From: Grimontia hollisae CIP 101886
GTDB taxonomy: Bacteria > Pseudomonadota > Gammaproteobacteria > Enterobacterales > Vibrionaceae
Reading direction: 5' to 3'
Assembly (NCBI RefSeq): GCF_000176515.1
Contig: NZ_ADAQ01000013.1
Coordinates: 1,361-25,360, forward strand
Length of the DNA stretch: 24,000 nucleotides
In this document: positions 1-24,000 of the stretch, piece after piece
How the letters are laid out: each line of letters opens with the position of its first letter
Numbering within the stretch: the first letter of the stretch is position 1
Program-made: the position numbers and the translations under genes
The notes under the pieces: model-generated
The model's database searches: none
Seen by the model: the letters and a program-made list of their open reading frames with translations, nothing else
What the model was told of the DNA's origin: nothing

Positions 1-100
1 GCAGCTTGTTGCCCGCAGAATCGAGGATGCAGACATAAAGAATGCGCGCATGCAGATCGATGCCGCAGTAATAATCATGCTGTTGGTTATAGAATCTCAT
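1..100 (-). CDS. IS110-family transposase, first 33 codons only (gene runs off the left edge)
   Basis: Reverse-strand ATG at 98-100, preceded by GGAGAAG (rc of 105-111). Translation is MRFYNQQHDYYCGIDLHARILYVCILDSAGNKL, the YCGIDLH...VCILD N-terminal pattern typical of IS110-family DEDD transposases. Absent from the ORF track because it is truncated. Confidence 0.6.
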   Translation of the reverse strand, partial: MRFYNQQHDYYCGIDLHARILYVCILDSAGNKL

Positions 101-169
101 TGAGTCTTCTCCGTTTGGTTTCGTCGCCTTCCAGCTTAGCCGGACGGTTAAGTTGGAGGAGAAGGCTCA
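101..169 (-). promoter_or_regulatory. 5' leader inverted repeat able to sequester the transposase RBS and start region
   Basis: 101-112 tgagtcttctcc and 158-169 ggagaaggctca are reverse complements (11/12). In the minus-strand RNA the upstream arm pairs with GGAGAAGACUCA, which lies immediately 5' of the AUG. Confidence 0.4.
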
Positions 170-175
170 ATGAGT

Positions 176-296
176 ATCAAACTGTTTAAGAGGGATTCAC
201 AACGCTTGGCATTTTTGGTTTAATTCGGCTTAAGTGTTTACGGCACAATGGTTTAGGTTAGGTGGTGGCGTTGTTCACCACTTAACGCGGCTACAT
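176..296 (+). repeat. Integron attC site 1 (Vibrio-repeat class), proximal part up to the IS insertion point
   Basis: R''-like ATCAAAC at 176-182. The block 180-215 matches 2278-2313 at 33/36 nt (aactgtt[tc]aagagggattc[ag]caacgc[tg]tggcatttt). acaacgc (199-205) pairs with gcgttgt (268-274). The 3' arm ends ...cttaacgcggcta, then CAT. Confidence 0.65.
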
Positions 297-543
297 GGAT
301 TCCCCCGTTCGTCAAACATCCGCTAAACTTTTGAAGATAGGTTTTGGACTGCCGCTCTACATTCGGCCTTTCGCTGACTCACGTCATGGCCCTGATGACA
401 TTGCGCGGTTGCAGTGCCTCATTCGTTAGAAGGCATCAATGTGCCCGCCGCATTAACAGGCTCTCTGCAAATGGTCTTAACCTTTCCTCATCAGCTGCGT
501 CTGCAATGACCCGGTTGGTGTGTTTCCTTGCGCCGCCTCTTAC
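297..543 (-). ncRNA. Candidate bridge RNA / seekRNA of the IS (3' non-coding tail)
   Basis: No credible ORF. Hairpin 351-354/364-367 presents CTACATTCG (357-365), which equals left flank cta + CAT + right flank tcg of the empty site. Hairpin 415-419/431-435 presents (T)CATTCGTTAG (419-429), identical to 1630-1640. GTCATGG (383-389) and the rc of ATGACAT (394-400) match the end-to-end junction ...ccATGTCATGGatt. Strand is assumed to be that of the transposase. Confidence 0.5.
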
Positions 544-1566
544 TTAGGCGGCGTAGTCTTGATACTCAGTTTGGTTGTGTAACAGTGCCCAGATAATCCG
601 GGCGTTCTTGGCTGCTAAAGCGACAATGGCGCGGTTCATTCCTCGTCGTTCGAGGACGTTTCTCCCCCAGACGCTGAGCCTGTCCTGTTTTTCACCCAAG
701 TTCGTAATGACGGCTCTCGCGCCATGAACCAAGAGCGTGCGTAGGTATTTGTCACCGCGTTTACTTATCCGCCCAAGTCTGGGTTTACCGCCAGTTGAAT
801 ACTGTTTGGGCACCAGCCCAAGCCAGGCGGCAAAGTCTCTGCCGGAGTCGAACTGTTCGCCTTTACCAATGGTGGCAATAATTGCGGTTGCCGTTTGAGG
901 ACCAATGCCTCGAACCTTAAGAATACGCTGCGCATTGGGGCTGGCCTTGGTCACCATGTCAAAGCACAGTTCGGTGTCGTCGATGCGTTGGTTGAGTACT
1001 TGTAGATGCTCAAAACAATCACCGAGCACAGCACGAGCAATATCAGGCAGTCCGTTATCCGCGGCTTCGAGAATAAGCGGAACATCACGTTGAATCGCGT
1101 GGCGTCCGGTGGGGATAACTATCCCAAACTCAGCGAGCAGGGCACGAATGCGATTAATGAGCGCGGTGCGTTCTTGAACCCAATGTTCCCGCATTCGGTG
1201 GATGGAGAGAATCGCCTGTCGTTCAGGTGATTTAACAGGAACGAAGCGGGTGGCATGGCGCTGAACCGCTTCGCAGATAGCGATGGCGTCATTGAGGTCA
1301 TTCTTGCCTTTAGTACGGTAAGGGGCAACATATTTAGCGGCCATGATTCGGGCATCATGGCCTAACTTGATGAACTCTCTTGCCCAATAATGCGCCCCAG
1401 AGCACGCTTCGATGCCTATACGCATGGTTGACATATTTGCTAATGTAGTCAGCAATTTAGCGCGTGATACGGATTTGTGAAGAATGACCTTTCCTCGGTC
1501 ATCAACCGCGTGCAGGGAGAAGTGGTGTTTGGCGAGGTCAACGCCACAAAAGAATTGAGAAGACAT
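544..1566 (-). CDS. IS110-family (IS1111-type) transposase, 340 aa
   Basis: ORF-track 544..1593 trimmed to the ATG at 1564-1566, which has GGAGGT 6 nt upstream. N-terminus is MSSQFFCGVDLAKHHF...IGIEACSGAHYW (DEDD/RuvC-like domain). C-terminal part has ...RGIGPQTATAIIATIG...AAWLGLVPKQYSTGGKPRLGRISKRGDKYLR (Transposase_20-type helix-hairpin-helix module). Confidence 0.9.
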   Translation of the reverse strand: MSSQFFCGVDLAKHHFSLHAVDDRGKVILHKSVSRAKLLTTLANMSTMRIGIEACSGAHYWAREFIKLGHDARIMAAKYVAPYRTKGKNDLNDAIAICEAVQRHATRFVPVKSPERQAILSIHRMREHWVQERTALINRIRALLAEFGIVIPTGRHAIQRDVPLILEAADNGLPDIARAVLGDCFEHLQVLNQRIDDTELCFDMVTKASPNAQRILKVRGIGPQTATAIIATIGKGEQFDSGRDFAAWLGLVPKQYSTGGKPRLGRISKRGDKYLRTLLVHGARAVITNLGEKQDRLSVWGRNVLERRGMNRAIVALAAKNARIIWALLHNQTEYQDYAA

Positions 1567-1630
1567 GGTTACCTCCGGTATTTGATGCAACACCTAAGTG
1601 TGGCAAATCCTCGTGAGGGGGAATCCATGT

Positions 1631-1642
1631 CATTCGTTAGTT
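1631..1642 (+). repeat. attC-1 distal remainder: second CAT copy, tc, then R' core GTTAGTT
   Basis: cattcGTTAGTT lies immediately after the right IS inverted repeat. GTTAGTT (1636-1642) fits GTTRRRY and pairs with ATCAAAC (5/7, including AAC:GTT). The next cassette would start after G1636. Confidence 0.55.
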
Positions 1643-1657
1643 CCCCAGAGGAAGCAA

Positions 1658-1936
1658 TCAATCCGCAGGGAATTTTTGTTTCTGGTGGAGTACACGCATA
1701 ACTCGGATGATATCGCCTTCGACCCAGTAAGAGACAATCATCGAAATCTCAGGAATAATGAGCAATCGTCCGCGGATGCCATCTCGTTGTACACCCATTA
1801 AAGGTTGTTCAAGCAAGTTTTCTACTTTGGCTTCAATGAGGTAGTCAGTCTTTTCTGCCGCATCAGGGTTGAAGTCATAGAGAAACTCGAAGATCTTTTC
1901 ACGATCATTAAGTGACTCTTCTTCCCATAAAATCAT
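1658..1936 (-). CDS. RelE/ParE-superfamily type II toxin, 92 aa
   Basis: Small basic protein ending ...IVSYWVEGDIIRVMRVLHQKQKF, typical of the RelE/ParE fold. Its start overlaps the upstream antitoxin stop (ATGA, 1933-1936). Located in an integron cassette. Confidence 0.8.
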   Translation of the reverse strand: MILWEEESLNDREKIFEFLYDFNPDAAEKTDYLIEAKVENLLEQPLMGVQRDGIRGRLLIIPEISMIVSYWVEGDIIRVMRVLHQKQKFPAD

Positions 1937-2217
1937 TGCTTACCTCGATTACGGATTCTGGCTTTGCGCTCTTCCATTCGAGATTTAGCAGTTTGGTGCT
2001 CAACGAAAACGGATTTTCCTGAGTCAAACTTCTCAAATGCTAGGTTTACTTGTTCAGTTAGCCATGCATCGTGAGATAATGTTTTTCTTTGTTGTTCAGC
2101 GAGTTGCTCAGTAAGTTCACGGCATGCGTCACTCAGAGTGCGACCTTGGCTCTCAGCCATTTGTTGAGCTAGGCGTTTTGTTTCTTCATCAACACGAAAT
2201 TGAATTCTAGTGTCCAT
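1933..2217 (-). CDS. RelB/DinJ-family antitoxin, 94 aa
   Basis: N-terminus MDTRIQFRVDEETKRLAQQMAESQGRTLSDACRE is the ribbon-helix-helix pattern of RelB/DinJ antitoxins. AAGGA RBS. 4-nt overlap with the toxin gene. Confidence 0.8.
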   Translation of the reverse strand: MDTRIQFRVDEETKRLAQQMAESQGRTLSDACRELTEQLAEQQRKTLSHDAWLTEQVNLAFEKFDSGKSVFVEHQTAKSRMEERKARIRNRGKQ

Positions 2218-2246
2218 GATTTATTCCTTTGTTGGTGTGTGTACAA

Positions 2247-2275
2247 ATGTTAGCACTGGGCTTTGAGATGGGCAA
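2247..2275 (-). promoter_or_regulatory. Putative sigma70 promoter of the relB/relE-type operon
   Basis: On the minus strand: TTGCCC (2275-2270), 17 nt, TAACAT (2252-2247). The -35 overlaps the R'' box of attC-2. A TGTACA palindrome lies just downstream. Confidence 0.3.
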
Positions 2276-2396
2276 CTAACTGTTCAAGAGGGATTCGCAA
2301 CGCGTGGCATTTTCATTATGCGTTGGTTTTAGTGTTTAAGGTGGTATGCGGCGGCTTCGGTATTGCGTTGCTCACCTTTACAGGGCTAGGTTTTTA
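2274..2396 (+). repeat. Integron attC site 2 (same repeat family as attC-1), 123 bp
   Basis: R''-like AACTAAC at 2274-2280. Conserved 5' block 2278-2313. gcaacgc (2298-2304) pairs with gcgttgc (2365-2371). The 3' arm ...ctcacctttacagggctag is followed by R' GTTTTTA at 2390-2396. Confidence 0.7.
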
Positions 2397-2415
2397 GGGA
2401 GAGGAGGGAACCCTT

Positions 2416-2850
2416 ATGGAATTACAACAGTTTGTCAAAGAAGCTTTGATTCAAATTAATCAAGGTGTTAAAGAGGCACAGTCTGAAATTCGTCAGGCTG
2501 GCGGTAGCTTAAACCCTGCGATTAGAATTAGCCCGAAGTCATCGGAGTCACATGTATCCTCATTAAGTGATGGGCAAAATATATACACGGTAGACTTTGA
2601 TATTGCTATATCTGTAGCAGAGAACTCCGATACATCTGCCGATGGGAAATTGACTGTGGCTTCAGTCTTATCGTTTGGTGGAGGAGCGACCTCCTCTGAA
2701 TCTAACTCAACATTAAGTAAGATTGCTTTTAAAGTTCCATTAGCTCTTCCGGTTGACCCAGAATCTAGTCAGCGGCTAAAAGAGCAGGATTTGCAAAATC
2801 AAAGAGAAATGGAGCGCTTGAACAATCAAACTTATGACACGGGCTGGTAA
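2416..2850 (+). CDS. Cassette-encoded hypothetical protein, 144 aa (possible trypco2-like small domain)
   Basis: Begins 20 nt after attC-2 with a strong RBS (GGAGGG 2403-2408). Same orientation as the array. Pattern is an N-terminal helix, then IYTVDFDIAISV...GKLTVASVLSFGGGATSSESNSTLSKIAFKVPLALP, then a charged coiled tail. The function call is only a recollection of a family pattern. Confidence 0.6.
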   Translation: MELQQFVKEALIQINQGVKEAQSEIRQAGGSLNPAIRISPKSSESHVSSLSDGQNIYTVDFDIAISVAENSDTSADGKLTVASVLSFGGGATSSESNSTLSKIAFKVPLALPVDPESSQRLKEQDLQNQREMERLNNQTYDTGW

Positions 2851-2981
2851 ACCTAACACATATGAGCCCTTCTCCGGTCAATAGGCAATAGCATTCTTTT
2901 GGCTGCGCCAGCAGCCAATGCTCTCGAACAACAAAGCTGTCTACTTCGTTCTGTCACTTTCGCCGTTAAGTCGTTGCTTAC

Positions 2982-3150
2982 GGCAAACACATATAGAAGG
3001 TCTCTTACTGCGGTCTCACCGCTGCCTGCCAATCGAGTGGCAGGGCCATTAGACATTATTCGGTTAACCCAAGCTGGCGTGGTATGCGGAAACTCAGGCA
3101 TTGCGTGCCTCACACCTCAACGCGACTATGCGTCGAATATTGGGTTAACA
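2982..3150 (+). repeat. Diverged attC site 3 (tentative boundaries)
   Basis: The 3' arm 3103-3128 (gcgtgcctcacacctcaacgcgacta) matches the attC-1 3' arm 268-293 at 19/26 ungapped. A weak 5' arm at 2982-3011 matches 16/30, including GGCAAAC vs ATCAAAC and agaagg vs agaggg. Central hairpin cctgcc/ggcagg at 3025-3030/3039-3044. The first GTT after the arm is GTTAACA at 3144-3150. Confidence 0.4.
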
Positions 3151-3425
3151 TCCATGCTCTTATGAAGAATTCGGATTACCCTGATTTGTTGGCGGCCTGT
3201 TTGCAGATAAAAGATGACGTGACTACCTTGGGAAAATTTTCTGTATCCCTCTCGGATTTCATCGCATGATTTACCGATATCGGGATTTTCCGCTAAAAGC
3301 CAAAATGAGTCATCGAATTGCTTTAAATAAACATTTCGCTGCTCTTTTCCCCAGCGGCGTTGAGTGAATAAAGCAATATCCCGTAAATCGGTTTTAGCGG
3401 CGACAGTCAGATTAAATAGTTTCAT
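3126..3425 (-). CDS. parE: ParE toxin (type II TA, gyrase-poison family), 99 aa
   Basis: MKLFNLTVAAKTDLRDIALFTQRRWGKEQRNVYLKQFDDSFWLLAENPDIGKSCDEIREGYRKF...IRVIRILHKSMDV matches the ParE proteins I recall from Vibrio superintegron cassettes. ATGA overlap with parD (3422-3425). Confidence 0.9.
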   Translation of the reverse strand: MKLFNLTVAAKTDLRDIALFTQRRWGKEQRNVYLKQFDDSFWLLAENPDIGKSCDEIREGYRKFSQGSHVIFYLQTGRQQIRVIRILHKSMDVNPIFDA

Positions 3426-3667
3426 CGACGGTTTTCTTCACTATCGAGTTCATTGACGAAGCTATCAATGTCATAATCAGCGTCATCACTTTGCTCTCCT
3501 TCAACAAGTAATTGACGGAGTGACTGTAGTTTGGTTTCTTGGTTTTCGAGTAAACGTAGCGCAGAACGAATGACTTCACTTGCTGAGCCGTAACGGCCAC
3601 TTTGTATTTGGCTTGTAATAAAGCTATCGAAGTGTTCACCAAGAGTGATACTTGTGTTTTTAGCCAT
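3422..3667 (-). CDS. parD: ParD antitoxin (RHH, ParD/CC2985 family), 81 aa
   Basis: MAKNTSITLGEHFDSFITSQIQSGRYGSASEVIRSALRLLENQETKLQSL is the canonical ParD N-terminal RHH plus helix. Acidic C-terminal tail. Directly upstream of and overlapping parE. Confidence 0.9.
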   Translation of the reverse strand: MAKNTSITLGEHFDSFITSQIQSGRYGSASEVIRSALRLLENQETKLQSLRQLLVEGEQSDDADYDIDSFVNELDSEENRR

Positions 3668-3700
3668 GTGCCTTTCTCCAGAAATACCAAAAAGTACCTA

Positions 3701-3729
3701 ATTATGGTATCAGGTGGCGTTTGGTGCAA
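3701..3729 (-). promoter_or_regulatory. Putative sigma70 promoter of parDE
   Basis: On the minus strand: TTGCAC (3729-3724), 17 nt, CATAAT (3706-3701). Repeated [AG]TACC / GGTAT motifs (3684-3710) around the -10 could be the ParD operator. Confidence 0.35.
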
Positions 3730-3770
3730 GGCGCGCATAACAAGGCTATGAGACACAGCTCTGGTAAGTT
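3713..3770 (+). repeat. Degenerate attC 3' arm (last attC-like element of the array)
   Basis: ggtggcgtt...cataacaaggcta (3713-3748) parallels attC-1 ggtggcgtt...cttaacgcggcta (264-293). Exactly 15 nt later comes GTAAGTT (3764-3770), which is 6/7 to the attC-1 R' GTTAGTT but reads GTA instead of GTT. Confidence 0.35.
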
Positions 3771-3823
3771 TTCTACTTTCATCTCGATCAGATTGTCGAT
3801 TCTACATAAGCCAAGGAGGGGGC

Positions 3824-4363
3824 ATGTTATCACGGAAGAATACGGGGCTTGTTGTCGTGGATGTTCAGGGCAAGCTTGCCCGCTTAGTCCATGACAGTGA
3901 ACGAGTCATTGCCAACTGTGAAACGCTAGTGAAAGGAGCAAGGGCGCTCGGATTGCCGATTATCCTGCTTGAACAAAATCCCGACAAATTAGGTTGCACA
4001 GTTGATGAGCTTAAGGCTCACCTTGATGGTGTCGATCCTATATCCAAATTCACTTTTAATGCCTGTGAAGCACCGGAATTTCTTGAAGCCGTTAAGGCGA
4101 TGAAAGCAGATACCTGGTTAATCTGTGGTATTGAGGCGCATATCTGTGTGTATCAAACAGCAAGAGGCTTGGTGGATGCCGGTTTTAATGTTGAGCTTGT
4201 CAGTGAGTGTGTTTCTTCACGTACATTGTCCAATGTGCAGCTTGGTATAAATCGTTCGAAAGACAATGGTGTAACGATCACGGGGTTGGAAATGTGCCTT
4301 TATGAACTGGTGCAGGACTGCCGTCATCCTGTGTTTAAACAGATACTCAGCCTCGTTCGCTAG
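3824..4363 (+). CDS. Isochorismatase-family cysteine hydrolase, 179 aa
   Basis: GLVVVDVQ near the N-terminus and ...WLICGIEAHICVYQTA (catalytic Cys context) are isochorismatase/nicotinamidase-fold hallmarks. RBS GGAGGGGG precedes the ATG. Confidence 0.85.
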   Translation: MLSRKNTGLVVVDVQGKLARLVHDSERVIANCETLVKGARALGLPIILLEQNPDKLGCTVDELKAHLDGVDPISKFTFNACEAPEFLEAVKAMKADTWLICGIEAHICVYQTARGLVDAGFNVELVSECVSSRTLSNVQLGINRSKDNGVTITGLEMCLYELVQDCRHPVFKQILSLVR

Positions 4364-4410
4364 TATCAGGTCTGGGGCCTTATAATGCAGTTCGCAAAAT
4401 CCCGGCTCAA

Positions 4411-4437
4411 ATATAAAAAGGGCACCATGCGGTGCCC
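4411..4437 (-). terminator. Rho-independent terminator after the transporter gene
   Basis: Stem gggcacc (4420-4426) / ggtgccc (4431-4437), loop atgc, followed on the minus strand by TTTTTATAT (rc of 4411-4419). A second small hairpin, aaagcc/ggcttt at 4447-4462, may serve the convergent + strand gene. Confidence 0.6.
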
Positions 4438-4481
4438 AGGGTGCCTAAAGCCAACAGGCTTTGGTTATTGAGAGTGTAATT

Positions 4482-5918
<1,437 letters not shown>

Positions 5919-5952
5919 CTATCTCCGGTGAATCACGTTGGAATTGGAGGGG

Positions 5953-5985
5953 GAAGGGCTTGTCATGCTAGGCATACAGCCCTTC
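5953..5985 (-). other. Intercistronic stem-loop between ebgC and the transporter gene
   Basis: gaagggct (5953-5960) pairs perfectly with agcccttc (5978-5985), with extra inner pairs (atgc/gcat). The T-run lies only on the + strand side (5986-6000), so on the operon strand it is not a canonical terminator. Confidence 0.4.
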
Positions 5986-5992
5986 TCTTGTT

Positions 5993-9721
<3,729 letters not shown>

Positions 9722-9840
9722 TTAACTTGGTCACGTTTTATATGACCAATGTTGAGCAGGATGTGATCAGCGTAAAGGAATGCGTTTTCAACCGTTTTGG
9801 AAAGTAATAACAGTAAAATTTCGGTAGGAAATAGAAAGGG

Positions 9841-9868
9841 AAATAATAAAGCACTGAAAATTCAGTGC
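9841..9868 (-). terminator. Rho-independent terminator after ebgR
   Basis: Stem gcactga (9851-9857) / tcagtgc (9862-9868), loop aaat. On the minus strand it is followed by TTTATTATTT (rc of 9841-9850). Lies about 30 nt past the ebgR stop. Confidence 0.6.
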
Positions 9869-9896
9869 GTTATTTAAGCAGATTTGAGTCGGTTTT

Positions 9897-10928
<1,032 letters not shown>

Positions 10929-11094
10929 TCATCTGGGCATTGTAAACAGCCACTTAGGGATGTACAAATTTTTAGTAAAACGCTGCTTTCAATGAAAGAG
11001 AGCTGTATTGCCATGATTCACATTTAAAACACAATACTCCCTTAGTTTGATTTAACTAAAACAGAACGGAGAAGCCATCTATTCGTCTTATTTT

Positions 11095-11110
11095 GTGGAA
11101 ACGTTTACAC
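11095..11110. promoter_or_regulatory. GalR/GalS operator upstream of galE
   Basis: GTGGAAACGTTTACAC. Its reverse complement GTGTAAACGTTTCCAC differs at one position from the E. coli gal OE sequence GTGTAAACGATTCCAC. Confidence 0.65.
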
Positions 11111-11263
11111 TGCTTGAGATTGATCACAGAACGGAGTAGGTGTTGGTTGCTAGACTTTTATCCAGTGAAGGGACGAGTGTATTGACATTGATGTGATTGA
11201 CATTGGGTTCGATCAGCATCATGGCGCGATATCAAACAGGAAGCAGTGAGTGGAGAAGCAAAA

Positions 11264-12283
11264 GTGAAAGTTCTTGTGACAGGCGGCCTGGGATACATCG
11301 GCAGCCACACATGCGTTCAGATGATTAACGCAGGTATAGAACCCATTATCGTTGACAACTTGTGTAACGCCAAACTGGAAGTGTTAAACCGTATTGACGC
11401 GCTCACCGGTAAACAGCCTATGTTTTACCAAGGTGACATTCGTGATGAGGCGTTTTTGGATTCGGTGTTCGCCAAACATGACATTCAGGCGGTGATTCAT
11501 TTCGCGGGCTTGAAAGCGGTGGGGGAATCAGTGGCAAAACCGCTGGAATACTACGATAACAACGTCAATGGCTCCTTGGTGTTGGTGCGCAGCATGCGTA
11601 AAGCGGGTGTAAAAAGCATCGTATTCAGCTCATCGGCAACGGTTTATGGCGATCCTGACATTGTGCCTATCACCGAAGACTCTCCAACCGGGGCGACAAC
11701 GAACCCTTACGGTCGCAGCAAATATATGGTGGAAGCCTGTTTGAGCGACTTGTTTCACGCAGAAAATGACTGGAGCATCACGTTGCTGCGTTACTTCAAC
11801 CCAGTTGGCGCGCACCCATCGGGCACTATGGGTGAAGATCCGCAAGGCATCCCAAATAACCTGATGCCGTTTATCGCCCAAGTCGCCGTTGGCCGCCGAG
11901 AAAAACTTTCGGTATTTGGAAGCGATTACCCAACACCAGATGGCACTGGTGTACGCGATTACATCCACGTCATGGATTTGGCCGATGGTCATATCGCTGC
12001 CCTCAAGTCCGTGGGCGAGAAACCGGGTTTGCACATTTACAACCTGGGTACAGGTAAAGGCTCCAGCGTGCTTGAGATGGTTGAAGCCTTCGCTGCCGCT
12101 TGCGGTAAACCTGTGCCGTATGAATTGTGCCCGCGTCGCCCTGGCGACATTGCCGAATGCTGGGCGAGCACGGAAAAAGCAGAGCGCGAATTGGGCTGGA
12201 AGGCAACACGCAGCGTGGCTGACATGACTGCCGATACGTGGAACTGGCAGTCAAAGAATCCAAACGGCTATTCCCCTGCGTGA
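11264..12283 (+). CDS. galE: UDP-glucose 4-epimerase, 339 aa
   Basis: Start moved to the GTG at 11264 (GGAGAAG at 11252-11258), giving MKVLVTGGLGYIGSHTCVQM. Rossmann GxxGxxG, catalytic YGRSK (YxxxK), and colinearity with E. coli GalE. Confidence 0.95.
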   Translation: MKVLVTGGLGYIGSHTCVQMINAGIEPIIVDNLCNAKLEVLNRIDALTGKQPMFYQGDIRDEAFLDSVFAKHDIQAVIHFAGLKAVGESVAKPLEYYDNNVNGSLVLVRSMRKAGVKSIVFSSSATVYGDPDIVPITEDSPTGATTNPYGRSKYMVEACLSDLFHAENDWSITLLRYFNPVGAHPSGTMGEDPQGIPNNLMPFIAQVAVGRREKLSVFGSDYPTPDGTGVRDYIHVMDLADGHIAALKSVGEKPGLHIYNLGTGKGSSVLEMVEAFAAACGKPVPYELCPRRPGDIAECWASTEKAERELGWKATRSVADMTADTWNWQSKNPNGYSPA

Positions 12284-12365
12284 TTGAAGCCGCAGCGCTG
12301 TTTGTTGTGCTTCTCACGCTTTTGAGAAGTCCATTTAGGAGCATTTTTAAGAGTTGAGTAATAAA

Positions 12366-13418
12366 ATGTCGAATGTTGAATTTAACCCAGTGGATCACCC
12401 CCACCGTCGTTACAATCCACTGACGGGGCAATGGATTCTGGTTTCCCCTCACCGTGCAAAACGTCCTTGGAGTGGTGCGGATGAGAAGCCAGCACTGGAT
12501 GAGCTACCAAGCTACGACGATAAATGTTTCCTTTGCCCGACCAATACGCGTATCTCTGGTGATGTCAATCCAGATTACTCAGGCACATACGTGTTTAATA
12601 ACGATTTTGCCGCGTTGATGGTGGATTCGCCAGAGGCGCCAGAGTCAGACAATCCACTATTTAAAACTCAGGGGGTGCGCGGTTTGAGCCGTGTCATTTG
12701 TTTCTCTCCTGATCACAGTAAAACTTTACCAGAGCTACCCGTCGACAAAATCCGTGGTGTGATTGACACATGGAACGAACAAATCGAAGAACTGGGTAAA
12801 GACTACATTTGGGTTCAGGCGTTCGAGAACAAAGGCGAAACCATGGGGTGCTCCCAACCGCATCCACATGGACAAATCTGGGCGAACAGTTTTTTACCCA
12901 ATGAAATTGAACGCAAAGAGCAAAATCTAAAAGCGTACTACCAACAACATGGCAGCAACCTGCTGGTGGACTATATGCAGGCTGAACTCAAAGATGGCTC
13001 GCGCATTGTGGTTGAAACTGAGCACTGGGTGGCGCTTGTCCCGTATTGGGCGGCGTGGCCATTCGAAACCATGTTGCTGCCGAAAACGCACATCCGTCGA
13101 ATGAATGAGTTGAATGATGCGCAACGGGATGACCTTGCCGTCGCCATCAAAAAACTGACCAGCCGTTACGACAATTTATTCCAATGTGCTTTCCCATACT
13201 CAATGGGTTGGCACTACGCGCCTTTCTTTGAACAAGGCACCGACATCGACCATTGGCAGCTTCACGCACTCTTTTACCCGCCACTGCTTCGCAGCGCCAC
13301 CGTTCGTAAGTTCATGGTGGGCTATGAAATGCTGGCAGAAAGTCAACGCGATCTTACTGCAGAGCAAGCGGCGCAGCGTCTGCGTGATGTCAGTGATGTG
13401 CACTACAAAGAACAGTAA
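12366..13418 (+). CDS. galT: Galactose-1-phosphate uridylyltransferase, 350 aa
   Basis: [30 protein letters not shown], and active-site HPHGQ in [13 protein letters not shown]. The ATG at 12366 is preferred over the TTG at 12354, but the start remains uncertain by 4 codons. Confidence 0.95.
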
Positions 13419-13498
13419 CCTTCTTCATTGTTGACGTGTCACTTAGCTGCAAGCATTGATGAAAAGAAGTAAGCAAATTTTACGTTTAGGAATCCCAT

Positions 13499-14659
13499 AT
13501 GTCTGATCTAATCCAAGCGGTTAAAGCGTCTTTCGAACAAGTGTTGGGCTATGCGCCCAGCCATATCATCCAAGCGCCCGGCCGTGTGAACCTGATTGGT
13601 GAGCACACCGATTACAACGACGGTTTTGTTTTGCCATGTGCCATTAACTACCAAACCGTAGTGGCGGCAGCAAAGCGTGAAGACAATATCGTTCGTGTCG
13701 TGTCAGTGGATTACGGCAATGCAGTTGATGAATTCGATATCACCCAGGAAATCACTTTCCAACAAGACAAAATGTGGGCGAACTATATCCGCGGTGTGGT
13801 GAAGTGCCTTCTTGCGCGCGGCTACCTGTTCACCGGTGCGGATATCTCGGTGAGCGGTAACGTGCCTCAAGGGGCAGGATTGAGCTCATCCGCGGCATTG
13901 GAAGTGGTGATTGGCCAAACCTTTAAAGTGCTGTTCAATCTTGAGATCAGCCAAGCGGAAATCGCGTTAAACGGTCAGCAAGCCGAGAACGAATTTGTCG
14001 GTTGTAACTGCGGCATCATGGATCAAATGATTTCAGCGGAAGGTCGTGAAAACCACGCCATGCTATTGGACTGCCGCAGTCTGGAAACCCAAGCGGTCTC
14101 TATGCCAAAAGACATGGCGGTGGTGATCATCAACTCGAATAAAAAACGTGGCTTGGTAGACAGCGAATACAACACTCGTCGTCAGCAGTGTGAAGAAGCC
14201 GCGCGTATCTTCGGCGTGAAAGCGCTGCGTGATGTGACGATTGAACAGTTCAATGAGAAAGTCGCTGAGCTCGATGAAATGGTGGCAAAACGCGCCCGTC
14301 ACGTGATCACAGAAAACGATCGCACTGTTGAAGCGGCGCAAGCGCTACGAGCACACGACATGAAGCGCATGGGCGAGCTGATGGCTGAGTCACATGCATC
14401 CATGCGCGATGATTTCGAAATCACGGTAGAAGAAATCGATACGTTGGTTGAGATTGTGAAAGACGTGATTGGCGAGCAAGGCGGCGTGCGCATGACGGGT
14501 GGTGGTTTTGGTGGCTGTATTGTAGCGCTTGTACCACCGGCACTGGTTGGCGAAGTGAAAGCAGCCGTAGACGCGAAATATCCGGCGGCAACGGGCTTAA
14601 AAGCCTCGATTTATGTTTGCCAAGCCAAAGATGGTGCAGGTCTGGTTGAAGTGTTGTAA
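13499..14659 (+). CDS. galK: Galactokinase, 386 aa
   Basis: Galactokinase signature [19 protein letters not shown], and GHMP ATP motif [21 protein letters not shown]. Confidence 0.95.
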
Positions 14660-14668
14660 GGACCTATA

Positions 14669-15733
14669 ATGAAGGCATATTTTGAACAACTAAAACAAGC
14701 GATGTCGCAAACGCCATCGTTTGACGGTCATGCTGCAAATCTGATCCATCTGACTAACGCGAATGGCATGACAGCATCGTTTATGGATATTGGTGCGACG
14801 TGGTTGAGCTGTACGCTGCCAGTGAATGGTGAAACGCGTGAAGTGTTATTGCGTTCGCCGAATATGGCAGAGCACATGAAGCAAGACGCTTACTTTGGTG
14901 CCATTGTTGGCCGATTCGCCAACCGAATTGCAAAAGGTCAATTTGAGCTAGAGGGTAAGCAGTATCAACTGGGTATCAATAACGGTGAAAACTCACTCCA
15001 CGGAGGCTTGGATGGGTTTGATAAACGCCGCTGGAAAGTCGAAGAACAAAGCGATCAACATGTGATTTTTTCGCTTCACTCACCCGACGGTGACCAAGGT
15101 TATCCGGGCAAGCTCGATGTTAAGGTCACGTATACGCTCACTGACGAGAATGAGTTGGTTATTGCCTATGAAGCGACAACCGATAAAACATCGCCAGTGA
15201 ATTTAACCAATCACGCGTACTTTAACTTGGCGGGTGAAGCGAGCAACGCGAAAAGCTTGGATCACACATTGCAGCTTCACGCAGCGCATTACTTGCCAAC
15301 GGATGCGGGGTTAATTCCTACCGGTGAACAAAAGCCTGTTTCAGGTACCAGTTTTGATTTCACTGAGCCAAAACCGATTGGCCAAGAATTTCTGGCTGAG
15401 CAGGATCAGAAAACGGCTGGTGGCTACGATCATGCCTTTGTGTTCAAACCTGAAGTGACGGATGGTGAGTCTGTCGTCGCGATTTTGGTTGCCCCAAATG
15501 AAGACGTGGTGATGAAGGTCAAGACCACCAAACCTGCTATCCAGTTCTATTCAGGGAATTTCTTAGCGGGTACGCCGGGTGCGAGTAAAACCTATGAACG
15601 CTATGACGGCCTGGCTTTGGAAACGCAATACTTTCCAGACGGGCCAAACAAACCCGGGTGGGGATGTAACAATGGGGTGTTGAGAGCAGGGGACTGCTAC
15701 CAGCATCAGACAGTGTATCAGTTTGAATTTTAG
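14669..15733 (+). CDS. galM: Aldose 1-epimerase (galactose mutarotase), 354 aa
   Basis: FGAIVGRFANRIA...NGENSLHGG...TNHAYFNL are mutarotase motifs. Fourth gene of the gal operon, 9 nt after galK. Confidence 0.9.
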   Translation: MKAYFEQLKQAMSQTPSFDGHAANLIHLTNANGMTASFMDIGATWLSCTLPVNGETREVLLRSPNMAEHMKQDAYFGAIVGRFANRIAKGQFELEGKQYQLGINNGENSLHGGLDGFDKRRWKVEEQSDQHVIFSLHSPDGDQGYPGKLDVKVTYTLTDENELVIAYEATTDKTSPVNLTNHAYFNLAGEASNAKSLDHTLQLHAAHYLPTDAGLIPTGEQKPVSGTSFDFTEPKPIGQEFLAEQDQKTAGGYDHAFVFKPEVTDGESVVAILVAPNEDVVMKVKTTKPAIQFYSGNFLAGTPGASKTYERYDGLALETQYFPDGPNKPGWGCNNGVLRAGDCYQHQTVYQFEF

Positions 15734-15743
15734 AGAGTATTTA

Positions 15744-15777
15744 AGGTGGGTTACATGCCTGCCTTTTTTGTTTTTTT
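15744..15777 (+). terminator. Rho-independent terminator of galETKM
   Basis: Stem aggtggg (15744-15750) / cctgcct (15758-15764) with two G-U pairs, loop ttacatg, followed by TTTTTTGTTTTTTT. Confidence 0.7.
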
Positions 15778-15874
15778 GCATCATCTACCCACCAAACAGC
15801 CTCTCCATCAATGACTGCGCCAAGGGAAGTGAACACAATCATGGATATGCTGTGACGTTTTCTATTGGCCTTGT

Positions 15875-15890
15875 TTGTTATCGTTTACAT
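15875..15890. promoter_or_regulatory. Distal GalR-like operator upstream of sglT
   Basis: TTGTTATCGTTTACAT. Its rc is 12/16 to E. coli OE and shares ATCGTTTACA with the proximal site. Confidence 0.4.
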
Positions 15891-16014
15891 TCATGTATAT
15901 TCAATGAATTCTATGCAAAAAATATTCAGTTATGTATTTGCGTACATTGACCATTTATAGGTGTTTAGAACAAAGATTCATCAATATATGTGATTTTAGT
16001 TGCGTTTTGTTTGT

Positions 16015-16030
16015 ATGGTATCGTTTACAC
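16015..16030. promoter_or_regulatory. Proximal GalR operator upstream of sglT
   Basis: ATGGTATCGTTTACAC. Its rc GTGTAAACGATACCAT is 14/16 to E. coli OE. It is 13/16 to the galE operator in this window. Lies 37 nt before the sglT ATG. Confidence 0.55.
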
Positions 16031-16066
16031 TGCGTGGCGTAAGTGAAGTTACTATAGGATAAACAA

Positions 16067-17698
16067 ATGTCTAATATAACGCATGGCCTTAGCGGTATTG
16101 ACATAATGGTATTCGCCATTTATGTCGCCATTATTATTGGTGTCGGGCTTTGGGTTTCCCGTGATAAAAAAGGGGCTCAAAAAAGTACAGAAGACTATTT
16201 CTTGGCGGGCAAATCTCTGCCTTGGTGGGCTGTTGGGGCATCCCTGATCGCTGCTAACATTTCTGCCGAGCAGTTTATCGGTATGTCTGGTTCAGGCTTT
16301 TCTATTGGTTTGGCCATTGCGTCATACGAATGGATGGCAGCCATTACGTTGATTATCGTCGGTAAATACTTCTTGCCTATTTTTATTGAAAAGGGCATCT
16401 ACACTATCCCCGAGTTTGTCGAGAAGCGTTTCAATAAGCAGCTTAAAACCATTTTAGCGATTTTCTGGATTTCACTTTACATTTTTGTCAACCTCACTTC
16501 TGTACTGTACTTGGGTGGTTTGGCGCTGGAAACGATTCTGGGCATCCCATTAATGTACTCAATTGTGGGTCTGGCTCTGTTTGCTTTGGTTTACTCAGTT
16601 TATGGTGGTCTATCTGCGGTCGTATGGACAGACGTGATTCAGGTATTCTTCCTGGTCCTCGGTGGCTTTATGACAACCTTTATGGCAGTGAGCTACATTG
16701 GAGGTGCTGATGGTTGGTTAGCCGGTATGTCAAAAATGGCGGAAGCAGCACCCGGTCACTTCGAGATGATCCTTGACCCAAGCAACCCACAATATATGAA
16801 CCTGCCTGGTATCGCAGTACTGATTGGTGGTCTGTGGGTAGCCAACTTGTACTATTGGGGGTTCAACCAGTACATCATCCAAAGAACATTGGCAGCGAAG
16901 TCCGTCGCGGAAGCGCAAAAAGGTATCGTATTTGCCGCATTCTTAAAACTTATTGTTCCATTCCTTGTGGTTATTCCAGGTATCGCTGCGTATGTCATCA
17001 CCTCTGATGCACAATTAATGGCGGGTCTTGGAGAAGCAGGGGCATCAAATTTACCTAGCGCGGCACATGCGGACAAAGCGTACCCTTGGTTGACTCAATT
17101 TCTCCCTGTTGGTGTGAAAGGCATCGTCTTTGCGGCACTGGCAGCTGCTATCGTGTCGTCACTGGCATCTATGCTTAACTCAACCGCAACCATTTTTACG
17201 ATGGACATCTACAAAGAGTACATTGCACCAGAGTCGGGTGACCATAAACTGGTTAACGTGGGTCGTGCGGCTGCGGTTTGTGCACTTGTCATTGCCTGTT
17301 TTATCGCCCCAATGCTAGGGGGTATCGGTCAAGCATTTCAATATATTCAAGAGTACACAGGTCTGGTTAGCCCAGGTATTCTAGCCGTGTTCCTGCTGGG
17401 TCTATTCTGGAAGAAAACAACCAGTAAAGGTGCCATTGTTGGTGTGATTGCGTCGATTCCATTCGCGTTGTTCTTAAAATTCATGCCACTATCAATGCCA
17501 TTCATGAATCAGATGCTATATACCTTGTTATTCACTATTGTAGTGATTGCGTTCACGAGTCTGAGTACTTCTGTTAACGATGACGATCCAAAAGGTATCA
17601 GCGTTACAGCCTCTTTGTTTGCGACTGATCGTAGTTTTAACATCGCGTCATACGGCATTATGATCATACTCACCGTGCTTTATACACTCTTCTGGTAA
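16067..17698 (+). CDS. sglT: Sodium/galactose(glucose) cotransporter, SSS family (vSGLT orthologue), 543 aa
   Basis: Same length as, and long identical stretches with, my recollection of V. parahaemolyticus vSGLT: MSNITHGLSGIDIMVFAIYVAIIIGVGLWVSRDKK..., YFLAGKSLPWWAVGASLIAANISAEQFIGMSGSG, ...VANLYYWGFNQYIIQRTLAAKS... Confidence 0.95.
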   Translation: MSNITHGLSGIDIMVFAIYVAIIIGVGLWVSRDKKGAQKSTEDYFLAGKSLPWWAVGASLIAANISAEQFIGMSGSGFSIGLAIASYEWMAAITLIIVGKYFLPIFIEKGIYTIPEFVEKRFNKQLKTILAIFWISLYIFVNLTSVLYLGGLALETILGIPLMYSIVGLALFALVYSVYGGLSAVVWTDVIQVFFLVLGGFMTTFMAVSYIGGADGWLAGMSKMAEAAPGHFEMILDPSNPQYMNLPGIAVLIGGLWVANLYYWGFNQYIIQRTLAAKSVAEAQKGIVFAAFLKLIVPFLVVIPGIAAYVITSDAQLMAGLGEAGASNLPSAAHADKAYPWLTQFLPVGVKGIVFAALAAAIVSSLASMLNSTATIFTMDIYKEYIAPESGDHKLVNVGRAAAVCALVIACFIAPMLGGIGQAFQYIQEYTGLVSPGILAVFLLGLFWKKTTSKGAIVGVIASIPFALFLKFMPLSMPFMNQMLYTLLFTIVVIAFTSLSTSVNDDDPKGISVTASLFATDRSFNIASYGIMIILTVLYTLFW

Positions 17699-17712
17699 GT
17701 AAACGGTTAATG

Positions 17713-17746
17713 AAGCTCCGCGATCACTGGCGGAGCTTTTTTGTTT
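17713..17746 (+). terminator. Rho-independent terminator after sglT
   Basis: Perfect 9-bp stem aagctccgc (17713-17721) / gcggagctt (17730-17738), followed by a T-run (TTTTTTGTTTT). Confidence 0.75.
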
Positions 17747-17799
17747 TGAACCGTTTTTCGTTTGTTATTTCTTTTCTTATGACGGGGGATGGAGAGCAG

Positions 17800-19644
17800 A
17801 TGGATTCTACTTTGCTACCTAATGTTGTTGCGTTTCTTAAAACGATTGACCCCTTCTCTCAGTTGCCGGATGAGACGTTAGACAGTATCGCCTGTGAAGC
17901 GGATATTTTGTTTTGGGGACAACAACAAAAAATGACGCTAAACGATGTCTCCGATCGTAGCTTGTATATCATCCGTTCAGGTGTGATCGAGCAGCGTTTT
18001 CCCAATGGTAATCTCAGGTCACGACTTGGTAAAAATGACCTGTTTGGTTTTAATTTAGCGCAAGACAACTACAGCATTGAAACCGTTGAAAGCTGCTTGG
18101 TATACAGGTTTAACTATACGTCGTTGCTCGAGAAACTCGTTAATTTTGAATCTGTTGTCGATCAACTCTCCAGTAGCGCCAACCACCGTCTAAAATCCCG
18201 GGTTGACAGTGAGTTGATGGAAGCAGGGAAGGGCATCTATTTTAAGCCGGTAAAAGAGGTCGCTTATTGCGATGTGGTGACGGTGACACCGAGTACATCG
18301 ATTCAGCAAGTGGCAAAACAGATGCGTGACCACCAAGGCAGTACCTGCGCATTGGTTCTTGATGATGGTGCGCTGGTAGGCATTGTCAGTCAGCGCAATC
18401 TCAGCAATCGCGTCGTAGCAGAAGCCATGGATGTTTCTGCCCCAATTCGCGATGTGATGACACCTGACCCCTACACTCTCAGGCAAGATGAATTGGTACT
18501 CTCTGCGGTTAATCTGATGATGAAGCACAATGTCCAACACGTCCCCATCATCGATGCAGATAAGCATGTCCTTGGTTTGGTTACGCCCAAGCAATTAGTG
18601 CAAAAACATGGCGTACAAGCCATCTACCTGATTGAAAAAATTCGCAATTGCAATACGTTAGATGCATTAGCAACGCTAACCCCGTTGCGCCAATCGGTAT
18701 TTGAGGCGATGGTCGAAGCGCGTATGCCCGCGCAGACTATTGGTCAAGTGCTGACGATGATTTACGATGTGTTTACTTCTCAATTGTTGAAGATGGCTGA
18801 GCAGGCCATTGGCAAGCCACCTTGTCGCTATGCCTGGATCGTTGCAGGATCGCATGCAAGGTCGGAAGTGCATTTAGGCTCAGATCAAGACAACGCTTTG
18901 GTGCTCGAAGATTGCGCGACAGAAGCGGATAGGATCTACTTTCAACATTTCGCCATGTTTGTCTGTAAAGGGTTGGCAGCATGTGGATACTCACTGTGCA
19001 GTGGGCGTTTTATGGCTGCGACGTCAAAATGGAATCAACCACTTTATATCTGGCGGCAATATTACCGAAAATGGGCGAACAACCCCGAATATGACATGTT
19101 GCTCAACCTGAATGTATTTTTAGAAATACGTTTGATAGCGGGAGATGAAAGCCTGTTTGAGCAATTAGAACAACATCGTCACCAGTGCGTGACACACAAC
19201 CCGCGCCTGATGTCTGCCTTGGTTAGAAATCTACTCAGAGAGCGACCACCACTTGGCATATTCAATAACTTAGTGTTAGAGAGGGATCAGAGTGATGGAA
19301 AAATGCTGAATATCAAAAAAGCAGCGATTGGTTTGCTGGTAGACATGGCAAGAATTTATGCGCTCAGTGAGGGGGGAGAAATGAATTCGACGGAGGAGCG
19401 AATTCAATTTGCCTATGACCAAGGACTCATCAACGAAAGCTCTTATCAAGATTTGATCGGCGCTTATCGCTATGTTACGCAACTGCGCTATACACATCAT
19501 CTCCACTGTATTAGAGAAGGACATGGTGTCAGCAACGCGATTTATCCTGAGCGATTTGGCAGTTTTGAACGTCAACATTTGAAAGATGCGTTTCGTATTA
19601 TTGGTGGTTATCAAGACGCGTTAAAAATGAAGTTTGGGTCTTAA
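17800..19644 (+). CDS. cNMP-binding-like + tandem CBS + DUF294 (GlnD-like) nucleotidyltransferase-domain protein, 614 aa
   Basis: Start set at the ATG at 17800 (GGAGAG RBS). The ORF-track N-terminal extension overlaps the sglT terminator. Two CBS motifs (VVTVTPSTSIQQVAKQM...ALVGIVSQRNL and VMTPDPYTLRQDELVLSAVNLMMKHNVQHVPII...VLGLVTPKQL). NTase core GSHARSEVHLGSDQD (nt 18847-18891). Helical C-terminal domain. Confidence 0.8.
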   Translation: MDSTLLPNVVAFLKTIDPFSQLPDETLDSIACEADILFWGQQQKMTLNDVSDRSLYIIRSGVIEQRFPNGNLRSRLGKNDLFGFNLAQDNYSIETVESCLVYRFNYTSLLEKLVNFESVVDQLSSSANHRLKSRVDSELMEAGKGIYFKPVKEVAYCDVVTVTPSTSIQQVAKQMRDHQGSTCALVLDDGALVGIVSQRNLSNRVVAEAMDVSAPIRDVMTPDPYTLRQDELVLSAVNLMMKHNVQHVPIIDADKHVLGLVTPKQLVQKHGVQAIYLIEKIRNCNTLDALATLTPLRQSVFEAMVEARMPAQTIGQVLTMIYDVFTSQLLKMAEQAIGKPPCRYAWIVAGSHARSEVHLGSDQDNALVLEDCATEADRIYFQHFAMFVCKGLAACGYSLCSGRFMAATSKWNQPLYIWRQYYRKWANNPEYDMLLNLNVFLEIRLIAGDESLFEQLEQHRHQCVTHNPRLMSALVRNLLRERPPLGIFNNLVLERDQSDGKMLNIKKAAIGLLVDMARIYALSEGGEMNSTEERIQFAYDQGLINESSYQDLIGAYRYVTQLRYTHHLHCIREGHGVSNAIYPERFGSFERQHLKDAFRIIGGYQDALKMKFGS

Positions 19645-19645
19645 C

Positions 19646-20365
19646 ATGTTTAAGAGAAATTCATGGAAAGCGGAAGGGTTAATCAATGAGCGAGTTTGCG
19701 CACAGCACCATTACCTTACAAGGGAACAGTGGCCATCTTCGTTGAGTGCGTTGATTGATATGCCACTACCAAGTGCATCTTCAGATCTTAAGTCACTTGA
19801 CACGCTGGTATTGGACTTTGAGACCAGTGGTCTTGACCCAGAGCAAGATAAGGTCCTGAGTATGGGCTGGGTTGAGATCCGCCAGAGCCAAATCCGCTTG
19901 AGCAGTGCTCGCCATATATTGGTGAATCAGCCTGTTTTGAACGGATATGAATCGGCAAGAATTCATCACCTAAGGCCAGAAACACTACGTAATTGTGGAG
20001 TGAGTGAGCACCATGCGTTTTCGCAACTGTTTGATGTAATGAAAGGGAAAGTCATAGTGGCTCATGGTAGCGTAATAGAAAAGCGCTTTTTAGCGCGTTA
20101 TCTCACTCTGCACTATGGACAAATCAATTTACCACTGGTTTGGCTCGATACATTAAAAATCGAACAATATCGTGAGCAGTTAAGACAGGTGTGCCGCGAT
20201 TGGCGTTTGAGCTCGGTAAGAGCGGCACACGGTTTACCGGACTACCAGGCACATAATGCACTCAATGACGCGATTGCCACAGCAGAGTTGTATTTAGCGC
20301 AAGTTCACCGCTTATTTGATCATCAACGCGCACCGTTGCATGTTTTGGCCCGTATTTCGAGTTAA
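19646..20365 (+). CDS. DEDDh 3'-5' exonuclease, DnaQ/epsilon-like, 239 aa
   Basis: ATG at 19646, one nt after the upstream TAA (19642-19644). Exo I LVLDFETSGLD, Exo II-like VIVAHGSVIEKRFL, Exo III HNALNDAIATAELYL. Confidence 0.8.
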   Translation: MFKRNSWKAEGLINERVCAQHHYLTREQWPSSLSALIDMPLPSASSDLKSLDTLVLDFETSGLDPEQDKVLSMGWVEIRQSQIRLSSARHILVNQPVLNGYESARIHHLRPETLRNCGVSEHHAFSQLFDVMKGKVIVAHGSVIEKRFLARYLTLHYGQINLPLVWLDTLKIEQYREQLRQVCRDWRLSSVRAAHGLPDYQAHNALNDAIATAELYLAQVHRLFDHQRAPLHVLARISS

Positions 20366-20379
20366 ATACGGTGGACTAA

Positions 20380-21369
20380 CTAAACCGAATTTCTACGCAC
20401 TAATGTTGGGCTGAAGATTGCCGGTTCTGCCTCGATGTTTTCTCCGCTCGCCAGTGCTAACGCTAATTTTGCCGCACGTTCTGCCATCATTTCGATGGGA
20501 TAACGAATAGTGGTTAACCCAGGACGGACGAAGCGTGCAATTAAACCGTCATCAAAGCCCACCAAGACCATATCCTTGGGCACGTTGATGCCGTTTTCCT
20601 CCAATACCGCCAGCGCCCCGGCGGCCATATAGTCGTTATAGGCAAACACGCCTGTAAAGGCTAACGATTTGGTGAGAAGCCGAGTCATTGCGATTTCGCC
20701 GCCATCACTGTTTGGTTCGCCGTATTCGATATAGCTTTTGGGCAGTTCAATACCGTGTGCATTCAGTGCAGCTTGATAGCCTTGCAAGCGTTGATGGGTA
20801 TCTTCGATATCATGAGACGATGCAATATGGGCAATGTTTTTGTGCCCGTGTCGTATTAAATACTCGGTCGCGATGAAGGCGCCTTTTTCATTATCGAGTG
20901 AAATACAACGTCCCGCCAATTGAGGAATATGGCGGTTGATCAGTACCATCCCCTTGACTTCATTCGCGTAGCCGACCAATTCTTCATCTGACAGTGCTTT
21001 GGCGTGAATGACCATCGCATCACACCTGCTGTGGATCAGCAACTCAAGAGCACGGCGTTCATCGTCGGCGTTATGGTATCCGTTACCGATTAACAAGTGC
21101 TTTCCCTGTTTATGCGCAATGCGATCTACCGACTTGATCATCGTACCAAAAAAGGGGTCAGAGACATCACCGACCAACACACCCATGGTATTGGTGCTTT
21201 GGCTAACCAGTGCGCGTGCGGCTGCATTGGGCCGGTAGCCTAATTTACTCATGGCTTTAGTGACCGAGTCGATAGAGGCTTGGCTCGCTTTAGGAGATTT
21301 ATTGAGTACACGGGAAACCGTCGCGACGGAAACGCCAGCTTCCTTTGCAACATCTTTGATCGTCGCCAT
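20380..21369 (-). CDS. galR: LacI-family galactose repressor GalR/GalS, 329 aa
   Basis: [29 protein letters not shown]...GVLVGDVSDPFFG...LLIGNGYHN...RLQGY...FGEP...GGE.AM..LL...LTT.RYPI..MA..AA.LALALA...FSPTLVRRNSV is colinear with E. coli GalR as I recall it. Confidence 0.85.
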   Translation of the reverse strand: MATIKDVAKEAGVSVATVSRVLNKSPKASQASIDSVTKAMSKLGYRPNAAARALVSQSTNTMGVLVGDVSDPFFGTMIKSVDRIAHKQGKHLLIGNGYHNADDERRALELLIHSRCDAMVIHAKALSDEELVGYANEVKGMVLINRHIPQLAGRCISLDNEKGAFIATEYLIRHGHKNIAHIASSHDIEDTHQRLQGYQAALNAHGIELPKSYIEYGEPNSDGGEIAMTRLLTKSLAFTGVFAYNDYMAAGALAVLEENGINVPKDMVLVGFDDGLIARFVRPGLTTIRYPIEMMAERAAKLALALASGENIEAEPAIFSPTLVRRNSV

Positions 21370-21499
21370 AGCACGCCCTTACTGGCTAAAAACTTAAACG
21401 AGAAGTATTGAACACTTACTGTGTAACGATGACAAATTGATAAACAGCTTGTCAGCGAAAAGACACGTTATTTCGCTTGTATGCAGAGATATTCAATCA

Positions 21500-21515
21500 A
21501 TGTATACGTTTACAG
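21500..21515. promoter_or_regulatory. GalR-like operator in the galR upstream region (possible autoregulation)
   Basis: ATGTATACGTTTACAG contains the near-palindrome TGTATACGTTTACA. Lies 131 nt upstream of the galR start codon. Confidence 0.45.
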
Positions 21516-21580
21516 CACTGGGAGAGTACAGTACGTCGTTATTTGCTTCAAGGTGTATACTGTTTTCCACGTTTTCTGTT

Positions 21581-22618
21581 TTAGGTGAATGACTTCACTT
21601 TCCAGCGGATATTTTCACCGGCACGGATTGGCACAACAATGTCCTGGCCAAATGGCATGGTGGCAGGGACCAGCCACGCTTCTTTCGTCAGAGTGACGGT
21701 GTCGGTGTTCCGTGGCAAGCCATAAAAATCGGGTCCATTAAAGCTGGCAAATGCTTCCAGGTTCTCCAGTTTTCCTTCCTGCTCAAACACTTCAGCATAG
21801 AGCTCAAGCGCTGCATGTGCAGTGTAAGAGCCAGCGCACCCACAGGCTGATTCCTTCGCACCTTTTGCATGCGGCGCAGAGTCAGTACCGAGGAAAAACT
21901 TTTTGCTGCCACTGGTCGCAGCTTCAACCAAGGCTTTCTGGTGTGTATTACGTTTCAGGATGGGCAGGCAGTAGAAGTGAGGTTTGATGCCGCCAACCAG
22001 CATATGGTTGCGGTTATACATCAGGTGGTGGGCAGTAATGGTCGCCGCCACGTTTTCATTGGCATTCTTTACAAAGTTTACGGCATCGGCGGTAGTGATG
22101 TGCTCAAGCACGATTTTTAAGCCTGGGAAGTCATTCACGATTGGCGCAAGAACCGTCTCGAGGAACGCTTTTTCACGGTCGAAGATATCCACGTCATGAT
22201 GGGTCACTTCGCCGTGTACCAATAGCAGCATGCCGACGTCCTGCATGGCTTCCAGAACAGGGTAAATGTTCTTTGCGTTGGTGACACCGGAATCTGAGTT
22301 GGTTGTTGCACCTGCCGGGTAAAGTTTTGCCGCGACCACCGCACCGGAGGCTTTCGCCTTGCGGATGTCGTCAGGGGCGGTGTTGTCGGTCAGGTACAGT
22401 GACATCAGCGGTTCAAATTGTGCGGAAGGCTTTTGCGCCATAATGCGTTCGCGGTAAGCCAGTGCCATGTCCGTATTGGTCACAGGAGGAACGGTGTTTG
22501 GCATGATCAGTGCGCGGCCGTTATAACGGCTGATATCGCGGACAGTATCTGCCAGTACATCGCCATCGCGAAGGTGGACATGCCAGTCGTCAGGGCGAGT
22601 AATCGTAAGTGTGGTCAT
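21581..22618 (-). CDS. pyrC: Dihydroorotase (class II), 345 aa
   Basis: ATG at 22616-22618 with GGAGGG 8 nt upstream. [12 protein letters not shown] metal-binding HxH; ...[13 protein letters not shown]...LLVHGEV...FDRE...LEHITT...LGTDSAPH are colinear with E. coli PyrC. Confidence 0.95.
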
Positions 22619-22681
22619 CAAGGCGTCCCTCCATAGCTAAAAATCGGATTGGCGCCTGTTAGCAAGGAATGTGAAATAAAA

Positions 22682-22697
22682 ACGCAAACGCTTGCGC
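22682..22697. promoter_or_regulatory. PurR box upstream of pyrC
   Basis: ACGCAAACGCTTGCGC compared with the PurR palindrome ACGCAAACGTTTGCGT as I recall it (14/16). Lies about 64 nt upstream of the pyrC ATG. pyrC is a PurR-regulon member in E. coli. Confidence 0.55.
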
Positions 22698-22986
22698 TCA
22701 GGCGGCAGGATGATAGTGGAAAAGGGCTTTTATTTCATCTTCTTTCTCTCATTTTCGGGGCGTGGTGACGTTTTGTATGTTGGCTGCGTACGAGTGGAGG
22801 GTTGTTTGTTTGCCCCTGTTTACAGAACACTTTTGAGTGTATTTCGAAATCAATATGCGTATTAATGCATTTATTGTTTGAAGGCATCGTCAAAATAATG
22901 CCTTATTTATCAGGCAACGGATGGTTTTGGTTTATGGTTTGGCGGCACTGAATGTTTAACAGCCAACCGGGCAAAGGAACTGGAAT

Positions 22987-24000
22987 ATGGAAAAATTGGA
23001 TTTCGCTGAGTGGCTAGGGATAGACATTCCCTTGGTTCAGGCACCGATGGCAGGTGTACAAAACAGCCGCTTAGCCATTGCTGTCAATGATGCTGGTGGG
23101 CTGGGTTCGATTCCCTGCGGAATGTTATCTGCAGAGCAAATTGTCGATGAAATCGAACAGTTTAGGGAGGCCAGTAGTAATCCTTATAATCTCAATTTCT
23201 TCTGCCATCCTTCACTTCCTTTTGATGAGATTTGTCACCGCCGCTGGCGGGCCGAGCTCAAACCTTTCTTCACGCGCTATGGTATTGATGAAAACACGCT
23301 GGATAACCGCGCCAGCCGATTGCCATTCAGTCACGAGATTGCAGATGTGATTGCACCTTATGCCCCGCCTATTATCAGTTTTCATTTTGGGCTGCCGGAG
23401 CCGTCTTTACTTGATCGGGTGAAAGGCTGGGGGACGAAAGTGTTCTCTTCTGCCACCACGGTGGAAGAAGCTGTGTGGCTGGAACAGCACGGGTGTGATG
23501 CTGTGATTGTACAGGGTGTGGAAGCGGGTGGTCACCGGGGGATGTTTCTTACAGAATCACTGGACTCCCAACGGCCAACGTTTGATTTGCTTCAGGATGT
23601 GGTTGACGCTGTTGGTTTGCCTGTCATCGCCGCTGGGGGCATCGCAACACGGGGGCACGTTGAGCATGCCTTGTCTCTGGGGGCTGCTGCTGTACAGGTG
23701 GGCACGGCGTATCTGCTTTGTCATGAGGCTAATACTTCGGCGCTTCATCGTCAGGCGTTAAAATCCAGTGCGGCGCAACATACGGCATTGACCAATGTCT
23801 TTTCAGGGCGTCCGGCACGGGGCATTGTCAACGGTGCTATGGCATCGCTCGGTTATATCAACGCGTGTGCGCCCGTGTTTCCCTATGCATCGATTGAAAT
23901 GGCCCCATTACGCGCCGCCGCAGAAAAAGAGGGCAGGGATGATTTCACGCCCTTGTGGTCAGGCACTAACAACGCTCATTGTGAGGAAGTCAGTGCGGCA
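22987..24000 (+). CDS. Nitronate monooxygenase / 2-nitropropane dioxygenase-family FMN oxidoreductase, 5' 338 codons (runs off the right edge)
   Basis: Own translation from the ATG at 22987 is open to the window end: MEKLDFAEWLGIDIPLVQAPMAGVQNSRLAIAVNDAGGLGSIP...VIVQGVEAGGHRG...PVIAAGGIATRG...GAAAVQVGTAYL. These are NMO family motifs. Not in the ORF track because no stop lies within the window. Confidence 0.85.
   Translation, partial: MEKLDFAEWLGIDIPLVQAPMAGVQNSRLAIAVNDAGGLGSIPCGMLSAEQIVDEIEQFREASSNPYNLNFFCHPSLPFDEICHRRWRAELKPFFTRYGIDENTLDNRASRLPFSHEIADVIAPYAPPIISFHFGLPEPSLLDRVKGWGTKVFSSATTVEEAVWLEQHGCDAVIVQGVEAGGHRGMFLTESLDSQRPTFDLLQDVVDAVGLPVIAAGGIATRGHVEHALSLGAAAVQVGTAYLLCHEANTSALHRQALKSSAAQHTALTNVFSGRPARGIVNGAMASLGYINACAPVFPYASIEMAPLRAAAEKEGRDDFTPLWSGTNNAHCEEVSAA

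What the first reader, a model, noticed from the sequence alone, without database searches (positions are those of the whole stretch)
176..1642. IS1111-type element inserted 2 nt upstream of the R' core of an attC; the empty site is fully reconstructable
attC-1 shares its 5' block (33/36) and its 3' arm with attC-2, but the arm stops at ...cgcggcta. It is followed by a 1.34-kb element bounded by perfect 14-bp subterminal inverted repeats (293-306 and 1617-1630) and by CAT on both sides.

After the element the sequence resumes tcGTTAGTT, a good R' box complementary to the R'' ATCAAAC. So the IS separates the attC stem from its crossover point (G1636/T1637).

This should block integrase-mediated excision of the upstream cassette and excision or reshuffling of the downstream relBE-type cassette. 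Subterminal inverted repeats, no long target duplication, and orientation-specific attC targeting are the known hallmarks of IS1111-attC elements.
Basis: partly seen in the sequence, partly recalled or inferred. Interest (0 to 1): 0.6.

Follow-up and report, generated by a model that had tools for sequence, protein, structure and literature searches.

The report
RNA-guided insertion sequence splitting integron attC

Summary
A perfect 14-nt inverted repeat (293-306 / 1617-1630) encloses a 340-aa IS110/IS1111-type DEDD transposase on the minus strand.

The boundaries needed correcting. A related genome carries the same toxin-antitoxin cassette behind an uninterrupted attC (...GCGGC|GTTAGTTCCCC). 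Unoccupied attCs in the own genome also end GGGC-GTTA. The element is therefore 292-1635 (1344 bp, one C ambiguous). The flanking TA/CAT...CATTC bases are IS1111-type terminal extensions, not target. The insertion abuts the R' core, 1 nt from the G|TT crossover.

33 distinct insertions in Enterovibrio, Grimontia, Veronia, Salinivibrio, Thaumasiovibrio, Photobacterium and one Aliiglaciecola all lie at TAAC|IS|GCC-NNN-TTAAG.

The 3' non-coding region (346-472, minus strand) folds into a two-loop seekRNA/bridge RNA, with 7 compensatory pairs. Its guides match the attC R' end and the element's own ends. Joining the ends would create a TTGACG-16 nt-TAGAAT promoter.

The closest ISfinder entry seen is ISVisp6. 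That lineage is only about 31% identical to the classical IS1111-attC group, which sits at the other end of attC.

A second, unrelated IS110-family element occupies the R'' side of the same attC.

It is a new member of a known kind. This scan has noted attC-targeting IS110/IS1111 elements in at least 29 other genomes.

The parts
1..181 (-). Context: the transposase-proximal end of a second, unrelated IS110-family element ('IS2'; 347-aa transposase starting at window 100 and running off the window). It is inserted between the R'' TAAC and the spacer AAAC of the same attC.
   Evidence: (22% protein identity to the main element)
182..291 (+). Central part of attC-1: spacer AAAC, L'' arm, variable loop, L' arm and spacer GCGGC. 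Both R boxes have been cut off it by insertion sequences.
292..1635 (-). The IS1111-family insertion sequence, 1344 bp (C291/C1635 ambiguous).
   Evidence: Empty site in L019 and other relatives. Five full copies in the own genome have the same ends. 33 distinct insertions in relatives.
292..306 (-). Right end in transposase orientation: inverted repeat 293-306 plus a 1-nt extension (T292).
310..315 (-). TTGACG, the -35 half of the promoter that would form only when the ends are joined. The -10 TAGAAT is made from 293-292 plus 1635-1632.
   Evidence: Read from the sequence. It is conserved as TTGACR in all relatives. No promoter-like site lies upstream of the transposase gene in the integrated state.
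346..472 (-). Predicted two-loop seekRNA / bridge RNA. The target loop holds the T guide (446-456) and the B guide (424-429). The donor loop holds guides at 395-402 and 356-362.
544..1566 (-). Transposase gene, 340 aa, with a DEDD/RuvC-like N-terminal domain, a PF02371 C-terminal domain and the motif GLVPKQYSTG.
1617..1635 (-). Left end in transposase orientation: inverted repeat 1617-1630 plus a 5-nt extension (GAATG on the minus strand).
1636..1642 (+). R' core GTTAGTT of attC-1. It is the first bases of the downstream cassette; the integrase crossover is G1636|T1637.
   Evidence: The cassette boundary is shared with L019, L020 and L021.
1658..2217 (-). Downstream cassette: a ParE/RelE-type toxin (1658-1936) and a RelB-type antitoxin (1933-2217), inverted relative to the array.
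   Evidence: 96-97% identical cassette in three related genomes

Best explanation
Window 292-1635 is an intact copy of an IS1111-family, RNA-guided insertion sequence of the ISVisp6 lineage.

Its position and likely effect on the integron:
- It lies in a Vibrionaceae-type attC at the distal end of a chromosomal integron array.
- It sits between the unpaired spacer (..GGC) and the R' core (GTTAG), 1 nt from the integrase crossover.
- The transposase gene is antisense to the array.
- The 1.3-kb insert separates R' from the rest of the attC. The folded recombination substrate therefore should not form, and the two neighbouring cassettes should be locked together. This is inferred.

Proposed mechanism, by analogy with ISEc11/ISKpn4 and IS621:
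1. The element excises as a circle.
2. Joining the ends (...CCATGTA|GAATGAC...) builds a strong promoter, TTGACG-16 nt-TAGAAT.
3. That promoter drives the transposase and the 3' non-coding RNA.
4. The RNA folds into two internal-loop modules.
5. In the target loop, a 5' guide (UUAAUGCGGCG) pairs with the top strand of the target right side (C|GCCGCRTTAA). A 3' guide (CUAACG) has the sequence of the left side plus the shared base (CTAAC|G).
6. In the donor loop, AAUGUCAU and AUGUAGA match the element's left end and the joined right end in the same 5'-top / 3'-bottom order.
7. The DEDD transposase then recombines circle and attC without a target duplication.

Shown here: anatomy, boundaries, target consensus, RNA covariation and guide matches. 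Inferred: RNA expression, circle formation, promoter activity and the block to IntI recombination.
For: Transposase family:
- Pfam PF01548 and PF02371; NF033542 at 351 bits; C-terminal similarity to the IS621 and ISCro4 transposases.

Boundaries:
- In G026 (Parasalinivibrio latis chr 2) the same cassette, 97% identical, follows an intact attC. Query positions 291 and 1635 map to one base.
- Unoccupied attCs in the own genome end GGGC-GTTA.
- Five own copies and 33 distinct insertions in relatives share identical ends. The target is TAAC (33/33) | GCC (30-31/33) NNN TTAAG (28-30/33).

RNA:
- 23 sequences, 25 pairs, 97.4% of cells paired, against 18-46% when the partners are slid.
- 7 pairs carry compensatory changes, and 0 of 500 shuffles reach the observed values.
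- RNAalifold finds the same helices on its own.
- The top-strand guide lying 5' of the bottom-strand guide is the order reported for IS1111 seekRNAs (PMC11187229).
- The Aliiglaciecola copy has a changed guide (AUUGCGGCU) and a changed target (GCCCCAATC).

Activity and expression:
- A sister variant has 3 copies, 99.2-99.9% identical, in three different attCs.
- All five transposase ORFs in the own genome are intact.
- No promoter-like site lies upstream of the transposase gene in the integrated state.
Against:
- The single-sequence fold is no better than shuffled sequence (z = +1.0).
- The guides are almost invariant across the family. Guide-target pairing therefore rests mainly on matches, not covariation. 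Targets tolerate 1-2 mismatches in the central NNN.
- The window's own variant is single-copy in this genome (at most 91% identical to the others), so its recent activity is not shown.
- The donor-loop guides are short (7-8 nt), and the repeated ATG in both ends allows alternative registers.
- Rfam has no model to compare with.
Confidence: 0.88

Rival explanations
1. One reading: the element is 294-1633, CAT is a shared or duplicated core, and the target was an unusual attC reading ...GGCTA-CAT-TCGTTAG.
For: CAT occurs at both junctions. The internal string CTACATTCG (357-365) would match such an empty site.
Against: - No attC with that sequence was seen.
- Intact attCs in the own genome and in relatives read GGC-GTTA.
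- TA and TC are invariant next to 33 different attCs whose neighbouring bases vary.
- With these boundaries no junction promoter forms.
- CTACATTCG is explained as the donor guide that matches the element's own two ends.
Confidence: 0.03
2. The copy is structurally intact but is now an immobile resident, fixed at the decayed end of the array, and was carried in together with its cassettes rather than by transposition in this genome.
For: This variant is single-copy and 85-91% identical to the other four copies. The neighbouring attC-2 and attC-3 are degenerate. The IS2 copies that flank several of these attCs may allow whole blocks to move by homologous recombination.
Against: The ORF, both ends, the -35 box and all guide segments are intact and identical to the family consensus. 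A sister variant has clearly moved recently (three copies at 99.2-99.9%).
Confidence: 0.15
3. The segment is a gene cassette captured by the integron integrase rather than a transposed insertion sequence.
For: It lies within 1 nt of the G|TT crossover.
Against: - It has no attC of its own.
- The junctions are GGC|TACAT and CATTC|GTTAG, not G|TT...G|TT.
- It has transposase-type ends with inverted repeats.
- The same ends occur at one non-attC-like site in Aliiglaciecola.
Confidence: 0.01

Closest known systems
ISVisp6 (ISfinder entry, IS110 family / IS1111 group; protein listed in the source data of PMC11187229)
   Same: The protein aligns over its full length and is clearly similar when read by eye against the listing. 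The length class is the same (about 340 aa), as are the N-terminal FCG(I/V)DLAK and the C-terminal LHNQTEY..YAA.
   Different: The sequences are not identical, and the percentage was not computed because the ISfinder sequence could not be passed to a tool by reference. I found no paper that states ISVisp6's target.
IS1111-attC group: ISPst6, ISPa21, ISKpn4 (Tetu & Holmes 2008; Post & Hall 2009); seekRNA shown for ISKpn4 and ISPst6 (PMC11187229)
   Same: These are IS1111-family elements that insert in one orientation, antisense to the cassettes, at a fixed position in attC. They have subterminal inverted repeats, no duplication, and a 3' seekRNA with the top-strand guide before the bottom-strand guide.
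   Different: - ISVisp6, the nearest named relative of this element, is only about 30-32% identical to them (identity matrix).
- They are reported near the 5' end of attC (PMC3001079); this element is at the 3' (R') end.
- Their hosts are Pseudomonas and class 1 integrons, against Vibrionaceae chromosomal arrays here.
- I could not check their insertion point directly.
IS4321 / IS5075 (Partridge & Hall 2003), the archetype for IS1111 end structure
   Same: Subterminal inverted repeats with a few extra bases outside them, one ambiguous base at the junction, no target duplication, and a target that is a specific position in a conserved repeat. If the repeat is counted as 12 nt, the extensions here are 7 and 3 nt, as I recall for IS4321 (from memory, not tested).
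   Different: Their target is the 38-bp terminal repeat of Tn21-family transposons, not attC. Their transposases are among the matches below 60% identity.
IS621 bridge RNA / bridge recombinase (IS110 group; PDB 8wt6)
   Same: An RNA-guided DEDD recombinase, and an RNA with separate target-binding and donor-binding internal loops, each of which reads both strands.
   Different: In IS621 the non-coding RNA lies upstream of the gene and the guides are in the reverse order. IS621 has a 2-nt core, whereas only one shared base is seen here. Protein similarity is limited to the C-terminal domain (E = 1.4e-7).

Membership tests
IS1111 family (within IS110 superfamily) | DEDD/RuvC-like transposase with PF01548 and PF02371 domains, 330-350 aa | tested here: met
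   340 aa; both Pfam domains found; NF033542 at 351 bits against a cut-off of 140
IS1111 family (within IS110 superfamily) | Subterminal inverted repeats of about 12-14 bp, with a few extra bases outside them | tested here: met
   Inverted repeat at 293-306 / 1617-1630. The extensions of 1 and 5 nt are defined by the empty site.
IS1111 family (within IS110 superfamily) | No target-site duplication; precise, orientation-specific insertion in a conserved target | tested here: met
   Only one shared base (C). There are 33 distinct insertions, all in one orientation at TAAC|GCC.
IS1111 family (within IS110 superfamily) | The longer non-coding region lies downstream of the transposase gene | tested here: met
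   252 nt downstream against 69 nt upstream
IS1111 family (within IS110 superfamily) | GL-P----S(t)G motif in the C-terminal domain | tested here: met
   GLVPKQYSTG, read in the translation; the motif is as given in PMC11187229
IS1111 family (within IS110 superfamily) | seekRNA from the 3' non-coding region with a top-strand guide 5' of a bottom-strand guide | tested here: inconclusive
   The structure is supported by covariation and the guide matches are present. The RNA itself was not observed.
IS1111 family (within IS110 superfamily) | Circular intermediate with a junction promoter | not testable with these tools
   Only the predicted TTGACG-16-TAGAAT at the joined ends is available.
IS1111-attC group sensu Tetu & Holmes (ISPst6 / ISPa21 / ISKpn4 clade) | Transposase belongs to the monophyletic ISPst6-ISPa21 clade | tested here: not met
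   The nearest ISfinder relative, ISVisp6, is 30-32% identical to that clade and about 52% to ISShdy1. The query itself is 51.4% identical to ISShdy1-type proteins.
IS1111-attC group sensu Tetu & Holmes (ISPst6 / ISPa21 / ISKpn4 clade) | Insertion at that group's fixed position near the 5' end of attC | tested here: not met
   Here the insertion lies between the 3' spacer and the R' core. The group's position is taken from PMC3001079 and was not re-derived from sequence.
IS1111-attC group sensu Tetu & Holmes (ISPst6 / ISPa21 / ISKpn4 clade) | Specific, orientation-fixed targeting of attC sites | tested here: met
   27 of 33 right flanks carry the attC L' motif, and the left flank TAAC is invariant.

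The most novel reading that the evidence does not exclude
The ISVisp6-like lineage is a second, independent attC-homing branch of IS1111 elements that has not been described as such. It is specialised on the R' (crossover) end of Vibrionaceae chromosomal-integron attCs. Its guide RNA has stayed constant while the transposase diverged to 63% identity. In this genome it shares single attCs with an unrelated IS110-family element that cuts the mirror-image position (TAAC|AAAC) at the R'' end. Two different RNA-guided elements would thus have converged on the same structural landmark, the boundary between the R box and the spacer, and between them occupy most attCs of a small array.
Probability: 0.5. 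Interest if true: 0.45.

Novelty: new member of a known kind. Interest (0 to 1): 0.3.

Why it matters
Insertion sequences that home to attC are thought to freeze integron cassette arrays. A recent survey states that experimental evidence on this is still limited (PMC11616780).

This locus gives a clean natural case:
- The insertion point is exact.
- The empty site is known from a relative.
- The predicted guide RNA has segments that can be mutated and compensated.
- The array is small, and five of its roughly a dozen attCs carry this family. Several also carry a second, unrelated RNA-guided element at the opposite end.

The locus also shows that attC targeting arose more than once within the IS1111 family. 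That is what a programmable guide would allow.

In practical terms, these repeats explain why the assembly breaks at the array, and they matter for annotating integrons in vibrios.

Tried and rejected
No read evidence was obtained.
- Tetu & Holmes 2008 (PMC2447020) is not held. The classical group's insertion point comes second-hand from PMC3001079.
- Rfam found nothing in the window at the gathering threshold, and nothing at E <= 1 on 280-560.
- The single-sequence fold of the non-coding region is no better than shuffles. The structure rests on the alignment instead.
- My first pattern for attC 5' blocks found only two sites in the window. The array in this window is short and its other attCs are decayed or scarred by insertion sequences.
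- I considered the 11-nt repeat 419-429 = 1630-1640 as a full guide for the left junction. Only CTAACG is conserved in relatives. The following AATGA varies (AATAA, AATTA, or a 17-nt insertion), so that part is partly chance or an optional handshake-like match.
- Capture as a cassette by the integron integrase was rejected on the junction sequences.
- I did not compute the percentage identity to ISVisp6 or ISKpn4, because their sequences exist only as text in a supplement and could not be passed by reference.

Full report
**What is there**

Window 293-306 and 1617-1630 are a perfect 14-nt inverted repeat. Between them, on the minus strand, lies an ORF. Read from the ATG at 1566 it gives 340 aa. 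It carries both Pfam domains of IS110-family transposases, DEDD_Tnp_IS110 and Transposase_20. It scores 351 bits on NCBIfam 'IS110 family RNA-guided transposase'. Its C-terminal domain is distantly similar to the solved IS621 and ISCro4 transposases. The translation contains GLVPKQYSTG, which fits the GL-P----S(t)G motif that PMC11187229 gives for IS1111 transposases. The non-coding stretch is 252 nt downstream of the gene and 69 nt upstream, which is the IS1111 arrangement.

**Boundaries**

- The own genome (4.0 Mb, 13 contigs; the window is C1:1361-25360) holds five full copies and one end fragment.
- All five full copies lie in Vibrio-type attC sites, at the same nucleotide and in the same orientation...GGC|TACATGGATTCCCCC ... 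GGGGGAATCCATGTCATTC|GTTA....
- attCs without the element in the same genome end ...GGGC-GTTA....
- A search of 60 related genomes found the downstream toxin-antitoxin cassette at 96-97% identity in three of them.
- In G026, identified through its contig length as Parasalinivibrio latis chromosome 2, the cassette is preceded by an uninterrupted attC. Query positions 291 and 1635 fall on one and the same base.
- Read out, that site is ...CACACCTTAATGCGGC|GTTAGTTCCCCAG....

The inserted segment is therefore 292-1635 (1344 bp), or equally 291-1634, because one C is shared. They belong to the element. They are the terminal extensions outside the subterminal repeats that are typical of IS1111 elements, and PMC11187229 notes that they are often mis-assigned.

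The insertion thus abuts the G of the R' core GTTAGTT. The integrase crossover (G1636|T1637) is 1 nt away.

**Family and target**

A scan of one genome per species found relatives of the transposase, at 63-94% identity, in Enterovibrio, Grimontia, Veronia, Salinivibrio, Thaumasiovibrio, Photobacterium and one Aliiglaciecola. Where both ends could be located, the ends are conserved (GAATGACATGG... ...CCATGTA). Over 33 distinct insertions, read in transposase orientation, the flanks are:
- TAAC on the left, 33 of 33.
- GCC on the right, 30-31 of 33.
- Three variable bases.
- TTAAG, 28-30 of 33.

That is the R' box, the spacer and the start of the L' arm of attC, read on the bottom strand.

The closest named element I could see is ISVisp6 of ISfinder. 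Its protein is listed in the source data of PMC11187229 and is plainly similar over its whole length. In that paper's identity matrix ISVisp6 is 30-32% identical to ISPst6, ISKpn4 and ISPa21, and about 52% to ISShdy1. This agrees with the 51.4% that I obtained for ISShdy1-type proteins on plasmids. The element therefore works like the IS1111-attC group but is not a member of that clade. That clade is reported to sit near the 5' end of attC, antisense to the cassettes (PMC3001079). This one is antisense too, but at the 3' end.

**The guide RNA**

In transposase orientation the empty target reads ...CTAAC|GCCGCGTTAAG..., and the joined ends would read ...CCATGTA|GAATGACATGG.... The 3' non-coding region contains the following:
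- UUAAUGCGGCG (window 446-456), complementary to the top strand C|GCCGC(A/G)TTAA.
- About 20 nt downstream, CUAACG (424-429), identical to CTAAC|G.
- Further on, AAUGUCAU (395-402), complementary to ATGACAT of the left end.
- AUGUAGA (356-362), identical to the joined right end plus the shared G.

In both pairs the guide that pairs with the top strand comes first, which is the order reported for IS1111 seekRNAs.

An alignment of 23 different copies (A1) supports a fold of two modules. Each module is an outer stem, an internal loop carrying the two guides, and an inner hairpin.
- 25 pairs, with 97.4% of cells paired, against 18-46% when the partners are slid.
- 7 pairs show changes on both sides.
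- No shuffle out of 500 reaches the observed values.
- RNAalifold predicts the same helices without my input.

The single sequence alone does not fold better than shuffles, as may be expected of an RNA dominated by large internal loops. Rfam has no matching family.

The guides are nearly invariant across the family. The Aliiglaciecola copy is an exception: its guide is AUUGCGGCU and its flank is GCCCCAATC, which hints at natural retargeting. The 11-nt repeat 419-429 = 1630-1640 is explained by the CUAACG guide plus a few bases that are not conserved in relatives.

**Junction promoter**

The right end carries TTGACG (window 310-315, minus strand). It is followed by 16 nt and then TA. The left end begins GAAT. 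Joined, they give TTGACG-16 nt-TAGAAT. Both halves are conserved in all relatives, as TTGACR and GAATG. In the integrated state the scan finds no promoter-like site upstream of the gene. This matches the junction-promoter logic described for ISEc11 and assumed for seekRNA transcription. It is an inference, not an observation.

**State of this copy and of the array**

- The five own copies fall into three variants. The window's variant is single and 85-91% identical to the others. A second variant has three copies, 99.2-99.9% identical, in three different attCs, so it moved recently. A third variant is single.
- All five transposase ORFs are intact.
- The integron integrase is at C3:8673-9617, and the first attC next to it is already occupied.
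- The window holds the far end of the array. Ordinary chromosomal genes follow from about 4.4 kb.

**A second element in the same attC**

I checked it.
- It encodes a 347-aa transposase, 22% identical to the first.
- The element is about 1.6 kb and has its own subterminal repeats (pair I2).
- It is present in six full and two contig-end copies.
- It is inserted between the R'' TAAC and the spacer AAAC...ATAAC|ACATATGAGCCC ... GAGTATC|AAAC....

attC-1 has lost both R boxes to two different insertion sequences, which sit at mirror-image positions at the boundary between the R box and the spacer. Four of the five attCs that carry the first element also carry the second. These attCs differ in sequence, so the insertions are independent events, not copies of one block.

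**Consequences**

With 1.3 kb between L' and R', the folded bottom-strand substrate of the integron integrase should not form at this attC. The upstream cassette, the element and the toxin-antitoxin cassette should then behave as one unit. This is the published expectation for attC-targeting IS elements, and it is still little tested. I did not test it.

**Verdict**

The boundaries, the empty site, the circle junction and the R'' box needed correction, and the element is not of the named IS1111-attC clade. It is a new member of a known kind. This scan has already noted attC-targeting IS110/IS1111 elements in at least 29 other genomes.

Noticed in passing
window 1-181 (continues to G000:C1:1; full copies at G000:C3:218883-220427, C2:433422-434966, C4:6-1547, C2:437349-438891, C3:3348-4892): A second IS110-family element of about 1.6 kb, with a 347-aa transposase 22% identical to the main one. 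It has its own subterminal repeats (GGAGAAGGCTCA) and is inserted at TAAC|AAAC on the R'' side of attCs. Contigs of the assembly break inside it.
   Followed up: partly
window 2858-3078: A remnant of the far end of that second element, 96% identical over 182 nt. It directly follows an R''-type box ACCTAAC (2851-2857) and is fused by a deletion to the 3' arm of a third attC (about 3080-3128). The 'structured trailer' noted earlier is therefore an IS scar.
   Followed up: partly
window 2380-2400: attC-2 ends ...ACAGGGCTAGGTTTTTAGG instead of ...GGGC-GTTA. Its R' core looks mutated (GCT for GTT) or rearranged, so this attC is probably not recombinable.
   Followed up: no
G000:C3:1897-3237, C2:435074-436413, C3:217436-218775, C3:6252-7592: Three sequence variants of the main element coexist in one genome, 85-91% identical between variants. 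One variant is present in three copies at 99.2-99.9% identity. The copy next to intI is the most divergent.
   Followed up: yes
G000:C5:231487-231726 (L006): An isolated 240-nt left-end fragment of the element, flanked by ...CATAAC|, away from the array.
   Followed up: no
L013, L014, L018 (Grimontia celer, Grimontia indica, Enterovibrio sp.): These copies carry a 17-nt insertion right after the CUAACG guide. The guide then reads CUAACGCC and continues into the right side of the uninterrupted target instead of into the element's left end.
   Followed up: no
L037 (Aliiglaciecola sp.), L027/L008 (Enterovibrio paralichthyis), L040 (Photobacterium ganghwense): These copies have right flanks that do not look like attC (GCCCCAATCATGG, GATCATTAAC, CCTGCACAAT). 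In L037 the top-strand guide has changed in step with the flank.
   Followed up: partly
window 3126-3667: A second inverted toxin-antitoxin pair (ParE-like toxin of 99 aa and an antitoxin of 81 aa), followed by an isochorismatase-like ORF (3824-4363). Ordinary chromosomal genes begin after that.
   Followed up: no

What the first reader, a model, noticed from the sequence alone, without database searches (positions are those of the whole stretch)
297..543. The IS non-coding tail carries loop sequences identical to its own attC insertion site: candidate attC-programmed bridge/seek RNA
**Seen in sequence**
- Removing the IS leaves the empty site ...gcggcta-CAT-tcgttagtt...
- The 247-nt ORF-less region between the transposase stop (544) and the left IS end contains CTACATTCG (357-365). 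This spans left flank + CAT + right flank of the empty site. It sits mainly in the loop of the hairpin gccg/cggc (351-354/364-367).
- The same region contains TCATTCGTTAG (419-429), identical to 1630-1640 (CAT + right flank, including the attC R' core start GTTAG). It forms the loop of the hairpin tgcct/aggca (415-419/431-435).
- Between these two, GTCATGG (383-389) and the rc of ATGACAT (394-400) match the circle junction ...ccATGTCATGGatt formed by joining the two IS ends.
- By naive 4^-k counting, a 10-nt exact match to a specified ~20-nt site within 250 nt is expected well under 1% of the time. Here it co-occurs with a 9-nt match.
- None of the other attC-like sites in the window contains CATTCGTTAG, and none of them is occupied.

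**Established knowledge**
- IS110/IS1111 recombinases use an element-encoded structured RNA whose loops base-pair with both target and donor DNA.
- In the IS1111 subgroup this RNA lies downstream of the transposase gene.
- An IS1111-attC subgroup that targets integron attC sites has been described.

**Inference**
- This is such an RNA, with a guide specific for one attC variant of this array.
- That would make it a natural RNA-guided system that edits an integron.
Basis: partly seen in the sequence, partly recalled or inferred. Interest (0 to 1): 0.85.

Follow-up and report, generated by a model that had tools for sequence, protein, structure and literature searches.

The report
Guide RNA of an integron-targeting IS
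The non-coding tail of this insertion sequence encodes the guide RNA (seekRNA or bridge RNA) that IS1111-type elements use to choose where they insert, here aimed at an integron attC site; this mechanism was published in 2024, so the copy is a new member of a known kind, not a new system.

Summary
The 11-mer occurs only at 419-429 and 1630-1640, against 0.01 expected by chance.

The element is an IS1111-family IS. It has a DEDD transposase, 12-14 bp subterminal inverted repeats and a 3' non-coding region. That region carries a conserved structured RNA. A covariance model built from relatives also finds the experimentally proven ISKpn4 seekRNA.

Four unpaired segments covary with each relative's own flanks or ends (permutation p<=1e-4 each):
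- LTG, 424-429
- RDG, 395-399
- LDG, 357-362

The general interpretation is therefore right, but several details are probably wrong:
- **IS ends.** The IS most likely spans 292-1635, with 7-nt and 3-nt terminal extensions.
- **Empty site.** It is then an ordinary attC end, CTTAACGCGGC|GTTAGTT, not ...GGCTA-CAT-TCGTTAG.
- **GTCATGG.** This lies in a variable hairpin and is probably chance.
- **CTACATTCG.** This is a donor-end guide, not a target guide.

RNA-guided attC targeting by IS1111 elements (ISKpn4, ISPst6, ISPa25) was shown in 2024. What is new is modest. This lineage is only 37% identical to ISKpn4 and inserts at the other (R') end of the attC.

The parts
292..1635 (-). Whole IS1111-family insertion sequence (1344 bp). 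In IS sense it reads 7-nt left extension GAATGAC, IRL ATGGATTCCCCC ... IRR GGGGGAATCCAT, 3-nt right extension GTA. The boundaries are ambiguous by 1 nt, because G is shared by IS position 1 and the flank.
   Evidence: Inverted repeats. The 7/3 extension rule (PMC11187229). ISKpn4 junctions. Unoccupied neighbouring attCs read TAAC|GCC. A junction promoter forms only with abutted 7/3 ends.
544..1566 (-). DEDD transposase gene, 340 aa from the ATG at 1566.
   Evidence: PF01548 and PF02371. 99% identical to a Grimontia hollisae IS110-family transposase. 37% to ISKpn4, 43% to ISPa25, 47% to ISKpn2.
330..465 (-). Core of the seekRNA/bridge-RNA gene, as matched by covariance model R1. The likely longer precursor covers about 292-543.
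   Evidence: R1 scores 114 bits here and gives the only hit in the window. Conserved fold: 92% of cells paired against 28-48% in slid controls.
447..456 (-). RTG (right target guide, the 'T' match). RNA UUAAUGCGGC is complementary to the IS-sense top strand of the right flank GCCGCGTTAA (window 282-291), with one G.U pair.
   Evidence: Covaries with flanks in 12 elements, p~5e-5. Aligns with ISKpn4 UAACAAU.
424..429 (-). LTG (left target guide, the 'B' match). RNA CUAAC+G has the same sense as the left flank CTAAC (the complement of the attC R' core GTTAG) plus the shared G. The next 5 nt (419-423, AAUGA) copy the IS left extension.
   Evidence: The nucleotide after CUAACGAAU varies (G, C or A) in close relatives.
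395..399 (-). RDG (right donor guide). RNA GUCAU is complementary to nt 3-7 (ATGAC) of the IS left extension. In this copy the match extends to 395-401.
   Evidence: Covaries with the extension: GAC/GUC, GAT/AUC, GAA/UUC, GGA/UCC, GGT/ACC. ISKpn4 has UACAG opposite CTGTA.
357..362 (-). LDG (left donor guide). RNA AU-GUA-G has the same sense as the last 2 nt of IRR, the 3-nt right extension and the shared nucleotide. The preceding CCGAAU (363-368) is a conserved motif, of which GGCC (365-368) pairs in helix P5.
   Evidence: 6/6 match in 12 of 12 elements with different extensions. ISKpn4 has AU-AUG-CGA.
432..445 (-). Helix P4 (GGCA 442-445 pairs with UGCC 432-435). This small hairpin separates RTG from LTG.
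   Evidence: All 4 pairs have compensatory changes; 98.9% of cells paired.
417..460 (-). Helix P3 (CCU 458-460 pairs with AGG 417-419), which closes the target-binding internal loop. Helix P2 (465-469 with 410-414) lies outside it.
   Evidence: P2 has 5 covarying pairs. P3 is nearly invariant.
365..391 (-). Helix P5 (GGCC 388-391 pairs with GGCC 365-368).
175..291 (+). Body of the interrupted attC: R'' ATCAAAC at 175-181 through to the spacer GCGGC at 287-291.
   Evidence: Repeat family shared with attC 2268-2400. Arm comparison with unoccupied attCs. Array direction given by intI next to the same locus in another strain.
1636..1642 (+). R' core GTTAGTT of the interrupted attC, now separated from the rest of the site by the IS.

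Best explanation
Window 292-1635 is an intact IS1111-family insertion sequence, closest to copies in Grimontia hollisae. It sits antisense to the cassette array, exactly between the spacer and the R' core of an integron attC site (CTTAACGCGGC|GTTAGTT).

Its 252-nt tail downstream of the transposase gene encodes the element's guide RNA (seekRNA or bridge RNA). The RNA has two modules, each built as 'antisense right guide, small hairpin, sense left guide'.

Target module:
- RTG (UUAAUGCGGC) pairs with one strand of the attC just right of the insertion point.
- LTG (CUAAC-G) pairs with the other strand just left of it.

Donor module:
- RDG (GUCAU) pairs with the IS left extension.
- LDG (AUGUA-G) pairs with the IS right end.

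Both left guides end on a single nucleotide that target and donor share.

Shown here: the guide and flank complementarity, its covariation across relatives, the conserved fold, and homology to the ISKpn4 seekRNA.

Inferred by analogy with ISKpn4, ISEc11 and IS621:
- The RNA binds the DEDD transposase.
- It aligns the circularised IS with the attC for strand exchange.
- The extra bases after the shared nucleotide (AAUGA in LTG) act like 'handshake' bases that match the recombinant junction.
- The insertion splits R' from the rest of the attC and so blocks cassette excision there.
For: - Transposase domains PF01548 and PF02371.
- Subterminal inverted repeats of 12-14 bp.
- About 20 relatives at 50-91% amino-acid identity sit at the same site in the same orientation.
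- Relatives at other sites carry different guide strings that match their own flanks.
- Cognate against non-cognate permutation gives p<=1e-4 for each of RTG, LTG, LDG and RDG.
- Consensus fold: 13 pairs with compensatory changes, 92% of cells paired against 28-48% in slid controls, and the guides lie in unpaired stretches.
- Model R1 finds the 3' tail of about 58 held-out relatives. It also finds the ISKpn4 seekRNA region with guide positions aligned (18.6 bits, E 2.5e-4 to 2.7e-3).
- ISKpn4 junctions show the same 7/3 extension layout, and its published uninterrupted target is CGGCTTGAA*CGAATTGTTAG (Table 1 of PMC13604230).
- Unoccupied attCs beside occupied ones read yTAAC|GCCnnnTTAAG.
- Abutted ends create TTGACG-16-TAGAAT across the junction. 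In relatives they give TATAAT or GATAAT.
- The shared nucleotide is found in 12 of 12 elements.
- seekRNA function for attC-targeting IS1111 elements is established (PMC11187229), as is the bridge-RNA logic (PMC11208160, PMC11208158).
Against: - No uninterrupted copy of this particular attC and no circle junction could be retrieved. The IS ends rest on family rule, neighbours and the promoter argument.
- The whole 247-nt tail does not fold better than shuffles (z -0.22).
- No Rfam family matches.
- The match to ISKpn4 is weak.
- RNAalifold also proposes a helix, GAUGA/UCAUC, that would sequester part of RDG. It is nearly invariant, so it is neither supported nor refuted.
- No expression data exist.
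- The insertion is fixed at this locus in all seven G. hollisae loci shown, several with a truncated transposase. Current activity is therefore unproven.
Confidence: 0.8

Rival explanations
1. This rival keeps the same RNA-guided mechanism but uses the reader's boundaries. The IS would be 297-1631 plus a duplicated AT (or CAT) core. The empty site would be an unusual attC...GCGGCTAC-AT-TCGTTAG. CGAAUGUAG and CUAACGAAU would both be target guides.
For: - AT is present at both junctions.
- CGAAUGUAG is contiguous in the RNA and equals the predicted empty site.
- An IS-free attC in G. celer is preceded by CATGTA (L001 4717-4727).
- IS621-type recombination uses a shared dinucleotide core (PMC11208160).
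Against: - The published family rule is 7-nt and 3-nt extensions, verified against uninterrupted targets (PMC11187229).
- The homologous ISKpn4 has no shared dinucleotide at these positions. Its extensions are absent from the known uninterrupted attC (PMC13604230).
- Seven unoccupied neighbouring attCs lack GAATGTA.
- AATG stays constant in elements whose targets are entirely different.
- The CCGRAU part of CGAAUGUAG is a conserved motif whatever the flank.
- Only abutted 7/3 ends build a junction promoter.
- No natural TAACGAATGTAGCC attC turned up.
Confidence: 0.13
2. The matches would be DNA-level features, such as internal copies of the IS ends serving as transposase-binding sites, or plain chance, with no RNA guide involved.
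For: - Two of the four segments copy the IS's own ends.
- The overall fold energy is not better than shuffles.
- There is no Rfam hit.
Against: - RTG and LTG match the flank rather than the IS, and they covary with it across relatives.
- Compensatory base-pair changes indicate selection on a single-stranded fold.
- The region is positionally homologous to an RNA that co-purifies with its transposase and is required for transposition (PMC11187229).
- The chance expectation for the 11-mer is 0.01.
Confidence: 0.03
3. The guide RNA is genuine in origin, but this copy would be an immobile relic. It is fixed in the species and now acts only as a substrate for homologous recombination that reshuffles the array.
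For: - The same left junction is present in all seven G. hollisae loci shown.
- Several of them carry a transposase truncated to 299 or 309 aa.
- The attC half to the right of the IS differs between strains, which suggests recombination between IS copies.
Against: - In this window the transposase is full length (340 aa).
- All four guides, the inverted repeats and the junction-promoter parts are intact.
Confidence: 0.3

Closest known systems
ISKpn4 / ISPst6 / ISPa21 (the IS1111-attC subgroup) and their seekRNA (Siddiquee et al. 2024, PMC11187229; Tetu & Holmes 2008; Post & Hall 2009)
   Same: - DEDD transposase and homologous subterminal repeats (ATGGACTC...).
- A 3' non-coding region encoding a guide RNA with the same module order: T match, hairpin, B match, donor guide, hairpin, donor guide.
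- An attC target.
- Insertion antisense to the cassette array.
- Model R1 aligns the two RNAs.
   Different: - The transposase is only 37% identical, so this element lies outside that monophyletic subgroup.
- ISKpn4 inserts in the R''-L'' arm near the 5' end of the attC (TTGAA*CGAATTGTTAG). This element inserts in the other arm, at the spacer|R' boundary (GCGGC|GTTAG).
- The extensions differ: GAATGAC/GTA here against GGCTGTA/ATG.
- The hosts are marine Gammaproteobacteria with chromosomal integrons rather than clinical class 1 integrons.
ISPa25 (an attC-targeting IS with a diverged transposase and a predicted seekRNA)
   Same: It shows that attC-directed guides occur with distantly related IS1111 transposases. 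It is 43% identical to this transposase.
   Different: It targets the same site as ISKpn4 (GACCTTGAG*CGACTTGTTAG), not the R' boundary.
IS621 bridge RNA (Durrant et al. 2024; Hiraizumi et al. 2024)
   Same: - Two binding modules.
- Left guides pair with the bottom strand and include the shared core.
- Right guides pair with the top strand.
- Bases beyond the core match the non-cognate partner, as handshake bases do.
   Different: - The RNA lies 3' of the gene rather than 5'.
- The order within each module is right guide then left guide.
- The shared core appears to be 1 nt rather than 2.
- The subterminal repeats are long.
- The donor guides are short (5-6 nt).
Group IIC-attC introns
   Same: They are mobile elements that recognise attC sites by RNA-DNA pairing and insert antisense to the array.
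   Different: They are retroelements (ribozyme plus reverse transcriptase), not a DEDD recombinase with a guide RNA.

Membership tests
IS1111 family (within ISfinder 'IS110') | DEDD transposase with an N-terminal RuvC-like domain and a C-terminal Transposase_20 domain, 330-350 aa | tested here: met
   PF01548 (E 1e-17) and PF02371 (E 3e-25); 340 aa.
IS1111 family (within ISfinder 'IS110') | Subterminal inverted repeats of about 11-13 bp | tested here: met
   ATGGATTCCCCC / GGGGGAATCCAT, 12 bp (14 bp with ACAT). Conserved as ATGGAYTCCC in relatives.
IS1111 family (within ISfinder 'IS110') | Long non-coding region downstream of tnp | tested here: met
   252 nt between the stop at 544 and the IS end at 292, against about 70 nt upstream of tnp.
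IS1111 family (within ISfinder 'IS110') | Terminal extensions of 7 nt (left) and 3 nt (right) beyond the repeats, with ends abutted in a circle that creates a promoter | tested here: inconclusive
   The evidence is indirect. Neighbouring empty attCs lack the 7 extra nt. ISKpn4 has the same layout. Abutted ends give TTGACG-16-TAGAAT. No circle junction or isogenic empty site is available.
IS1111 family (within ISfinder 'IS110') | Insertion at one specific target in one orientation | tested here: met
   About 20 independent copies at yTAAC|GCC in the same orientation.
seekRNA / bridge RNA | Segments complementary to both strands of the target, with the top-strand match 5' of the bottom-strand match in IS1111 elements | tested here: met
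   RTG (447-456) lies 5' of LTG (424-429) in the RNA.
seekRNA / bridge RNA | Guide segments covary with target and donor across orthologues | tested here: met
   12 elements with distinct flanks; permutation p<=1e-4 for each of the four guides.
seekRNA / bridge RNA | Conserved secondary structure with the guides in unpaired loops | tested here: met
   Helices P2, P4 and P5 have compensatory changes, and the guides lie between helices.
seekRNA / bridge RNA | Homology to an experimentally validated guide RNA | tested here: met
   Model R1 hits ISKpn4 at L201 1832-1964 over its full length, 18.6 bits, E 2.5e-4 to 2.7e-3 (E-values are rough). Guide positions align.
seekRNA / bridge RNA | The RNA is expressed, binds the transposase and is required for transposition | not testable with these tools
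   No expression or biochemical data. The promoter and terminator scan was uninformative.
IS1111-attC subgroup (Tetu & Holmes 2008) | The transposase belongs to the monophyletic ISPst6/ISPa21/ISKpn4 clade, whose members are about 75-90% identical to each other | tested here: not met
   37% identity to ISKpn4. Subgroup identities come from the source data of PMC11187229.
IS1111-attC subgroup (Tetu & Holmes 2008) | [quoted passage not shown] | tested here: not met
   Antisense: yes. Position: at the 3' (R') end. Array direction is fixed by intI in L206 and by the + strand ORFs. The subgroup description is in PMC3001079.
Rfam families | A match to any curated RNA family | tested here: not met
   0 hits at gathering threshold on the window, and 0 hits at E<=10 on 250-620.

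The most novel reading that the evidence does not exclude
This would be a second, independently evolved lineage of attC-seeking IS1111 elements. It is widespread in marine Gammaproteobacteria and inserts one nucleotide from the integrase cleavage point at the R' box. Its right-target guide has been naturally reprogrammed to the attC family of each host: UUAAUGCGGC for GCCGCRTTAA in Grimontia and Vibrio, and UUUAAUUGGG for CCCAATTAAG in L021. It would then be a natural RNA-programmable lock and rearranger of sedentary chromosomal integrons. It would also be a ready-made guide set for editing such arrays.
Probability: 0.5. Interest if true: 0.45.

Novelty: new member of a known kind. Interest (0 to 1): 0.3.

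Why it matters
This finding confirms, from sequence alone, that the published seekRNA/bridge-RNA logic extends to an unnamed IS1111 clade living in the chromosomal integrons of Vibrionaceae and related marine bacteria.

It gives a worked natural example with four guide segments, a one-nucleotide shared core and a junction promoter built from the terminal extensions.

It also shows that attC sites are hit at a second position, right beside the integrase cleavage site. Insertion there should freeze the affected cassette boundary. Strain comparisons suggest it also seeds array rearrangements.

The finding does not reveal a new mechanism.

Tried and rejected
- **Rfam**. No family matched, so published bridge-RNA models could not be applied. 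I built model R1 instead.
- **Folding the whole tail**. The z-score was -0.22, which is uninformative.
Rejected, because pairing is not conserved.
- **A dinucleotide AT core with the empty site CTAACGA-AT-GTAGCC.** I held this view through. I then rejected it in favour of 7/3 extensions.
- **Exact-protein look-up of the transposase**. It is not on record.
- **Look-up of the neighbouring ParE**. All seven G. hollisae loci shown carry the IS, so no empty site was obtained.
- **Minimum-free-energy folding of reconstructed attCs**. R'/R'' pairing was recovered in only about 6 of 14, so this is noisy.
- **Promoter and terminator scan of the linear IS**. Nothing above the chance level.
- **Tetu & Holmes 2008** is not in the library.
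- **Pfam on the 33-aa fragment at 2-100** gave no hit.

Full report
**Observation**

ATGACAT is at 395-401, one base off the reported position. The 11-mer TCATTCGTTAG occurs only at 419-429 and 1630-1640. Shuffles give 0.01 expected matches, and none of 100 reaches two. The ORF on the minus strand (544-1566, 340 aa) carries the two domains of IS110/IS1111 transposases. It is 99% identical to a Grimontia hollisae protein. The element ends in inverted repeats ATGGATTCCCCC / GGGGGAATCCAT.

**What is already known**

Siddiquee et al. 2024 (PMC11187229) worked on IS1111 elements, including the attC-targeting ISKpn4 and ISPst6.
- They make a 70-100 nt seekRNA from the region downstream of tnp.
- The RNA co-purifies with the transposase and is essential for movement.
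- It carries a top-strand match 5' of a bottom-strand match to the target.
- ISPa25 was predicted to do the same.

Durrant et al. 2024 (PMC11208160) and Hiraizumi et al. 2024 (PMC11208158) give the bridge-RNA logic for IS621.
- Left guides pair with the bottom strand and include the core.
- Right guides pair with the top strand.
- Handshake bases pair with the non-cognate DNA after strand exchange.

The open question is whether this copy fits it and how.

**Relatives**

An alignment-based scan of one genome per species returned 80 loci. About 20 elements, 50-91% identical in protein, lie at the same sequence in the same orientation: yTAAC-GAATGAY-ATGGAYTCCC ... GGGARTCCAT-GTA-GCC. They come from Grimontia, Salinivibrio, Vibrio, Photobacterium, Aliiglaciecola, Marinobacter, Shewanella, Pseudoalteromonas and others. 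A dozen more distant elements have the same kind of ends but different flanks.

**Guide segments**

At fixed positions of the tail, four short stretches change together with each element's own flanks or ends. In this window, written in RNA sense, they are:
- UUAAUGCGGC (447-456), complementary to the right flank GCCGCGTTAA with one G.U pair.
- CUAAC-G (424-429), the same sense as the left flank.
- GUCAU (395-399), complementary to ATGAC of the IS left end.
- AU-GUA-G (357-362), the same sense as the IS right end.

I scored cognate against non-cognate pairs in 12 elements with distinct flanks. Permutation gives p of about 5e-5 to 1e-4 for each segment.

**Fold**

A 22-sequence alignment gives a consensus with 13 pairs that show compensatory changes. 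Of all cells, 92% are paired, against 28-48% when partners are slid. The layout, with coordinates, is:
- P2 (465-469/410-414) and P3 (458-460/417-419) enclose RTG, hairpin P4 (442-445/432-435) and LTG.
- RDG follows, then hairpin P5 (388-391/365-368), then LDG.

The guides lie in unpaired stretches, as the model requires. GTCATGG lies inside the variable P5 hairpin and is absent from relatives with identical ends. Folding the whole tail alone is uninformative (z -0.22).

**Homology to a proven seekRNA**

Rfam has no matching family. A covariance model built from the core (R1) gave these results:
- It finds a single site in the window (330-465, minus strand, 114 bits).
- It finds the 3' tail of about 58 relatives that were not in its seed.
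- It finds the ISKpn4 tail in a Salmonella plasmid (L201 1832-1964, 18.6 bits, E 2.5e-4 to 2.7e-3).
- The alignment places ISKpn4's UAACAAU, UUGAACG, UACAG and AUAUGCGA at the RTG, LTG, RDG and LDG positions.

**Where the IS ends**

Five observations argue against that reading:
1. The family rule is 7-nt left and 3-nt right extensions beyond the repeats, verified on uninterrupted targets.
2. ISKpn4 shows exactly this layout: TTGAA|GGCTGTA-ATGGACTC ... GAGTCCAT-ATG|TGAATTGTTAG. Its uninterrupted target is CGGCTTGAA*CGAATTGTTAG.
3. Unoccupied attCs next to occupied ones read yTAAC|GCCnnnTTAAG, without GAATGTA.
4. AATG stays constant in elements with unrelated targets.
5. Only abutted 7/3 ends create a junction promoter. 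Here it is TTGACG-16-TAGAAT, and relatives have TATAAT or GATAAT. Such a promoter is a known IS1111 feature.

I therefore place the IS at 292-1635 and the target at CTTAACGCGGC|GTTAGTT, with about 0.8 confidence. Position 1 of the left extension equals position 1 of the right flank in 12 of 12 elements, and both left guides end on it. This looks like a one-nucleotide core, which is an inference. It matches the present junction, much as handshake bases would. CTACATTCG is a donor guide preceded by the conserved CCGRAU motif.

**Which attC end**

In another G. hollisae assembly an integron-integrase-like gene lies beyond the IS on the side that is left of the window. The ORFs at 2416-2850 and 3824-4363 are on the + strand. 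The array therefore runs left to right on the + strand. The IS sits antisense, between the spacer and the R' core at the 3' end of the attC. The published IS1111-attC subgroup inserts near the 5' end. Its transposases form a tight clade, to which this protein is only 37% identical. This is a separate attC-seeking lineage with a different insertion point.

**Not specific to this array**

The other attC-like sites in the window match the guides poorly. However, the same target is used across many genera. In six G. hollisae assemblies the attC half to the right of the IS differs while the left junction is identical. That points to recombination between IS copies. Several strains have a truncated transposase. 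The copy in this window is intact.

**Verdict**

This is a real and well-supported guide RNA of a known kind.

Noticed in passing
window 2-100 (minus strand), up to about 170: This is the 5' end of a second DEDD/IS110-type transposase gene (MRFYNQQHDYYCGIDLH...). It abuts the R'' end of the same attC. Other G. hollisae strains carry a 315-347 aa PF01548/PF02371 gene there, and one strain has an integron-integrase-like gene instead. Pfam did not score the 33-aa fragment.
   Followed up: partly
L202-L208 (G. hollisae assemblies), right junction of the IS: The left junction is identical in all strains, but the attC half to the right of the IS comes in five further variants. This suggests array rearrangement by recombination between IS copies.
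   Followed up: partly
L202, L203, L204, L206, L207: In these strains the transposase of the same insertion is truncated to 299 or 309 aa. It is 340 aa here and in L205.
   Followed up: no
L205 about 4142-4185: Thirteen nucleotides into the attC to the right of this IS, another IS1111-like inverted repeat (ATGGTCTCCCCC) begins, followed by a 338-aa DEDD transposase gene. A second, different element is nested in the same attC.
   Followed up: no
L001 4717-4727: An IS-free attC in Grimontia celer is preceded by CATGTA, which is the last 6 nt of the IS. It may be a relic of a lost copy.
   Followed up: partly
window 2385-2400 (attC 2268-2400): This unoccupied attC has three extra bases (CTA in IS sense) between AAC and GCC. 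That is the position where the IS carries GTA. Their origin is unknown.
   Followed up: no
L001 3640-3665: The G. celer copy (91% protein identity) has a 20-nt insertion inside the left target guide (CTAACG-CCAATTTGTTTAATAAAAAG-GGG). Its guide is probably disabled.
   Followed up: no
all elements: The terminal extensions (..xTA and xAAT..) together form the -10 hexamer of the circle-junction promoter. This explains why they stay constant while targets vary.
   Followed up: yes
L068 3750-3765; L062 right flank: Some relatives with 'other' targets have flanks containing GTTAGG (TCTAGTTAGGC, TGTTAGGT). They may also be attC-associated, at yet another position.
   Followed up: no
window 1658-2217, 3126-3667, 3824-4363: The cassette content includes a ParE-like toxin with a RelB-like antitoxin, a ParD/ParE pair (both pairs on the minus strand), and an isochorismatase-family gene.
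   Followed up: yes

Follow-up and report, generated by a model that had tools for sequence, protein, structure and literature searches.

The window analysed here, a 24,000-nucleotide stretch of Grimontia hollisae CIP 101886 DNA, carries a gene pair in which a large, sensor-fused nucleotidyltransferase (the transferase) is followed at once by a DnaQ-like enzyme (the exonuclease), both lying downstream of the gene for a sodium/galactose symporter. The features of the locus, numbered from the first letter of the window, are as follows:

16015-16030, forward strand: GalR/LacI-type operator-like site ATGGTATCGTTTACAC, with 2 mismatches to GTGNAANCGNTTNCAC, just 5′ of sglT
16067-17698, forward strand: sglT, sodium/galactose symporter of the SSS family, vSGLT orthologue
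17712-17749, forward strand: terminator-like (intrinsic) hairpin, 10-bp stem with 6 GC pairs and then a T-run, between sglT and the DUF294 gene
17800-19644, forward strand: transferase gene, 614 aa (CNB-like domain, CBS pair, DUF294 NTase, DUF294_C)
17956-18135, forward strand: degenerate CNB-like domain, residues 53-112, lacking the phosphate-binding cassette Glu and Arg; PF00027 sub-threshold
18247-18609, forward strand: CBS pair, residues about 150-270; Pfam CBS 79 bits in two stretches
18694-19089, forward strand: DUF294 pol-beta-type NTase core, residues 299-430; PF03445 145 bits against a cut-off of 21
19201-19635, forward strand: DUF294_C helical "substrate-binding" domain of the KNTase_C clan, residues 468-612; PF10335 131 bits against a cut-off of 22.5
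19646-20365, forward strand: exonuclease gene, 239 aa, DnaQ-like, DEDDh-type with an invariant Exo II Glu
20380-21369, reverse strand: galR/galS-like LacI-family repressor gene, convergent with the pair; Pfam LacI and Peripla_BP

The sglT product scores 238 bits against Pfam SSF and 429 bits against TIGR00813 (cut-off 184), and it aligns with the PDB entries of vSGLT at 1079 bits (2xq2, residues 1-543) and 997 bits (3dh4). This near match to the characterised V. parahaemolyticus transporter places it in the SglT/vSGLT group of the SSS family, and the V. parahaemolyticus SglT copy is 92% identical and sits in the same gene order. Besides the site upstream of sglT, a perfect operator-like site is found at 11095-11110 before galE and one with 3 mismatches at 21500-21515 before galR, while none was found between sglT and the DUF294 gene; because their total in the window is not above chance, these sites are suggestive by position only. 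The convergent repressor scores 463 bits for GalR and 430 bits for GalS in NCBIfam, both below the equivalog cut-offs (~555), and its gene holds the same position in the V. cholerae, V. parahaemolyticus, and Salinivibrio loci. The hairpin and T-run also recur at the same place in nearly all loci of the window's clade. Their sequence varies, as do the intergenic sequences, and Rfam found no conserved RNA element.

The transferase is encoded within a larger ORF (17710-19644), where the proposed start at ATG 17800, with GGAGAG 5-10 nt upstream, gives the 614-residue protein. Its TAA (19642-19644) is separated by one base (C) from the exonuclease ATG at 19646, and the second ORF ends at 20365. Both ORFs are long and have strong family matches, far exceeding chance. 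An earlier, sequence-only reading of this DNA had described the two ORFs, the 1-nt junction, the domains, the motifs, and the upstream SSS gene, and it was correct in every detail.

At the N-terminus of the transferase, PF00027 (cNMP_binding) reaches 21 bits and thus stays under the Pfam cut-off of 27.5, making "cNMP-like" an apt label. The phosphate-binding cassette stretch LFGFNLAQDNYSIETVES is present as the sequence-only reading quoted it, and the lack of the conserved Arg that it pointed out extends through the family: the canonical Glu and Arg are absent in all 73 homologues, with FGF replacing FGE, while F82, G83, and Y91 never vary and F84 hardly does. By both score and cassette the domain falls outside the canonical cyclic-nucleotide-binding domains, and M. 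tuberculosis CRP appears at rank 39 among the Foldseek matches of the transferase model (AF2 pLDDT 87.3, pTM 0.81). The CBS pair, a putative sensor of adenosyl ligands in the sequence-only reading, matches many PDB CBS entries; the clade of the window's transferase has lost the T-D that is nearly invariant in the CBS1 motif, which here reads S197-Q198-R-N200 against T-D-[KR]-D in the family. Further along, the catalytic motif G350-S351-x10-D362-x-D364 occupies nt 18847-18891, exactly where it had been placed, and is invariant in 73 sequences. A third acid, E442 (VFLEIR, nt 19123-19125), lies just downstream of the DUF294 core at a position that holds E or D in 18 of 18 sequences of alignment A1, which completes the pol-beta signature of G[SG]-x9-13-DxD plus a third carboxylate. 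This conservation supports a catalytic centre that is predicted not to be dead, a check that had been proposed from the sequence. With PF03445 and PF10335 both above their gathering scores, the protein belongs to the DUF294/COG2905 family, and its arrangement (CNB-like domain and CBS pair, NTase C-terminal, 600-650 aa) is the dominant one among the 150 best representatives.

A profile search of PDB sequences with the catalytic half of the transferase gave no matches at E <= 10, and the NCBIfam matches of the transferase include no GlnD or GlnE models. By Foldseek, the predicted catalytic half aligns with GlnE (1v4a, 3k7d) over 380-390 columns (TMt 0.47-0.53, E ~2e-7), matching both the adenylyl-removing and the adenylyl-transferring domains, so that the likeness is one of modelled fold only. 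GlnE is nonetheless the best solved structural match, and the order of a pol-beta core followed by a helical KNTase_C-clan domain is common to both, DUF294_C having clan kinship to the C-terminal domains of GlnD and GlnE (PMC3710099). GlnE (GS adenylyltransferase) and GlnD (PII uridylyltransferase/uridylyl-removing enzyme) carry out sensor-controlled, reversible protein NMPylation, and by analogy the same may be proposed for the window's transferase. In contrast to these enzymes, however, it carries CNB-like and CBS rather than ACT sensors, has no sequence-level similarity to them, and lies in a context that gives no sign of either GS or PII as target. Removal in GlnE and GlnD is by a second NTase domain (phosphorolysis) or an HD domain, neither of which Pfam finds in the transferase, whereas the pair would use a separate DEDDh (or Metallophos/PHP) hydrolase. 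Nor does the transferase fall among CBASS, CD-NTase, or other defence systems: CD-NTase and OAS entries are absent from the 50 Foldseek matches listed, PADLOC matches the transferase to nothing and the exonuclease to no more than generic DEDDh models, and the surroundings are catabolic.

The exonuclease matches RNase_T (PF00929) at 47.9 bits against a Pfam cut-off of 24. Its AF2 model (pLDDT 89.2) has the DnaQ fold, with Foldseek matches to DnaQ, the PolC exonuclease domain, DinG, and epsilon (E 1e-10 to 1e-11), as well as to ExoI and RNase T, while its best NCBIfam match, NF006602 (PRK09146), reaches 124.6 bits against a cut-off of 266, leaving it outside that subfamily. Exo I (DFETSG, residues 57-62, nt 19814-19831) and Exo III (HNALND, residues 203-208, nt 20252-20269) are intact and provide the D-x-E and H-x4-D of DEDDh enzymes, but Exo II (VIEKRF, residues 143-148, within nt 20063-20089) has Glu for Asp, giving D-E-E-D-h with the carboxylate kept. 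This pattern, already noted in the sequence-only reading, holds throughout the family: D57, E59, H140, E145, H203, and D208 are invariant in 78/78 and 81/81 homologues, and in an alignment with the PolC exonuclease domain of T. maritima, E145 falls on the Exo II Asp. The family-wide Glu is therefore a hallmark and not decay, and exonuclease activity is likely, the Exo II carboxylate being retained. The family also has its own N-terminal extension of ~50 aa and a motif, L-P-x-Y200-x-x-H203, that is invariant in the same 78 and 81 sequences and, to our knowledge, absent from epsilon and RNase T. Thus, while the fold and the Exo I and Exo III signatures are common to DEDDh enzymes (Pol III epsilon, PolC exonuclease domain, DinG N-domain, RNase T, Orn/REXO2, Cap18), the exonuclease is set apart by these three traits and by its partner, as its family is always paired with a DUF294 transferase and not with a polymerase or helicase.

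Far beyond close relatives, the two genes are conserved as one tightly coupled unit, as the sequence-only reading had expected. Of 84 related loci, 78 by clustering and 79 by profile search have the exonuclease directly 3′ of the transferase and on its strand; the intergenic gap is -7 to +8 nt in 57 of the 78 pairs, 21 of those being TAATG overlaps, and the pairwise identities of the two proteins are correlated (r = 0.83). The pair is also found in Aeromonas, Serratia, Colwellia, a Motiliproteus MAG, and plasmid-like enterobacterial contigs, and, per published descriptions, in Pseudomonas. In several genomes the pair occurs twice, at catabolic loci that differ. The window's pair is an ordinary member of a widespread, uncharacterised family.

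The proposed link to SSS transporters is likewise upheld, with an SSS gene within 8 kb of the pair in 50 of the 84 loci. Of the 23 loci in the window's clade, 22 have an SglT orthologue as the next gene upstream, including those that have no gal genes nearby. Outside this clade, alginate, pectin, GH65, or acetate loci house the pair and often hold an SSS gene of another subfamily (alginate-locus SSS, GH65-locus SSS, DUF4212+SSS, DUF485+SSS, ActP). No SSS gene was found within 6-8 kb in KdgR-type clusters, the Aeromonas Ogl locus, Psychromonas, Reinekea, or near glcB in P. putida. The statement that the pair usually adjoins acs/actP stands for Pseudomonas and some metagenome contigs but fails for the window's branch, where Acs is within 8 kb in none of the 84 nearest loci. 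Across the window's clade SglT is 84-97% identical, the transferase 49-86%, and the exonuclease 38-77%; a conserved SglT beside a divergent pair does not suggest a tightly co-evolving transporter interface.

What the partner does is suggested by its replacement in a distant branch, where DUF294 is joined to Cache or PAS domains. There a Metallophos phosphoesterase (~250 aa) is encoded in 44 of 79 loci, directly adjacent in 41, and a DEDDh gene in only 1, compared with 79 DEDDh and 0 Metallophos genes in the 84 CBS-type loci. One variant has a fused PHP domain and no partner gene, and an SSS gene is still present in 45 of the 79 loci. That one slot is filled by three unrelated folds, all of metal-dependent phosphoesterases, speaks for a partner whose job is to hydrolyse a phosphodiester made by the transferase. 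The transferase-plus-hydrolase logic of the sequence-only reading is supported by this swap; its interpretation as a whole is partly supported.

Published work to September 2026 establishes no function or biochemical activity for any family member, in line with what the sequence-only reading stated. Genetic data include those from Pseudomonas, where PP_0354/PP_0353 (P. putida), PA3233/PA3232 (P. aeruginosa), and Pflu5625 (P. fluorescens) belong to a target operon of MxtR/ErdR (CrbS/CrbR), which co-regulates the pair with actP and acs. Compared by published descriptions rather than by sequence, these pairs have the same make-up (cNMP-like/2xCBS/nucleotidyltransferase, then an RNase_T-family exonuclease), and that of P. 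aeruginosa adjoins the SSS gene actP and yjcH. The window's pair, in contrast, comes after sglT and shares a galactose locus with a GalR-type repressor instead of belonging to an acetate/pyruvate regulon, and has no Acs gene near it. On pyruvate, the P. putida exonuclease mutant is impaired like actP-I and yjcH mutants, but the transferase mutant is not; on propionate, growth is poorer in both pair mutants and unchanged in the actP-I mutant, so a simple scheme in which the writer inhibits ActP is incomplete. A P. fluorescens transferase mutant has no phenotype. Henriquez et al. speculated about mRNA degradation. In S. amazonensis (Sama_1522-1525) and P. stutzeri (Psest_0346-0349), one of the two genes shows cofitness with the DUF4212/SSS symporter next to it, and this gene was speculated to be needed for symporter expression (Price et al. 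preprint); the cofit gene is given as "COG2905", and which pair member is meant is ambiguous in that text. These loci resemble the window's in placing a pair gene beside an SSS symporter, there with a fitness pattern in common, and the arrangement was also found here in Colwellia and metagenome contigs, but they differ in SSS subfamily, in having a small subunit, and in their substrates, lactate and D-alanine.

We tentatively propose, as a reading that is plausible though short of probable, that the pair, as an NMP writer under sensor control and a phosphodiesterase eraser, tunes uptake that depends on the symporter, here SglT under Gal control. The degenerate CNB-like domain and the CBS pair would sense an intracellular ligand and control the GlnE/GlnD-like pol-beta nucleotidyltransferase, which would place an NMP, phosphodiester-linked, onto a hydroxyl group of its target; the co-translated DnaQ-like enzyme would hydrolyse the NMP-O-R bond, freeing 5′-NMP, and the balance of writing and erasing would tune uptake of the carbon source through the symporter. 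This presumes that what the transferase makes is what the hydrolase removes, that the target would be protein rather than RNA (the simplest candidates being the symporter, its small subunit, or a factor the symporter needs), and that writing may be inhibitory and erasing permissive. Epsilon and other DEDDh enzymes can hydrolyse the p-nitrophenyl ester of TMP, which, as a diester of a phenol and an NMP, is an analogue of Tyr-NMP. Against an eraser role, we know of no DEDDh enzyme that removes NMP from protein, and the known transferase-plus-DEDDh precedents act on RNA 3′ ends or oligonucleotides. A bolder form, which we consider doubtful, is a three-part system of SSS symporter, transferase, and phosphoesterase in which the transporter or its small subunit would be switched by direct, reversible NMPylation, with an interchangeable eraser (DEDDh with Exo II Glu, Metallophos, or PHP) and a sensor that may be cytoplasmic (CNB-like/CBS) or periplasmic (sCache). 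If true, it would make the transporter the first to be controlled by nucleotidylylation and give a DnaQ-fold enzyme a catalytic role new to that fold, all encoded directly beside vSGLT, the structural model for human SGLTs.

The same genes could instead make and destroy a messenger: DUF294 would produce a linear (oligo)nucleotide signal from NTPs, the phosphoesterase would degrade it, much as Orn degrades pGpG, and a receptor would control symporter expression or activity. DUF294 is indeed placed as output domains are, C-terminal to sCache_2, PAS, or CBS sensor modules in membrane receptors; in 12 Cache-type loci a neighbouring gene encodes a CRP-like cNMP-binding transcription factor; and the Metallophos partners match YfcE/MJ0936-type phosphodiesterases best, though weakly, and CpdA weakly too. 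The transferase's own CNB-like domain could sense the product, and the P. putida genetics fit equally well, loss of a degrader being harmful and loss of a synthase silent. We nevertheless consider a messenger unlikely, if credible, because the closest fold is that of a protein adenylyltransferase, the Foldseek and PADLOC results above include nothing CD-NTase-like for the transferase, DEDDh enzymes require a free 3′ end and so exclude cyclic products, and the CBS-type loci have no conserved gene for a dedicated receptor. A somewhat longer shot is modelled on MntA-HepT and the minimal NTase/HEPN pairs, which are also tight two-gene units of a pol-beta transferase and a nuclease. The phosphoesterase would then be an effector needed for symporter expression, as Price et al. 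speculated for their gene, or for symporter function, and the transferase would nucleotidylylate it according to energy or ligand state, for example at the family-invariant Tyr200 near the catalytic His203. The translational coupling suggests a stoichiometric complex, the invariance of the surrounding motif and the KNTase_C/HEPN-related clan of DUF294_C (PMC3710099) favour the effector reading, and phenotypes are seen in exonuclease mutants and mostly not in transferase mutants. However, the partner is DEDDh and not HEPN, the transferase is large and sensor-fused, and the locus is catabolic with no PADLOC or defence context; moreover, replacement by Metallophos or PHP would make the transferase recognise very different proteins, toxicity or a nuclease substrate is without evidence, and growth on propionate is impaired in the transferase mutant also.

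An action on RNA, whereby the transferase would add untemplated tails and the 3′-5′ exonuclease trim them, setting RNA stability, appears improbable. The symporter mRNA, ending at the conserved hairpin, or tRNA would be the candidate RNAs, and the position of that hairpin between sglT and the pair, the nearness of the exonuclease fold to enzymes acting on nucleic-acid 3′ ends (by Foldseek), and the mRNA-degradation speculation of Henriquez et al. all fit. Yet no RNA-binding domain can be recognised in the transferase, which in fold comes closest to GlnE, the ~250 aa Metallophos partners are nearest to small-molecule phosphodiesterases and not to RNases, and the intergenic sequences differ, with nothing found by Rfam. 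Pol-beta transferases and DEDDh nucleases do have precedents as RNA-acting partners in PAPD5/PARN and in the CCA-adding enzyme and RNase T. A view without a functional tie to the transporter, of a general stress or DNA/RNA housekeeping module hitch-hiking in catabolic islands, is very improbable and already disfavoured. It would account for the loci with no SSS gene nearby, the mild mutant phenotypes, and the hairpin that parts sglT from the pair. Against it, the SSS association spans at least 4 SSS subfamilies, two transferase architectures, and many genera, several genomes keep two pairs in different catabolic loci, MxtR/ErdR co-regulates the pair with actP and acs, and fitness data link a pair gene to its neighbouring symporter.

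The DUF294 nucleotidyltransferase and the DnaQ-like exonuclease are encoded by two coupled genes, for which RefSeq offers generic names. Just one base, a C, separates the transferase stop codon (TAA, 19642-19644) from the exonuclease start codon, and a Shine-Dalgarno sequence (GGAGAG) lies 5-10 nt upstream of the transferase ATG. The ORF listing and Pfam bear out the sequence-only reading on the 614-aa and 239-aa frames, the 1-nt junction, the domains and every motif it quoted. The features of the pair and its upstream region are as follows.

17800-19644 (ORF listed as 17710-19644), + strand: transferase gene, 614 aa from ATG 17800
19646-20365, + strand: exonuclease gene, 239 aa
17712-17749: GC-rich 10-bp hairpin followed by a T-run, between the sglT stop (17698) and ATG 17800
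11095-11110: GalR-type operator-like site, perfect match, before galE
16015-16030: GalR-type operator-like site, before sglT

Upstream of the pair lie galE, galT, galK, galM and sglT, and farther upstream a lacZ/LacI block and then an IS110 transposase, while a GalR/GalS-like repressor gene and pyrC are found downstream on the opposite strand. The sodium:solute symporter (SSS) protein encoded by sglT is the orthologue of vSGLT (1079 bits to PDB 2xq2) and is 92% identical to the V. parahaemolyticus protein, with a shared gene order. A further GalR-type operator-like site precedes galR, with the window total of such sites not above chance. Between the hairpin and ATG 17800, neither a GalR operator for the pair nor a promoter-like (sigma-70) site was found. 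Rfam returned no riboswitch or other known RNA at gathering thresholds in the spacer between sglT and the transferase gene or in the rest of the window, and PADLOC, searched for a defence-system identity, gave no match for the transferase, so that this identity is rejected.

The transferase combines a cyclic-nucleotide-binding-like (CNB-like) domain and a pair of CBS repeats with a C-terminal catalytic half (Pfam: CBS two repeats, 79 bits; DUF294, 145 bits; DUF294_C, 131 bits), with the cNMP_binding score of 21 bits falling under the Pfam cut-off of 27.5. Its nucleotidyltransferase motif, G350-S351-x10-D362-x-D364 (nt 18847-18891), had been read as intact, and the GS...DxD residues are invariant in both homologue sets (n=18 and n=73), with E or D at the third acidic position in all of the 18-sequence alignment. 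The exonuclease (RNase_T, 47.9 bits) carries DFETSG, VIEKRF and HNALND, and 78 sequences taken from the loci and 81 from databases show no variation at D57, E59, H140, E145, D168, T169, R192, Y200, H203, D208 and E214. The Glu noted earlier at the Exo II position is E145; because it is invariant and stands in the alignment opposite the Exo II Asp of the PolC exonuclease domain from T. maritima, it is a fixed family hallmark (D-E-E-D-h) rather than a sign of decay. Judged by these motifs, the active sites of both enzymes are intact. The same 78 and 81 sequences also share an invariant Tyr200 (window 20243-20245), situated three residues N-terminal of the catalytic His in L-P-x-Y-x-x-H, a motif not known from epsilon or RNase T. 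This Tyr may contact the substrate or serve as a site of modification.

The sensory half of the transferase departs from canonical ligand binders. The phosphate-binding cassette had been described as lacking its Arg, which holds for all members, and the Glu is missing as well, with FGF instead of FGE and an invariant Tyr. Canonical binding of cAMP or cGMP by this domain is unlikely. At the first CBS repeat, T-D of the motif G-x-x-T-D-[KR]-D is kept by at least 90% of the family, and it has become S-Q in the window's clade (transferase identity at least 49%); the window and its nearest relatives have G-I-V-S-Q-R-N (nt 18388-18399, residues 197-200). In this clade the repeat has thereby lost the type of residue through which the ribose of adenosyl ligands is usually contacted. 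The change from T-D to S-Q weakens the assumption of an adenosyl ligand at the CBS1 site of the window's transferase.

AF2 modelled both proteins with confidence (pLDDT 87.3, transferase; 89.2, exonuclease). The N-terminal half of the transferase matches CBS pairs and, more weakly, CRP. Its catalytic half aligns with both GlnE domains over ~380-390 columns (TMt 0.47-0.53), but this likeness is confined to the fold: a profile search with the catalytic half found no related PDB sequence at E <= 10, the full-length protein retrieved only CBS proteins from the PDB, and no GlnD or GlnE family model matched. Given fold matches without sequence matches, the catalytic half is placed on a GlnE-like scaffold outside the GlnE/GlnD families. 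Among the matches of the exonuclease model are a Cas-associated DnaQ domain, the exonuclease domain of PolC, DinG, epsilon, ExoI, RNase T, Cap18 and REXO2; these matches point to the DnaQ fold in general and do not discriminate among its members.

Scanning a single genome of each species turned up relatives in 508 species; the 80 best loci were analysed along with three V. cholerae-type loci and the window (84 in all, the CBS-type loci). The exonuclease gene lies directly downstream of the transferase gene on the same strand in 78 of these by clustering and in 79 by profile search, with a gap of -7 to +8 nt in 57 of the 78, including 21 TAATG overlaps; some of the larger gaps arise because only ATG was called as a start. 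Between loci, transferase identity correlates with exonuclease identity (r = 0.83 over pairwise comparisons), in part through shared phylogeny. Further pairs occur in Aeromonas, Serratia, plasmid-like enterobacterial contigs, a Motiliproteus MAG, Colwellia and an acs-linked metagenome contig. The sequence-only reading was to be refuted if co-conservation stopped at close relatives, and the pair extends well beyond them. There is no fusion of the two proteins among 120 exonuclease homologues and no RNase_T domain in any of the 8 long transferase variants scanned with Pfam, and the nucleotidyltransferase is C-terminal in all of 150 transferase representatives. The exonuclease is missing downstream of the DUF294 genes of Psychromonas (L022-L025) and Reinekea (L063), and in the Psychromonas loci an HlyD/AcrB-type efflux pair is found in its place. 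Several genomes hold two pairs in different catabolic loci, which suggests that the function of the pair is locus-specific.

The genomic setting ties the pair to symporters. In 22 of the 23 loci of the window's clade (transferase identity at least 49%), an SglT orthologue (84-97% identical) is encoded directly upstream on the same strand, and Tolumonas, Mangrovibacter, Rosenbergiella and Celerinatantimonas keep this arrangement without adjacent gal genes. Nearly all loci of the clade also have a hairpin and T-run downstream of sglT, conserved in position, though the spacer sequence is not conserved between genera. The members of this triad (window 16067-20365 compared with L001-L021) differ in rate, with SglT 84-97%, the transferase 49-86% and the exonuclease 38-77% identical. 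In the next clade (43-46% identity), some copies lie in alginate loci with alginate lyases, KdgM porin, KdgK, Eda, a cupin, a GntR regulator and an SSS transporter, and others in KdgR-type uronate clusters. Elsewhere, the pair accompanies an oligogalacturonate lyase (Aeromonas), a heparinase-like enzyme and SSS (Serratia), GH65, a beta-phosphoglucomutase-like protein and SSS (Motiliproteus), DUF4212 and SSS (Colwellia), or Acs-DUF4212-SSS (a metagenome contig). The expected link to SSS transporters is present, with an SSS gene within 8 kb in 50 of the 84 loci. The statement in the sequence-only reading that the pair usually sits beside acs/actP describes the Pseudomonas type, where the P. aeruginosa pair adjoins actP, but not the window's branch, with Acs within 8 kb in 0 of 84 loci. 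Overall, DUF294 transferases recur beside SSS genes in Vibrio, Shewanella, Colwellia, Pseudomonas, enterobacteria and uncultured lineages, the symporter substrates being sugars, uronates and short-chain carboxylates.

A distant branch of the family retains the symporters and replaces the partner. An exhaustive search with the transferase catalytic half recovered 3,511 representative clusters at 50% identity (711 at E <= 1e-30), among them longer members with sCache_2/dCache_2 and PAS domains, with or without CBS, N-terminal of DUF294, as well as one with an N-terminal PHP domain and one with an AP_endonuc_2 domain. A metagenome scan with the long variants gave 80 loci of this Cache-type branch, 79 of them scorable. 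Here, a Metallophos phosphoesterase (~250 aa) is encoded in 44 of the 79 loci, directly adjacent in 41, and a DEDDh enzyme in one, whereas a profile search of the CBS-type loci found DEDDh in 79 of 84 and Metallophos in none. Of the 79 loci, 45 have SSS genes together with DUF485 or DUF4212 small subunits, and 12 have a CRP-like regulator. The enzymes to which the Metallophos partners come closest, if weakly, are YfcE/MJ0936-type phosphodiesterases, and the PHP-fused variant has no same-strand partner gene downstream. In 26 Cache-type loci (within L095-L175, e.g., L147 5662-6879), a ~406-aa protein with no Pfam or NCBIfam match is encoded directly downstream of the DUF485/DUF4212-SSS genes. 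Because three unrelated metallo-phosphoesterase folds occupy one slot, the strongest new argument of this analysis, the partner is indicated to hydrolyse a phosphodiester made by the transferase. DEDDh enzymes cleave aryl-NMP esters such as pNP-TMP, and the substrates open to all of these hydrolases are NMP-O-R diesters whose 3'-OH is free. Candidates for R are the side chain of a protein, a nucleotide and the end of an RNA.

The Pseudomonas pair (PP_0354/PP_0353, PA3233/PA3232, Pflu5625) has surfaced in published work. It is a direct and strongly dependent target of MxtR/ErdR (CrbS/CrbR), a system with an SSS-domain sensor kinase, and adjoins actP and yjcH in P. aeruginosa. In P. putida, growth on pyruvate is impaired in exonuclease, actP-I and yjcH mutants but not in the transferase mutant, while on propionate both pair mutants are impaired but the actP-I mutant is not; neither pair mutant has a phenotype on 20 mM acetate. 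According to Price et al. (preprint), the DUF4212/SSS symporter for lactate and D-alanine in S. amazonensis and P. stutzeri is cofit with a gene beside it called "COG2905 (RNAse T domain protein)", wording that fits either gene of the pair, and the authors speculate that expression of the symporter requires this gene. A homologue search aimed at identifying it (Sama_1525/Psest_0349) returned only Colwellia. The words CBS, exonuclease and nucleotidyltransferase are all absent from a 2021 review of prokaryotic SSS transporters, and a September 2026 preprint still terms the function of the pair unclear. The gene pair is widespread and noticed in the literature yet never characterised, and the window locus is an ordinary member.

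The best-supported reading, which we hold tentatively and at somewhat less than even odds, is a sensor-controlled NMP writer and a phosphodiesterase eraser that tune symporter-dependent uptake. The framing of the sequence-only reading is largely right. The transferase would write an NMP onto a target, presumably a protein, and the hydrolase would take off what the transferase adds. Writing would be inhibitory, given the pyruvate genetics and the silent transferase mutants. A simple model in which the pair modifies the transporter itself should be treated with caution, in view of the propionate phenotypes, the loci that lack an SSS gene and the contrast between a fast-evolving pair and a highly conserved SglT.

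Rival readings fit most of these data. The pair could be a synthase and degrader of a linear-nucleotide messenger, which we consider unlikely, at about half the weight of the writer and eraser. Control of the nuclease by the transferase, similar to MntA-HepT, is rated somewhat less probable still. Tailing and trimming of RNA 3' ends is slightly less likely again. That the pair is merely hitch-hiking seems very improbable.

Four points are new here: the link now reaches from actP to several SSS subfamilies as well as to loci for sugars and uronates; the Glu at Exo II is fixed; the putative eraser of the Cache-type branch has been replaced by non-homologous enzymes; and the window's copy lies directly downstream of a vSGLT gene. 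DUF294 transferases form a large family, none with demonstrated activity. With an exonuclease in one branch and Metallophos or PHP in the other, the vague annotation "signal-transduction protein" becomes the testable hypothesis of a transferase/hydrolase switch for symporter-dependent uptake, and a function for a family of thousands could be assigned by clear, cheap experiments. As vSGLT is one of the best-studied bacterial transporters, the window's instance is a convenient model system. Should the transporter or the mRNA for it turn out to be the target, the switch would add a new level of regulation to carbon uptake in non-PTS systems.

On a metagenome contig (L093 3090-8510), two DUF294 genes stand back to back beside Acs-DUF4212-SSS, one with a normal RNase_T partner and the other with a 189-aa protein that has no family match and whose start overlaps the preceding stop. 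On large plasmid-like enterobacterial contigs (L086 4434-8714 and L087), an SSS (543 aa)-DUF294-exonuclease triad lies between Tn3/IS1/IS6-type elements and ParA/ParG genes, with an EAL-domain protein adjoining. The sole match of the module in the plasmid collection is a Salinivibrio replicon at 76%. Its exonuclease sequence occurs in 546 indexed blocks of the sequence collection and is absent from PLSDB at megablast sensitivity. In the window, a lactose-type block adjoining the gal genes (4482-10916, - strand) encodes a second LacI-family regulator, a GH2 beta-galactosidase (1055 aa), a YhcH/DUF386 protein and an APC-family permease, and the same block lies beside the triad in Aliivibrio (L017-L020); an IS110-family transposase gene (544-1593, - strand) borders the lac/gal region. 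The galETKM-sglT-DUF294-exo-galR block looks like a horizontally mobile galactose island. On V. cholerae-type contigs (L002, L003) it is situated between IS110 and IS3 elements, a type I restriction-modification system and an integrase, and copies at 86% identity are labelled V. cholerae, V. parahaemolyticus, Salinivibrio, Citrobacter and Shewanella.
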